Made by a program: the position numbers and the translations under genes
Shown: positions 1-64,000 of the stretch, piece by piece
Numbering within the stretch: position 1 is the stretch's first letter
How the letters are laid out: each line of letters begins with the position of its first letter
Notes under the pieces: generated by a model
Database searches by the model: none
What the model was told of the DNA's origin: nothing
What the model saw: only the letters and a program-made list of their open reading frames with translations
From: Nanobdellati archaeon
GTDB taxonomy: Archaea; EX4484-52; GLR71
Reading direction: 5' to 3'
Length of the DNA: 64,000 nt
NCBI GenBank assembly: GCA_019429005.1
Contig: JAHYJR010000001.1
Coordinates: 8,663 to 72,662, forward strand

Positions 1-140
1 ATTATAAAAATCTATTATAAAAATCTATTATAAAAATCTATTATAAAAATCTATTATAAAAATCTATTATAAAAATCTATTATAAAAATCTATTATAAAA
101 ATCTATTATAAAAATCTATTATAAAAATCTATTATAAAAA
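1..140. repeat. Perfect 13-bp tandem repeat (ATTATAAAAATCT) x10 plus partial; runs off the window start
   Basis: Read directly; identical units, no spacers. Confidence 0.95.
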
Positions 141-250
141 ATGTATTATAGTATAAAATCATAATAAATAGATATAATCTAAATAATTATTAATTATATA
201 ACCCAATACTATTTTAAATATTCTAACTAAATTAAATTGATATCGGTGAT

Positions 251-2242
251 TTGATGCTTATAGGTGAAGTTTTTGGAAAGACTGGAACAATACACTTTAG
301 CTTCAAGGCTTATAAAGACATTAAACGATTGGATTTTGTAACAATCAAAGATGAAAAAGGTAGATGGATACTAGGACAAGTTATAAAAGTCGAAAGTGAA
401 TCAGAAGACAAAAAAACAATAGTTAATACTGCATATACTAAAGTAATTGGTTTCAGAAATGAAGAAGGTATGCTTATGACACTTAAACGTGCAATAAGAC
501 CAAATTCGCTTGTATATACTGCAGATAAAAAAATAATACAAGACACATTAAAACTAACACGCAATGGCTTATATATGGGTCTTCTTGATGCAAATAAAGA
601 TACTGAAGTCTATTTAAATCCAAAAGACCTCGTAAGTAAACATTTGGCTGTATTGGCATCAACTGGTGCAGGAAAATCATATACTGTGGGCGTAATTTTG
701 GAAGAATTACTTGAGAAAAAAATACCAATTATAATCCTTGATCCTCACGGTGAATATGTAAGTTTAAGATTTGCAAATGATAATGAAGACGAAATCAAAA
801 ACATGGAAATGTATAATATCAAACCAAAAGGCTATAATGTTATGGAATATAGTCCAGACCCTAGAATAAACCCAGGTGCAGAACAATTAACATTCAGTGA
901 TATTAACCTTGAAGCTGTTGAACTCCAACAAATTATGCCATCAAAAACATCTAATGCACAAATGGGTCTTATATATACAGCAATAAGAGATTTAAAATCA
1001 CGTGATAGCGAATATTCATTATCCCAAATAATATCACAAATTGATACTTTAGACAGCCCAGCAAAATGGAACATCATAAATATGCTAGATATAGTAAAAG
1101 ATATTGGTATATTTTCTGAAACACCAACACAAATTGAAGATCTTGTAAAACCAGGTCAAGCATCAATCATAAACTTACGAGGAATTTCACCAGAAATACA
1201 AGGAATGGTCGCATATAAACTTACAAAAGATCTTTTTGAACTTAGAAAAATTGGACGTATACCTCCTTTATTTTTAATATTAGAAGAAGCACATAATTTT
1301 TGCCCAGAAAGAGAAGTAATTGCACCAACAAAAATAATAAGAACAATTGCAAGTGAAGGTCGTAAATTTGGTATGGGTCTCTGCGTCATATCACAAAGAC
1401 CTGCAAGAGTTGATAAAAGTGTCTTATCACAATGTAACACACAAATTATACTAAAAATTACAAACCCTAATGATATTAAAGCTGTAAGTTATGCAGAAGG
1501 TATGCTTGAAGGTATGGAAAAAGAAATTAAAAGTCTTAACCCTGGAACCGCTTTAATACTAGGTATGGAACTACCACTTTTTGTTGATATCAGAGTTAGA
1601 AGAACAAGACATGGTGGTGTTACTGTAAACATAACAGATCAACCAAAAACAGGGAAAAAAATACTTTCATTAAGAACAGTATCAAGAGAAACTGTTGAAC
1701 AAAGACTAGGTATACTAAAAACAGTATATTATCCTTGCTACCACATAATAAGCGGCACAAGATCATATCTTTTTGAAGGTATGGAAGGAAACATAATATA
1801 TTATGATAAAAGTGGTATGAAACAACAAAATATAGATTTGGATGAAAATGAAACTGAAGTATTATCTGCAATCAAAGATGAAAGTGATAGCGAGTCCCTA
1901 ATTGAAAAAACAACATTATCACTTGGCGATATAAACTTAGCTGTAAAAAATCTTACAAAAAAAGGCTATGTCAGTACTGAAACAAATAATAACACAGGTG
2001 ATGAAATTATCAAAAGAAACTCAAAATCACATGATACTTTGATGACATCAAAACTCAAACCAGAATTTGTAATAATTGATGGTGAACTAATAAAACCTAA
2101 AATATCAGGTCAACAATCAGAAAGAAAAGCTAAAGCAATACTTGGAGCAATAGATTCTATTAAACTCATTTATTATCCTTATTATCTAGGTAAAAATTTT
2201 ATGGTAGATGCAGTAACAGGAATTAAAAAAAATTTTAGTTAA
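251..2242 (+). CDS. HerA/DUF87-family ATPase with N-terminal HAS-barrel and C-terminal winged-helix-like extension
   Basis: KHLAVLASTGAGKS Walker A, LDPHGEY, LILEEAHNF Walker B, EGRKFG...SQRP motifs. Confidence 0.85.
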   Translation: MMLIGEVFGKTGTIHFSFKAYKDIKRLDFVTIKDEKGRWILGQVIKVESESEDKKTIVNTAYTKVIGFRNEEGMLMTLKRAIRPNSLVYTADKKIIQDTLKLTRNGLYMGLLDANKDTEVYLNPKDLVSKHLAVLASTGAGKSYTVGVILEELLEKKIPIIILDPHGEYVSLRFANDNEDEIKNMEMYNIKPKGYNVMEYSPDPRINPGAEQLTFSDINLEAVELQQIMPSKTSNAQMGLIYTAIRDLKSRDSEYSLSQIISQIDTLDSPAKWNIINMLDIVKDIGIFSETPTQIEDLVKPGQASIINLRGISPEIQGMVAYKLTKDLFELRKIGRIPPLFLILEEAHNFCPEREVIAPTKIIRTIASEGRKFGMGLCVISQRPARVDKSVLSQCNTQIILKITNPNDIKAVSYAEGMLEGMEKEIKSLNPGTALILGMELPLFVDIRVRRTRHGGVTVNITDQPKTGKKILSLRTVSRETVEQRLGILKTVYYPCYHIISGTRSYLFEGMEGNIIYYDKSGMKQQNIDLDENETEVLSAIKDESDSESLIEKTTLSLGDINLAVKNLTKKGYVSTETNNNTGDEIIKRNSKSHDTLMTSKLKPEFVIIDGELIKPKISGQQSERKAKAILGAIDSIKLIYYPYYLGKNFMVDAVTGIKKNFS

Positions 2243-2309
2243 TCTTATAAAAATAATCTTATAAAACACTAACTAGATTTTATAATCTAATATAAATTAT
2301 ATTTATAAC

Positions 2310-3050
2310 GTGAACATAATGGCAAAAAAAGAATTAAAAATACTCTGTACTGCAGATATTCACACAGACCATAAATTAGCCGAAGCAATATTAAATACAA
2401 TAAAAGAACACAAAATTGATGTATATATAGGCGCAGGAGATTTCCATTCAAAAGAATTCACCGAAAATTTCCTTAAAAAAATTAAAACTAGAGGCTTTGT
2501 AGTATCTGGTAACTGGGATCATGTAACATTCAAAAATAAATATATATCATCAATGGATTTTGGTATTGAAGAACATCAAGGTTATTACTTTTTTGGAGTT
2601 GGAAATAGTATATATTATAATTTTAATGAAATTGCAATGGAAATAACAAAACATATTGACCCTAAAAAACTTATTTTTATAACACATTACCCACCATACA
2701 AAGTTCTTGATAAGATCTGGAGCGGGCGCCATGTCGGTTATCCCGAATTTACAGATTTCATTGAAGATAAAAAACCCGCATTACACGTCTTTGGTCATAT
2801 ACACGAAGATCATGGCCATAAAAGAATTGGAAAGACACTCGCAGTAAACTGTTCTCTTGCAGATGAAAGAAAACTTTATATCATATCATTACCATCTCAA
2901 AAAATAACAAAAATAGATGTTGAGAAAATGCTTAACAAAATTAAAAAATCTGAAAAAACTAATAAAACTAAAGTAATAAAAACGATAACAAAAAAAGAAA
3001 CAACTAAAAAACCTGAAATAAAAATCAAAAAAAATAAATTAAAAAAATAA
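2310..3050 (+). CDS. Calcineurin-like metallophosphoesterase with Lys-rich tail
   Basis: ADIH, AGDF, GNWD, THYPP, GHIHE motifs. Confidence 0.85.
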   Translation: MNIMAKKELKILCTADIHTDHKLAEAILNTIKEHKIDVYIGAGDFHSKEFTENFLKKIKTRGFVVSGNWDHVTFKNKYISSMDFGIEEHQGYYFFGVGNSIYYNFNEIAMEITKHIDPKKLIFITHYPPYKVLDKIWSGRHVGYPEFTDFIEDKKPALHVFGHIHEDHGHKRIGKTLAVNCSLADERKLYIISLPSQKITKIDVEKMLNKIKKSEKTNKTKVIKTITKKETTKKPEIKIKKNKLKK

Positions 3051-3052
3051 AT

Positions 3053-3124
3053 GGGCCGATAGTTCAGTGGTAGAATGCCTGCTCGGCATGCAGGAGGCCG
3101 CGAGTTCAAATCTCGCTCGGTCCA
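3053..3124 (+). tRNA. tRNA-Ala(GGC)
   Basis: Cloverleaf GGGCCGA/TCGGTCC with G3:U70, anticodon arm CCTGC-TCGGCAT-GCAGG, T-loop TTCAAAT. Confidence 0.93.
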
Positions 3125-3170
3125 TTATAACAACAAATTCTCTAAAAAGGTCATTCATTTTTATCCACCT

Positions 3171-3265
3171 CACTTAAAGAAAATAATGTGCCAACATCAC
3201 ACGGCTATCTTCAAAATGTAATATTTTTTTATTTAACACTTAAAGAAAATAATGTGCCAACATCA
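3171..3265. repeat. 29-bp direct repeat (CACTTAAAGAAAATAATGTGCCAACATCA) at 3171-3199 and 3237-3265, duplicating the proB 3' end
   Basis: Direct sequence comparison. Confidence 0.85.
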
Positions 3266-3740
3266 TCCCCATTCAAAATTTCTTTTATAACACAATCTCT
3301 ATTGATATTCGAAACAACTGTCATAATATTTGATTTGGCTGCAACTTGAGCAGCAATAATCTTTGACTGCATACCACCTGTACCAAAATCAGATTTAACA
3401 CTACTTATAACACCATAAACTGTTGAATTGATATTATCAACAAAAGAAACAACATCTTTAGTTTCAACATCGCGATACAAACCATCAACATTAGATAAGA
3501 TTATAAGTAAATCGGCATTAAACAATTCAGAAACCTGTACTGATAAAATATCATTATCACCAAAAGTTATTTCATCGGTAGAAATCGAATCATTCTCATT
3601 TATTATTGGAACTAAATTTAGAGAAACTAATTTATCTAACAGATTTTTAAGAATTAATTTCCGTTTACAATCCACAAAATCTAAATTTGTAAGAAGAAGT
3701 TGAGATACATAAACACCATATTTCCAAAAAACAATCAATA
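3229..3740 (-). pseudogene. proB: Glutamate 5-kinase, N-terminally truncated remnant
   Basis: VPIINEND, FGDNDILS, LSNVDGLY, GTGGMQSK present; the N-terminal VVKxG and VSSGA motifs are absent. Confidence 0.75.
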
Positions 3741-3889
3741 TATGACCGCAAAAGAAGAATATTGAATTGGCAAATATTGTAAATAAATCAAAAATAAACC
3801 AACATCTTGCCAAGACTAAAAAATCCAAAAATTCAAGAAAAAATATAAACAAACAAAAAGCAAATTTAAGGTAAAACTTACCGTAAAAA

Positions 3890-4471
3890 TTAATCTAAAT
3901 CGATTTTTTTTGAATCATTACAACCTTCACAAAGCCATCGTCCATCAGCATCAATAAGCTCATCAGAAATATTCCCACAATCTTCACAAATACCTCGTAT
4001 ACTCTTTGATACCTCATGACCCTCTTCTTGCATATCATATTTTGCATTAAAGACTTCAATTAGCGCTGGAACAATCTTTGTAATATCAGTTTCAGTTATA
4101 ATACCTACAAGATTATCATCTGAATCAATTACAGGTACACGACCTATACGATTAGAATACATCTTATCAGCCACATCTGAAATCTTTTCGTCAGGACCAA
4201 CACTAAAAAGTTTTGAAGTCATAATATCTTTTACTTTAAACTGACTTGGAATTTTATTTTCAGAAACAATATTATTTATGATATCCTTATCGGTAACAAG
4301 ACCAATAACATCATTATTTTCAACTACGACAAGACCACGAATATTATATAATTTTAAGAAATGTGCAGCCTCTTTAACTGATTTTTCAGACTCAATAACA
4401 ATAACTTTTTTTGTCATAATCTCTGAAACCTTAATTTCTTCATTATCGGAATGCATACCAAATATATACAA
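3890..4471 (-). CDS. CBS-pair protein with C-terminal Zn ribbon
   Basis: Two CBS repeats plus GICEDCG...LCEGC. Confidence 0.9.
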   Translation of the reverse strand: MYIFGMHSDNEEIKVSEIMTKKVIVIESEKSVKEAAHFLKLYNIRGLVVVENNDVIGLVTDKDIINNIVSENKIPSQFKVKDIMTSKLFSVGPDEKISDVADKMYSNRIGRVPVIDSDDNLVGIITETDITKIVPALIEVFNAKYDMQEEGHEVSKSIRGICEDCGNISDELIDADGRWLCEGCNDSKKIDLD

Positions 4472-4501
4472 TTGATAATTATAAAAAGATATGTAAAATT
4501 G

Positions 4502-4792
4502 TTAAAATTTCAGACTATAAAGATCTTGTCTAATATCTCTAAGAGACTTCCTTTTGTCAATTATATCCTTTTTCACTAACAGTTGTAAAGCATATCGTAC
4601 AGTTCTATCAGGAAGACTTGTAAGCTCAATAAGTTCTTTCTGTGTCAATTGCTCACCTTCATACTGAAGCATTTTATATACAAACTTAGCACTAGGTGGA
4701 AGATCGTCAAGGTCTTGTCCATAAGTCTCAATCTTCTTTTTCAATTTTCCAGTAATCTTAGAAAATTTGCCACTATCAAAACGCACAAACAA
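4502..4792 (-). CDS. Winged helix-turn-helix domain (C-terminal part of a disrupted NAD kinase fusion)
   Basis: DLPPSAKFVYKMLQYEG...TQKELI...LPDRTVRYAL...DIRQDLYSL archaeal wHTH pattern. Confidence 0.7.
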   Translation of the reverse strand: MFVRFDSGKFSKITGKLKKKIETYGQDLDDLPPSAKFVYKMLQYEGEQLTQKELIELTSLPDRTVRYALQLLVKKDIIDKRKSLRDIRQDLYSLKF

Positions 4793-5180
4793 TACATCTA
4801 TTGATGCTTTTTTAAATTAAACTGAATCAACATTAAGTTTAATCCGTTTCTAACCATCAAAGATTATATCATTACCAGACCCAGATGATATATTACTTAT
4901 ATTAATTATACATTTATCAGACACAATTATAGGTTTTATTGCCTGATTCATTGAATTTACAGGTATTATAAGATTCACATTTGAATTTGGTGCAACAATA
5001 GGTCCTCCTGCAGAAAGCGAATAAACGGTAGATCCCATTGGTGTCGATACAATAAACAATCCGCACCATCCCTAAAAACAAACTCACCATCAATACCATG
5101 CACAATAACATGAACAGTTATACCTAGTTGTGCCTGTTTGAGATGATTACAAAGAGTCTCTAGATTATGTTTAAATACCA
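4793..5180 (-). pseudogene. nadK: NAD kinase remnant (frameshift, two in-frame stops, N-terminus lost)
   Basis: IDGE...AD then -1 frameshift into IVSTPMGSTVYSLSAGGPIV; DG* in place of DGQ; TAG 4850-4852 and TAA 4817-4819. Confidence 0.75.
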
Positions 5181-5366
5181 TCATACCAACTAATACTATT
5201 TTTTTATTAATTATAAAATCTATATAAAATTGAAAATAAATAAATAAAATAAATACACAATTATTTAACAAAACCCAACAATTATCAATACATTTAAAAA
5301 ACTTCTATCAATAATTATGGTTTAGACTAGAACAGTTATCTTAACGTTTCTAGATTGGTGATATAA

Positions 5367-5822
5367 ATGGCAAGAATGCATTCAAGAAAAAAGGGAAACG
5401 CAGGTAGTACTAAACCAGTTGATAAGACAGTACCAATATGGGTTGAATACAAAGCAGATGAAGTTGAAAGACTTATTATAAAACTCAAAAAAGAGGATAA
5501 AGATTCCGCTTTGATTGGAACAATATTGAAAGATCAATACGGTATCCCTTCTGTAAAAGCATTAACAGGAAACAGTATTTCTAACATCATTGAACAAAAT
5601 GGTCTTAAAAGAGAACTTCCTGAAGATCTTAGAAATCTTATGGTAAAAGCTGTAAACATAAAAGACCATATGGAAAACAACAAAAAAGATTTAAGATCAA
5701 AAAGAGGTCTTAACCTTGTTGAAGCAAAAATCAGAAGACTAGGTAAATATTATACTAAAACAAAAGTATTGGCTCCAAAATGGGTATATAATCCAAAGAG
5801 AGCAAAAATTGCAATACAGTGA
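5367..5822 (+). CDS. rps15: 30S ribosomal protein S15 (uS15)
   Basis: MARMHSRKKG...LPEDL...KDLRSKRGL...KIRRLGKYY. Confidence 0.97.
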   Translation: MARMHSRKKGNAGSTKPVDKTVPIWVEYKADEVERLIIKLKKEDKDSALIGTILKDQYGIPSVKALTGNSISNIIEQNGLKRELPEDLRNLMVKAVNIKDHMENNKKDLRSKRGLNLVEAKIRRLGKYYTKTKVLAPKWVYNPKRAKIAIQ

Positions 5823-5860
5823 TCTTTTAGATCACATTTTTTCTTTTTTTTCTTTTTATT
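5819..5860 (+). terminator. Hairpin GTGATCT/AGATCAC plus T-tract after rps15
   Basis: Inverted repeat overlapping the TGA stop, followed by a long T run. Confidence 0.6.
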
Positions 5861-5864
5861 AAAG

Positions 5865-7028
5865 CTATTCTTTTACCAAAAATATATAGAATAAACTAAA
5901 TATTGACGCAATAATAAAAGATAAAATAAAAGGATAAAACTCAAAATAAAATATTACCATTAAAATAGGCATAAAAACACACCTACTAAGATTATAAATT
6001 ATTTCTCTCTGAACAATAAATTTAAAATAATCTCTTTTTACAGCAACATCATAAAGATACGCAGACCATGGAATAATCAATACTTTTTCAGAGAAATTTT
6101 TATATGAATCAACAATAAACACCTTAAATGGCGTATTTACAAAAATCCGTCCAATCCAACCTATAAAATAAAAAATTGTTGCAAACTTAAGCACCTTTCG
6201 CTTATCAAAATGATCTGTCATAACACCTATAAAATAAAATAAAAATAATGAAAAGACCAATGATGCTGAAAACACAAGACCTACAGATTCTATATCTAAC
6301 ATCAAAATTATTAAAAATATAGGCCATATAACACGACCAATTATAGACTCGATTGCATATCCTGAAAAACTTAATAACATGTTACGATCTGTAACAGATG
6401 AAATTAAACCTAACAATCCTAAATTTTCAAAATGCACCTTTTCATAAGAATCTTTTGTCATAAATAAAGGGAATACCGAAATAATAAGAATTATTGAACC
6501 AAAAACAAAAAGAGGAGAATAACCAAATAAACCAATAATAATAGCACCAATAAACGGTGCACAAACACTTGAAATCATAGATAACATATAGATTAATGCA
6601 AGCTCACGACCACGTTTACCTTTACTAGAATGTTCTACATAATTAAGATGAAATCCAAAATTAAACAATATCATCCTTAAAGAAAACAATATAGGTAAAA
6701 TATAAAATAAGAGTGGAAACACTACAATATATTGCAAACCAAAATAATAACTAACAAGAAAAAATGTACTAACAAATATAGAATGCTTAACACCAAACCT
6801 TGAAATAAATCTCGCACCCATAAACGAAAATACAACAAAACTTACTGAAATCATAAAAAAATAAAAAATTATAGATACTATTGAAAACCCTAAATTATAC
6901 AAATAAATAGGAACAAAAATAGATATCAAACTTTCAGCAAAAGACATAATTGAAAAAGACAAATAGATTTCATCCATATCCTTATTTTTAAAAAAATCAT
7001 GTATTGCATGATGTGAATAAAAAGACAT
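5865..7028 (-). CDS. MFS transporter
   Basis: Many TM segments; MFS loop motifs (RFISRFGVK, MTDHFDKRK). Confidence 0.8.
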   Translation of the reverse strand: MSFYSHHAIHDFFKNKDMDEIYLSFSIMSFAESLISIFVPIYLYNLGFSIVSIIFYFFMISVSFVVFSFMGARFISRFGVKHSIFVSTFFLVSYYFGLQYIVVFPLLFYILPILFSLRMILFNFGFHLNYVEHSSKGKRGRELALIYMLSMISSVCAPFIGAIIIGLFGYSPLFVFGSIILIISVFPLFMTKDSYEKVHFENLGLLGLISSVTDRNMLLSFSGYAIESIIGRVIWPIFLIILMLDIESVGLVFSASLVFSLFLFYFIGVMTDHFDKRKVLKFATIFYFIGWIGRIFVNTPFKVFIVDSYKNFSEKVLIIPWSAYLYDVAVKRDYFKFIVQREIIYNLSRCVFMPILMVIFYFEFYPFILSFIIASIFSLFYIFLVKE

Positions 7029-7051
7029 AGACTAAATAAGTGTTAAATAAC

Positions 7052-7186
7052 ATATAAATCTTAAATTAAATATAAATCTTAAATTAAATATAAATCTTAA
7101 ATTAAATATAAATCTTAAATTAAATATAAATCTTAAATTAAATATAAATCTTAAATTAAATATAAATCTTAAATTAAATATAAATC
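7052..7186. repeat. Perfect 18-bp tandem repeat (ATATAAATCTTAAATTAA) x7.5
   Basis: Read directly; lies between divergent genes. Confidence 0.95.
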
Positions 7187-7227
7187 ATAAAAAACATAAT
7201 ACTTTAATATCTACACACAACAAAATA

Positions 7228-8610
7228 TTGATGATACATCAAAAAATAGAAGATATTTCTAAACTTGCTGCAAAAAAAATTATAGATGAAAAAGGTAAAA
7301 TTCTTATAGTTTCACATTTTGATGCAGATGGTATCTGTGCAGGGTCTTTAGCATACAAAGCATTAGGTAATATTGGGAAAAAATGTGATATCCAATTTAT
7401 AAAACAGCTTGAACTGGACATTTTAAAAGAAATTGCAAAGGTTGATGCCGATTTATTCTGGTTTACAGACCTTGGAAGTGGACAAATAAATAATATTAAC
7501 AAATACATTAAAGGTAAAAAAATCATAATAACAGATCACCATAATATAGATAACACAAAATCTGAAAATAATGAAAATGATATTATCCATATAAACCCAC
7601 ATCTTGTAGATATCGACGGTACAGACGAAATAAGTGGTGCGGGAACAACATATATATTAGCCTCAAAAATATCAAAAGACATTGATGAATTCATATACCT
7701 TGCATTAGCAGGTGCGGTAGGAGACATACAAAAGAAAAATGGCATATTTAAATCATTAAATAAAAAAATATTAAAAAAAGCTATAAAACTCAAAAGAATC
7801 AATGCAAATAAAGGATTACGACTTTTTGGACGAAGTAGCAAACCATTACACAAATGTCTACAATATTGCAGAGAACCAAAAATACCAAAAATTGCAGACA
7901 ATGAAATGAAAGCCATAAAATTCATAAAAAACTTAAATATCCCAATAAAACAAACAAATGGCGAATGGACAAGGTTAATTGATCTTGACAAAAAACAAGA
8001 AACCGAATTGTCAACAGCGATATTACTTGCAGCAAATGTAACATCAAATGAAACCCATATTATCGGTTGTGTGTATATACTTCCCAATAATTTTGAGATA
8101 CGTGAATTTGCAACGATGTTAAATGCATGTGGTCGAATGGGTAAATCTGAAGAAGGTATGAAACTTTGCCTAAATATGCGAAACTCTATTGATGATATAC
8201 TTATTGATTATAAACGTAAAATTGCAGAATCACTCACATGGGCATCACAAAATAAAGATGCAATAACAAAAACAGACATAGCGTCCTACCTAATCGCAAA
8301 AAACAATATAGATGATAATTTTATAGGTACTGTAATCTCAATCCAATCCTATTCTAAAACCGATAGATATATCTTGATAGGGCTAGCAGATAGTGATAAT
8401 GGTATAAAGGTCTCTGGAAGAGTTTCAGATAACCTTAAAAATAAGATTAATTTGGGTGCAGCACTAAAAAAAGTGTCTGAAGAGCTAAAAGGCGAAGGTG
8501 GTGGACATAATCTTGCAGGTGGTGCAAAAATACCGAAAGGTAGTGAAGAAAGATTTATAAAATTGTTGGATAACTTATTAAAAGAACAATTAAATAATAA
8601 TAGTTCTTAA
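7228..8610 (+). CDS. DHH-family phosphoesterase, RecJ/Cdc45-like
   Basis: SHFDADG, TDLGSG, TDHH, GGGHNLAGGA; conserved rps15/rps3Ae neighbourhood. Confidence 0.9.
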   Translation: MMIHQKIEDISKLAAKKIIDEKGKILIVSHFDADGICAGSLAYKALGNIGKKCDIQFIKQLELDILKEIAKVDADLFWFTDLGSGQINNINKYIKGKKIIITDHHNIDNTKSENNENDIIHINPHLVDIDGTDEISGAGTTYILASKISKDIDEFIYLALAGAVGDIQKKNGIFKSLNKKILKKAIKLKRINANKGLRLFGRSSKPLHKCLQYCREPKIPKIADNEMKAIKFIKNLNIPIKQTNGEWTRLIDLDKKQETELSTAILLAANVTSNETHIIGCVYILPNNFEIREFATMLNACGRMGKSEEGMKLCLNMRNSIDDILIDYKRKIAESLTWASQNKDAITKTDIASYLIAKNNIDDNFIGTVISIQSYSKTDRYILIGLADSDNGIKVSGRVSDNLKNKINLGAALKKVSEELKGEGGGHNLAGGAKIPKGSEERFIKLLDNLLKEQLNNNSS

Positions 8611-8665
8611 TATATTATAATTAGAAAATCATTACGTATAAACAAAATATCTGAGATGTTTACGC

Positions 8666-9316
8666 ATGGCAAGAAAAACAATAATCAAAAAAAAGATACA
8701 GAAAGTATGGTATGATATCATCGCACCTAAAATGTTTGATAATAAAAAAGTTGGAAGTACAACTTCATCAAACAAAGATCACTTAAATAACAGAATATTG
8801 AAAATACCTTTAAACGAAATTACAGGCAATTTCAAGCATTTTTATATAAATATAGTTTTAAGAATAAAAGAAGTTACTGAAAATTCAGCTATTGCAGATT
8901 ATATAGGTCAAACAATAAGAGATGATAAAATATTAAGACTCGTAAACAGATGGAGTTCTAGAATTGACTCAATTGATGATATTACAACAAAAGATAACAA
9001 AAAGATTAGAGTAAAAAGCATAGCTGTAACAAGAAGAAAAGTCAATACAACAATAAAGAGTAAAATTAGATTACTCGTTTCAGAAAAAATGAAAAATTAT
9101 TGTGAAACTAACAATTTAGAACAAATTGTAAACAGTATAAATAATACAGATATACAAAAAATAATAACAAAAGAAGCAAAAAAAATATATCCTCTAAAAG
9201 CTATTGAAGTTCGAAAAATTGAAGTGCTTAACCCACGAAAAAAAGTTATAAAAATGGCACAACCTAAAACAGATAATATCTCAATAGACAAAGAAACAAC
9301 ATCTATAGAAGCTTGA
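8666..9316 (+). CDS. rps3ae: 30S ribosomal protein S3Ae (eS1)
   Basis: KVWYDIIAPKMF, SSRID, KKIYPLKAIEVRKIEV. Confidence 0.95.
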   Translation: MARKTIIKKKIQKVWYDIIAPKMFDNKKVGSTTSSNKDHLNNRILKIPLNEITGNFKHFYINIVLRIKEVTENSAIADYIGQTIRDDKILRLVNRWSSRIDSIDDITTKDNKKIRVKSIAVTRRKVNTTIKSKIRLLVSEKMKNYCETNNLEQIVNSINNTDIQKIITKEAKKIYPLKAIEVRKIEVLNPRKKVIKMAQPKTDNISIDKETTSIEA

Positions 9317-9345
9317 TTAAATCAAGCAATCTATTTATTTTTTAA
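9311..9345 (+). terminator. Hairpin GCTTGAT/ATCAAGC plus T-tract after rps3Ae
   Basis: Inverted repeat overlapping the TGA stop. Confidence 0.55.
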
Positions 9346-9374
9346 TCTAATTAAGCTTTAAATAATAAATTTAA

Positions 9375-9977
9375 AGTATATATAATAACAAAAACCAAAT
9401 ATACAACAGATTTATTATTAATGCTAAAGACTATATCGAAAAAGATTTACTTTTTGCAATAAAAGCAATGATAATTCTGTTTAATTCTAAATTAGGTCTC
9501 GAAACAGTAATACATCACATATCAACCGAAAAGTATGGTAAAATATCTCAAAACTTCAAAACAGTTCTTAATGACATTAAAAATGGTTATTCTATTAGAA
9601 AAGCACTTGAAAAATTAAGAAATGAAACAAAATCAACAAATTTTAAAAGAATTATTGATGCACTTGAAACTTGTGAAAACAATGACACAGATATATCAAA
9701 ACGCTTAGAAAACATATCACAGCATATACTTGATGAGAAAAAAATAGAAATCAATATTTTTAATGAACGTCTAAATGTAATTCTTACAACATTTACAATA
9801 ATATTACTTATACCAATAATAACACAAACGTTCAAACTTATGTAAACAATAACAAGCACAACACTCTTTAATATAATCACAATACATGATAACATATACA
9901 TGTTCATATTTATTTCAGATATTATTGTATTATTAGCCTTTATTCCTATAATAAAAATTACAGAACCGGTGATATAA
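9375..9977 (+). pseudogene. Type II secretion F / TadC-like membrane platform, lacking its start and with an in-frame TAA at 9843-9845
   Basis: IEKDLLFAIKAM...YGKISQNF...G.SIRKAL; frame continues past the stop to ...KITEPVI* overlapping the next ATG. Confidence 0.7.
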
Positions 9978-10657
9978 TGTTAATTGAGATATTTTTTATA
10001 TCAATAATGACCTACATTTCATATAAATTTAAAATTGAAAAAAAACAAGAATTTGAATTATCTTTACTTGATAAACTTGAAGACATAGCGGATAATATAG
10101 ACTCCAGAGATTCAATAAATACTGCAATTAAAAAAATAATTAAAGATAAAACATATAAAACGTCAAAATATCTTTAAAAAATAATATCAAATATTAATTC
10201 AGGAACATCATTTGAAGATGCAATGAAAAATGCAGCAAAACATGAAAAATCACAATTAATTGAAAATGTTGCAGCAATTTTAATCATTTCTGAAAAAACA
10301 AATGAAAATCTTACAAAAGTACTAAGATCTTTATCAAACCAATTGCGTGATATACATATATTAAAACTAGAACGGATTAAAAAAACAAAAATAACTTCAA
10401 TGACACAATTTATATTAGGTTCTTTTGCTATGCCTTTTATGTTAACCTATATGAATAGAATGTTTGAACTAACTACAACACCATTCCTTATAAATTTCCT
10501 ATTAATTATTGCTATAATTTCATCAATTATCTCAGCAGTATCAAAAGGAAATAGTTTTGAAAGTGCATACTTTATACCAATAGGATTTATAGTTTCGCTC
10601 ATAATTATAACAATAATAACAGGAACAATTCCATATTTTGAAAATATAACACTTTAG
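9977..10657 (+). pseudogene. Type II secretion F / TadB-like protein with an in-frame TAA at 10175-10177
   Basis: ORFs 9977-10177 and 10223-10657 share a frame: SKYL*KIISNINSGTSFEDAMK. Confidence 0.7.
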
Positions 10658-10668
10658 GGTTTTAAATA

Positions 10669-11898
10669 ATGCAAGAGACACCTTCTTTTATCATTGAAAA
10701 TTATGGTAATGTAGGTATATACCAACAAAAAACGTTTGCTGGAATAGTATACACATATTACTTAAAAGAAATAATTCCAAATGAACTTGGAGAACTAAAA
10801 GATTTTTTAGAAGATGACAATCTTGAAGAAATTATGTATATTGGTCCTAAAAACTGTATAAAAGTAATCCATAAACGCTATGGAATGTGTAACACAAATG
10901 TATATATTGACGAAAAAAATAGTATTGAAATAATCAATAATCTTGCAGCACAATCGGGAAAAGTAATAAATCCAAATTATCCCATATTAAATGCACGATT
11001 AAAAGATGGTTCAAGAATAAACGCAACATTACCCCCTATATCAATACATGGACCAACAATGACAATACGAAAATTTAGAAGAGATGTAATAACAGTCCCT
11101 GAACTCATAAAAGAAAATACAATAACATCTGAAGCTGCAGCATTTTTATGGTGTTGTATAGATGGGCTTGGCAATAAACCATGTAACATCTTATTTTCAG
11201 GAGGTACTACAAGCGGAAAAACAACAAATCTTAATGCATTCTCAATGTTTATCCCTGCTGCATCTAGAATAATTACAATTGAAGACACCGCTGAATTACA
11301 ATTACAACATGAACACTGTATCACACTTGAAACTGACGATAAAACAAATATAACTTCAGACATCATACTTAAAAACACTTTGAGGATGCATCCCGATCGA
11401 CTTATCGTGGGTGAAGTTCGTGGTGAAGAAGCGCAAACGTTATTTAATGCAATGAACGCGGGACAAGAGGGTTGTATGGGTACAATCCCTGCCAACACAT
11501 CAAAAGAAACAATAAATCGTGTTATAAATCCACCAATGAATGTTCCGTCAAGCATGCTAACAGGATTAGATCTCATAATTATGCAACAACAAACAATCTC
11601 AAAACAACACATAACCAGACACATAACCGAAATAAGTGAGATAAGTGGTAGTGAAAATGGCATCCCTAGACTTAATACAATCTATAAGTGGAATCCAATA
11701 AACAGGATTCTAGAATCTACAAATATCCCAAGCAGATTAAGAACAAAGATTTCTGAAGCCTCTGCAATAAACACAAAAGAATTTGACAAAATTTTAAAAG
11801 AAAGAACAGATATACTAAAAAGCCTATCACAAAAATCATATAATATAAAATACTTTCTTGAAACAATAAATATAAACATTTCAAAATATGAAAAATGA
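10669..11898 (+). CDS. CpaF/TadA/VirB11-family secretion ATPase, probably degenerate
   Basis: GGTTSGKTT, TIEDTAEL, PDRLIVGEVRG; His box reads GQEGCMGTIPA instead of GHxGxxGTxHA. Confidence 0.85.
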   Translation: MQETPSFIIENYGNVGIYQQKTFAGIVYTYYLKEIIPNELGELKDFLEDDNLEEIMYIGPKNCIKVIHKRYGMCNTNVYIDEKNSIEIINNLAAQSGKVINPNYPILNARLKDGSRINATLPPISIHGPTMTIRKFRRDVITVPELIKENTITSEAAAFLWCCIDGLGNKPCNILFSGGTTSGKTTNLNAFSMFIPAASRIITIEDTAELQLQHEHCITLETDDKTNITSDIILKNTLRMHPDRLIVGEVRGEEAQTLFNAMNAGQEGCMGTIPANTSKETINRVINPPMNVPSSMLTGLDLIIMQQQTISKQHITRHITEISEISGSENGIPRLNTIYKWNPINRILESTNIPSRLRTKISEASAINTKEFDKILKERTDILKSLSQKSYNIKYFLETININISKYEK

Positions 11899-11939
11899 TA
11901 GCCACAAACATTTAAGTAAAAAACAACAAATAATATATT

Positions 11940-13313
11940 ATGGAAGAATATGTAAAACTTATCAAAAATGTACTTGATAAGATTAAACCAACTAATATTG
12001 AAATTAAAAAAAATAAAGATATGTATTCTAAAATCAAAGAATATATAGAATCAAAATTTAAAAAAAATGTCCTTCTTGTAGGTTCTGTTGGTAAAAAAAC
12101 ATTTATATCTGGAGATAATGATCTTGATATATTCGTTTTCTTTAATATAAACACAACAAAAGACACTCTTGAAAAAGAAGGCCTAGATATTGGAAAAGAT
12201 GTTTTCAAAAAGTTTAAAGGTCAATATACAATAAATTATGCAGAACATCCTTATGTAAAGGGAACAATTAACGGTTTTAAAATTGAAATCGTGCCTGCAT
12301 ACAACATAACTTCTACTGAAGTACTCAAATCAGCTGTAGATCGAACACCATTCCACACACAATATGTTCTTGATAATTTGAAAAATCAAAATGATGTATT
12401 ATTATTAAAACAATTCTTAAAAGGAATTGAATGTTATGGTTCAGACCTTAAAACACTTGGTTTCTCAGGATATCTTTGTGAATTGATTATTTTAAAATAC
12501 AAAACATTTGAAAATACATTAAAAATTGCTCAATCATGGACTTATCAAGAAATCATAGATTTAGAAAATCATCACACAAATGAATTCTATAACAAGATAA
12601 AACAGACATTCAAAGACCAACCCTTAATATTTATAGACCCCACAGATAAAAAACGAAACGTTGCTGCGGTATTATCAAAAGAAAAATTCTCAAGATTTAT
12701 ATTTATGGCAAGAATGTTTTTAGATGAACCAAAAAACACTTTTTTCTTTCCTAAAAAAATAAAAATAAATAAAGAAAAAATCATAAATGACTTAAAATTA
12801 CGAAAAACCAAACTAATTGTCATAATATTTAAAAAACCAAATGTTGTTGAAGACATACTTTATCCGCAACTAAGACGATTCAAACAACGTACAATAAATG
12901 TTCTTGAGAAAGAAGGATTCAACATTTTAAACGCACATGAATTTGCAGATGATGATTGTGGTATTTCAATAGAAACACATTATGGTCATCTTGAAAAATT
13001 TAAAGAAACTCTAGGTCCAAGAATTTTTGACCCTTTAGATAACCAAGAAAAATTCACACAAAAACACAAAACAATATGGTTTAAAGAAGACAGATTCATA
13101 TCAGAAATAGAACGAAAACATTGCAAGATTGAGGATTTTATTAAAAACTGGCTTAAACAAGACCAATTTAATCTTGAAAAAGAAGGTGTTCCCCGAAATA
13201 TTGCAGAATCAATATCAAAAAGATTCAAAATAATACAAGATAACAATCTAATAAAAATAAAAAGTGATGAACTTTGGAAAGCGCATTTAAAAGAAAAAAT
13301 AAAAGTATATTAA
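11940..13313 (+). CDS. cca: CCA-adding tRNA nucleotidyltransferase (archaeal class I)
   Basis: VGSVGKKT...DLDIF, YAEHPY, SAVDRTPFH, GFSGYLCEL. Confidence 0.95.
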   Translation: MEEYVKLIKNVLDKIKPTNIEIKKNKDMYSKIKEYIESKFKKNVLLVGSVGKKTFISGDNDLDIFVFFNINTTKDTLEKEGLDIGKDVFKKFKGQYTINYAEHPYVKGTINGFKIEIVPAYNITSTEVLKSAVDRTPFHTQYVLDNLKNQNDVLLLKQFLKGIECYGSDLKTLGFSGYLCELIILKYKTFENTLKIAQSWTYQEIIDLENHHTNEFYNKIKQTFKDQPLIFIDPTDKKRNVAAVLSKEKFSRFIFMARMFLDEPKNTFFFPKKIKINKEKIINDLKLRKTKLIVIIFKKPNVVEDILYPQLRRFKQRTINVLEKEGFNILNAHEFADDDCGISIETHYGHLEKFKETLGPRIFDPLDNQEKFTQKHKTIWFKEDRFISEIERKHCKIEDFIKNWLKQDQFNLEKEGVPRNIAESISKRFKIIQDNNLIKIKSDELWKAHLKEKIKVY

Positions 13314-13320
13314 AAAATAA

Positions 13321-13575
13321 TTAAATCAGTGTACTACTCACTAATTCAACATCAGATATCTCTTCGATTTGATTTATTTTGTCTTCAAGTTCGCCTATAC
13401 CACCATCAGAATCTTCAGTCACAAACATTACAGTAAGTGAATTAAGACCAAATGCAATAGGTTCAATTTTAGAATCTTGAATTTTCATAATTTCACTAAC
13501 TTTAGAAATAAGATTATTCATATCAACCTCAGGAGAGGTAGGCATAATTTTAAATGTTGTTGCGACTTTACCCAT
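13321..13575 (-). CDS. ef1b: Translation elongation factor 1-beta
   Basis: MGKV...KIMPTSPEVD...EPIAFGL; SD GGTGA before ATG 13575. Confidence 0.95.
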   Translation of the reverse strand: MGKVATTFKIMPTSPEVDMNNLISKVSEIMKIQDSKIEPIAFGLNSLTVMFVTEDSDGGIGELEDKINQIEEISDVELVSSTLI

Positions 13576-13593
13576 AAATATCACCAGTAAGAA

Positions 13594-13758
13594 TTACGGA
13601 CCGTTAAAGCCACATTTTTTACAGATATAATCATTTGAAAGAGTTTTACACTTTGAACATCTGCATATTACAACCTCATCACACTTAGGACAAGAAAATT
13701 TGGAGAAGTGTTCTCCCGAAAATATTTCTGAATTACATGTTGTACATTTTAATGTCAT
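13594..13758 (-). CDS. Small Zn-finger protein (DUF1610/HVO_2753-like), not in the ORF track
   Basis: MTLKCTTC...FSCPKC...RCSKCK...YICKKCGFNGP; typical partner upstream of EF-1beta. Confidence 0.92.
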   Translation of the reverse strand: MTLKCTTCNSEIFSGEHFSKFSCPKCDEVVICRCSKCKTLSNDYICKKCGFNGP

Positions 13759-13847
13759 ACTTAACACCATTTTTAAAAATTATCTTTTAAACAAACAACA
13801 TTTATAAGCAAATCTTTATATATTCTATTACAACTCAAAAATATAAT

Positions 13848-13952
13848 GCCTGTATAGGGTCATTTGGATATCCTAAAGCCCTGCGAAGACTTTAACGCGA
13901 GTTCAAAAGACAGAAATTAAAATATCTGTCTGAATACATCTCGCTCCGAGCA
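13848..13952 (+). tRNA. tRNA-Arg(GCG) with a 31-nt T-loop intron (13907-13937); stems contain mismatches, possibly pseudo
   Basis: Loop CTGCGAA; BHB GTTC/GAAT with AAA and ACA bulges; splicing restores GCGAG-TTCAAAT-CTCGC. Confidence 0.7.
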
Positions 13953-14025
13953 TTAAGTACTATACATTACAAAAAAATAAGCAAAATATAAATATACAAC
14001 ATCATAAATATTATCAGTTGATTAT

Positions 14026-14778
14026 ATGAATGACAATATTGACAAAATTAAAAAAGCAATAGGTATTGATTTCAACCATATGCATGGACCTAATCCAAAC
14101 ACACCACAACAAATGCAACCAAATAACATGCTAAATAATCAGCAAATAAGACAACAAAATCCTATAACACAAACAGCACCGCAAAACAGACCACCACAAC
14201 AAATGCAACCAAATAACATGCTAAATAATCAGCAAATAAGACAACAAAATCCTATAACACAAACAGCACCGCAAAACAGACCACCACAACAAATGCAACC
14301 AAATAACATGCTAAATAATCAGCAAATAAGACAACAAAATCCTATAACACAAACAGCACCGCAAAACAGACCACCACAACAAATGCAACCACAAAACCAA
14401 ACACAACAACAGAATAAAACAGAAACAAAACATGAAAATACACATCAAATTAAAAAGGAATCACCAACAACACTTTTTGCTAAAATAGACAATCATTTAG
14501 AAATACGTAACAACACACTAAAAATAAGACAAAACATGAAAAAAATGATTGAAACAATAGCATTTCTTGCAGAAGCTGAAAAAATAAAAGAAGAAGCAAT
14601 CAAAAAAATGGAAATTGACATAAAAACACTTAAAGAAAAATTAGATTTAATAGATAGAGAATTAGTTTCTCCAGAATATGCAAATCGAAACTATGAAACA
14701 AACAATTCATTCCAAGATCTTGATGGTTTACGTACAGATATAGCATCATTAAAATTGAACTTATCCACATTAAGATAA
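14026..14778 (+). CDS. Hypothetical protein with Q/N/P-rich repeats and C-terminal coiled coil
   Basis: Long ORF; 30-aa repeat; helical C-terminus. Confidence 0.75.
   Translation: MNDNIDKIKKAIGIDFNHMHGPNPNTPQQMQPNNMLNNQQIRQQNPITQTAPQNRPPQQMQPNNMLNNQQIRQQNPITQTAPQNRPPQQMQPNNMLNNQQIRQQNPITQTAPQNRPPQQMQPQNQTQQQNKTETKHENTHQIKKESPTTLFAKIDNHLEIRNNTLKIRQNMKKMIETIAFLAEAEKIKEEAIKKMEIDIKTLKEKLDLIDRELVSPEYANRNYETNNSFQDLDGLRTDIASLKLNLSTLR
14102..14391 (+). repeat. 90-bp coding tandem repeat x3.2 (PPQQMQPNNMLNNQQIRQQNPITQTAPQNR)
   Basis: Identical copies at 90-bp period. Confidence 0.95.
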
Positions 14779-14829
14779 TTAAAAAAAGCACACATATTTA
14801 AAAAGTTGACTTATCAAATATTTCTTTAT

Positions 14830-14936
14830 GCAGGGATCGCCAAGCTTGGTCAACGGCGATGGACTCAAAAAAAATAGATTAAATTGAGAGATCCATTCAC
14901 TTAGTGTGTACGAGGGTTCAAATCCCTTTCCCTGCA
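14830..14936 (+). tRNA. tRNA-Leu(CAA) with canonical 37/38 intron (14870-14890)
   Basis: GCAGGGA/TCCCTGC, long variable arm, BHB CTCA/TGAG. Confidence 0.9.
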
Positions 14937-15167
14937 TTAATATTTTATTCTAGCACACACAAAAATACATACTATATACAAGATAAAAACTCTAAAAGAT
15001 ATTAATATTTTTTAAAAGTTTTAATTCTTAAATTAATATTTAAAAAGAATATAAAGTTAAGAACTAATCCTTGTATATCAATTACACAACACTCTATAGT
15101 TATCATTATCTCATAGTAAATTATATAAATATTAAAAATCTATATTGATTAACAGTATTTAATTATT

Positions 15168-16466
15168 TTGGTGTTTTTTATGAAAGGTTTAAAAGATGAT
15201 TCAATAACCGTTATTAACCCAGCTTGTACGGGATGTGATAAAAATACACATGAACTTTTTGATTTTAAAACTACAACTATACTTCGAACAGATAAAACTC
15301 AGTATGAAACAACACCTAATCTTTATTTAGAGGACATTAAACCAATTTTAAATAAATATTTTGAATCTGTCATTAACTCAACTTATGATACAAAAAATCC
15401 TGAAAATCATTTGATTTTTGAATTTTGTTTAAAACATACTGATTTAAACATGAAAAAAATCAAAGGTTATGCTAACCTTGCAGAACAAATTGAACAAGTT
15501 GCAAAAACATATGGATTAAAAGTGGAATTTACATATATTTCTACGAAGGATGAATCTATAAATTCAATCCATAAAGGATATGTAAGTGAACATTCTGATA
15601 GTTCACACCATACAGAAATATTTGAAATAAATAATAATAATAATAGTTTTACTAACGATGAACTTGAAAATTGGAATACACAAATTATTACAGAATTTAC
15701 AGATAGTATGAACGACTATTATGATTCAATTTTACATTCAAAAGCTCTTGAAATTTCAAAATTGACCACAAAAACATTTAATCATTATGTTGATAAATCA
15801 ATAGAACAATTAAATGGCTTTGAACTTAGAGAATCGACTAAAAAAGAACTTAATCGTGTTAATGATCTTTTTTCTAGATATTCTGATGAAACTCAACAAT
15901 TTTTAAATTCGATTAACCTTATAGATACAAAAATAAAAAAATTGAAAAGCACACTCAATCCTAAAAATGATTTAGAAGAAGACAAAGGAGAACGCAAATT
16001 AAAAACAACAGAATATCGCGACTTAACTAAACTAAAAACATTTACCAAAGAAAAATTCTTAAAAAAAATGCACACACATTTGATTGAAGAATATATTTCT
16101 AAAACAGATAATAACCTTATTAGTTTAGTGAATTATGAAAAAAAACATATTTTGAATATACAAGAATCAATAACTAGAGATTTTGAACATTTAACAAATA
16201 AAGATCAATTTCTTCATGATTTTTTAAAAGGCCTTCTAGTACAGGAATTAAAAAGCACGCTTAAGGATAATGAATTTGAATTCAAATATGATATTATGGA
16301 CAATTTCAGTAAAAACTATGAAAACTCAGATGAAAAACATAAAGGATTACATGAAAATAAAGTTGTTATAAGTAATAACCGTGGAGAAGATCATCTCAAA
16401 AGATATCAAATAAATTATTTTGATAATGGAATAACAAATCTTGCATTATTAATAAAAGAATATTAA
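15168..16466 (+). CDS. Hypothetical protein
   Basis: 432-aa ORF, no recognisable motif. Confidence 0.7.
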   Translation: MVFFMKGLKDDSITVINPACTGCDKNTHELFDFKTTTILRTDKTQYETTPNLYLEDIKPILNKYFESVINSTYDTKNPENHLIFEFCLKHTDLNMKKIKGYANLAEQIEQVAKTYGLKVEFTYISTKDESINSIHKGYVSEHSDSSHHTEIFEINNNNNSFTNDELENWNTQIITEFTDSMNDYYDSILHSKALEISKLTTKTFNHYVDKSIEQLNGFELRESTKKELNRVNDLFSRYSDETQQFLNSINLIDTKIKKLKSTLNPKNDLEEDKGERKLKTTEYRDLTKLKTFTKEKFLKKMHTHLIEEYISKTDNNLISLVNYEKKHILNIQESITRDFEHLTNKDQFLHDFLKGLLVQELKSTLKDNEFEFKYDIMDNFSKNYENSDEKHKGLHENKVVISNNRGEDHLKRYQINYFDNGITNLALLIKEY

Positions 16467-16596
16467 CTTAGTAAATTAATTTAGAATTGAAATAATTTAT
16501 ATTGAAAAATAAAGAATTTTAAACCTTAAAAATCAGATATGAAAATATAACAAACTGAAAAGAACATTTTGAAAAATGGTTAACATACTTATAAGT

Positions 16597-17193
16597 TTAT
16601 AATTTTTCGATTAAATCCCCACCTGGAGAAACTTCTGAAAACACCTGTGCCTGAAACTTAAACACAGATACATCTTCATCTTTATACGCATCTTTTTTAA
16701 ATCCGGCCTTTAAACAAGTGTTTTCAAGAAAACTAAGTGCATCCATATTATTATCCGTTGCAACTTGAGGCAATAAAAGACCAGAATCAATGGAGTTCTG
16801 AACAATAAGTCCATCTTTACCGATACAAATATTTTTGATATAATCTAAAGATTCTAATCCATTAACATCAATCAATTCTGGAACCGTTAATACAGATATT
16901 TCAATAATAACCGAACCAGCATCCCTTTGTGTTAACGGCTCAAAACGAGAATCATCAAAAGCAGCAGATTTTGCAACAGTGCAAACAGCCTCAGATAATT
17001 CATAAACAGGATATGGAAACCCAACACAACCTTTAAGATCATGTGTTTTGTAATCCAAAAAAGTGACAAAAACACCATGTTTATTTTTTAAAAAATCAGA
17101 ATTTACATTTAAAACAGTACCAGACACATTTAAACCAAAAACAGATTCTCTTGAAAGTTTTACAAGTATCCTAAATTCATCAATAGACAACAT
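16597..17193 (-). CDS. AMMECR1-domain protein (TIGR00296-like)
   Basis: GVFVT...LKGCVG, AAFDDSRF, IEISVLT, SGLLLPQVA, CLKAG. Confidence 0.92.
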   Translation of the reverse strand: MLSIDEFRILVKLSRESVFGLNVSGTVLNVNSDFLKNKHGVFVTFLDYKTHDLKGCVGFPYPVYELSEAVCTVAKSAAFDDSRFEPLTQRDAGSVIIEISVLTVPELIDVNGLESLDYIKNICIGKDGLIVQNSIDSGLLLPQVATDNNMDALSFLENTCLKAGFKKDAYKDEDVSVFKFQAQVFSEVSPGGDLIEKL

Positions 17194-17232
17194 ATTTATA
17201 TAATTAACTAATTAAAATTAATAAGTTTACCT

Positions 17233-17309
17233 GGGCCGGTGGTCTAGTTGGTTATGACGTTGCCCTTACAAGGCGAAGATCGCCAGTTCAAATCTGGCTC
17301 GGCCCACCA
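17233..17309 (+). tRNA. tRNA-Val(TAC), CCA encoded
   Basis: GGGCCGG/TCGGCCC, arm TTGCC-CTTACAA-GGCGA. Confidence 0.95.
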
Positions 17310-17327
17310 ATTTAAAAGGCAATTCAT

Positions 17328-17858
17328 ATGAATACCTTAATTCTCTTAATTATTCAAGCAATGTGGTTTATATTGCCTGCATACATTGCAAATCCAACAC
17401 CAGTTCTCTTAAAAGGCACACATCCAATAGATTTAGGGAAAAAATTCAGAGACGGTAACCCTATTCTCGGTAAAGGCAAAACGTGGGAAGGTTTGCTAGG
17501 GGGCACTATCACAGGTGGCCTAATAGGCTTGATACAAGGACAATTATGGCACACATATTCACTTGAAATTTATGGTTTAACTGAAATGACAATGGGTCTT
17601 GGTATTGTCCTTGGTTTCGGTGCATTATTTGGAGATCTTCTTGGAAGTTTTATAAAAAGACGATATAATGTCAAACGTGGAGAACAATTCCCAATATTAG
17701 ACCAATTAGATTTCATAATTGGTGCATACTTCATAACGTCATTTGTAATTGACATCAAATTTGATTGGATTCTTATTTGGGTAATAGTGACGCCAGCAAT
17801 ACATAAAACTGCAAATTATATAGCATACAAGCTTAAATTAAAAGATGTACCTTGGTAA
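17328..17858 (+). CDS. carS: CDP-archaeol synthase
   Basis: PAYIAN, PIDLG, GKGKTWEG, GDLLGSFIKRR, DQLDF, KDVPW. Confidence 0.93.
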   Translation: MNTLILLIIQAMWFILPAYIANPTPVLLKGTHPIDLGKKFRDGNPILGKGKTWEGLLGGTITGGLIGLIQGQLWHTYSLEIYGLTEMTMGLGIVLGFGALFGDLLGSFIKRRYNVKRGEQFPILDQLDFIIGAYFITSFVIDIKFDWILIWVIVTPAIHKTANYIAYKLKLKDVPW

Positions 17859-17895
17859 ATCTAAAATTAATTAAATAATTAATTAATTAACAACT

Positions 17896-18684
17896 TTAAA
17901 ATGAAATTATCTGAAGCAAATCGCGAAGTCCTGTAATCAACCCTAAAGTGAAAATCACAAGCTTAAAGAACTTTTTCTCTTCTTCAGTATCTGAATACAA
18001 ATCAATAAAATAAAGTGCAACAAGCACAACAGAAATCTTCAAAGGAAACATTATCGCAGGTCCAAAAATATTTATAAGAAATAATGGAAGCACATGTTTT
18101 TCCACAAAACCAAAATAATTAATTCCAACAAACGTTGCAGTTGCATCAAAAAGCTGAGACATTAAAACAATTACATTAATATCTGTCAAAAGCTTTGGAA
18201 ATGATTTGCGAACAGATAAAACTGCAAATAAACAAATTGCAAAAATTACAACAAAATATAAAAATCCAGACAAATTCACAAAAGGTATTCTAACAATATT
18301 AAATAACGATATCAAAAAACCAGAAGGTAACCATATCGAATTATAAGAAATGCCATATAAGTTCTCAAGATATTTTGAAATTACAAGTGTAAAAAAAGCA
18401 CTACCACAGATAACAACAGCAAGTCCAGGCGTTACCGCCCAAATCGTATCATAAATGCCAACATCTTCAAGAACACGTATTGCAGATGCTGCAACAATCC
18501 ATCCCGACCAACCTAAAATAAAATTAAGATCCATATTAATTTTCTTTTTCTGAATAAAACTAAAAACAAAAAACATAAACGCAATAAAAATGATTGCATA
18601 CACAGTTGTATTTACAAGATTATAACCAGTATCATTAAACCACGGCTGTATTATTGTATTGTTTAAAGATTCAGAAAAAGACAT
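17896..18684 (-). CDS. DUF63-family membrane protein
   Basis: GYNLVNT, RVLED, FDATAT, EKHVL, GLRD. Confidence 0.85.
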   Translation of the reverse strand: MSFSESLNNTIIQPWFNDTGYNLVNTTVYAIIFIAFMFFVFSFIQKKKINMDLNFILGWSGWIVAASAIRVLEDVGIYDTIWAVTPGLAVVICGSAFFTLVISKYLENLYGISYNSIWLPSGFLISLFNIVRIPFVNLSGFLYFVVIFAICLFAVLSVRKSFPKLLTDINVIVLMSQLFDATATFVGINYFGFVEKHVLPLFLINIFGPAIMFPLKISVVLVALYFIDLYSDTEEEKKFFKLVIFTLGLITGLRDLLQIISF

Positions 18685-18781
18685 AATATATTATGCCTAA
18701 ATTAACTATAAATATCTATATATTTGACAAAAACATATAACCGAAAAAAAAAGAAATAAAAAAATATAGAAAACAAAAAAA

Positions 18782-19429
18782 CTAAATATCAAACAATTTC
18801 TTAAGTCTCAAAGAATACCATCTTATAATCGAACGTGTAGTTATATTTTTACCAAAAAGTTTAGTATTTCCACGTCTGACTTCTTTCAAAGCTCCAGAAA
18901 TATTATCCGCTTTAACAGAAGTATACACATTACCAATTTCAGAAAGTGTATGTGCATCACTGCCTGCAACCTTTGAGATATTATGTTTAACAGCTAAATT
19001 TTGAGTTATCCCATTCCCAATAAATGTCCGTGCATTAAATACTTCTACAGCATCAAACTTATAATCAATAAACTTGCGACCCACACCCCTATGATACATA
19101 AAAAAAGAATACGGATGTGCTGCAATAGCAATACCACCTTGATCATGAATACTATCAATAGTCTCCAAAATAGTCCTTTTTGGTTTTATTGGTTCAGAAA
19201 TATCAAGTGCTAATATATCTCCTGAAATCGTTTTTACTTCACATCCTAAAATAACAGGAAAATTATATTTTTTACTCATCTGTTTTGCAAGTGTATGACC
19301 TTTTATTGTGTTATGATCTGTTATCGCAATACAGTCAAGACCTACTTGTTTAGCACGTAAAATAGCATCTTTTATTTCAATAAAACCGTCAGAAGAATAT
19401 ATTGTATGTGTATGGAAATCAATCTTCAT
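18782..19429 (-). CDS. PHP-domain phosphoesterase
   Basis: DFHTHT..S.DG, AITDHN, AHPY, GSDAH. Confidence 0.92.
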   Translation of the reverse strand: MKIDFHTHTIYSSDGFIEIKDAILRAKQVGLDCIAITDHNTIKGHTLAKQMSKKYNFPVILGCEVKTISGDILALDISEPIKPKRTILETIDSIHDQGGIAIAAHPYSFFMYHRGVGRKFIDYKFDAVEVFNARTFIGNGITQNLAVKHNISKVAGSDAHTLSEIGNVYTSVKADNISGALKEVRRGNTKLFGKNITTRSIIRWYSLRLKKLFDI

Positions 19430-19617
19430 TAAAAAACCTTAAAAACATTTAATAAACTAAATATAATTCAATATAAAATATAATACATCTATTAAAATAT
19501 AAACCTATTAAAATAAACCCACTAAAAGATAACAGATTTAAAATAGATAAATTATACTATATATTAATAGATTATTAAAAATATTAAAATAACCTATTTA
19601 TTTAAAAATAAATCTTT

Positions 19618-19965
19618 GTGATAAAAATGAAACAGGCAATTATTATACGTTCTGACATAAAACTTTCAAAAGGTAAAATAGCTGCACAAGCAGCACATGC
19701 ATCACTTGAAGCTTATAAAAAAACAACATTCTTGAATAAAGCTGCATGGGAACTTCAAGGCCAAAAAAAAGTAGTATTGAAAGTAAACAGTGAAGAAGAA
19801 CTAATATTAATTTTTGGTAAATGTAAAAATGAAAAATTACCAGTTTCAATCATAAGAGATGCTGGAAAAACACAAGTAACGCCCGGCACACTTACAGCTG
19901 TTGGTATTGGTCCTGCAAAAGAAGCAGAAATTGATAAAGTTGTAGGAAAACTTAAACTATTATAA
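19618..19965 (+). CDS. pth2: Peptidyl-tRNA hydrolase Pth2
   Basis: GKIAAQAAHAS, GQKKVVLK, DAGKTQ, TAVGIGP. Confidence 0.95.
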   Translation: MIKMKQAIIIRSDIKLSKGKIAAQAAHASLEAYKKTTFLNKAAWELQGQKKVVLKVNSEEELILIFGKCKNEKLPVSIIRDAGKTQVTPGTLTAVGIGPAKEAEIDKVVGKLKLL

Positions 19966-19978
19966 TACGGTTTTAAAT

Positions 19979-21214
19979 ATGCTTGAAAACATAATGTTTA
20001 TAATCAGTTTTATAAGCTTATACCTATCTGTTTTTTGGTTAAATATACATTATATCGAAAAACATGATATCAAAAAGACATACATCCTCACAAAAAAACC
20101 AATGATAACGTTTCTATTACCTGCATATAATGAAGAAAAAACAATAACTAGAACAATACAATCTATAATAAATGTTAATTATCCAAAAAATCTTTTTGAA
20201 ATTATCATCATAGACGATGGCTCTAAAGATAAAACCGCATCAATCGTTAAAGATTTAATTAAACAATATACTAATATTAAAATTAAATTGCTCCAACAAA
20301 AAAATAATGGTAAGGCCTCGGCACTAAATAATGGAATGACTAAAGCAACTGGAGAATATATCGCAATTGTAGATGCAGATTCACGAATTGAACCTAATTC
20401 AATAAAATATTTAATACCACATTTATATGAAAAAGATGTAGGTGCTGTAATAAGTTGTATTAAAATTGAAAATCCAAAAACAATAGTTGAACGACTTCAA
20501 AACATTGAGTACCTTATATCTACATTATTTAGACGATTATTTTCATCACTTGGAACACTTTTTGTCACACCGGGAGTATTGAGTTTATATAAAAAAGAAG
20601 CATTAGATACGGTTGGAAAATTTGATGAAGGAAATCTTACCGAAGATTTTGAAATCGCAATGAGATTACAATATAATGGCTATAATATCAAAAGTGAAAT
20701 TAACAGTATAACATATACAAAGGCACCAAATACATTTAAAGCGCTTGCAAAACAACGAATCAGATGGAATCGTGGATTTATTTATAACACTTTAAAATAT
20801 AAAGACATGCTTATCGGAAACAAATTCAACATATTAGTACGATTTCAAATTTCATTAAGTGTAATAGGTGCATTAATGCTTATGCTTGGAAGTGCAATTG
20901 TAACCTATGGTGTACTAGATAAAATTTACACATACATAATAAAAGCTATAACCATAAAAAGTTTGCCAAGATTATACGATATACCTAAGCTAAATGAGTT
21001 TATATTAAGTATGAATATAAAATTAATGATACCATTAATATTACTAACAATAATAGGTCTATATTTCATTAAAAAAGCACATAATTATACCGATGAAAAA
21101 ATGAAAATATCTCCAATATTATTCATGTATATAATAATATACCCCCTATTGCTTGCAAAATATTGGATAATTGGCTTCATACAAGAATATCGAAACGCAA
21201 AAAAAGAGTGGTAA
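19979..21214 (+). CDS. GT2 processive glycosyltransferase (PgaC/cellulose-synthase-like)
   Basis: PAYNEE, DDGS, GKASALN, DADS, TED, QRIRW. Confidence 0.92.
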   Translation: MLENIMFIISFISLYLSVFWLNIHYIEKHDIKKTYILTKKPMITFLLPAYNEEKTITRTIQSIINVNYPKNLFEIIIIDDGSKDKTASIVKDLIKQYTNIKIKLLQQKNNGKASALNNGMTKATGEYIAIVDADSRIEPNSIKYLIPHLYEKDVGAVISCIKIENPKTIVERLQNIEYLISTLFRRLFSSLGTLFVTPGVLSLYKKEALDTVGKFDEGNLTEDFEIAMRLQYNGYNIKSEINSITYTKAPNTFKALAKQRIRWNRGFIYNTLKYKDMLIGNKFNILVRFQISLSVIGALMLMLGSAIVTYGVLDKIYTYIIKAITIKSLPRLYDIPKLNEFILSMNIKLMIPLILLTIIGLYFIKKAHNYTDEKMKISPILFMYIIIYPLLLAKYWIIGFIQEYRNAKKEW

Positions 21215-21215
21215 T

Positions 21216-21884
21216 ATGACACAAGAATTAAAACGAAAATATCAAAAACACATGCTTATTACAAGTATGATTATAACTGTTGCTATATTTTTTGCAGGCA
21301 TGCTTTTTGGTATTGGACTTGATAAATACCGTATCAAAGAAGTCACAAACATATTAAATCAAAACGAACTTGATATGCAAAGTTACATAACAGAACAAAT
21401 GTTTTTTGAAAATCTTGATACAAATGAATGTGAACTAATAAAAACATCAATAATAAGCCTTACAAAAACAATTAGTAATATAGGACGTAAACTGGAACTA
21501 TATGGAAGTAAAACAACATTTGAAAATAGCGAATTTGATTATCTTAAAAGAAAATATTTTATCTCTGAAATTAGACTTTACAACCACATAACAAGTTATA
21601 GAAAAGATTGTGGTGCTAATTATGATGTACTTTTATATTTTTATAAAATTGATGATGAGCTTTCAATAAGACAAGGATATATATTAGATGACTTATTTTT
21701 AGAAAGAAATAATGATATGACAACATTATCCTTTGATATTGAATATAAAGAAGAACCACTTCTAGACATAATCAAACAAAAATATAACATAACACAAAGT
21801 CCTGCAATAATCATAAACGGAGACAAAACATTTCAAGGAAAAATAATAAATAAATATGAAATCAAAGAATATTTAAATAATTAA
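21216..21884 (+). CDS. Membrane-anchored hypothetical protein, coupled to the GT2
   Basis: N-terminal TM, helical middle, thioredoxin-like-looking C-terminus. Confidence 0.7.
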   Translation: MTQELKRKYQKHMLITSMIITVAIFFAGMLFGIGLDKYRIKEVTNILNQNELDMQSYITEQMFFENLDTNECELIKTSIISLTKTISNIGRKLELYGSKTTFENSEFDYLKRKYFISEIRLYNHITSYRKDCGANYDVLLYFYKIDDELSIRQGYILDDLFLERNNDMTTLSFDIEYKEEPLLDIIKQKYNITQSPAIIINGDKTFQGKIINKYEIKEYLNN

Positions 21885-21898
21885 ATTACGTGTGATAA

Positions 21899-22312
21899 TT
21901 GATGAAAAAAGACAAAAACACTAAAACTGAAACAAAGACTAAAGAAATTGAAACCGAAAATAAAAAAAACGAAACAGATACTAAAAAAAATGAAACAAAA
22001 AACACTAAAACAAAAGATGAAAAACCTAAACAAATAGACAAAAGTCTTATTATATTATTAATAATAATACTAATATTACTAGTTTTTTCAATCAATATAA
22101 TATCAAATAAAATCCAATATGATGCTACAATGAGAGAATGTAAAGAAATAGAAAATCATGAAAGCCTTTCAATACCATGTAACTGTTACCCATACACTAA
22201 ACCTGAAGACATTTCGGAAATTATTAAAAAAAATACTAACCAGTTTTGTAGATGTTTATGTGAAATTGGAGAAAACCAAACAAAATATTTTGATATATTA
22301 AGAGCAAAATAA
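21899..22312 (+). CDS. Hypothetical single-TM protein with Cys-rich C-terminus
   Basis: K/T/E-rich N-terminus, TM, CNC/CRCLC. Confidence 0.65.
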   Translation: MMKKDKNTKTETKTKEIETENKKNETDTKKNETKNTKTKDEKPKQIDKSLIILLIIILILLVFSINIISNKIQYDATMRECKEIENHESLSIPCNCYPYTKPEDISEIIKKNTNQFCRCLCEIGENQTKYFDILRAK

Positions 22313-22358
22313 ACATTAATTCAAAAGATTTTAACATATATAAAATAAAAAACCAAAT

Positions 22359-23615
22359 TTATAAATTAAAAAATTCTCTCAAAAATACTGTTGCATAAGA
22401 TCCTTTTGAAAGAGTAAATGCTATTTTAATTTTACTACGACCCACATTCAAATCGTCTTCAGAAATATCAATTACTTTAAAATCTCGTGCAAACTCAAAT
22501 GCATTTCTATTACCACCTTTAGAAGATAATACCTCCATACCCTCTACCCTAAAATCAGATAAATCTATTTTTTCTTCAGAAAAAACCAAACGAAGCGCAT
22601 CAACAAGGTTCCGATTCCTAGGTAAGTTCATATGATAACCAAAATAAGGTATCTGTATTTTTTTATCTGAAATATTACCTTTAATCAAAATATTAAGCAC
22701 TTTATTAAAAAGATATGATTGATATGCGTGTATAAACATACGCCTAAGTTGAAGCGGAAATTTCTGTATTGCACCTTTATAATTTTCAGGATAATCTACA
22801 AGATATTGTACAAGCATACGCTCATAACTTTTAAGATCATTACTTTCAAGAGCTTGTTTGGGATTGCTTGCGGCTAAAGTTCTAATTGCAGCAGATCTAG
22901 AATTATCGCCAGGAAATATTTTTGAAACATAATCCAAAACAGCACTCTTATAATTACCCTTAAGAATATGCTTACCTATTATATGCGTAATTGGCCTCTT
23001 ATCACCAAAACGTTGCGGTCCAAAATAATTCGGATACGGAATAGTTTCTTTAAAATCAAAAAAGGTGCTTAACTTATCACTTACACAATCAATATTACGT
23101 AAAACGATTGTAAAACGATTACCCAACAAATCTCCAAGCTGTATTTTAGAGCCACAACCAAGGTATTTTAACGAAATATCTTTTACATTAAAATTAGATA
23201 TAGCTTCTTTTGTAGTATTTGCTATAGATATTATTTGTGTTGTTACTGCCCGTTTATCTTTGGTACCCGCAAAAGCTATGTCATTTCGACGCACATTCAA
23301 TGCTTTAGCTACAACATCAATGGCTTTAAATGGGTCATAATCTATTTTGTGTAGTAAGACATAACTAACACCCCCATCCCCCCCACGTACCGTACCAACA
23401 CTACCAACATTTCTATCCTGTTGAGTTCCCTTACTATATTTAAGAATATCAAAATTAAAATTATCTTCGCTAACAGAATCAAAAGACATTAACTGACCTG
23501 AACGAGATATCTCCTCCACCACAAAATCCGACGGAATCTGCTTTAATTTTGCATGAAGTTTAACTCCAGACCTAAGAGTCAAAATCGTTGATAAAGAATC
23601 CATATTATATAACAC
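22359..23615 (-). CDS. truD: tRNA pseudouridine(13) synthase
   Basis: DFVVEE, AGTKDKRAVTTQ, GNRFTI, NYFGPQRFG, HAYQSYLFN, GSYATV. Confidence 0.95.
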   Translation of the reverse strand: MLYNMDSLSTILTLRSGVKLHAKLKQIPSDFVVEEISRSGQLMSFDSVSEDNFNFDILKYSKGTQQDRNVGSVGTVRGGDGGVSYVLLHKIDYDPFKAIDVVAKALNVRRNDIAFAGTKDKRAVTTQIISIANTTKEAISNFNVKDISLKYLGCGSKIQLGDLLGNRFTIVLRNIDCVSDKLSTFFDFKETIPYPNYFGPQRFGDKRPITHIIGKHILKGNYKSAVLDYVSKIFPGDNSRSAAIRTLAASNPKQALESNDLKSYERMLVQYLVDYPENYKGAIQKFPLQLRRMFIHAYQSYLFNKVLNILIKGNISDKKIQIPYFGYHMNLPRNRNLVDALRLVFSEEKIDLSDFRVEGMEVLSSKGGNRNAFEFARDFKVIDISEDDLNVGRSKIKIAFTLSKGSYATVFLREFFNL

Positions 23616-23645
23616 AATAAAATTTAAAAAAGAAGAAATGAGACA

Positions 23646-24083
23646 TTAAATTGTCTCAATACTGAACTTTCTCTCAAGCTCACGTACCATAGATTCTACA
23701 TCCCCTCTGATACCTATAAGATGACTTACAATTCTATCTTTTTCGGCATCGAGATCTTCTGCTTTCAAAAATTTATCTGTAGCTCTCTGAAAATCATCCA
23801 TTTCAATCATAGAATATCTACTAGTTGCCATTTCTTCCGAAACTTTCTTTATCATTTCACCAAGAAACAGATTCATAGCAATCTTCACTTTTGAACTAAT
23901 CATTTTATCAGGCATATTCTTTTTCATTAGTCTTACAACTGTTGCCATAGGTAACGGATATTTACCATCATCTTCAGAAACGTCAGCAACATCTGAAAAA
24001 TTTTCATCAAAATTTTCTTCTGTATCTGCCACATCATCAGTAATAATCTCAATATTACTTTCTTCAATATCTTCTTGTGTCAT
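23646..24083 (-). CDS. Histone-fold protein of the coiled-coil (HMfC-like) type with acidic N-terminal tail
   Basis: PLPMATVVRLMK...DKMIS..VKIAMNLFLGE...EKDRIVSHL; SD GAGGTG before ATG 24083. Confidence 0.75.
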   Translation of the reverse strand: MTQEDIEESNIEIITDDVADTEENFDENFSDVADVSEDDGKYPLPMATVVRLMKKNMPDKMISSKVKIAMNLFLGEMIKKVSEEMATSRYSMIEMDDFQRATDKFLKAEDLDAEKDRIVSHLIGIRGDVESMVRELERKFSIETI

Positions 24084-24284
24084 TTTTAGCACCTCATAAA
24101 AATTAATAATATAATAATATTATCTTCCCAAAATCATCAAAAATTTAGACTAAAAATCAAATATATGATTTTCAAAACATATAATTAATTTTAGATAGCT
24201 ATTTTTATATACTTTTATATTATAATAGATAAAATAATATATTAAGATTATCTAATTGTATAGGATTAACCACAAAACAATTAA

Positions 24285-24728
24285 ATGATAACAAATAATA
24301 TTCAAATGGTGATAATAATGGGTATACTTGGTATAACTTATGATAAAATAATGGCTGAAAGAACTGGTGTCAAAAACCAGAAAATAAGTGTTAACACAAC
24401 ATCGTTAATAAAAGATATAACAAAAGTAACGTTAAATGCATTTGAAAAAACAGTAGAATCATTAAATGTTAAATTTGAATTAAAAAGTGAATTCAAACCT
24501 AAAATTGGATTTGTTGAGATAACAGGTACAATAATATATACTGTAAAAAATACAGATGATTTAATTAAACAATGGAAGAAAAATAAAACAATGTCTGAAG
24601 AAAACCGAGTTGAACTTACAAACTATATTTTCAGAAATGCACTTCCAAAAGCATTAATGCTTACAGATTTAATGCAACTACCACCTGTGGTTGACATACC
24701 TCAAGCAGTTGCAAAACAGAATAAATGA
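24285..24728 (+). CDS. Conserved archaeal hypothetical protein
   Basis: Clean ORF; beta-rich pattern ending LMQLPP. Confidence 0.75.
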   Translation: MITNNIQMVIIMGILGITYDKIMAERTGVKNQKISVNTTSLIKDITKVTLNAFEKTVESLNVKFELKSEFKPKIGFVEITGTIIYTVKNTDDLIKQWKKNKTMSEENRVELTNYIFRNALPKALMLTDLMQLPPVVDIPQAVAKQNK

Positions 24729-24745
24729 TATCTTTAAGATATCAT
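24725..24745. terminator. Inverted repeat ATGATATCTT/AAGATATCAT between convergent genes
   Basis: Read directly. Confidence 0.5.
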
Positions 24746-24748
24746 ATT

Positions 24749-25684
24749 TTACTTTTTGTCTTTATTTTTTAATTGCTTATTACTGATAAACTCAATCAAA
24801 TTTGTTCTTCCTCGTGGCACTTTACGAATTAAGCCGCGCTCACCAAGATCTCGTATAATGCGACTAACACGAGCTTTTGAGAAATCCGTTTCCTTAACAA
24901 TTTTCCTCTGTATACAACTGCCACCACTTGACATAATAATATCAAGAACAGATTTTTCATCTTTTTTTAATACTGATAAAATAGTCTCAACTTTTGGTTT
25001 TGAAAAAAACTTTAAAAAAATAAAATAGCTTATTATAATTATCAAAATCAAATAAATAAAAAGATTGTCTGACTCGGATAAAGATAAAGTCTCATAAGTA
25101 GCTTCAAAAGAATATGTTTTACCAAGACTCAAATCAAAAAGACTCCAATAAATATTAATATTACGACCCGTACTACCAATTGTACCATAACTCGGAAAAT
25201 AAGGCACAACATCACCAATCATTTCAACAAGACCCATACCATCTGGAAGTACAACAGATACAGATACACTATCTGTAGGACTCATAACACCTAAATTATA
25301 ACTAAACAAAATTGCTTGCCCTTCAGTTTTCTGTAAATTAAATGCATCAAAATACAAATTTATTATATAACCATCAGACACATCCACATTTGGAACACAA
25401 ACAATTTGAGTACCATATGAAAGCTGTTCCATAGTACAAGATACAGGACCACCAGAATCAAAAGCTTTAATATTACTTATTCTAGAACTCACAATATAGT
25501 AAACTTCGGTTGTTGTAATGTCACTAAAATTAAGCATAATTCCTAATTTAGCCGAAAAATCATCAAAAAGCTCAATTGAAACATCCTGAGAAGCAATCTG
25601 TGATGCATTGACACCAGGTATAATTAGATAAATCAAAAATACAATAAAAACAAACAACATTTTAATATTTTTTGACATAAACAA
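24749..25684 (-). CDS. Membrane protein with external beta domain and C-terminal wHTH
   Basis: Signal peptide, TM, LKKDEKSVL...QRKIVKETDFSKARVSR...GRTN. Confidence 0.8.
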   Translation of the reverse strand: MFMSKNIKMLFVFIVFLIYLIIPGVNASQIASQDVSIELFDDFSAKLGIMLNFSDITTTEVYYIVSSRISNIKAFDSGGPVSCTMEQLSYGTQIVCVPNVDVSDGYIINLYFDAFNLQKTEGQAILFSYNLGVMSPTDSVSVSVVLPDGMGLVEMIGDVVPYFPSYGTIGSTGRNINIYWSLFDLSLGKTYSFEATYETLSLSESDNLFIYLILIIIISYFIFLKFFSKPKVETILSVLKKDEKSVLDIIMSSGGSCIQRKIVKETDFSKARVSRIIRDLGERGLIRKVPRGRTNLIEFISNKQLKNKDKK

Positions 25685-25731
25685 TCAACCGATACTTAAT
25701 ATACCCTATTTAAATTTAATACTAGATTAAG

Positions 25732-26169
25732 TTATTTAGATATTATAAAACCGCCTGCACCAGATGCCGCAAACTGATGCATCATTTCAGCCATAGCCAA
25801 TAAAGAATTTTGAGCATCTCTCATTGATAATATGATTTTTTCAGGTTCAAGAACTTCAAGTGCACTAGGTCCAAAAGAAATTGTAAGATGTACAAGCTCT
25901 TCAAAATTTTCTGCAAGAACAACAATTTCAAGAATCTGACTATACACTTCATTAATTCCCCTTTCACGAAGTTGTGGAATTGGCTCAGTTTTTTCTAGTG
26001 TACTAAACGATTCTTCAATTACTTTAATATGTTTTGTCTTCTTTATTTTATCTAAATGCTTATTGAGTAATTCATTTGTAGATTTTTCAGTAATCCCTTG
26101 TGTCTCAAAAATAAGACCACATTTAATCCAACCCTCGGAAATAAGTAATTTTAACTCAGATTTATCCAT
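25732..26169 (-). CDS. Conserved archaeal hypothetical protein
   Basis: FGPSALEVLEP motif; clean ORF. Confidence 0.75.
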   Translation of the reverse strand: MDKSELKLLISEGWIKCGLIFETQGITEKSTNELLNKHLDKIKKTKHIKVIEESFSTLEKTEPIPQLRERGINEVYSQILEIVVLAENFEELVHLTISFGPSALEVLEPEKIILSMRDAQNSLLAMAEMMHQFAASGAGGFIISK

Positions 26170-26514
26170 AAAAACGCCAATTTAAACTTTATTTTTAATT
26201 TTGAAACAAAAAAAATCCCGTTGAACATTTAAACTTGATAATGAACAATTGAAGATTTATATAAATTATTTTTATCTTCTAAAATATATAAAAAAATGCA
26301 TAACAAACGTTAAAAAGTCAAACATTTTAATAATTCGCACATTTTTACAAATAATATTTTACATAATATACCTAATTAATTTCAAAACAAAAGTATATAA
26401 TTATATAACTTATAAATTACAATAAAACTAATTATATTATTATGTATAAGTAACAAAAAGACAAAGATATATAAAGATTCATCAAACAATCATAAAATAA
26501 GCATAAATTAGGGT

Positions 26515-27561
26515 ATGATAACTATGATACTTAAAAATAATAAGGATAATCAAAAAAAGACTATCTTTAAAGCCTTACTATTATCAACACTAATATACCT
26601 TTTAATTATGGCGATAATGCCTATTGTTTCAGCTGAATACTCAAGCATTTCTTTAAACATATACCCTCTTGAGATATACACCGAAAATTTTGTAACAATA
26701 TATGGTTATGTAGGACCTGTTGAAGGAAAACAATACGTACATATGTATGTTGATACAGACTATATGGGTTTAGTAAAAGTAAACCAAGACGGATATTATA
26801 CAAAAGATATAAGAATGTTTGATGACGGACGACATAAAATCACAGTCAGAATAAACAATGTTGAAAAATATGGTTATATACAAGTAATACAAGCACCACC
26901 TTACACTATAAACACACAAAGAGATTGCACTATATGTGAAACAACAATAATATATGATAATACAGTCATAATATCTGACGAACCTAAAGAAAAAGAGCAT
27001 AAATATGTAACAGTTGATGTAAGTACAAACGAAATAGATTTAAACAGATATGAAGGAAACACAATAATAATTAAAGTAACAAATAATCTTGGAGAAAATG
27101 AAATATTCTCAATAGAAACTGATTTTGATCAAAATATGCTTTTTCTCCCACATAAAGAAGTAATTGATGACAGCAAATCAAAATTATTCCATATATACTT
27201 CAATCCACGAGATAAAGAAGGCAGATATTATGGAACAATCTATGTAAAACAAGACACTACAATAATAAGAGAAATACCAATCACATTGTTTGTAGCAAAA
27301 AACCCAATAGATAATACAAATAAAAATACAATGTCTGGAATTTATGAAATTATAGGCTTATTATTATTAACAATCATTTTTTCGGCAATAATAATAACAA
27401 CACTTATGAAAAACACACGAACAAGTCCAAAACCGTTAAGTTTAAACCATTTAAATATGGTAATGACACAACCAAAAAGTATTAACGCAACACCTAAAGC
27501 AATAAAAAAGGGAAACCTATATGAAAAATATTTTACAACATGGAATAATGTAAAATATTAA
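26515..27561 (+). CDS. Secreted, C-terminally anchored Ig-like protein
   Basis: Signal peptide ending VSA, beta-rich body, C-terminal TM. Confidence 0.7.
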   Translation: MITMILKNNKDNQKKTIFKALLLSTLIYLLIMAIMPIVSAEYSSISLNIYPLEIYTENFVTIYGYVGPVEGKQYVHMYVDTDYMGLVKVNQDGYYTKDIRMFDDGRHKITVRINNVEKYGYIQVIQAPPYTINTQRDCTICETTIIYDNTVIISDEPKEKEHKYVTVDVSTNEIDLNRYEGNTIIIKVTNNLGENEIFSIETDFDQNMLFLPHKEVIDDSKSKLFHIYFNPRDKEGRYYGTIYVKQDTTIIREIPITLFVAKNPIDNTNKNTMSGIYEIIGLLLLTIIFSAIIITTLMKNTRTSPKPLSLNHLNMVMTQPKSINATPKAIKKGNLYEKYFTTWNNVKY

Positions 27562-27632
27562 AAAGATACATAACAAAAGATTAAATATTTACTCTGTATA
27601 AATGATAAATAAGTTAAATTTGGTGGTAACAA

Positions 27633-29789
27633 ATGAAAAATACAATAAATAAAAATTATTTTTATGTTGTAAGCGCAATGCTGCTTGCAATATTTTTAAT
27701 TTCTGGAACAGTATCTGCTACAAATTATGCGGCAGATTTCACATTAGATGTGAATGCTTTAAGTTTATGTCCAACAGGATCATCTCAAGTAACAGGAATT
27801 ATTAAAAATCTTGGAACTGATGATGATACTTATACAATAACAAGTTCAAGCAACTGGATTATTATTGCACCAGATAAGCCAACAATAACAGCAGGAGCTA
27901 GGGAAAATATATATATGTATCTAAATCCGAAAATTGATGCAAACCCGGGCATATATACAATTACAATAAAAGTTCAACCAAAATCAGATATTAGTAGAAC
28001 ATACACACAAGAAATAACATTAACAGTTATGAACTGCCATGGAGTTTCTATAACACCAAAAACATTTGAATACGAAGGTTGTGTCGGTGAAGACATAACA
28101 CCAACATTTGAAATCACAAATACTGGTAAATCTGAAGAATCATTCATATTATGTACCGATAATAAAATTTGTTCTAACACAATCACAATAGATTCTGGTA
28201 AAACAAAAGACATGACACTTACAATACCATTAACTTCAAATTTTGAAGTTTTAGATACAACAGTACAATCAATAACTTCATATGCAAAAGATTCTGCAAA
28301 GATACAACTTGAAGCTACAGCTGTATGTTATAGTGTTGCTGTATTAACAACACCTTTAGAAAAAACAGTATGTAAAGGCGATGTTGCACAATTTGATATA
28401 ATAATCAAAAACATAGGTGGTAAAGAAGATTCATTCTTAATATCCCGCGATATCTACAGTACAATAGATAATGATAAACTATTTATCCTTTCAAAAGATA
28501 CCGCAAAAACACAAATATCAATACCAACAACAAATATGGATTTTGGAAAACATGAATTCGTTATTACATCAGAATCACAATCCAGCATAGACACATCAAA
28601 ATCAATAATAAATGTAGAAAATTGTTATACATCTGATGTTACAATTGAACCAACATCTGATGAAGTATGTCCTGGACGACCTTCAAGTTATATAATAAAT
28701 ATTGAAAATACTGGAAAACGAACAGACACATATAAAATTAACACAGAATATGGTGAATTATCAAATAATCAAGTAAAACTAGAGGTAAACGATAATTTAA
28801 ACACAATCTTAGTAGTAAATTCTGAAAAAACTGAAATTGGAACAAAAAACATAACAGTAGACATTATTTCAGAAAACACAGGAATAAAAACAAAAATAGT
28901 AACACAGAAACTAAAAGATTTAGATGAATGTTATGGTTTTAATGTTATACCAGAAACTCAAGTCCATACAATAAATGAATATAAGGGTGTATTATTTACA
29001 ATAGATGTAAAAAACACAGGGTTATACCCAATTAATGTTCAAGCAACAGCAACAAAAGGTCATGATTTAATAAAGATTGATCCAATAGAAAGTCAAACAA
29101 TAAGTATGGATGAGAACGGAATTGTATATATCTACATGAATGCTGAATATGGTACTGAAGATGGCACATATACAACAACAATTACATTAGTTAATGAATA
29201 TGGCATAAAGAAAGAAGCTGAATTAAGTCTTGTACTTAATACAAATAGTATTACAGGAAATACAATTGCAACAAAAGATACAAAAACGTCTACAAATACA
29301 AAAGACACTTCAGCAAAAACAGACATATCAGATACTAATAATGATTCGCCAGGAAAAATAAATTATTCAAACATTATAACTGCACTCTTAATCGGCATTA
29401 TTATAATACTTGTGATAATCTTTGGTCCTGACCTTCTAAAAGATGAAGAAGACGAAAAAGATAAAAAAACAAAAAAAAATGAAGATACAAAAGAAAAACC
29501 AATTGAAGTTAAAAAAGAAAAACCAATTGAAGTTAAAAAAGAAAAACCAAAAAGTAATAACACTGAAAAAGAGACTGTAAAAGAAAAAACAGTTACCACA
29601 AAAACAGTAACAGTAACAAAAGAAGCCCCTAAGAAAAAAGAACAAATTAAAAAGAAAAAAACTAAAAAACCCGAAAATAAAAATAAAGTTATAACTAAAA
29701 CAGAAGTTGTAACTAAAGAAACAAAGGTAGAACCACCAAAAAAACCTTCTATAGATAAGGATATTCAAGATATCCTTGATAACATATAA
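27633..29789 (+). CDS. Cell-surface protein with ~5 tandem Ig-like (NEW3/CARDB-like) domains, TM anchor and Lys/Glu-rich tail
   Basis: Repeating C...NxG..D.Y/F...C units; TM near residue 590. Confidence 0.75.
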   Translation: MKNTINKNYFYVVSAMLLAIFLISGTVSATNYAADFTLDVNALSLCPTGSSQVTGIIKNLGTDDDTYTITSSSNWIIIAPDKPTITAGARENIYMYLNPKIDANPGIYTITIKVQPKSDISRTYTQEITLTVMNCHGVSITPKTFEYEGCVGEDITPTFEITNTGKSEESFILCTDNKICSNTITIDSGKTKDMTLTIPLTSNFEVLDTTVQSITSYAKDSAKIQLEATAVCYSVAVLTTPLEKTVCKGDVAQFDIIIKNIGGKEDSFLISRDIYSTIDNDKLFILSKDTAKTQISIPTTNMDFGKHEFVITSESQSSIDTSKSIINVENCYTSDVTIEPTSDEVCPGRPSSYIINIENTGKRTDTYKINTEYGELSNNQVKLEVNDNLNTILVVNSEKTEIGTKNITVDIISENTGIKTKIVTQKLKDLDECYGFNVIPETQVHTINEYKGVLFTIDVKNTGLYPINVQATATKGHDLIKIDPIESQTISMDENGIVYIYMNAEYGTEDGTYTTTITLVNEYGIKKEAELSLVLNTNSITGNTIATKDTKTSTNTKDTSAKTDISDTNNDSPGKINYSNIITALLIGIIIILVIIFGPDLLKDEEDEKDKKTKKNEDTKEKPIEVKKEKPIEVKKEKPKSNNTEKETVKEKTVTTKTVTVTKEAPKKKEQIKKKKTKKPENKNKVITKTEVVTKETKVEPPKKPSIDKDIQDILDNI

Positions 29790-29824
29790 AAAAACAATTA
29801 AAAAAATAACAACCTCAATATAAC

Positions 29825-29856
29825 ATAAGACCCCTTATGGGTCTTATTATTTTTTT
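29825..29856 (+). terminator. Hairpin ATAAGACCC/GGGTCTTAT plus T-tract
   Basis: 9-bp stem between convergent genes. Confidence 0.7.
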
Positions 29857-29882
29857 CTAAAACAAAACAATCAATAACATAC

Positions 29883-30851
29883 TCAATATGCTTTTGTACC
29901 TTCAACAGAAACAAGTGTTTTTGCATCAATATAATAATTATAATCAAAACGCAATATTAGATCTGATACTTGCATAGGCACAGCACCACCTGATGAGATA
30001 GGACATTCCATTGTGAAACTTGCACTTGTTTTCCCGGCTTGATTCTTAAAAAAATAAACCTCATCAGCCTTAAGACTGCCCGTATCACAATCAATACCTG
30101 CTATTTTCAAATCAAAATCTTGAAGTGCTTTAAAGAGTTCATTATCTAAAGTATAATCATCAATCTCACTACAATTCTTTATTAACGTGCCACCACCAAC
30201 ATCATACAGATTAAGTTTCAACACAATATTATCTTTATATACAAGGGGTTGTAAAGACGTTATCTCAAGTTTTATAGGACCTCTTGTCTGCTCAAGAACA
30301 ATAGGCTGTTGTCTTATACCGCCATCTATCTGTTTAGATAGGTACTCTTCTTTAGAATACATCACAACTTTAGCATTTGCAATCGTACTATAACCATAAC
30401 AAACACGAACCATAGCATTAAAATCAAAAGACATATCTTTAGGTAATTCTTCAGGAGCTCTTAAAGGCCATGATATATAAACAGTATCTCCAGGAACCTT
30501 CATAACCTCATAAGGTGGTGATAGAGGATTTAAAATAATCTTAGAATCATCAGAAATCATATAATTCCTTGGTGAAACTATATTTGGTTCAGATATAGTC
30601 CAATCATTACTCAAACCAAAAAGATATACATAAACATCTCCGGTCTTGACACTACCAGTATTCTCAAAGTTCAAAGACAGAACTGAAAGCTCGTTATCTT
30701 TAACGGCCGGCGGACTAAAATCTAATGAATTAAAAACAACACCATTGCCTAACCTGAAGACACCAACACCACTAGAATAAACACACCCTGACGTGAATAG
30801 TATAATTAACATAGATATAAATATAAAAAAAGAATTAAAACGCATACACAA
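29883..30851 (-). CDS. Putative lipoprotein, paralogue family
   Basis: LFTSGC lipobox-like; FENTG, CYGY, GPI, YNYY motifs. Confidence 0.75.
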   Translation of the reverse strand: MCMRFNSFFIFISMLIILFTSGCVYSSGVGVFRLGNGVVFNSLDFSPPAVKDNELSVLSLNFENTGSVKTGDVYVYLFGLSNDWTISEPNIVSPRNYMISDDSKIILNPLSPPYEVMKVPGDTVYISWPLRAPEELPKDMSFDFNAMVRVCYGYSTIANAKVVMYSKEEYLSKQIDGGIRQQPIVLEQTRGPIKLEITSLQPLVYKDNIVLKLNLYDVGGGTLIKNCSEIDDYTLDNELFKALQDFDLKIAGIDCDTGSLKADEVYFFKNQAGKTSASFTMECPISSGGAVPMQVSDLILRFDYNYYIDAKTLVSVEGTKAY

Positions 30852-30889
30852 TCACATCTATTTGGTTTACTTAGTATTTAAAGATTATA

Positions 30890-30925
30890 AGAAAAAAAAG
30901 AAAAGAAAAAGAGGATTAACCTCTT
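30890..30925 (-). terminator. Hairpin AAGAGG/CCTCTT plus T-tract (minus strand)
   Basis: Just after the stop of 30936-31892. Confidence 0.55.
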
Positions 30926-30935
30926 AAACTTTAAA

Positions 30936-31892
30936 CTAATCAATAGCTTTTACAGTAATTTCTGTAACAGCATCAACATAGTAATTATATGCCGCAGTTG
31001 CAACAATCTGATATGATGATTTAGGTACAGCTGAATTAAATGTAGTTGTACAATAAACAACAGCTTGTCCAGAACGCATTCTTGCGACAGCAGGTACACC
31101 TACACCCAAACCACAATCAATAGCTTCACCATCAACTTTTACAGTTAATGCTACTTGACCACGACTTGATGAATCAATGTTAACATTACAAGCATCAGTA
31201 TTTTGAGTAACAAAACCATTGCCAACATCAGATACTGTAAATACAAGAGGTAATGTAGTTCCAGTAGCTCTAATTTTATCACCAGATTTAAGCTGTATCC
31301 TTATAGGTCCTGCACTATTCCTTGTTATTGCGGCACCAGGTGCAGCATCCCCTGAACTCTTATATTCTTCTTTTCCTGTTGATGTTAATGTACTCATAGT
31401 TGTTGTCTGATAGGGATAACACATCCTACCATTAAATGTATAAGATGGATTCATACCTTCTGGAGAATCCATAGGTTTCATAACAACTACAACTTCTTTT
31501 GCCATACCAGGTATACCCCTTTCAACATCTGGTGGATAAAACTCTGATGAAGTCATACTCCAAGTAACTAATTCCTTAGCATAATCTACGGTACCACCAC
31601 TTGGAGATGTAATAAGCCAACCCTTACTTCGATCAAGAACATTACTATCCATAGCAGGACCATATATCCATATAGACGTATCACCAGCCATGTTCTTAGC
31701 TCCAACATTTTCAAAAACTAAGCTCAAAGCAACATCTTCATCTTCATATATACTCGGTACATCAAAAGCAAATTGATTTACTACAGCACCTTGACTTTCT
31801 GAAAAAGGTGAACCTCTACCAGTACATCCTGAAACCAGGAGCACTGCAAACACAACACTAAACAAAAATAGTTTTTTAATATTTTTAATCAT
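30936..31892 (-). CDS. Putative lipoprotein, paralogue family
   Basis: LLVSGC lipobox-like; FENVG, CYPY, GPI, DVGNG, YNYY motifs. Confidence 0.75.
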   Translation of the reverse strand: MIKNIKKLFLFSVVFAVLLVSGCTGRGSPFSESQGAVVNQFAFDVPSIYEDEDVALSLVFENVGAKNMAGDTSIWIYGPAMDSNVLDRSKGWLITSPSGGTVDYAKELVTWSMTSSEFYPPDVERGIPGMAKEVVVVMKPMDSPEGMNPSYTFNGRMCYPYQTTTMSTLTSTGKEEYKSSGDAAPGAAITRNSAGPIRIQLKSGDKIRATGTTLPLVFTVSDVGNGFVTQNTDACNVNIDSSSRGQVALTVKVDGEAIDCGLGVGVPAVARMRSGQAVVYCTTTFNSAVPKSSYQIVATAAYNYYVDAVTEITVKAID

Positions 31893-32036
31893 TAATAAAA
31901 CACCTTATTTTAAAATCTTGTTATACCTAAGTATTTATATTTTTTTATCATATATATAGTTTTTGGTTTTCAAAATACAACTTTACATTAAGAAACCTTT
32001 TTAAATAAAAGATTTCAAAAATAAATGTGATTAATA

Positions 32037-32204
32037 ATGGCCGTAAAAATAGAACTTGAAAATTGTATGCAATGTTATGCTTGTGAAAATGTATGTCCAA
32101 ACAACACAATCTCTGAAAGTGATAAGGGTCCTGTTGTAGATGAAAAAAAATGCACAGATTGTGGTGCTTGTAAAGATATCTGTCCTGCAAGCTGTATAAT
32201 ATAA
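32037..32204 (+). CDS. 2[4Fe-4S] ferredoxin, not in the ORF track
   Basis: MAVKIELENCMQCYACENVCP...KCTDCGACKDICPASCII. Confidence 0.93.
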   Translation: MAVKIELENCMQCYACENVCPNNTISESDKGPVVDEKKCTDCGACKDICPASCII

Positions 32205-32309
32205 AATAACAACTAACATAATATAATATCACAATAGAAACAAGCTTATTTTATTTCTAATTAAATATTAACAGTATCAGATATATACTAGTTTAACCTA
32301 ATAATAAAT

Positions 32310-32639
32310 ATGCTTAATAAAAAAATTGAAAAAATAACTTTAACAGAAAAAAAACTCGAGAAAGAACTTTCAGAGTTTGAATTAAGCCTTAAATCAAAAT
32401 TGAAAAAAGAAGAAATGGCAAATATTAAAAAAATAGAAGAATTTGAGCAATTCCTTGAAACTGAATTAGAAGATATAGATAAAGAAACACAAATAAAAAT
32501 TAATTCTGAGAAAACAAAAATAACAAATGAACTTGAAAAAGAACTTGAAACGATAAGATCAAAAAGCTCAAACAAAAATGATGAAGCCATAAATAAATTT
32601 TCGGAGCTGATACTTGAATGCTTAAACCGTCAAGAATGA
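32310..32639 (+). CDS. A/V-type ATPase subunit H/G (peripheral stalk)
   Basis: Charged coiled coil directly before subunit I. Confidence 0.65.
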   Translation: MLNKKIEKITLTEKKLEKELSEFELSLKSKLKKEEMANIKKIEEFEQFLETELEDIDKETQIKINSEKTKITNELEKELETIRSKSSNKNDEAINKFSELILECLNRQE

Positions 32640-34459
32640 AAAAGGTTGAAATTATCGGGCTTAAAAAATACAAGGAAGATATAATCACAAAAATACAACA
32701 TCTTAATGTATTACACATAAAAACATCAAATATATCCGAAACTAATGAAAATCCTTCAATAATAATACATAAAGTATTATCAAATCTCGAAAAGATACAT
32801 GAAATAAAACAATTATTAAAACTAAAACAAAATATGCTAAAAACCTTAATTGGAACTAAACACAAACAAATTGAACTTGATGGTTATACAGATAGTGCAT
32901 TCACACATAAATCTGAATTATTTATTAACAACATCCATAAAAAAACAAAAGATATAATTAAATCAAAAACAGAAATAACAAAATTTGAAGAAAATATTAA
33001 AAATGAAATTAACTTATTAACATATTTTAAATCAATACACACAGACCAATTTCAAAAACAAGATACATCACAAATTATAAAGGGTTTTGGTATTGTAAAG
33101 GTCAGAGATCTTAGAGAAATTAAAAAACATATAGTTATCAAGATTACAAGAATGGATGAAGATAACATATATATTGCATTTAATGCTCTTAAATCCAATT
33201 GGGATAAATATAAAACAAAAATCAAAATAATAAAAACAACATATAATGTTATGCCACTTGTAGCAATAGAATACCTTAAACAAGATTTATTAGATATTGA
33301 CAACAAAAAAATAGAAAATAAAAATCTAATTGAAACAATAAGAAAAAAAGAAGATATGATCCTAGCTATAGAAGAAAGATGGCAAAACATAAAAACTCGT
33401 ATTCGTTCTGAAAGACACATGGGCTGCACAGATAAAACATTTATAATAGAAGGTTGGGCACCTCAAGATAAGATAAATCAAATACACAAAATACCAAACA
33501 TAGTCTTATCAATACAAGATACAGAGGATACTGAAACACCGATTAAACTAGAACATAATAAACTAATAAAACCCTTTGAAAAACTAACACAATGGTTTGC
33601 ACTCCCAAAATATAATGATATTGACCCAACATTATTTATTGCAATTGCATTCCCTTTATTTTTTGGTATAATTGTTGCAGACATCGCTTATGGCATCATC
33701 ATCCTTTTACTATCAACAGCACTTTTCATGAAAACATCAAAAGATACTATAAAAGACATATCAAAGATTATCATGACATCCTCTATAATCGCAATATTTT
33801 TTGGCATATTATTTGGTAGCTTTTTTGGAAACTTATTGAGCTTTAAATCCCTATTTAACGCAATGAAAAACCCAATACAAATCATGATTTTTTCACTCTT
33901 ATTAGGCTTTATTCACACAAATATGGGTTTAGTACTTGGCGTTATTTCAAGTTTCAAAAATAAAAATTATCCTAGACTTATAGATAGTATATCTTGGTTA
34001 TGTCTTGAAATTGGACTTATAATATATATATTAACAAAAACATCAACAATTCCAATTATATACACTTATATAAGTCTCACACTTATCACAATCACAATAC
34101 TAAATCAAACACGAAAAGGTATTAGTGGAATAATAGAAATTCCTGGATTTATTGCATCATGGATATCTTACATCAGACTTATGGCATTAACTGTTGCAAC
34201 TGCATGGCTTGCTTTTGTAGTAAACCTTGTTGCAATATCATTATCAGACATTTCAATCGTACTTGCCTCAATACCATTTATAATAGGTCACGCATTCATA
34301 ACAATTACAAATCTCATATCCGCATTTGTACATTCCTTAAGACTCAATTATGTTGAATTTTTCAACAGATTCTATGAAGGTGGTGGTAAAGAATATAAAC
34401 CGCTGAAACTAAATAATAAATATCATAAGATTAATGGTGAAAATAATGGTTGTAGCTGA
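32618..34459 (+). CDS. atpI: A/V-type ATPase subunit I (a)
   Basis: MLKPSRMKK, EGWAP, DIDPT, SYIRLMAL, HSLRLNYVEFF. Confidence 0.93.
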   Translation: MLKPSRMKKVEIIGLKKYKEDIITKIQHLNVLHIKTSNISETNENPSIIIHKVLSNLEKIHEIKQLLKLKQNMLKTLIGTKHKQIELDGYTDSAFTHKSELFINNIHKKTKDIIKSKTEITKFEENIKNEINLLTYFKSIHTDQFQKQDTSQIIKGFGIVKVRDLREIKKHIVIKITRMDEDNIYIAFNALKSNWDKYKTKIKIIKTTYNVMPLVAIEYLKQDLLDIDNKKIENKNLIETIRKKEDMILAIEERWQNIKTRIRSERHMGCTDKTFIIEGWAPQDKINQIHKIPNIVLSIQDTEDTETPIKLEHNKLIKPFEKLTQWFALPKYNDIDPTLFIAIAFPLFFGIIVADIAYGIIILLLSTALFMKTSKDTIKDISKIIMTSSIIAIFFGILFGSFFGNLLSFKSLFNAMKNPIQIMIFSLLLGFIHTNMGLVLGVISSFKNKNYPRLIDSISWLCLEIGLIIYILTKTSTIPIIYTYISLTLITITILNQTRKGISGIIEIPGFIASWISYIRLMALTVATAWLAFVVNLVAISLSDISIVLASIPFIIGHAFITITNLISAFVHSLRLNYVEFFNRFYEGGGKEYKPLKLNNKYHKINGENNGCS

Positions 34460-34688
34460 AATTGGCCTTATATCAATCGGTGCAGGTCTTGCCGTAGGTA
34501 TTGCGGCAGCAGGTTCTGGTATTGGGCAAGGTATGGCTGTTGCAGCTGCAATTGGTGCAACTGCTGAAAATGAAAACATGTTTGGTAAAGCATTAGCAAT
34601 GGCTGCCCTTACAGAAACACAAGCACTATATGGTTTCACTATTGCAATAATACTAATTGTGTTTGGTTTTGGTCTAGTTGTAGTATAA
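34446..34688 (+). CDS. atpK: A/V-type ATPase subunit K (c), single hairpin
   Basis: GSGIGQG...ALTETQALYG; SD GGTGA before ATG 34446. Confidence 0.93.
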   Translation: MVVAEIGLISIGAGLAVGIAAAGSGIGQGMAVAAAIGATAENENMFGKALAMAALTETQALYGFTIAIILIVFGFGLVVV

Positions 34689-34719
34689 ACTAAAACAAAA
34701 TCTAAAGACTTAAACAGAT

Positions 34720-35271
34720 GTGATTCTATTGAATTTTGAACAACTAATAGATGATTTAAAAAAAGAAGATTCTTTTAAAAAAAATAATCTACATTTCAAA
34801 CACCTTAAAGATATGGATCAAATAAAAACAGAATTCATAAATAAAAAAAGAACACTTAGAGACAAACTAATTCTTGAAAAGACAAAAACAGCAGCTAAAA
34901 CAGAAAAAAGTGACATAAGTAGCGCAAAAATTGAATCAAAAAAAACAATCCTTAAAGAAAAGAAAACAATAATTAACAATATAATAGAAAACGGAATTAA
35001 ACAAACAATACAATCTCAAGAATACATTGATTTTATTAGATTCACTATAGACAATAATGGTTTTGACGACAATACACAAATACTAATAAATGATAATGAT
35101 AATGCACTTAAAAACATACTTTCAGAAAAAGGAATCACCACAATACCAACAAACATCAAAGGCGGATTAATTATTATGAAAGATAAAATCTCGTTAAACA
35201 AAAGCTTAGATGTAATTATTGAAAAAAACCGTGTACTTCTCGAAAAAGAACTAAGTCATATACTTTTCTAA
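34720..35271 (+). CDS. atpE: A/V-type ATPase subunit E
   Basis: Helical N-terminus, IKGGLII, ends ILF; operon position. Confidence 0.8.
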   Translation: MILLNFEQLIDDLKKEDSFKKNNLHFKHLKDMDQIKTEFINKKRTLRDKLILEKTKTAAKTEKSDISSAKIESKKTILKEKKTIINNIIENGIKQTIQSQEYIDFIRFTIDNNGFDDNTQILINDNDNALKNILSEKGITTIPTNIKGGLIIMKDKISLNKSLDVIIEKNRVLLEKELSHILF

Positions 35272-35384
35272 ATACACATTATAAAATTAGAAATAATAAT
35301 ATACAAGTCTTAAAGATTATTATAAAAAAGATATATTATAAGAGAGAAATGATTATATAAGATTAAAAACTATTTAATAATTAG

Positions 35385-35468
35385 TGGTTAGGTGCTTGGA
35401 AAAAAGTCCTTAGAGATTATCTTTACTCATGATTGTTTGCTTTCCGTTCACCTAATCCAGGGTCTACA
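35385..35468 (+). ncRNA. Candidate structured small RNA inside the ATPase operon
   Basis: GGTTAGGTG/CACCTAATC and GGAAA/TTTCC stems; TTATATAA about 25 nt upstream. Confidence 0.35.
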
Positions 35469-35616
35469 ATATAATTAAATATTAAATCTGAATTCGTACT
35501 TACTTCTCAAATTAACCTTTAACTATTAAATTAAATATTTTAAAAAAGATATACCTTACTATAAAAATAAGTAAAGATATTTATTGATGTGACTATAAAA
35601 TAATTAATAGATTACA

Positions 35617-35793
35617 ATGACAAACGAAGATTTCCACAAGGTACAACTTGAAACCATAATAATCAGTATTAAGAAAGAAATAAAACGCCTTGAAAAACAA
35701 CTTGAAGAACTTGAAACAAAAATGGATCTTTATTGTAAAAAAAATAAAACAGATAAAAAAAGTAATTTAAAAATAAATAAAAAAACGAACTAA
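35617..35793 (+). CDS. Small coiled-coil protein (58 aa), not in the ORF track
   Basis: MTNEDFHKVQLETIIISIKKEIKRLEKQLEELETKMDLYC...; CTT/GAA codon style like neighbours. Confidence 0.55.
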   Translation: MTNEDFHKVQLETIIISIKKEIKRLEKQLEELETKMDLYCKKNKTDKKSNLKINKKTN

Positions 35794-35827
35794 TATCAAT
35801 ATATACTCTTCAATTCTAATATATATT

Positions 35828-36688
35828 ATGCTATTTCAGCTCCAATATGCATCTTCGAGAGTCCGTGCCCTTAGAGGTCAACTTTTTAAACAAGATGAAC
35901 TAAAAAAGATACAATCTGCAAAAACCAAAGAAGAGCTAATTTCTAACCTAAATCGTGAAATATACGAGAATATCTTTACAAAAACAGATATAATACAGAT
36001 TGAATCATATCTAGATTTAGAACTTGTAAACACAATAGAAAAAATAACGCAATTTTTACCTGAAAAGTTCAAAGAGGATTTCAATATATACATTTTACGT
36101 TGGGACTTATACAATATAAAACTCATGTTACGTGGTTTATATGCAAACATAGATTATAATATTATCAAAAAAGATTTTATTCAAACAGGTGCTATTTGGA
36201 ATTTGGTAGAACATAATTTTCCAAAAGACATAGACTCTATAAAAACAGCTATCATGGATAGTATATGGAAAACTTGTATAATTGACGCAATTACAAAATA
36301 TAACAATACAAAACAAATAAGAGATGCAGAACAAATTCTTGATACAACATATATATCGTTAATTAATAGAATAAAAACACAAACACTTAAAGAATATATG
36401 TTAGCTGAAATAATTATGAAAGATACACTTACAATTATTAGATCTCAAGATAAAAACATAAACATAGGAAATCAATTATTCATATTAAAACACAAAGAAA
36501 TACCAAAACACCTTGAACATATAAAAAACAATGACCCTGAAACAAATATAGAACTTGAACTTACAAAAATATCAAAAACAAAACTTATGATTGACCCTTT
36601 CGGAATTGGACTATACATCGATTATATCAGACAAAAAGAAATTGAAATAAAAACATTAAAACATGCCGCTCAAAAATTTTGGAACTGA
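35828..36688 (+). CDS. atpC: A/V-type ATPase subunit C (d), short
   Basis: YASSRVRAL, RWDLYNIK, KEIEIKTL; operon position. Confidence 0.85.
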   Translation: MLFQLQYASSRVRALRGQLFKQDELKKIQSAKTKEELISNLNREIYENIFTKTDIIQIESYLDLELVNTIEKITQFLPEKFKEDFNIYILRWDLYNIKLMLRGLYANIDYNIIKKDFIQTGAIWNLVEHNFPKDIDSIKTAIMDSIWKTCIIDAITKYNNTKQIRDAEQILDTTYISLINRIKTQTLKEYMLAEIIMKDTLTIIRSQDKNINIGNQLFILKHKEIPKHLEHIKNNDPETNIELELTKISKTKLMIDPFGIGLYIDYIRQKEIEIKTLKHAAQKFWN

Positions 36689-36903
36689 TGATAACTATGA
36701 TTTGTATAATTGGAAACACAAAAATTGCAGCAGGATTTAATCTTGCAGGTATAAAAAATACATATAATTCAATTAATGAAATAAAAGACGAAACTATAAT
36801 CATTATCGAAGAAGATATAGCCGAAAACGAAAAAGAATTAATAGGTCAACTTACATCAGACAAAATTATAATTACACTCCCAAAAAAACAAATAATTAAC
36901 TAG
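36688..36903 (+). CDS. atpF: A/V-type ATPase subunit F, C-terminally short
   Basis: MICIIGN...AGFNLAGI...IIIIEE...IITLP. Confidence 0.8.
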   Translation: MITMICIIGNTKIAAGFNLAGIKNTYNSINEIKDETIIIIEEDIAENEKELIGQLTSDKIIITLPKKQIIN

Positions 36904-36914
36904 AATAATTAAAA

Positions 36915-37043
36915 AATAACACAAATACAATAATCAATACAATAACACAAATACAATAATCAATACAATAACACAAATACAATAATCAATACAATAACAC
37001 AAATACAATAATCAATACAATAACACAAATACAATAATCAATA
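36915..37043. repeat. 26-bp tandem repeat (AATAACACAAATACAATAATCAATAC) x5, last copy one base short
   Basis: Read directly, between atpF and atpA. Confidence 0.95.
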
Positions 37044-37064
37044 TGTACATCCTAGGTAATATCT

Positions 37065-38783
37065 ATGTCAGGCAAAATAAAACGAATTGTTGGTCAAACA
37101 ATTGAAGCAAAGGACATGCGTGGATGTAGAATGTTGGACCAGGTCACAATTGGTGAAATTGGTCTTATTGGTGAAATAATAAAAATCCATGAAGATGTTG
37201 CATATATCCAGACATTTGAAGATACAACAGGACTTAAAATTGGTGATATTGTTGAAACAAAGAATGAACCACTTACAGCAGAACTAGGTCCGGGTCTTAT
37301 AGGATCAATCTTTGATGGAATACAAAGACCTTTAAACAAAATAGGTAATTTTATTGAACGTGGAGAACGACCTAACGCACTTAACAATAACCAAAAATGG
37401 ACAATTAAAAAAATAAAAGAAGGTCAAACCAAAACAGGAGAAATAATTGCAACCCTAAATGAAACAAGCCTCATCGAATACAGAATACTTGCACCAAAAG
37501 ACGGTATTGTTGAAATAAATGAAGGCGAATACACACTTGATGAAACCTTTGGAAAACTAATTACAAATGATGGAAATACAGAAGAATTAACACTCAGAAA
37601 AAGAATTCCAATAAATCATAGAACAAAAATTAAAAAACTTGTACCAACCGAACTTCTTATAACCGGACAAAGAGTACTTGACACACTTTTCCCACTAACC
37701 AAAGGTGGAAGTGCTGCATTGCCAGGAGGATTCGGTGCAGGAAAAACAATAACAACACAAGAAATTGCAAAATGGGCTGATGTTGATATAATTGTAATGG
37801 CTTTAATTGGGGAACGTGGCAATGAATGTGCAGATGTATTAAACACATTTCCAAAAATAAAGGACATCAAAACACAAAAAAGCATAATGGAAAAAAGCAT
37901 AATAATAGCAAACACATCAAATATGCCTGTAGCTGCACGAATATCCTCAATATACCTTGCAACAACAATATGTGAACACTACAGAAATATGGGTTATAAT
38001 ATCTTACTCATAACAGATTCAACCTCTCGTTGGGCTGAAGCAATGCGTGAAATTTCAGGAAAACTTGAAGAAATGCCAGGTGAAGAAGGTTACCCTGTAT
38101 ATCTGGCATCAAAAATTGCAGAATTCTATGAAAAAGCAGGTGTAATAGAAACCCAATTCAACACAACAGGATCCATAACAATTATTGGTGCAGTATCCCC
38201 ACCTGGCGGTGATTTCTCAGAACCCGTAACACAGGCAACAAAAAATGTAATCAAATGTTTGTGGGCTTTAAACACAGAACTTGCCTATAGACGACATTAC
38301 CCTTCAGTTGATTGGATGGTAAGTTATTCAAATTACAATGAAAATCTAAATATGGATTTAAAATTCAAAGGCTGGAATCGCCTTAGAAACAAAATAGTGA
38401 ATCTGTTGCAAGATGAAAAAGAGATTGAAACTGTTGTCCGCCTTGTAGGTTACGATTCGTTGCCAAATAACGAAAAATTTCTTCTTGAAGTCACAAAACT
38501 TTTCAGAGAAAACTTTTTACAGCAAGATGCATTCTCAAAAGTAGATGCATTCTGTCCACTTAAAAAACAATATGAAATGTTAAAAATATTTATAAATTAT
38601 TATGAGGCTGGAATTATAGCAATGAAACATGAAAAAGATATAGAATATGTACTAAATCCAAACATTGTAGATAAAATTGCACGAATGAAATTTGAAGAAC
38701 AAAATGAATTTCCAGAAATAAATAACTTAATCAAAAACACACTTTTTGAAGAAGAAACAAAAATTGAATGGCTTGGAAATTAA
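37065..38783 (+). CDS. atpA: A/V-type ATPase subunit A
   Basis: GGFGAGKT, GERGNE, NTSNMPVAAR, DSTSRWAEA, VSPPGGDFSEPVTQ. Confidence 0.97.
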   Translation: MSGKIKRIVGQTIEAKDMRGCRMLDQVTIGEIGLIGEIIKIHEDVAYIQTFEDTTGLKIGDIVETKNEPLTAELGPGLIGSIFDGIQRPLNKIGNFIERGERPNALNNNQKWTIKKIKEGQTKTGEIIATLNETSLIEYRILAPKDGIVEINEGEYTLDETFGKLITNDGNTEELTLRKRIPINHRTKIKKLVPTELLITGQRVLDTLFPLTKGGSAALPGGFGAGKTITTQEIAKWADVDIIVMALIGERGNECADVLNTFPKIKDIKTQKSIMEKSIIIANTSNMPVAARISSIYLATTICEHYRNMGYNILLITDSTSRWAEAMREISGKLEEMPGEEGYPVYLASKIAEFYEKAGVIETQFNTTGSITIIGAVSPPGGDFSEPVTQATKNVIKCLWALNTELAYRRHYPSVDWMVSYSNYNENLNMDLKFKGWNRLRNKIVNLLQDEKEIETVVRLVGYDSLPNNEKFLLEVTKLFRENFLQQDAFSKVDAFCPLKKQYEMLKIFINYYEAGIIAMKHEKDIEYVLNPNIVDKIARMKFEEQNEFPEINNLIKNTLFEEETKIEWLGN

Positions 38784-38818
38784 AAAATAAAGTTATAACT
38801 AAAAAAAAGATGATAACA

Positions 38819-40162
38819 ATGAAAGAATACAGCACAGTCTCAAAGGTTAAAGGACCACTTATAATACTAAAAAACACAGAAAATGTAGGTTATAATGAGA
38901 TTGTAAAAATCATAACGCCTGCGGGAGTTGAAAAACTAGGGCAGGTTCTTGAACTTAATGAAGATCTTACAATAATAGAAGTTTTCGAAGGTACAACAGG
39001 CATAGATACAGATAAAACAAAAGTTCGTTTTATTGGTGGTAATTTTAAACATCCTGTCTCTAAAGACATGGTTGGTGGTATTTTTGATGGTCTTGGACGA
39101 CCTATAGATTTTGAAATCATAGCAGAAAAAGAAATAGACATAAACGGTGCACCAATAAATCCAACAATACGAGATGTGCCTACAGAATTTATAGAAACCA
39201 AAATCTCAGCAATAGATGGACTTTTTAGTCTTGTAAAAGGTCAAAAACTCCCAATTTTTTCAGAAGAAGGTTTACCGCATAATAAACTAGCAACAAAAAT
39301 CGCTGAACAACTTGATGATGGCATATTAGTTATCTTTGGAGCAATTGGTATTACAAACGAAGAATTACATTATTTCACAAATGAATTTAAAAAAGCCGGA
39401 GCTCTTGAAAACATAATCGTTTTTGCAAATCTTGCAGATGACCCTGTAATAGAACGTGTCGTAACACCAAGAATCGCACTCGCAACTGCTGAATATTTCG
39501 CATGGGAACTTGGACGTGATGTAGTAGTTATTTTATCAGACATAACGGCATATGCAAACGGATTACGTGAACTTTCCGCAGCAAAAGAAGAAATACCTGG
39601 AAAACGTGGATACCCGCCATACCTTTATACAGACCTCGCAACAATATTTGAACGCGCTGGTATAATAAAAGGTAAAAAAGGAAGTATAACACAAATACCT
39701 ATCATAACAATGCCTGAAGGTGATATTACCCACCCTATACCAGATCTTACAGGATACATTACAGAAGGTCAAATTATACTAAGTAATGCACTTTCAAGAA
39801 AAGGAATATTTCCACCAATAAATATCATACCAAGCCTTTCAAGAATGATGCATAATGCAATTGGAACAGATAAAACGAGAGAAGACCACAAACAAGTATC
39901 TGATCAGATTTATGCCGCATATACTAGAGGAAAAAAACTTGAAGAACTTAAAAAAATAATAGGTGAAGACGCTTTATCTGAAACAGATAGAAAATATCTT
40001 GAATTTGTCAAAAAAATCGAAGAAACGTTCATAAACCAAAAAGATAAAAGAACAATAAAAGACACACTTGATATTTCGTGGAACATACTTAGAATATTAC
40101 CCAAAGAAGACCTTACAAAAATTGAAACGAAATATATAGACACATACTGGTACGCAAAATAA
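38819..40162 (+). CDS. atpB: A/V-type ATPase subunit B
   Basis: KEYSTV, GQKLPIFS, PGKRGYP, THPIPDLTGYITEGQI. Confidence 0.97.
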   Translation: MKEYSTVSKVKGPLIILKNTENVGYNEIVKIITPAGVEKLGQVLELNEDLTIIEVFEGTTGIDTDKTKVRFIGGNFKHPVSKDMVGGIFDGLGRPIDFEIIAEKEIDINGAPINPTIRDVPTEFIETKISAIDGLFSLVKGQKLPIFSEEGLPHNKLATKIAEQLDDGILVIFGAIGITNEELHYFTNEFKKAGALENIIVFANLADDPVIERVVTPRIALATAEYFAWELGRDVVVILSDITAYANGLRELSAAKEEIPGKRGYPPYLYTDLATIFERAGIIKGKKGSITQIPIITMPEGDITHPIPDLTGYITEGQIILSNALSRKGIFPPINIIPSLSRMMHNAIGTDKTREDHKQVSDQIYAAYTRGKKLEELKKIIGEDALSETDRKYLEFVKKIEETFINQKDKRTIKDTLDISWNILRILPKEDLTKIETKYIDTYWYAK

Positions 40163-40266
40163 AAAACAAGACACAATAACAAAGTTTACAAAACAATAAA
40201 TCAAAGTAATAAATTATACAAAATAAATATTAAAAACTAATTAATAACCTAAAACAAGATGATCTT

Positions 40267-40899
40267 ATGTCAATCCATGAAAACATAAAACCAACAAGAA
40301 TGGAACTCAAAAACATTAAAGAACACCTTGAACTCACAACAAATGGATTTGAACTACTTAAAAATAAAAATGATGCGTTAATAAATGAACTATCAAATAT
40401 TAGACGTGATATAAACTCAAAAAAAAAAGAACTTCAAAATCAAATGAATGAAGCATATAATAACATCGATATTGCAAGTTCAAAACTAGGCCTAACAAAC
40501 ATAAAATATCTTGCAGTATCAACAAATGATGCAAAAAACATAACACTCAAAGATAAAAAAATTATGGGTGTTAAAGTAAAACAAATCACTTTTGAAAAAT
40601 TTGAGCGGAATTTTGTAGAACGCGGATACAATATATACGATTCAAACATAAGCCTTGATAATGCCGCACTTTCTTTTGAAAAAGCATTACCGCATATCCT
40701 TGAAATTGGAGAGAAAAAACATAATATAATAACAATTTCTGATGAAGTTAAAAAAACAAACAGAAAAGTTAATTCGCTTGAAAGCATAATTCTTCCAGAA
40801 TTAAGAAAAACAATAAAAACAATAACTGGAAAAATTGCAGAAAGAGAACGTGAAGAATTCATTCGAATAAAAAAAGTAAAAAGTTGGATATCAAGATAA
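40267..40899 (+). CDS. atpD: A/V-type ATPase subunit D
   Basis: KPTRMEL, LLKNK, RKVNSLE, EREREEFIRIK. Confidence 0.95.
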   Translation: MSIHENIKPTRMELKNIKEHLELTTNGFELLKNKNDALINELSNIRRDINSKKKELQNQMNEAYNNIDIASSKLGLTNIKYLAVSTNDAKNITLKDKKIMGVKVKQITFEKFERNFVERGYNIYDSNISLDNAALSFEKALPHILEIGEKKHNIITISDEVKKTNRKVNSLESIILPELRKTIKTITGKIAEREREEFIRIKKVKSWISR

Positions 40900-40913
40900 T
40901 CTTAATATCATTA

Positions 40914-41264
40914 TCACTCTTGAAGACTTGATATTGCTTGAGCAAGATCACCTTCAAATTTATCTAAAGCCTCTTTTGCAACAGCTTCAGAAACATCTAC
41001 AGTATCCATAACAAGTTTTACATCTTCATCAGTAAATTTAGGACCACTTTCAATTTCTTCAGAACTTCTCTCAAAAGATTCACCAACAATCTGATAGGAT
41101 TCCTGACCCATAGCTTTTACTTTAGAAACTTGAGGATCTTGTATAACTATCTCAGTACCACCCTTCAATTTAATTATTACTTCAGAAGCATCAAGATCTT
41201 TCATCTGCATACCCATCTGTTGCATTGCTTTTTTCATCATTTTAGGATTCATGCCTGGTATCAT
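40914..41264 (-). CDS. nac: Nascent polypeptide-associated complex protein
   Basis: GMNPKMMKKAMQQMG...EDVKLV...GDLAQAI. Confidence 0.95.
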   Translation of the reverse strand: MIPGMNPKMMKKAMQQMGMQMKDLDASEVIIKLKGGTEIVIQDPQVSKVKAMGQESYQIVGESFERSSEEIESGPKFTDEDVKLVMDTVDVSEAVAKEALDKFEGDLAQAISSLQE

Positions 41265-41373
41265 ATTATCACATATATACTTTATCTATAAATTTTATAA
41301 AAGTTCTCTAATCCGAATGACTAACCTTTGTGGTTCCTTTAACATATCACAAAATTAACACGATTTTAAAACT

Positions 41374-42603
41374 ATGTCAGATTTAATTATATACATAATA
41401 TATTGTATAATAGGATGTCTCACAGGCTGCATCACCGGCCTAATACCAGGAATACACACAAACACGATTGCATCAATACTTCTAGGATTATATTATACAA
41501 ACAATTTTAATCCACTCACAACTTCAGCATTTATCGTTGGTGCTGCAGTATCACACACATTTCTAGATTTTATACCAGCCATTTTTCTTGGTGCCCCCGA
41601 TAGTAACACAGCACTAATTGTACTCCCTACACACAGAATGCTACTTAAAGGCCGAGGCTATGAAGCAATACTATTGAGTGTTACAGGCGGATTAATGGGT
41701 ATCTTGATATTAACCTTATCTGCATACATCTTATTTACCTATATACCTCAAATATATATCGCAATAAGACCCTACATACATCTGATTCTCATACTGATAA
41801 TGATTATAATAATACACATATCAACAAATAGAAAAGCAACATTATTCATATTTATCTTATCAGGAATTCTCGGACTTGTATCCCTAAACACAAACCTTAT
41901 CAACAAAAATTTTGTCCTTCTCCCTATGTTTAGTGGACTTTTCGGATTAAGCAACCTAATACTAAGTTTTAATGAAACCTCAAACATACCAAAACAAACT
42001 ACAAAAACATCTATTATTCTAAAAGATAATATTTATGGTGCTACTATTGGTGTTTTTGGTGGAACCATATCGGGTTTACTTCCAGGTCTTGGAACATCAC
42101 AATGCAGTATGATACTAAAAGAATTAGGATTTATTAAAAAAACAAAGATTTTCATAACAGTCCTTGGTTGTATCGGTACTATTGATATAATATTATCATT
42201 CATTTCAATATATTTGATTGGAAATGCGAGAAGTGGTAGTGCAATAATAATCGAAAATATTATGAATACACTGACCTTTGACACTTTAGTTCTTTTTTGT
42301 GGGCTTGCACTCATATCTGCAGGATTATCCGCAATAATAACAATGTATATTGGTCAACATGCAGCAAAACTTGTTGAAAATATAAACTACCAAAAAATGA
42401 CAGCATCAGTCATAATACTAATAATATTAATAACAATACTTTTCAGCAGACTATATGGTTTAATACTCCTAATAAGTTCAACAGCCTTAGGTATTGCAAC
42501 AAAAAAAATGAAAGTCAAAGTCAGTATACTTATGGGGTGTCTAATAATACCAACAATATTATATTTCTCTGGATACTTATACATAATACTCAAAATATTC
42601 TAA
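41374..42603 (+). CDS. TctA/DUF112-family permease
   Basis: TGLIPGIHTN, FIPAIFLGAP, LPTHRMLLKGRG, ARSG. Confidence 0.88.
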   Translation: MSDLIIYIIYCIIGCLTGCITGLIPGIHTNTIASILLGLYYTNNFNPLTTSAFIVGAAVSHTFLDFIPAIFLGAPDSNTALIVLPTHRMLLKGRGYEAILLSVTGGLMGILILTLSAYILFTYIPQIYIAIRPYIHLILILIMIIIIHISTNRKATLFIFILSGILGLVSLNTNLINKNFVLLPMFSGLFGLSNLILSFNETSNIPKQTTKTSIILKDNIYGATIGVFGGTISGLLPGLGTSQCSMILKELGFIKKTKIFITVLGCIGTIDIILSFISIYLIGNARSGSAIIIENIMNTLTFDTLVLFCGLALISAGLSAIITMYIGQHAAKLVENINYQKMTASVIILIILITILFSRLYGLILLISSTALGIATKKMKVKVSILMGCLIIPTILYFSGYLYIILKIF

Positions 42604-42632
42604 ATAACTATACTACAATTGGTGTTAATCAA

Positions 42633-43799
42633 ATGCTTCATTTAAAACATAGAATCCAAAAAAACCAAATTGGAAAATATGCTATAATTGTTTTGATTTT
42701 TGCGTCAGCGGGTGCATTTATATCACCTATATATTCTCTTTTTATAAAACGCTTCGTTATCCAGGATAATCTAGTTGGAGTACTTATAAGTTGTGCAACA
42801 ATCTTTGCTATATTTGCAAGTATCTTTTCAAGCAAACTTATCAAAAAATATGGTAAAATAAAGACATTGAAAACAACAACAATATCAGCATCACTACTTT
42901 ATCTATCACTAACATTAGTAAAAACCACCTTCAGTTTAACAATTATAGAAATATTAAGAACAACATCAATAACAATCGCAGCAATATGTTTAGGTCTTCT
43001 TATAAAAGACATAAGTAAAAAATCAGAACTTGATAAAGCTGAAGGACTTACTTATGCATTCAGCAATATTGGCTGGTTTATCGCACCAATTCTAGGGGGG
43101 TTTCTAGCAAACATCTACGGTTTTGATGTGTTGTTCATAATAGCAAGCATGCTTATGCTAGTAACTGTAGTGGGTATAGATTCAAATCAATTTAAAGAAC
43201 ACAACTACACACATACAGAGATAAATCTCAAAGAAGATATAATTGCATATTTCACACATAATTCAGAATTAAAACATATCTATATAGTTAGTTTAGGACT
43301 TTCAATGTTTTACATCACAACTGTTACATACTTACCCCTAATACTTTCAGAATCAAACATAACAACAACGCAAATTGGTTTTATAATGAGTCTATTAATA
43401 GTACCCCTTCTTTTATTTGAATATCCAGTTGGACTATTCGCAAAAAAGCAGGGGGATCAAAAATTAATAACGCGTGGTTTTTTAATAATTACAATATCAA
43501 CACTTGCGATGTATGTATCATATAATAACACAACAATATTTATTATGTCAATGCTACTAGGTTATATTGGTGCAGCTATGATAGAACCATTAAAAGACGC
43601 ATATTTCATCAAAAGAACACCAAAAGAGCACACAACATCATTTTGGGGTGTATACAAAACATCACATCAGATAGGTTCTATAATAGGACCACTTATTGCA
43701 TCTATTGCCATAACATTCATGACTCTAAATGGTATGTTCCTCATTTTCATCCCTCTATTCGGATATATAACATACATATCCTCAAAACTAAAGAATTAG
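42633..43799 (+). CDS. MFS transporter
   Basis: Many TMs; GWFIAPILGG, GSIIGPLIA. Confidence 0.85.
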   Translation: MLHLKHRIQKNQIGKYAIIVLIFASAGAFISPIYSLFIKRFVIQDNLVGVLISCATIFAIFASIFSSKLIKKYGKIKTLKTTTISASLLYLSLTLVKTTFSLTIIEILRTTSITIAAICLGLLIKDISKKSELDKAEGLTYAFSNIGWFIAPILGGFLANIYGFDVLFIIASMLMLVTVVGIDSNQFKEHNYTHTEINLKEDIIAYFTHNSELKHIYIVSLGLSMFYITTVTYLPLILSESNITTTQIGFIMSLLIVPLLLFEYPVGLFAKKQGDQKLITRGFLIITISTLAMYVSYNNTTIFIMSMLLGYIGAAMIEPLKDAYFIKRTPKEHTTSFWGVYKTSHQIGSIIGPLIASIAITFMTLNGMFLIFIPLFGYITYISSKLKN

Positions 43800-43811
43800 A
43801 AATAACCAAAG

Positions 43812-45062
43812 TTAAATCTTGATAAGACGAACCTTTAATATCTGCATCGTGTCAACAGCTTCTATAATTGCAGTAAAACCAAATTCAGGAATATCTATTT
43901 TCTCATTTAATATTGGTATCCGTCCAAGACGATGTAAAATAAATCCACCCAAAGTATCATATTTAGGATCAACAATATCAATACAGTTTATACCCAATTC
44001 AACTTCCAAATCTTCCATATATATGTCACCATCTACAATATATGTAGAACCCTTAAGTTTTCGTATTTTTTTAAGTTCGGTATCTGTTTCATCATAAATC
44101 TCACCCACAAGCTCTTCAAGTATATCTTCAAGAGTTACAATACCAGAAATACTTCCATACTCATCAACAACTAATGCAATATGAATTTGTTTTTTCTGAA
44201 ATAATTTCAACAAAACACCAATCTTTTTTGTTTCAGGTACAAATATTGGTTTATGTAACATTTTTTTAAGATTAAAATCAGACTTTTTCTTCCTCAAATA
44301 ATGAAGAAAATCGCGTACATACAATACACCTTTAATATTATCAATCGAATCTTCATAAACCGGTATTCTGGAATAATTAACAGTATCTATAAATTCTAAT
44401 AAAGCCCTCTTTGATGTATTAATATCAAGACCCACAACTTTCATACGTTGAATCATTATATCTTTAACAAGAAAGTCATCAAAATTAAGCACACGATGCA
44501 TAAACTCTTTTTCATCTTTTTTTATAGCACCTTGCTCAGCACTCATTGAAATAAATGATTTCAAATATTCCTCAGTAATCTTCTGTTTGTTTTCCATAGC
44601 ACCATTATTCACAAGAACCCCTGTTATCTTAAGTAACAACGCGCCTAAAGGATACATAAAAATTTCCAACAGAACAATTAACTTTGAAACGTGAAGAGAT
44701 ACATATTCTGAATGCTTAAGTGCATAAGATTTAGGAGATATTTCACAAAAGACTAAAATAATTAAAGTCATCACTCCTGTTGCAATACCAACACCAACTG
44801 AACCATATAAACTAATTGCTATTGATGTCGCAATAGCTGATGAGCCTATATTAACAAGATTATTTCCAACAAGAACTGTAACAAGAAAACGGTCCGGATT
44901 TTGCTTAAGTTTATATAAAGCCTTAGCCCCACGAACATTCGTACTTGCAAGAAATTGTGCTCGAATCTTACTAACTGACACAATTGCTGTTTCAACACCT
45001 GAAAAAAATGCAGATAATAATAAAAAAATAAACAGCAATACAAATGTAATTGCAAAACTCAT
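43812..45062 (-). CDS. Hemolysin/CNNM-family protein (DUF21-CBS-CorC)
   Basis: SAFFSGVETA, GNNLVN, EISPK, YSRIPVY, VVDEYG, EELVGEI. Confidence 0.93.
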   Translation of the reverse strand: MSFAITFVLLFIFLLLSAFFSGVETAIVSVSKIRAQFLASTNVRGAKALYKLKQNPDRFLVTVLVGNNLVNIGSSAIATSIAISLYGSVGVGIATGVMTLIILVFCEISPKSYALKHSEYVSLHVSKLIVLLEIFMYPLGALLLKITGVLVNNGAMENKQKITEEYLKSFISMSAEQGAIKKDEKEFMHRVLNFDDFLVKDIMIQRMKVVGLDINTSKRALLEFIDTVNYSRIPVYEDSIDNIKGVLYVRDFLHYLRKKKSDFNLKKMLHKPIFVPETKKIGVLLKLFQKKQIHIALVVDEYGSISGIVTLEDILEELVGEIYDETDTELKKIRKLKGSTYIVDGDIYMEDLEVELGINCIDIVDPKYDTLGGFILHRLGRIPILNEKIDIPEFGFTAIIEAVDTMQILKVRLIKI

Positions 45063-45091
45063 AACAAATCAAACTCAAATATACTTCGGTA

Positions 45092-46102
45092 TTAATGTTT
45101 ATAAAATTTATCCTTGTTTTCCATTACACCTAACAAAATTATTTTTTTTACAGCTGCAATACCAATATCTTTTTCAGCAGAAACCTCAAAAACAGGTATT
45201 TTTGATACAGATAGGTTTAATTCTTTCTTTAAATTAACTATAGATTCTTTTGAAGCCATATCTATTTTATTAATACAAATAATAAAAGGCAAATCAAACG
45301 TTTTATTAATCTCACGATAAAGCTTTAATTGTACATTTAGAGGATACCCGCAAGTTTCTGACACATCAAACACAAAAAGTATTTTATTAGCAAGATATTT
45401 CAATGCTAAAACAGATCTCATTTCAATATCATTACGTTTTTCCATAAGCCTATCAAGAAGTCCTGGCGTATCAATAATTTGTATAGTCTTTTCCAAATTT
45501 CCAATCCTAATTGATCTTGTTGTAAATGGATATTTCTGTATATCTGGATTTGCACCTGTAATAGCCTTAAGAATTGAAGATTTTCCAACATTAGGTAATC
45601 CTGCTATAACAATCGTTGGCATATCCCTTATATCTGGAAGCACTTTAAATTGTATCCTACACATTTCAATATATTCCATATCTCTACGAATTTGCTTCAA
45701 AACTGAAGCTAAACGACCATAAAACTGCGTTCTTAAACGCATTAAGTCTTGTGGTCTTGAACCTTTTATTTTTTTCTTATACTCTAACAAAAATTTCTCA
45801 AGAAATTCAAATGCCCATCTAATAGCAGCCATTGATTTTTTAAACTGATTCTTATCAACAATTAAAGAGATTAATTCATTATAAAATGGTGAAAGCATGT
45901 TTACCCTTGGAACCTTATCATGAATATTTTTAAGATATGTTACAACAACCATTGTAGATGTTTCTAACCGAATTAACTCTTTTAATCTCTTTTTCATGAC
46001 AGGGTCTTGTGCGCTAACATTATCTGCAGCCTGCTTAGCCCTACGAAAAGCTTTATTCAATATTACATTATAATTTTCAACTTTAGGTATTTTAGGGATC
46101 AT
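45092..46102 (-). CDS. NOG1-family GTPase
   Basis: GLPNVGKSS, YPFTT, DTPGLLDR, NKID. Confidence 0.92.
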   Translation of the reverse strand: MIPKIPKVENYNVILNKAFRRAKQAADNVSAQDPVMKKRLKELIRLETSTMVVVTYLKNIHDKVPRVNMLSPFYNELISLIVDKNQFKKSMAAIRWAFEFLEKFLLEYKKKIKGSRPQDLMRLRTQFYGRLASVLKQIRRDMEYIEMCRIQFKVLPDIRDMPTIVIAGLPNVGKSSILKAITGANPDIQKYPFTTRSIRIGNLEKTIQIIDTPGLLDRLMEKRNDIEMRSVLALKYLANKILFVFDVSETCGYPLNVQLKLYREINKTFDLPFIICINKIDMASKESIVNLKKELNLSVSKIPVFEVSAEKDIGIAAVKKIILLGVMENKDKFYKH

Positions 46103-46140
46103 AGACTCAACTTACACAGTTAATTTTAAAAGAGGATTTA

Positions 46141-46776
46141 TTATTTTTTATGGTTATACACATAATTTAAATTATTTTTAGAAACATAATCATTTGATAC
46201 AAAAGACTTTAAAGAACTATCTGATACAATTTCATCAATACGACTTGGTATCCTTTGAAGATATTTATCTTGAAGATTAATGTAAGTATCCTGCACTCTT
46301 TCCAAAATGGGTTTAATTGTATCTTTTCCAGAAAGATCTTCAATACGATTTTGAATATTTTGCTTCATCAAATAAATATGTTTTATAAAATCATTATCTG
46401 ACACGAGATTACAAGATGACTCGGGGTTTTCAATTACCATATTCAAATTAGCATTTAAAACTGAAATATCATTTACATCAACACATTTTTTATCCGAAAC
46501 AACAACATGACTTTTATGACTTGATAAAAAAACATCATCAAGACCCTGCAAATCAGCATCTGTTAAAACAATTGTGTTTTTAGAACCAATATCACCTAAA
46601 TCATCACAAACATTAGATATCTGTTCAAATTCATTCAAAAGTTCTTCTAATGTTCTTTCTTTATCAACCCTTCTTGAATTTTGACTAAATTTTTCAGAAA
46701 TAACTCCAAGAGAGAAAAAAACCGTAACAATTGACAATAAAGATATCAATAAAATAACACTAACCATAAATACCAC
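46141..46776 (-). CDS. Hypothetical membrane-anchored protein
   Basis: N-terminal TM, helical body. Confidence 0.6.
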   Translation of the reverse strand: MVFMVSVILLISLLSIVTVFFSLGVISEKFSQNSRRVDKERTLEELLNEFEQISNVCDDLGDIGSKNTIVLTDADLQGLDDVFLSSHKSHVVVSDKKCVDVNDISVLNANLNMVIENPESSCNLVSDNDFIKHIYLMKQNIQNRIEDLSGKDTIKPILERVQDTYINLQDKYLQRIPSRIDEIVSDSSLKSFVSNDYVSKNNLNYVYNHKK

Positions 46777-46778
46777 AA

Positions 46779-47273
46779 TTATTCATTTTTTGTATTATCA
46801 ATTAAAAGTGCATGCTTTTTAAAATCGATAAACATTTTTTTAAGATTCTCAAGTTCTTCATCATGCCCAATAGTTATTACTTGATCCTGTGTATTATTAA
46901 ACTTTAAATCAAACTCGGATATTTTAACTGTTAACGAATCTAATACAACCTTATGTTGTGCAACAACATCATCCAAAACATCAAGCTTCCCTAAATCAGA
47001 ATTTGTAACTTTAGCCATACTATCTATACTATTTTTAAATAAACCCAATTCTTTATGCATTGAATTAACTTCAATCTGAAGCTCACGTATATCTGATTGA
47101 ACTTTATTTATAATATCAATAAGTACAGTATTTCGTGCCGCAATAGTCTTGTCTTCAACAGCAATTGTCTCAAGATTATTAAGCCGCTCATCAATATTTG
47201 TAAATTCTTGCTTATGCTCCAACTTATCCTTTAAATGTTTTATATGTTTATCAATATATTCCATAACAATCAT
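46779..47273 (-). CDS. Hypothetical coiled-coil protein
   Basis: Heptad-rich ORF co-oriented with neighbours. Confidence 0.65.
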   Translation of the reverse strand: MIVMEYIDKHIKHLKDKLEHKQEFTNIDERLNNLETIAVEDKTIAARNTVLIDIINKVQSDIRELQIEVNSMHKELGLFKNSIDSMAKVTNSDLGKLDVLDDVVAQHKVVLDSLTVKISEFDLKFNNTQDQVITIGHDEELENLKKMFIDFKKHALLIDNTKNE

Positions 47274-47363
47274 CCTAAAAACAAGTTATAATTATTTGTA
47301 TACTCAACTACATAAAGATTATATAATCCCTAACTATTATCACACCATAACAACCCTAATTAA

Positions 47364-49100
47364 TCAACTATCAAAATAACATTTGGCCGTATCTAATTTT
47401 TTAAGATGCCTCGATTTTATATTTTTTGCTTGATTAAAAAGACCCTCTTTTGAAGCAAATATTTCATCAATATGTTCATTTACTTTTTCTTTACCAAGGA
47501 ATTTAGGAATTATAACATAATCTGCACCCAACTCATACAATTTAAGTGAATCCTCAATTGTTATTGCCGTAAGAAAAACAACCGTTTCTTTAGATTTGGA
47601 TTTAACTGCAACCAAAATAAATTTATTGTCTTCAAAATATGGTGTTGTTGAAACTACAAATTTTGCAGAATCAAAATTAAGTTTTTCAATAACTTCTTTA
47701 TTCCGAACATCGCCATATAAAACATACATTTTGTGGTTTTTAAGAGTTTCATGATTTTCTTTTGAAAGATGTTGTACTATCTCAGGATTATAATCTAGAA
47801 CAATTATGTCCTTACCCAAACTCTTAAGTTTCTCAAGTATACCGCTACCAAATAAATGACAACCAATAAGTACTGTATGTCCTGAAATGTCTTTAGACTC
47901 TACGATGTCATTTGTTTTGATTTTAAAAAAATTATCAAAATAATCTGAAATCCCTATCTTTGATAATAAATCAAAAAGAAAATTTCCATAACGTATCATA
48001 TATGCACTTACAGAAATTGTGACAATTGCAACTATTGCTGTTATTGAAAAAAGTGTACTAGGTATAAGTCCTTGAACAACAGCAATCCCTGCAAGAATTA
48101 ATGAAAACTCACTAATCTGGCTCAAACTTACAGAAGTTATAAAAGCAGTCCTGAAACTATATCCAAATTTCATTGCAATTATAAAAATAATCAACGGTTT
48201 TACTATAAGTATAAACAATATAAGAGCTACAATTGGCCAAAACAAACCCATAATACCAGATGGCACAATTTGCATCCCAAGAGATACAAAGAAAAGTACA
48301 GCAAAGAAATCTCTCAAAGAAGACATTTTGCTTATAATCTCAAGGTCATAAGGGTATGCTGCAAGACTTAAACCACCAATAAATGCACCAATTGCCATTG
48401 GAAAACCAATCATCTCTGAAAGACCTATAAAAAAGAAACATGAAGATAATGCTGTTAAAAACAAAAGTTCTGTTGATTTATTTGCATAAGAAAATACTTT
48501 TGGAAAAATATGAAATTTAAAAAACAATGCAAGAAGAAGAAGTCCAAACCCATAAATAAAAGTATAAACAAATTGAAAAGAATTTGTTGAATTAAACCCT
48601 AATATTAAAGATGTGCCCAATATTGCAAAAATATCCTGAATCAATAATATACCTATCATTATTCGACTTTCAAGAGTTTCAAGCAACCTCATATCACTTA
48701 GAAGTTTAACTACAACCATTGTACTACTTAAAGACAGAATCATACCCAAAACAATAGATTCAATAATTGTAAACCCTATAAACTGTGAAAAGAAATAAGC
48801 AATAACAAAAGTTAAAATTACCTGAAGGGACCCACCATAAATCACAAAAGAACCTACATTCTTAAGTTTTTTAATATCAATTTCCATACCTACAATAAAA
48901 AGAAGAAATATAACACCCAGTTCACTCAAAACGGAAATAATATCCCCACTAGTTATAATCCCAAGACCTATTGGTCCAAGAAAAACTCCAGCAAGCATAT
49001 ATACAGGTATTGAAGGTTGTTTTAAAAAACGTGCAATAAAAGCAAAAAAAGTTGCAAAAATTATTATAACACCAATATCAAAAAGTAAAGCTCCTGCCAT
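47364..49100 (-). CDS. CPA2/Kef-type cation:proton antiporter with TrkA-N domain
   Basis: LSSTMVV, ILLIQD, LRDFF..LFF, SQISEFS, GADYVI. Confidence 0.92.
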   Translation of the reverse strand: MAGALLFDIGVIIIFATFFAFIARFLKQPSIPVYMLAGVFLGPIGLGIITSGDIISVLSELGVIFLLFIVGMEIDIKKLKNVGSFVIYGGSLQVILTFVIAYFFSQFIGFTIIESIVLGMILSLSSTMVVVKLLSDMRLLETLESRIMIGILLIQDIFAILGTSLILGFNSTNSFQFVYTFIYGFGLLLLALFFKFHIFPKVFSYANKSTELLFLTALSSCFFFIGLSEMIGFPMAIGAFIGGLSLAAYPYDLEIISKMSSLRDFFAVLFFVSLGMQIVPSGIMGLFWPIVALILFILIVKPLIIFIIAMKFGYSFRTAFITSVSLSQISEFSLILAGIAVVQGLIPSTLFSITAIVAIVTISVSAYMIRYGNFLFDLLSKIGISDYFDNFFKIKTNDIVESKDISGHTVLIGCHLFGSGILEKLKSLGKDIIVLDYNPEIVQHLSKENHETLKNHKMYVLYGDVRNKEVIEKLNFDSAKFVVSTTPYFEDNKFILVAVKSKSKETVVFLTAITIEDSLKLYELGADYVIIPKFLGKEKVNEHIDEIFASKEGLFNQAKNIKSRHLKKLDTAKCYFDS

Positions 49101-49204
49101 AATAACACATCAAAAATTAAAAATACAAATATACTATTTAACTATACTTTTTATTTAACTAAATTAATTTTGTGAGATTCTATTTATATCAATTTCTGTA
49201 AATT

Positions 49205-49320
49205 TTAAAAAAGATAAAGAGGTGAGAATATACACTTTTTTGATCATATGCATAAACATCACAAAAAAGTGCTTTGGTGGTTGAATGCCCAACTATTTTG
49301 GTGGTTAAAAAATAGTGTAA
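49205..49320 (-). ncRNA. Candidate sRNA with anti-Shine-Dalgarno motifs
   Basis: Upstream BRE/TATA, two stems, AACCACCAAA x2, CTCACCTC, T-rich end. Confidence 0.4.
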
Positions 49321-49338
49321 TAAATATATTGTTTATTC

Positions 49339-49358
49339 TATTTATAATGTTTTCGGTT
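49339..49358 (-). promoter_or_regulatory. Archaeal BRE+TATA promoter (AACCGAAAACATTATAAATA)
   Basis: Near-consensus BRE followed by TTATAAATA. Confidence 0.6.
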
Positions 49359-49549
49359 TTATCAACAGTAAACTATTTAAACACCAACCACTCAAATTGA
49401 AAATCAATATACCAAAACAAAATCAATTAAATAAAAATTAAAATAATAACACATAAAAATTCATAAAATTATAAAATTTATAATATAAATAAAAAGAAAC
49501 ATAATCATTCTTTTAGTATTAAAAAAATATGTAATTTATAATCAATTAG

Positions 49550-51472
49550 GTGTATACTTTGCTTGAAATAAAATATAGAGATGCTGCTGGAAGGGTCTGT
49601 GATTGGACTTTTGATAAATACAAAATAACAACACCAAATATAGCAATAGTTATAAACCCAAACAAAATGATAATACCTGCAAAAGAACTTAAAGAAAAAT
49701 TCGGTGTTGAAATTATAATAACAAATGCATATATCATAAAAAAATCTAAACATGCTAACGAAATTGAAAAAATGGGTATACATAAATTCTTAGACTGGGA
49801 TGGTCCAATATACACAGATAGTGGAACATTTCAAATGTATTCAAAGGGCAAAGTTGATATCACACCAGATGAAACAATAGAATATCAAAAAAAAATAGGG
49901 TCTAATATAATAACACCTCTGGATTTATTTACACTTCCTGAAGACAAAGAAGATATAGTCAAATCAAAACTTACTGAAACAATAGAGCGAATGAAAATTG
50001 CAAAAACCAAAATAACAGATAGTCTTTTTGTAGGACCAATCCAGGGTGGAGCCTATATGGATTTGCGAATCCTAGCAGCCCAAGAAACAAACAAAATAAA
50101 ACCGGACATATTTGCAATTGGTGGAATTGTACCACTGATGGAACAATATAGATACCGCGACCTTGTAAACACAATAATTAATGTAAGAGAAAACCTATCG
50201 CTTGACAGACCATTACATGCTTTTGGTGCGGGACATCCAATGATGTTTTCACTTCTTGCAGCGATTGGTATTGATCTTTTTGATTCTGCTGCATATGCTC
50301 TATATGCCAAAGGCGGAAGATATATGATGCCAGACGGTACTCGTAAATTAGCAGAAATGGAAGAACTCCCTTGCACATGTCCAATCTGTGCAACTACAAA
50401 ACTTAAAGATTTCACATTAGGAGATCTTACAAGACATAACCTTTATGTAACAATGGCTGAAATACGCGCAATCAGACAAGCTATGTTTGAAGGTCGACTT
50501 TTGGAATTTGCAGAACAGAGAGCAAGATCACACCCACATCTTCTCGATGGCTTTAAAGAAGCACTTAAATATAAAGAATATCTTGAAAAATTTGAACCTA
50601 TAACTAAAAAAAGCGCATTCTTTGTGACGGGTCCAGAAAGCCTAGAAAAACCATCCGTATACAGATACAAAAAACGTATCAAAGAACGTTATGTTGCACC
50701 TAAACGAAAAAATGGTATAATTATAAACACATTCAAAAAAAATATAATATCTACAACAGATACACATTTTGTACTTATTAAATCGCCATTTGGTGTTGTT
50801 CCCGCAGAACTGACAAATCTTTATCCAGCAGGCCAAACAGTTGCACTTAAAAATAATTATAAGATTATAGAAACTGCAAATAAAGAAAGTATCAAAGATT
50901 ATGTGAAATCAAATAAAGAGTCTTATTCAAAAATGACTATTATTGATAACAAATACGAAGAAGCTTGGAAAAAAGATGCGAAAGATGAAGAAAAAGATCA
51001 TTTTCTCGAAATACGAAGTGTTCTTATGTTCCAATATGGAAAGAAAGCAATAAATATATTCAAAAACATGGATCTCGAACACGAAATATCTCTTGAAATT
51101 TCAAAAAAAACAAAACGAATCAGACGCGTATTAAATAAAGATAAACTCCTTGGAACACTCAGAGCAAGCGATGGACTTTTTATTCCATCCATTTATTGTG
51201 CAGAATTAATCAAAAACTGTCTTGATTATCCAGATTATAGAGTTGTCATAACAGACGATGCCGTACCTTTTGTTAGAGATGGAAAAAGCGTTTTCTCAAA
51301 ATTTGTAAAAGCAGCAGATAAAAACATACGACCTTATGACGAAGTTTTTATTGTAGACTCCAAAGATAATCTAATTGCGACAGGAAAAACTCTGTTGAAC
51401 GGACAAGAACTACTTGATTTCAATCATGGACTTGGAGTAAAAACTAGAGAAAGTATTAAAGAACAAAAATAG
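49550..51472 (+). CDS. tgtA: Archaeosine tRNA-guanine(15) transglycosylase with PUA domain
   Basis: TDSGTFQ, QGG, HAFGAGHP, DLFDSAAY, CTCPIC, C-terminal PUA. Confidence 0.95.
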   Translation: MYTLLEIKYRDAAGRVCDWTFDKYKITTPNIAIVINPNKMIIPAKELKEKFGVEIIITNAYIIKKSKHANEIEKMGIHKFLDWDGPIYTDSGTFQMYSKGKVDITPDETIEYQKKIGSNIITPLDLFTLPEDKEDIVKSKLTETIERMKIAKTKITDSLFVGPIQGGAYMDLRILAAQETNKIKPDIFAIGGIVPLMEQYRYRDLVNTIINVRENLSLDRPLHAFGAGHPMMFSLLAAIGIDLFDSAAYALYAKGGRYMMPDGTRKLAEMEELPCTCPICATTKLKDFTLGDLTRHNLYVTMAEIRAIRQAMFEGRLLEFAEQRARSHPHLLDGFKEALKYKEYLEKFEPITKKSAFFVTGPESLEKPSVYRYKKRIKERYVAPKRKNGIIINTFKKNIISTTDTHFVLIKSPFGVVPAELTNLYPAGQTVALKNNYKIIETANKESIKDYVKSNKESYSKMTIIDNKYEEAWKKDAKDEEKDHFLEIRSVLMFQYGKKAINIFKNMDLEHEISLEISKKTKRIRRVLNKDKLLGTLRASDGLFIPSIYCAELIKNCLDYPDYRVVITDDAVPFVRDGKSVFSKFVKAADKNIRPYDEVFIVDSKDNLIATGKTLLNGQELLDFNHGLGVKTRESIKEQK

Positions 51473-51495
51473 ATATAAACAAAATATAAAAATAA

Positions 51496-52527
51496 TCACT
51501 TATGCTCTACAATATTCCGATATGCTGGAGAATATGTAACAATTCTTTGAGTTCCACTAATCAGATAATTATATGATGCGTTTACAACAAACTTATATGG
51601 TGTCAATATAGGTACTTCACTAATAGGGGGTGCAAGAAGAACACAAGGAAGGTCTGTTGATTTATCTCTAAATATCACTTTTTTAGTCTTAGATTTGTCA
51701 GTATCACTTAAACGCAATTCAACACCCACTTGATTAAATAATTCAGAATCGCAAAGCTCACTTTTAGTAATTACATCAGGCAAAGTTATTGTTAAATCGC
51801 CAATATTCACAAGACCAGTTCCAAAATTTCTAACAGTCACATACAACGTCCAATTTGAATCGGAAACTATAGGCTGTGGTTCTGCAGGTTTTAAATTTAT
51901 TGCAACCGGACCATATGTCGCAATATTGCTCCCTGTTAAGGGTAGTTCTTTATCAGAATATTGCCTTTCTGAAAGTTCTTGATTACTTGCAAAATAAATA
52001 TAATTTGTAGTGATTGCTTGAGCTGTATAATTCAGATAAAATGCAAAATCGCAAACATGTTCACCCACCATTATAGCTTTTTCAGATGGTGCTTTTAATT
52101 TCCATTGCAATTTTTGTACCTCACCCGGTTTGATATTCATCATACAAGACTTAGGAAAACCTACAACACATTGTTTTTTAGGTACAACACTAAATTCTGA
52201 AATTTTATAAAGATAATTACAGTAATCGGTAAGAACACCGTCACCATCAAATTTGGATACGCCAGGTGCACTATCAGAATCTAAAAGATATGTTACAGGT
52301 ACTTGACCAACATTTTCAATTTCCATCAATACTAAAAAAGGCCCATCAACAGGTATTTCACTAGAAGGCGTTACAACCAAACTATTTACTTTCAAAAGAT
52401 CAGTACTAACAATTTGTGTGTTTATATCTTGACCTCCACCTATACCAAAACAACCGCTAGTCATAAGTACAAAAAATAAGATTAAAAAAATAAAAAAAGA
52501 TTTAAAAAATTTAAATTTCATACACAC
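51496..52527 (-). CDS. Putative lipoprotein, paralogue family
   Basis: LMTSGC; IENVG, YGPV, NFGTG, SYNY. Confidence 0.75.
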   Translation of the reverse strand: MCMKFKFFKSFFIFLILFFVLMTSGCFGIGGGQDINTQIVSTDLLKVNSLVVTPSSEIPVDGPFLVLMEIENVGQVPVTYLLDSDSAPGVSKFDGDGVLTDYCNYLYKISEFSVVPKKQCVVGFPKSCMMNIKPGEVQKLQWKLKAPSEKAIMVGEHVCDFAFYLNYTAQAITTNYIYFASNQELSERQYSDKELPLTGSNIATYGPVAINLKPAEPQPIVSDSNWTLYVTVRNFGTGLVNIGDLTITLPDVITKSELCDSELFNQVGVELRLSDTDKSKTKKVIFRDKSTDLPCVLLAPPISEVPILTPYKFVVNASYNYLISGTQRIVTYSPAYRNIVEHK

Positions 52528-52595
52528 ACCAAATGGATAATTATTATAATAATACTATTATACACAGACATTAATAAAAATAACATAAGAGCTTA

Positions 52596-55500
52596 TCAAT
52601 AATCATATATCGTAAATGTCTGACCTTCGTATATTGCACTATTTCCAGAAAAATCTGTAGCATTTACAGAAATATAAACAATTCCTGGAACTGTTGTTAG
52701 TATTGGCACACCTGCAGTAACCAATGAACAGTTAAAACCATAATACTGTGATAACACAACACCAGAACTATCTTTTAATGCAACACAATTAACAACATCA
52801 GATTCAATCTCCTTTTGAATTACCTTTGCAGTCATACTTGAAAGATTTTCGGATGGAATAACAAACAACGATATTTTAGACATATCTGTACTTGTATAAA
52901 CTCTTGATGGGGACACAGATATAGATTTTATTGTTGGAGGTACTTTATCTGAAGGTGTAACTTTCCTCATTGCCACAGGACCAACATTTCCAGCTAAATC
53001 TACAGACATAACAGATACTTCATATTCTATACCATTTTTAAGATCCGTTAAATAATGTATTGTATTTCGTACATGATCCATATAGATAACACCATCTAAC
53101 GAAATTGTATAATAATTAATATCAGAATCATCTTCATTAGGTGTCCAATATAAATATACCTCACCACCTTTCTCAGTATTTTCAACATTTAAATTTTCAA
53201 CAACGTGTGGTGGTTTCATATCATATAAAATTGATACAGTATCTTTATGCTCAACACTCTCATTATCAAAACCAGATAATGTTATAGATATAGGACCTTC
53301 GATTTGTTCGGGCGCTTTATCAAATAATATCGCTAAATCAACAAGTTTCATTTTATTAGACTCAGCATCAACATCTGTAAGGATGATTTCCTCTTCAATT
53401 GCACCCGCAGCAGGTTTAATCAAAAGCCAATAATTACCATTAGTCAAATTTACCTTGAAAGAAGACGAATAATTGATTTCTATAACAGCCCCTGTAAGAT
53501 TATTAACAGAACTATTTTTTACTGAAGTAATTACTAAAGAATTACCCACACAAACACCCATACTACATTTATTTGAGATACATTGACAATCAGTTGTACA
53601 AGTATCATCTACAACCTTTTCAAACGTACAAGACTCATACATACAAATCTCTTTAGTTGACGCTTTTGGAGAAATGCATGTCAATTTTTCACCACCAAGA
53701 TAATTCCCACAAACCCCTACATCATCACATTTACCACATTGATTATCTTCAGTACAAGGCTCATTAAGTGACTTATAACAAGCATCATCAGGTTCAGAAT
53801 CAATCTTGACTCGCACAGCCCATTCACCTGCAAAACCAGCATCTAACAATGGCACAACATCACGCACCCAATCAACAATTGAAACATCTTCAGCATAATA
53901 TTCTACAGTTACAGTATAATCCATATCTTCATATAAAATATACGGCTCGCTACCAGATGTAAAATCGTCAGTATATTTATAAGTGTCATCAGAATCGCCA
54001 CCATCAAACCACTGTAAATGTCCTTCATCTACAAGACACGAACTGCTCCAAAAAGATTTACTATCTGAAGATATTTTAAACAAATCATCGTTCCCTACAA
54101 TACTTTTTGAATTGACATCAGACGCATTACAGCCATCAAGATCAATCTTAAAACTAGTACAAGGTAAATTTGTAGTTTTTGTATCAAATATACCAGTACC
54201 TTCTGGATTATCACCACCATATTCAGACTGACAAAGACATATTGCTTTTGAAACAGAATTTCGTATCGTCTCAATATCACCAATTACTTCAGTACCAACA
54301 TCTAACTCCCCTGATGCCAGACTTGAACATTTGGGTACACTATCTGTCTTAGTCGTCGTAAAGGATACGCTTTTTTTAGTATCATATTTATAAAACACGT
54401 TTGACCGCATAAATACAGTTTTCTGTGTTGTAACAGGAGCCTTAAGTGTATCATAAAAAAATGTGCAACCATACATCTTAAGCTGATTTGGGGCTAATAT
54501 TCGTTTCTCACTTTCAAAAGTGTATTCCGGTGTACCTATTAATTTTTTTACCGCGGCATCATAATCAATCTTATACACATACCAACCAGCTTCATCCTTT
54601 TCTGGTTGAGGTAACTGACAATCATCAGTCTCATAATAATTTGCACAACGAGAATCATCAGGTGAATAAAGTGTTTTTGTAACAGCATCATAACATCCCG
54701 CAGGAACAAGAACCTCTGGTAAATATATCTTCAATATCGCAAGTTCAGCTTCACCATCTTTCTGATTATAAATACCAAACGAAACTCTAAAACTATCTCT
54801 CGGTTCATATCTCGAAATAACTGGTATTGGCTGTTTTTTACTTGTCCATGTTGAAAGTGTAAACGGTCCTGCTGAGGTTAAAGACCGACCATCAAACCAT
54901 TTCATTTTACCTTGTTTTACTTGCTCATCATAAAGAGTTCCATCCATCACAGTAATATCATTTGTTCCACTCGTATCATAATGATAAATAACGTGTGCAT
55001 CAATATCAAATGCTTTTGAAGAACATTTTGGTGCAGTCACTAATAATGAATATAATCTAGGTTCTCCAGGTAACAAAGATCCAACGGATTCTTCGGCAGA
55101 AGCACTACTTGAACCACCAAGACCACCACCCCGACCTATACTACCCCCTAAAGTCACAAAATCCTCGCTACCTTTAGCATAGACCATAACTTCATTTGCA
55201 ATTGAAACACCATCATTTTTTACTTCAAACTGTATATCTACAAGACCTCCCGGATATACTGCAGAAGGGTATGCCGAAATACCTTTAAACTCAAGCGCAC
55301 TTGATGACCCTACCTGAATTACAGAATCTTTTTGTTGTTTTTCTAATTCTGCCTGTTCCGGATCTGAAAACCATAACAAAGAACTTGTAAAAGAATCAAT
55401 AAATGAATCAATCGCACTACCCCCTACTTGTTTAGCATCATGAGTTGCAAGTGTTGATTTATCTGAATCCATATTTGAACTCCAAAAATAACTTAATATA

Positions 55501-56948
55501 GGTAACAAGAAAATAACAATAAGTGCAACAATGCCAAGAATAAAAGACCATTTTAAAATAGATTTAATAATTTCCCATGAACTCTTCTTTGGAGACATAA
55601 CAGATCTTAATTTGTTTGTATAATCTGAATTTGAAACTTTTGCTTTCGCCGCACCTAAAGCACCACCCACAAAAAATGCAGAGTTTTGGGTATTTGATTC
55701 TGAAGAGTCATCTAAATCTGAAATTTCTTCGGAACCTATAGTTTCATCTGTTTCGGGAATACGGTTATCTTCAGGATATAACAATCCGGCCCCCGTATCA
55801 CCTGAAGAATTCAGTTTTTCTTTTTCTAATTTTTCGGCAGCATCCTTTTCAGCAGCATCCTTTTCAGCAGCATCCTTTTCAGCAGCATCCTTTTCAGCAG
55901 CATCCTTTTCACGTTCATTTTCAACCAATTCTTCAGCTTCTTTTTCACGCTCTTTTAATTGTTCTTCTGTAAGTTCAATTTTATCTTTTTCAGTTTCAAC
56001 CAATTCTTCAGCATCTTTTTCTACATGATCTTCATTTTCTTTTAAATCTTCATCATCATCATCTTCGCCTTCTGATTTACCAACTTCCTTCTCAGGTTCT
56101 TTTGGTTCTTCAGGTGTTTCTTCTTCATCTTCTTCTGCTTTCTGTTCTTCAACGGGTTCATCGCTTTCTGGAGCACCTGAAATCTTCTCATCTAACATTG
56201 AAACTTTCTCAAGTTCGGTTTCTTCAGCTTTAATTTCGGATTCATTCTCATGTATATCTTGAAAAGAACTTTCAACATCTTGTTCTGTGCTATCAACATT
56301 TTGACTAAGACCTGCTACAACAGAAGGATCAACATCAGAACCTGCATCTACAACTGCAGAATCAACATCTTCAGTTTTAGACACCTCTTGAGCATTTGCT
56401 TCTCCAGATTCAGCCGTTACTAGAGGATTACTCGAACGAGAATATGCTTGCGAAAACACTTCTGAACTACCTTGTGCAATGAAATTAATTGGATTCTCGG
56501 AACTACCCAACACCGGTCCTGTTGGCTCTTCAACAGCCTTCGGAATAGTTTCTTTTAAATTCTGAATATCCTCTTCAAACATTTTCAGATTATCAGCTTG
56601 ATTCGCTATAACCTCACGAGAGACCGTTTGTTCATTTAAAATATTTTCAAATAAATCATTATTTTCTACTTGAACGTTTTGTATTTCATTAACATTATCA
56701 TCAATAACGCCTACTTTTTCCTCCAATTTTGAGTGCGTTTCGTCAATATTTGGACTCTTTATATTATTATTAATATTCACATGTATCTCAGGTGAACCTC
56801 CAAAATCATTTTCAGCAGGCACTTCAGACGGCAAAAGACTTTCTTTTTTACGAGAAAAACGACCTAAAATACGTGATATTGCATTTTTTAAACGGACTTT
56901 ATTTGAGGGTTCAGAAACAACAGATTCTTCAGAATTTTCATCACCCAT
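52596..56948 (-). CDS. Large type II membrane surface protein: acidic N-terminus, TM, paralogue-family domain, Cys-rich region, FN3/Ig domains
   Basis: D/E-rich first ~450 aa, TM ~465-490, YHY/GPF/YKY motifs, CTEDNQC/CTTDCQCISNKC, LYWTPN...YEVSVMSVDLAGN. Confidence 0.8.
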   Translation of the reverse strand: MGDENSEESVVSEPSNKVRLKNAISRILGRFSRKKESLLPSEVPAENDFGGSPEIHVNINNNIKSPNIDETHSKLEEKVGVIDDNVNEIQNVQVENNDLFENILNEQTVSREVIANQADNLKMFEEDIQNLKETIPKAVEEPTGPVLGSSENPINFIAQGSSEVFSQAYSRSSNPLVTAESGEANAQEVSKTEDVDSAVVDAGSDVDPSVVAGLSQNVDSTEQDVESSFQDIHENESEIKAEETELEKVSMLDEKISGAPESDEPVEEQKAEEDEEETPEEPKEPEKEVGKSEGEDDDDEDLKENEDHVEKDAEELVETEKDKIELTEEQLKEREKEAEELVENEREKDAAEKDAAEKDAAEKDAAEKDAAEKLEKEKLNSSGDTGAGLLYPEDNRIPETDETIGSEEISDLDDSSESNTQNSAFFVGGALGAAKAKVSNSDYTNKLRSVMSPKKSSWEIIKSILKWSFILGIVALIVIFLLPILSYFWSSNMDSDKSTLATHDAKQVGGSAIDSFIDSFTSSLLWFSDPEQAELEKQQKDSVIQVGSSSALEFKGISAYPSAVYPGGLVDIQFEVKNDGVSIANEVMVYAKGSEDFVTLGGSIGRGGGLGGSSSASAEESVGSLLPGEPRLYSLLVTAPKCSSKAFDIDAHVIYHYDTSGTNDITVMDGTLYDEQVKQGKMKWFDGRSLTSAGPFTLSTWTSKKQPIPVISRYEPRDSFRVSFGIYNQKDGEAELAILKIYLPEVLVPAGCYDAVTKTLYSPDDSRCANYYETDDCQLPQPEKDEAGWYVYKIDYDAAVKKLIGTPEYTFESEKRILAPNQLKMYGCTFFYDTLKAPVTTQKTVFMRSNVFYKYDTKKSVSFTTTKTDSVPKCSSLASGELDVGTEVIGDIETIRNSVSKAICLCQSEYGGDNPEGTGIFDTKTTNLPCTSFKIDLDGCNASDVNSKSIVGNDDLFKISSDSKSFWSSSCLVDEGHLQWFDGGDSDDTYKYTDDFTSGSEPYILYEDMDYTVTVEYYAEDVSIVDWVRDVVPLLDAGFAGEWAVRVKIDSEPDDACYKSLNEPCTEDNQCGKCDDVGVCGNYLGGEKLTCISPKASTKEICMYESCTFEKVVDDTCTTDCQCISNKCSMGVCVGNSLVITSVKNSSVNNLTGAVIEINYSSSFKVNLTNGNYWLLIKPAAGAIEEEIILTDVDAESNKMKLVDLAILFDKAPEQIEGPISITLSGFDNESVEHKDTVSILYDMKPPHVVENLNVENTEKGGEVYLYWTPNEDDSDINYYTISLDGVIYMDHVRNTIHYLTDLKNGIEYEVSVMSVDLAGNVGPVAMRKVTPSDKVPPTIKSISVSPSRVYTSTDMSKISLFVIPSENLSSMTAKVIQKEIESDVVNCVALKDSSGVVLSQYYGFNCSLVTAGVPILTTVPGIVYISVNATDFSGNSAIYEGQTFTIYDY
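55831..55911. repeat. 15-bp coding repeat (EKDAA x5)
   Basis: TTTTCAGCAGCATCC units. Confidence 0.9.
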
Positions 56949-56996
56949 AACAACACCATCTTTAAATTACAATTATCAAACAAAATATAAAAAAAC

Positions 56997-57305
56997 CTAA
57001 AGCAATAACCCTACACACAAATAAAACACAATATAAGACAAAGTATTAAGATGTGCAATCCTCATTATAAAACTAACAATACCGCTAACAATATTGACAA
57101 ACCCCCTAAAGAATATACCTACAAAACTTATAGTTTCAATAAAACTCAAAAGCGGAAAATTTACAATTGCATGAACCACATCAAGAACAGGTTTAATCCC
57201 ACTTATTACAAACAATATCCAAAACAAATCACCTTCAATTGGAAGAACACCAACACTACCAACAACAAAAGCTAAAATATATAATAAAAAACGTTTATGA
57301 CTCAT
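56997..57305 (-). CDS. Small membrane protein
   Basis: Hydrophobic ORF with GGTG SD, in operon. Confidence 0.65.
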   Translation of the reverse strand: MSHKRFLLYILAFVVGSVGVLPIEGDLFWILFVISGIKPVLDVVHAIVNFPLLSFIETISFVGIFFRGFVNIVSGIVSFIMRIAHLNTLSYIVFYLCVGLLL

Positions 57306-57316
57306 AAAAACACCAA

Positions 57317-58486
57317 TTAAATAACTTCATCCAAAATAGATATCTCAAGATTATCTATCTTATATGTTCCAAGGGTCTGGAAACGTAAAAGATTATCACC
57401 ATCTTCCAATATATCTGTATGTAAATAAAACTTATTTGTTCCTTCATAAACAGTTTCATCTATAAATTTATCATTCATATAGATCTTTAATCCTGCAATT
57501 GATACTACAGGTATATCAAAAGATAATACCGCCGTACCATTATCAATACGGTCATACTGATTCTCTGTTAATTTGAATTTAACTTCATGTATTGATGGAC
57601 TTATCGCACCATAATAAGAAATCTTTAATTGTGCATCTGATATTGTATATTCGCTATCTTGACCTGATGTAAACAAGATATGATTCTCACCAGGTAAAAG
57701 CAAAGTTTCAAATTTACCAAAATTAGCTTTATATACTTTTGCACGTGGCATAGGATCACCTGTATAGACAAGATAACCATTTACATATGCAGTCAAATTA
57801 TCATTTCGTCGAGCATTCAATACTTGAAATGAAAACTCAACATTGTCGAGCGAATTAAATTCATATGCCTCAACATTAAACGGAATTACTTTTTGAGTAT
57901 AAGAATAAGAATTTATAGAAAGATAAAAATCCTTCAAAATATATGCAGTCGGTGCCCAAAATTTCATAGAACTACCTTCTGCTTCAATAGATAAAGTATT
58001 CATCTCTAAAAGATTATCAAAATAAAATGAATAACGCGTTAAATTTGGTTTCATATCAAAAATAATTTCATCATTAAATGAAATTACAAGATTTCCATAT
58101 AAATTTGTATCAAAAACATCAAATTCAAAAATAGCTTCTGTTGCACCTTGTCGTTCAAAAGACACTGAAAATGCATTATCCTCAAAAATGCCGTGTTCAA
58201 TAATAATTTCATCTTGAGCTTTTATCAGGTGATTACTTTGAGTAAATCCAACAGACAACTCACCTAAATCAATAGTCCGATATGTCTGACCTTGTTTAGC
58301 ATCAATAAATATCGTATTAGCATAAGACATCACATCTGAACCCGGATTATAAGGTACATAATCATTATATCCACCATCATAATCTAAACATGGTGGAGAA
58401 TCACATAACTGTTCTTGACCTATAAGTAAAAATGCTACAAGAAATATTGTGATACCTGCAGCAAATACATAAACAAAATTATCCAT
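57317..58486 (-). CDS. Membrane-anchored beta-rich exported protein
   Basis: N-terminal TM; three similar beta units ending N.L.F/I. Confidence 0.75.
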   Translation of the reverse strand: MDNFVYVFAAGITIFLVAFLLIGQEQLCDSPPCLDYDGGYNDYVPYNPGSDVMSYANTIFIDAKQGQTYRTIDLGELSVGFTQSNHLIKAQDEIIIEHGIFEDNAFSVSFERQGATEAIFEFDVFDTNLYGNLVISFNDEIIFDMKPNLTRYSFYFDNLLEMNTLSIEAEGSSMKFWAPTAYILKDFYLSINSYSYTQKVIPFNVEAYEFNSLDNVEFSFQVLNARRNDNLTAYVNGYLVYTGDPMPRAKVYKANFGKFETLLLPGENHILFTSGQDSEYTISDAQLKISYYGAISPSIHEVKFKLTENQYDRIDNGTAVLSFDIPVVSIAGLKIYMNDKFIDETVYEGTNKFYLHTDILEDGDNLLRFQTLGTYKIDNLEISILDEVI

Positions 58487-58575
58487 AATAGCTCACATTA
58501 TACTAAGATTTACAAATACTAATTATAATTATATCTTAGTGTTTATTATATTTAATTGTTTAAATTGTTAAATAA

Positions 58576-59598
58576 GTGAATTTTATGAAAATAATCCATA
58601 AAGATCTCAAAAAAGAGACAAAAATCAAAATAGAAACTATTGATGATTTATGGGATCTTAAAAATATAATTACAAAAAATGACATAATTGGCTGTAAAAC
58701 AATAAGAACCTTACAAAATTTAGATAAAAAAGAAAAACGTACAGTATATCTAAATATTGAAGTTGAAAGCGTTGACTTTGATGAAAATACAGAATCTTTA
58801 AGAATCGGTGGAAATATAATTAATGGTCCTGATGATATATCTCATGGACACCACACAGCAAGACTTGTACCAAATGATATAATTGCAATTGAAAAAAAAT
58901 GGAAACAATATGAAATTGATCGCCTTACAAAAGCATCAAAAACCAAAAATTTCAATGTACTAATAACTGTATTAGATGAACATGATGTTGATTTTGCTAT
59001 TGCAAGCCAAAATACAATAAAATATCTTGGAAATATTCAAGGACCAAGCTCAGGTAAATTATATTCTGAAGGAAATAAAAAAGAATATTACACTAAAATC
59101 GTAGACCACATTGAAACCCAAGCAGACACAGTTGATAAAATAATCATTGCAGGTCCTGGTTTTACAAAAGAAAATATTCTAGAGCTTACAAAAAACAAAC
59201 CAAAATTAAACGGAAAGTGTATAGGTGGTACTTCAAGTGTCACTGGAAAACGAGGTATATATGAAGTTATACATCGAGGCGAACTAGATAAAATAATAAT
59301 TGAATCTAAAATCTATTCGGACATACAACTTATAAATAAAATACTTGAAGAAATTAAAAAAAATTCGGGTCGTATAACGTACGGTCAAAAACATATAGAA
59401 TTAAGTGCCGAATCGGGTGCAATTGAGCACTTACTTGTCTCAGACAAGATAATTAGAGATGAAGAAACCGAAAAAATAATTAATATTGTTGAAAAATATA
59501 AAGGAAAAATAAGTATAATAGATTCAAAACAAGAATCTGGAAAAATTCTTAAAGGTCTTGGTAATATTGCAGCATTACTCCGATTTAAAATGGAATAA
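58576..59598 (+). CDS. pelA: Pelota (Dom34) mRNA surveillance protein
   Basis: ETIDDLWDL, LRIGG, HHT, IAGPGF, IAALLRF. Confidence 0.95.
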   Translation: MNFMKIIHKDLKKETKIKIETIDDLWDLKNIITKNDIIGCKTIRTLQNLDKKEKRTVYLNIEVESVDFDENTESLRIGGNIINGPDDISHGHHTARLVPNDIIAIEKKWKQYEIDRLTKASKTKNFNVLITVLDEHDVDFAIASQNTIKYLGNIQGPSSGKLYSEGNKKEYYTKIVDHIETQADTVDKIIIAGPGFTKENILELTKNKPKLNGKCIGGTSSVTGKRGIYEVIHRGELDKIIIESKIYSDIQLINKILEEIKKNSGRITYGQKHIELSAESGAIEHLLVSDKIIRDEETEKIINIVEKYKGKISIIDSKQESGKILKGLGNIAALLRFKME

Positions 59599-59644
59599 TT
59601 AAACAAAAAAGAACATATGACCTATTTTTAATAAAAAAACAGAT

Positions 59645-59875
59645 TTACTTATCTAATTTCTTAGAAATCTCAGACATTCTATCTGTTAAACTATCTAATT
59701 TTTCAAAATTATCAAGATGTGTCTCAACAATGTCAAGCTTGCCTGATAATGTTTCAAGACGACCTATTATATCATTAATCCGCGTTTCAAGTGTATTTAA
59801 TTTTGCAATTTCAATCTCGTTTATTTCACCAAGTATCTTTCCTAGATTTTGTATAAGTCTTTCTTGTTTTGTCAT
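59645..59875 (-). CDS. Small coiled-coil protein
   Basis: Heptad pattern. Confidence 0.6.
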   Translation of the reverse strand: MTKQERLIQNLGKILGEINEIEIAKLNTLETRINDIIGRLETLSGKLDIVETHLDNFEKLDSLTDRMSEISKKLDK

Positions 59876-59919
59876 AAGTATCCCTATTAATAATTATACA
59901 TAATAGATTATATAAAAAT

Positions 59920-60081
59920 TGGCGCGAGGGACGAGATTTGAACTCGTGCGGGCTAAAAGCCCAGTAGCTTACAGCCATCAAATGCTTATTTAAAGCATAT
60001 TCAGTTAGCAGGCTACCGCCATATCCTACGAATAGACCTTAATTCTAAACTCAAATTCGAACCAGGCTAGGCGACCCTCGC
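59920..60081 (-). tRNA. tRNA-Ser(GCT) with two introns (D-loop 20/21 at 60023-60060; 37/38 at 59970-60005), CCA encoded
   Basis: GCGAGGG/CCCTCGC-G-CCA, long variable arm, GTAGC/GCTAC anticodon stem after splicing. Confidence 0.88.
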
Positions 60082-60230
60082 ATTTATTGAAAACATATAC
60101 AAAATACAAAAGTATTAAACTATTTATAATTCAAAACTTTAAATATTAAACAGTAAAAAGACTATTTTAAACAAAAGTTAATAAATATTAACAATGTATT
60201 ATAGTTTATTATAATATTTGGTGGTTTTAT

Positions 60231-60512
60231 ATGATTATAAATGAAATGGATATAAGTAAAATTATTGGAAAAGAAGTATTTACAGATAAAGGTGCATATT
60301 GTGGCCAAACATCTGACATTGAACTAGATCTTGCACGATTTAGAGTGAAATCAATAAGAGTTGATGCTGCAAAAGGAACATACCTTGCCGCAATTGTCGG
60401 TGGGAAAAAAGGTGTTAAAGTGCCATACCCCATGGTTCAAGCAATAAGTGATATTATTATAATAAAACATATTAAGCCTCAAGTTGACGAAGAAATGCCA
60501 CAAGATGCATAA
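60231..60512 (+). CDS. PRC-barrel protein (CdpB-like)
   Basis: GKEVFTDKG...D...KKGVKVPY.MVQAISDIIII. Confidence 0.85.
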   Translation: MIINEMDISKIIGKEVFTDKGAYCGQTSDIELDLARFRVKSIRVDAAKGTYLAAIVGGKKGVKVPYPMVQAISDIIIIKHIKPQVDEEMPQDA

Positions 60513-60578
60513 ATTACTACATAAACATAAAATAACCAAGTAATTTTTATTTTTTCTTTTAAAAACAATATTAAAAAT

Positions 60579-61166
60579 CTAGAACCGTGCAGGTTCTAAA
60601 TATTTAATTATATTAAAAATAGCATATAGACCAACAAAAAGCACAACGGGACTTATAGGTGAAATAGTATAAAAAAGTTCATTTGAAAAAACAAAAATTA
60701 GACTTAAAAAAGCTAAATAATATGTAATTAATACAGATGATATTGTCAATAAAATAGTTCCAGACAAAACATGGAAAAAACTAACAAATGTTATAATTAC
60801 ACCAATAAATAAAACACTTAAAGCAATCAAATGTGACATTTCAAGAAGATTACCAAAACTTGAAAAACCTAAATATTTAATTTCGTTTATGCCTGCCCAT
60901 ATAAGAAGAAGCCCATGTGTTGTTGAAGTATCACCCCCCATCCTCTCATTCTTGTACATACCAAAATAAAATTCAACAAAAATAACACTTGTAAACATAG
61001 GTAATATTACCCATAATATATCAGAACGCATCGCTACTGAAAACATCAAAGAAATATCAGTATAGATTTTTAATATAACTGGTATTAAAACTAACATAAA
61101 TGAAGATATAATTGAATATATCTCTGAAGAATAAATAAACTCTAATAATATTGACATATCAATCAA
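60579..61166 (-). CDS. Hypothetical membrane protein
   Basis: Multiple TMs, EFYFGMYKNE. Confidence 0.7.
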   Translation of the reverse strand: MIDMSILLEFIYSSEIYSIISSFMLVLIPVILKIYTDISLMFSVAMRSDILWVILPMFTSVIFVEFYFGMYKNERMGGDTSTTHGLLLIWAGINEIKYLGFSSFGNLLEMSHLIALSVLFIGVIITFVSFFHVLSGTILLTISSVLITYYLAFLSLIFVFSNELFYTISPISPVVLFVGLYAIFNIIKYLEPARF

Positions 61167-61251
61167 ATTAACACCCGTTAATTAAACATAATATATATAT
61201 ATTAAAACTATATAATATATAAATACACAAGAACAAATAAAAGGGATTCAT

Positions 61252-61590
61252 ATGACAACGAAAAAAGAGTTTATTAAAAAAAGATCTACATTTGATAAAA
61301 ATCATATGATTTTATTTACAATAATTATACTCTTAGGACTTCTAGTATTAACACACCAAAATTACATTAACACACCGAAAATAAAAAGTGATATTTCAGC
61401 ATGTAAAACATTCTGTACTACACACCCACAAATAACTGGTGCTATTTATGGCGGTATTGATAACAACGGACATTGTCTTTGTAAAATATCGCAAACAATT
61501 AATAATATACAAGAAAACAAAAATATGGATGTAACTATTTTTGTAGATGTCGGTATTGTTGAAAAAGCAATATTAACAGACTCACCTTAA
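61252..61590 (+). CDS. Hypothetical single-TM protein with Cys motif
   Basis: TM then CKTFC...CLC. Confidence 0.6.
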   Translation: MTTKKEFIKKRSTFDKNHMILFTIIILLGLLVLTHQNYINTPKIKSDISACKTFCTTHPQITGAIYGGIDNNGHCLCKISQTINNIQENKNMDVTIFVDVGIVEKAILTDSP

Positions 61591-62292
61591 ACGCATCTTT
61601 GTATTAACACTTTTAGATGCAACTAATACCATCTCAACTAGAACTGATTCATCATAAGGTTTAAGTTTTTTCAAACCAGACTCTAGTGTTTCTTTTGGAT
61701 TAAATTGTTGAAGAACATATAATTTTGCAGAAGTTATATATTTGGAGATTAATTCAATATCTTCAAGTGTAACATACCCAGGAACAACAGTTGTTCTGAA
61801 TTCATGATCAACACCAGATTTAATTATTAAATCAATCGTTTTTTTAATTATTTCAACAGAAATAGGAACATTAATTATATTTTGATATTTATCATCAACA
61901 AGTGCGGTTTTTATATCCATCGCAATATAATCAACAAGACCATCATCAATAAATTTATTAATTACATCAGGATGTGTGCCATTTGTGTCTAATTTTATAA
62001 AAAAACCTAAATTCTTAATTTGTTTCAAAAAAAGATATAAGGCCTCATTATGTATTGTCGGTTCGCCACCTGTAATAGTAACGCCATCAATCCACTCTTT
62101 ATTTTCCTTTAAAAAATCTAAAATCGCTTGCTTATCTACAAGCTCAAACTTTTTATCATTTAATACAAGTTCATGATTATGACAAAAATTACATCTAAAA
62201 TTACATTTGGGTAAAAAAACAACAGAGGTCACTTTACCTTCCCAATCAATAAAAGATGTTCCAATAAAACCCGCAATACGTAATTTGCTAAT
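61582..62292 (-). CDS. nrdG: Anaerobic RNR activating radical SAM enzyme (probable ATT start)
   Basis: CNFRCNFCHN, ITGGEPT, LDTNG, EFRTT; conserved RIAG..TS.IDW.GK lies upstream of the called GTG. Confidence 0.9.
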   Translation of the reverse strand: MSKLRIAGFIGTSFIDWEGKVTSVVFLPKCNFRCNFCHNHELVLNDKKFELVDKQAILDFLKENKEWIDGVTITGGEPTIHNEALYLFLKQIKNLGFFIKLDTNGTHPDVINKFIDDGLVDYIAMDIKTALVDDKYQNIINVPISVEIIKKTIDLIIKSGVDHEFRTTVVPGYVTLEDIELISKYITSAKLYVLQQFNPKETLESGLKKLKPYDESVLVEMVLVASKSVNTKMRLR

Positions 62293-62548
62293 TTTGTATT
62301 ACCTCTGACAATTGAGTTTTATCTGGTATCTGTGAACGCCAGGATATAATTTCAGAATCATCATCATCAACAACAATTGTTGTGGGTGTCCCCATAACAC
62401 CATAAAAAGTTGCTTCAGCCATACCATCAACATTGTTTATGTTATATTCTTTAACAGAAACTTCACTACCTGACATAACCAATCTAACTAAATCTTTTGC
62501 CGCTGGACAATTTGGACATTTGTCCTGCCAAAATATTTTTACTTCCAT
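62288..62548 (-). CDS. Thioredoxin/NrdH-like redoxin
   Basis: CPNC, GVMGTPT; between nrdD and nrdG. Confidence 0.88.
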   Translation of the reverse strand: MEVKIFWQDKCPNCPAAKDLVRLVMSGSEVSVKEYNINNVDGMAEATFYGVMGTPTTIVVDDDDSEIISWRSQIPDKTQLSEVIQN

Positions 62549-62693
62549 ACCATAACCACCAAATCATAAAATAAAATATAAGAAAACCTAAAAATATTTA
62601 GATTCATTATATATTAACATTTGCTATCCTATAATGTATACATCCCATTACACATACTAAAATATACATGTAAAAGATACAAAGATATAACAC

Positions 62694-64000
62694 TTATGAT
62701 AAATTATAAGACCTATAACGATCCCTTAATTCTGCAAGTTTGCCTTTATTCCAATTACTTGTGGTTGACAAATATCCAGTCACTCTTGTTATACCATCAA
62801 CATTTACAGAACTACAAGATTGACAACGGTCAATAAGACCGCGTACTACTTTATGACAACTCTTACAAAATGTAAACTCTGGCGAAAAAGCAATCTGTGT
62901 ATTTTGTGTATTTGTAAATGTCTTCTTTACAAAACTGCCAAGTGCAGAGGGATCTGGTCTTGAATCTCCAAGCCATACATGAGTCAGTGCACCTGCATCA
63001 ATAAGTGGATGAAACATACCTTCTTGTGTAACTCTCTTTATCGGGGACATAGGAACACCAACATTAAGATATGTTGAATTTGTATAATACATCTCAGACG
63101 TTGTAAAATCACCTTTCACAACTTTTGCAACTTCATTAGGATATCTTTCACGATCAAGATGTGCAAGACGATATGCAGTTGATTCGGCGGGTGTCTGCTC
63201 AAGAGCAAAATGAAGTCCTGTCTTTTCAGAAAGTTCACGCTGTTTCTTACCCATATGTACAATAACCTTAAGACCAAATTTAATAGCTTTATTAGATTCA
63301 TGCAATTCTTCACCAAGATGAAACTGTACAAGTTCATTAAGTCCAAGCATACCCATCAAAAAAGACGCCCTTTCAAATCTATAATAAGGTTCACCATCAA
63401 GATCCATTGTAAGAATTGGAAGCGAACCTGCCGAACCTTGTGCTAATATTTTACGTATAAATTCTTTTTTCTCTATATGTGCTTGAGCCGCAAGTTCTAA
63501 ACTCTCATCAATATATTCAAATAATTTACTATCATCGCCCTTTGCAGCATAAGCTGCTCTTGGAAGATTTATTGTTACATTTTGCATTGCAGAATATCTC
63601 ATTTTCCATGGCTGTTTAGCATCTAACAAATCATTCTCATTAAGCTTAAATTGTAATCTACAACATTCACTAATTTTTGCTTCGTCACCACGATCAAAAA
63701 TAAAATAAGTATTCCCCATTTTTGAACCCACTTCACACGCAAGATCCATCATTTCCTCATGACCTTCAGTTTTGAAAAATTTATCAGTCACATGGAAATC
63801 CGGTTTTGGAAAAAAGAAAGGTCTTCCATAATTATCCCCTTTAAGATAAACTTCAAAAGCAGCTTTCATAAATGCTTGAGATTCACCAAGATACTCAGAA
63901 TAATTATTACCTGTATATTTACCACCTGGACCTATTGCTGGAACATCGCTAAAATGCTTTGGTATCTCCCAATAATAATTTGTATCTGTAAATGTAACCT
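62694..64000 (-). CDS. nrdD: Class III anaerobic ribonucleotide reductase, 5' end outside window
   Basis: ECCRL, TINLPR, EQTPAEST, YTNS, CKSC/CQSC, RVTGY; frame open to window edge. Confidence 0.95.
   Translation of the reverse strand, partial: VTFTDTNYYWEIPKHFSDVPAIGPGGKYTGNNYSEYLGESQAFMKAAFEVYLKGDNYGRPFFFPKPDFHVTDKFFKTEGHEEMMDLACEVGSKMGNTYFIFDRGDEAKISECCRLQFKLNENDLLDAKQPWKMRYSAMQNVTINLPRAAYAAKGDDSKLFEYIDESLELAAQAHIEKKEFIRKILAQGSAGSLPILTMDLDGEPYYRFERASFLMGMLGLNELVQFHLGEELHESNKAIKFGLKVIVHMGKKQRELSEKTGLHFALEQTPAESTAYRLAHLDRERYPNEVAKVVKGDFTTSEMYYTNSTYLNVGVPMSPIKRVTQEGMFHPLIDAGALTHVWLGDSRPDPSALGSFVKKTFTNTQNTQIAFSPEFTFCKSCHKVVRGLIDRCQSCSSVNVDGITRVTGYLSTTSNWNKGKLAELRDRYRSYNLS

Follow-up and report, generated by a model that had tools for sequence, protein, structure and literature searches.

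The spacer between a gene for a Kef-type cation/H+ antiporter (kef) and the divergently oriented arcTGT gene of this archaeon may encode a small RNA of a known regulatory type. We tentatively interpret a segment on its minus strand as a plausible, putative and lineage-specific sRNA of ~110 nt that would act on ribosome-binding sites (RBSs). The segment lies downstream from a promoter-like box, is predicted to fold into two hairpins, displays three C-rich stretches that resemble anti-Shine-Dalgarno (anti-SD) sequence, and ends in a run of six T residues. Its perfect complementarity to translation start regions also appears unusual among the intergenic segments of the genome. Other explanations are considered below together with the evidence on which they bear.

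The genome is archaeal and comprises 1,078,986 bp in 15 contigs with a GC content of 29.7%. The window, by which we mean the whole 64,000-nt stretch of DNA that was analyzed, is part of one of these contigs (C11). Within it, kef occupies positions 47364..49100 on the minus strand (Na_H_Exchanger, 6e-60; TrkA_N, 2.9e-16), and arcTGT occupies 49559..51472 on the plus strand (TGT, 1.6e-69, with DUF5591, TGT_C2, and PUA domains). The arcTGT start is a TTG at 49559 that aligns with ATG in relatives. The two genes flank a divergent spacer of 458 nt that holds the candidate unit. Genome-wide counts were made on crude ORF-based gene calls (1,066 ORFs, 1,040 of them with assigned starts), according to which divergent spacers have a median length of 239 nt, a 75th percentile of 354 nt, and a 90th percentile of 491 nt. 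The kef-arcTGT spacer is therefore long, not extreme.

Promoter-like boxes on the minus strand

An earlier note on this DNA had proposed a BRE/TATA element on the minus strand at 49339-49358. This box, here called P1, was readily found: a BRE (CGAAAAC) followed by a TATA element (ATTATAAATA) spans 49339..49358, with CGAAAACATTATAAATA at 49355-49339. The suggestion that kef has a TATA-like box of its own near 49182-49190 was likewise borne out by a second box at 49190-49181, which forms part of a longer promoter-like element of kef (P2, AGAAATTGATATAAATAGAAT, 49177..49199, minus strand). P1 and P2 constitute a 23-nt direct repeat (D3) with 78% identity, and P2 lies 158 nt downstream.

Motif discovery by expectation maximization on 598 upstream regions yielded only a low-information A/T motif, and therefore explicit BRE+TATA composite patterns were counted instead. 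The pattern GAAA-N2-5-TWTAWAWA was counted over the 150 nt preceding each of 600 genes whose upstream side is free, and there it occurs 24 times in the sense and 8 times in the antisense orientation. The stricter composite that P1 matches, CGAAA-N1-5-TWTAWAWA, is found only 16 times on both strands of the genome (2 x 1.08 Mb), and 13 of these 16 sites are noncoding, though noncoding DNA makes up only ~10% of the genome. Eight of the 13 are situated 21-114 nt upstream of a called gene start on the same strand. The other five are farther off, at least 238 nt from the next called start, and P1 is among them at a distance of 238 nt from kef.

P1 also resembles the tRNA promoters of this genome, such as the GAAACATTTAAAAG of tRNA-Leu. 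When either P1 or P2 is read on the plus strand, the box fits neither composite pattern, and the oriented composite counts agree with the proposal that the promoter faces the minus strand. We thus predict, with moderate confidence, that P1 is a real minus-strand promoter. Archaeal transcripts usually begin at a purine ~25 nt downstream of the center of the TATA element. Such spacing would place the start for P1 at 49316..49318 on the minus strand, and hairpin 1 would then form the extreme 5' end of the RNA.

Predicted hairpins and a putative terminator

The unit had first been described as ~115 nt in length, with stems, C-rich copies, and a U-rich end, and all of these elements are present on the minus strand. 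Hairpin 1 (49292..49316) folds as an 8-bp stem with arms at 49316-49309 (ACUAUUUU) and 49299-49292 (AAAAUAGU), and its 9-nt loop (UUAACCACC) carries AACCACC just as had been claimed. Hairpin 2 (49232..49272), recovered both by folding and as an inverted repeat (I13), contains 10 Watson-Crick pairs and one G-U pair. Its reported 10-bp stem is perfect, formed by 49271-49262 with 49242-49233. The predicted minus-strand fold of the unit has an energy of -19.6 kcal/mol (z = -2.33), and 4 of 200 shuffled sequences fold as well; for the plus strand, z = -0.84. The spacers of this genome contain 353 ten-bp hairpin seeds in 139 kb, compared with a mean of 55 in 10 shuffles. Because spacer hairpins are so common genome-wide, the stems alone are unremarkable and carry little weight. 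Indeed, TATA-like boxes, T-tracts, and hairpins are each frequent in this 30% GC genome.

The U-rich end corresponds to a T6 tract at 49207..49212 on the minus strand, a putative archaeal terminator of the unit. Tracts of at least six T residues occur on the sense strand in 29% of 540 sixty-nt 3' flanks, where the control for at least six A residues gives 17%, and in 7.8% of 602 forty-five-nt 5' UTRs, where the same control gives 15%. These statistics fit oligo-T termination in this organism, make an oligo-T terminator plausible, and favor a stop at 49212-49207 directly before P2, with a likelihood ratio that is only about threefold.

The same elements could instead serve kef in cis. According to this explanation, P1 is an alternative upstream promoter of kef, positions 49318-49101 are a long 5' leader, and the hairpins (possibly including a protein-bound kink-turn) and the T6 tract form an attenuator or a processing or stability element, without any separate sRNA. 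In favor of this explanation, P1 and P2 share an orientation and are copies of each other, and all five of the distant noncoding promoters in the class of P1 stand at least 238 nt from the next called start. Moreover, the leader derived from P2 tolerates two T5 runs, so T-tracts need not terminate transcription fully. However, the full leader from P1 to kef has no excess structure and folds no better than shuffled sequences (z = 0.03), T6 tracts are depleted in 5' UTRs, and the Rfam search revealed no riboswitch or leader family. In 10 relatives of the same family, the regions upstream of the Kef orthologs (at most 50% identity) are short and unrelated, lack ACCACC, and offer no comparable leader. 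The kef start region is also not complementary to the C-rich motifs, ranking only 560 of 1,040. We consider a role as a kef leader unlikely.

Anti-SD-like motifs and the opposite strand

Three stretches of the candidate sRNA resemble anti-SD sequence. Motif 1 (AACCACCAAA, 49306-49297, minus strand) lies in the loop and 3' arm of hairpin 1, where its mean probability of being unpaired is 0.72 and that of the AACCACC portion is at least 0.98. The second C-rich copy that had been noticed is motif 2, another AACCACCAAA at 49282-49273 in the linker between the hairpins (mean probability 0.71). Motif 3 (CUCACCUC, 49219..49226, minus strand) has a probability of 1.0, and its proposed likeness to the 16S anti-SD tail holds up well, since it and the 3' end of the 16S rRNA of this genome (...GGATCACCTCCT) have UCACCUC in common. 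The anti-SD-like motifs all fall within predicted single-stranded stretches. The two local copies of AACCACCAAA belong to a 13-nt direct repeat (D5) with 92% identity and a separation of 24 nt. There are five copies of AACCACCAAA in the window (0.40 expected; none of 100 shuffles reaches five) and 12 in the whole genome. SD usage in this organism centers on GTGAT/GGTG, with GGTG present in 246 of 1,040 upstream regions. The variant GGTGGT plays a minor part (17 of 1,040), and TTTGGTGGTT only rarely precedes a called start (4 of 1,040).

A plus-strand reading, which is absent from the earlier note, turns the motifs into GAGGTGAG, TTTGGTGGTT, and TTTGGTGGTT, or three SD sequences. If plus were the functional strand, these could be genuine SD sites belonging either to a long arcTGT leader or to small ORFs. 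A 7-codon ORF (MPNYFGG; 49285..49308, plus strand) has the GGTGGT of the middle site 3 nt upstream of its ATG. A 50-codon ORF (49248..49400, plus strand), whose frame is open from 49218, reads LWWL/FWWL across the repeats, and its hydrophobic stretch overlaps with P1. By position, this longer ORF would correspond to a conserved gene for a 29-30-aa membrane protein that precedes arcTGT in a sister genus (g3). We regard this overall interpretation as quite improbable.

Several features speak for the plus-strand proposal. The spacing in GGTGGT-NNN-ATG at 49300/49285 is that of real TTTGGTGGTT-NNN-ATG starts, and GAGGTGAG matches the SD consensus over 7 nt. An open frame of 61 codons is uncommon at 30% GC, with ~0.5 expected in the spacer by our own estimate. 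In the sister genus, all six of the arcTGT loci examined carry a conserved small transmembrane ORF 130-238 nt upstream on the same strand, and the ORF described here ends 158 nt upstream. Yet codon usage gives no coding signal for the 50-codon ORF: its score of -5.5 is close to the median of -4.9 among 2,878 short ORFs, most of which are spurious. No homolog of it was found in the order, in a word index of 5.8 billion proteins, or among 1.84 billion representatives (E<=0.001). A profile of the g3 small protein has no match in this genome at E<=10, and it scores the 50-codon ORF at -1.1 bits (rank 6,648 of 19,022 ORFs). No SD sequence stands at a functional distance from the ATG at 49248, the hydrophobic stretch is nothing more than the P1 TATA box read on its T-rich complementary strand, and the plus strand has no box that fits the promoter class. 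A lenient blastn comparison of the spacer with the arcTGT upstream regions of g3 returned low-complexity A/T alignments only.

The conserved ORF in g3 is an observation in its own right. It encodes a single-TM protein of 29-30 aa with the consensus MxDFKNKI..LS.LTVFVYGLVFISTIVA, and examples include L201:3579-3665 (-), L202:1205-1291 (+), and L205:1272-1361 (+). It was detected in six genomes at E<=5e-17, all of that genus, and nowhere else in the order. On the minus strand of the kef-arcTGT spacer, a 42-codon ORF at 49164-49292 was rejected as a coding candidate: it has no SD sequence and spans P2.

Complementarity to translation start regions

The earlier note had pointed to complementarity to three RBSs, and this complementarity is present. 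Sites matching TTTGGTGGT(T) are located just upstream of the starts at 27633 (a 718-aa protein), 60231 (a PRC-barrel protein), and 62548 (a thioredoxin-like protein). When all 1,040 start regions were examined, 11 were found to contain a perfect complement of 9 nt or longer that includes four or more G/C, compared with a mean of 2.1 in 300 dinucleotide shuffles, only one of which reaches 11. For perfect complements of at least 10 nt, the count is six start regions versus 0.93 in the shuffles, and 2 of the 300 reach six. Natural sequences provide a second comparison. Among 8,950 intergenic windows of 114 nt (442 spacers, both strands), a score of 11 was reached by six, which derive from three regions including the candidate unit. 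Judged by their coordinates, the other two regions are antisense to a gene's own RBS. The RBS complementarity of the unit therefore seems unusual and among the highest of intergenic segments, with the qualification that this is a post hoc statistic: exactly this property had led to the choice of the site.

Duplex energies calculated for the whole RNA are dominated by A-U pairing and are uninformative. When matched against the 1,040 start regions, the RNA is predicted to form 381 duplexes at or below -12 kcal/mol, which does not set it apart from 22 shuffles (233-422; three of the 22 are higher). The neighboring genes are not preferred targets, since arcTGT ranks only 494 of 1,040 and kef still lower.

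The genes with the 13 best seed matches encode two unknown proteins (718 and 626 aa), a LeuA-like enzyme, Rrp4, PfkB, a DUF655 protein, the thioredoxin-like and PRC-barrel proteins, a wHTH protein, RpoP, and three further unknown proteins. The earlier note had envisioned a trans-acting sRNA that blocks one class of RBS, and had looked to a coherent target set as a check. The perfect complementarity to ribosome-binding regions is indeed unusual. The idea of one RBS class gains no support, in that the target set is small and functionally incoherent: the 13 seed-matched genes form no pathway, and TTTGGTGGTT precedes very few starts, as counted above.

Conservation and the possible origin of the spacer

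Searches for relatives of the unit, another check that had been suggested at the outset, gave negative results. With Rfam gathering thresholds, the window yields three tRNAs only and no family for the candidate. At E<=10, the region 49000-49650 produces one spurious match to SCARNA7 (11.9 bits) outside the unit. Elsewhere in the window, an Rfam tRNA match of 107 nt at 14830-14936 on the plus strand (40.7 bits), where ARAGORN makes no call, is probably an intron-containing tRNA gene.

No conserved counterpart was seen in 41 other genomes of the order, all of which are distant (Kef identity 33-50%), so this result is weak. The nearest of them has 50% identity in Kef and 55% in arcTGT. A blastn search of the spacer against 40 relatives identified no homolog, only matches to its AT-rich part or to unrelated coding DNA. 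A single-sequence covariance model of the unit, run on 42 genomes of the order, found no credible match; the top match outside this genome (E = 0.038 per genome) does not contain the motifs. When metagenomes were scanned with Kef, only two relatives emerged, at 39% and 30% identity, and no close strain suitable for covariation analysis. A scan of genome contigs for the tandem arrangement AACCACCAAA-N6-30-AACCACCAAA gave at least 124 matches. Of the 80 matches listed, 78 are bacterial and two are from Bathyarchaeota, and none of those listed comes from the order of this archaeon. This outcome is at chance level.

Local duplication appears to have shaped the spacer. On its arcTGT side, at 49428-49542 (plus strand), are tandem A-rich segments of 57 nt (D1) with 70% identity, each ending in AATTTATAAT, and because of these the arcTGT promoter region also looks locally duplicated. 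Across P1, positions 49443-49467 are a 25-nt copy (D2, 84%) of the kef start region at 49099-49123, which includes the RBS and the first base of the start codon. This copy is a further sign that the spacer may have been built through local duplications.

In a further explanation, the spacer grew by duplication of promoter segments and has neither RNA nor coding function. Its repeats and palindromes would then be debris, or else DNA sites at which a transcription factor acts on the divergent kef and arcTGT promoters. Tandem promoter-like copies do occur in both halves of the spacer (D1, 57 nt, 70%; D3, 23 nt, 78%; D2, 25 nt, 84%), and a related GTGGTTGGTG is located beyond P1 at 49393-49384. 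Hairpin 1 is an 8+9+8 palindrome, the size of an operator. The element is also not conserved in the relatives searched, and the spacer length is only near the 75th-90th percentile for divergent spacers. Despite these points, just one further noncoding locus in the genome has the paired TGGTGG motif, leaving no visible regulon of such sites. In addition, an oriented promoter class, exposed motifs, and a T-tract together exceed what duplication alone predicts. We judge this explanation doubtful, though slightly more probable than a kef leader.

Proposed action and known systems

Returning to the sRNA interpretation, which has the most support of those considered here, we infer transcription, transcript ends, and all function from the motifs, stems, promoter class, T-tract, and complementarity statistics described above. 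P1 would be a second, upstream promoter that arose as a diverged copy of the kef promoter P2. It would fire on the minus strand at ~49316-49318 to give a noncoding transcript of ~110 nt that ends at T6 (49212-49207), immediately before P2. The RNA would form two local hairpins and leave three C-rich stretches single-stranded, namely the AACCACC of loop 1, the AACCACCAAA between the hairpins, and the CUCACCUC of the 3' tail. Its most likely activity would be base-pairing with the SD regions of mRNAs, which would reduce translation initiation. The SD variants predicted to pair best are GGUGGU and GAGGUG.

Precedents for this type of action exist in two domains of life. Bacterial sRNAs with C-rich loops that pair with SD sequences, such as RsaE/RoxS of Firmicutes, are widely conserved and control coherent metabolic regulons. 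Like these RNAs, the candidate would present several unpaired C-rich motifs in one short molecule, each able to pair with G-rich SD regions. The bacterial examples differ in belonging to another domain of life and share no homology with the candidate.

Among archaea, sRNA154 of Methanosarcina mazei has an anti-RBS sequence in its loop 2 that masks the RBS of glnA2, and sRNA41 is proposed to mask ribosome-binding sites inside polycistronic ACDS mRNAs (PMC5867862). As that account describes them, both are intergenic archaeal sRNAs with stem-loops (PMC5867862). The candidate resembles them in that both a loop and single-stranded linkers are predicted to expose anti-SD-like sequence. sRNA41 and sRNA154 are conserved within Methanosarcina and were demonstrated by experiment, whereas the candidate has no detectable relative in the genomes searched and is a predicted transcript. 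It also differs from both in carrying three motifs of two flavors, ACCACC and CACCUC, and in having seed-matched genes that form no pathway.

DPANN cells have genomes of ~1 Mb and few transcription factors, and therefore post-transcriptional control could be important to them. A search of the literature on small RNAs in DPANN archaea found no dedicated study among the matches listed, and the regulatory RNAs of this group are essentially uncharted. If transcribed, the unit would represent a compact anti-RBS sRNA from beyond the methanogens and haloarchaea, and it would illustrate how a duplicated promoter can give rise to a new sRNA gene. For now, it amounts to a reasonable hypothesis for annotating a single genome and does not constitute a discovery.

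Other RNA classes and a possible kink-turn

Several other identities for the unit were tried and rejected by inspection. Box C/D sRNAs have a C box (RUGAUGA), a D box (CUGA), guides of 10-12 nt, and additional C'/D' boxes. The candidate offers only GUGAUGU and AUGAUCA inside one hairpin loop, with no CUGA and no guide spacing. It has neither the pocket nor the ACA box of an H/ACA sRNA. The PUA domain contacts the CCA end of tRNA, which raised the idea of a tRNA 3'-end (ACCA) mimic for the PUA domain of arcTGT; the motifs, however, do not follow an acceptor-like stem on its 3' side.

When drawn out, the tip of hairpin 2 resembles a C'/D' K-loop whose G-C pair has been swapped relative to the box consensus. 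By inspection, a kink-turn can be drawn from its apical 19 nt (49261-49243), with GUGA opposite UAU-GAUC. In this drawing, GA at 49260-49259 faces GA at 49245-49244, the bulge is UAU, and a U-U pair at 3b:3n is followed by C-G. The non-bulged strand reads G-U-G-A and continues into a 3-bp C-helix with the loop UUAU, and the bulged strand reads UAU, G-A, U, C. Stem-loops that bind L7Ae are characterized as having a 3-nt bulge, tandem G:A and A:G pairs, a short C-helix, and a terminal loop on either helix (PMC6298567). Compared with L7Ae-binding kink-turns, such as those of l7ae mRNA leaders and the C'/D' K-loops of box C/D sRNAs, the candidate has UAU in place of GAU as its bulge, and the closing pair of its C-helix is A-U.

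The genome does encode L7Ae, and inspection of the 5' leader of its l7ae gene revealed no obvious k-turn for comparison. The genome contains 78 instances of the bare NGA...GAN pattern on stems of 8 bp or more. Twenty-six of these occurrences are noncoding, including 14 in one tandem repeat and three in the rRNA region. Because the minimal pattern is so frequent, the kink-turn in hairpin 2 is a candidate only, a lead and not a finding. A tandem repeat with a 14-nt unit (AGTTTAAGTTTGAT) is found on the minus strand at both the end of contig C7 and the start of contig C9, and the two copies are probably one array that broke the assembly.

A more ambitious and very improbable extension of the sRNA interpretation would make use of this structure. 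The RNA would be a lineage-specific DPANN ribonucleoprotein sRNA, born by duplication of the kef promoter, whose kink-turn recruits L7Ae for stability. Its three 16S-tail-like copies would compete with the small ribosomal subunit for SD sites, and the complex would act as a general dial on SD-dependent initiation and not as a control for a single operon.

Other promoters of the same class

The four promoters of the CGAAA-TATA class, other than P1, that lie far from the next gene have no Rfam match. On the plus strand of contig C10, at ~47940-48040, a CGAAAAC+TATA promoter precedes a GC-richer hairpin (GGUGGGUGGA...UCCACUCAACC) and a C-rich/U-rich tail (CAACCACAUCUUUACUUCUUUAA). With no ORF on that strand, no Rfam match, and a folding z of -2.07 for 201 nt, this locus may be another small RNA unit.
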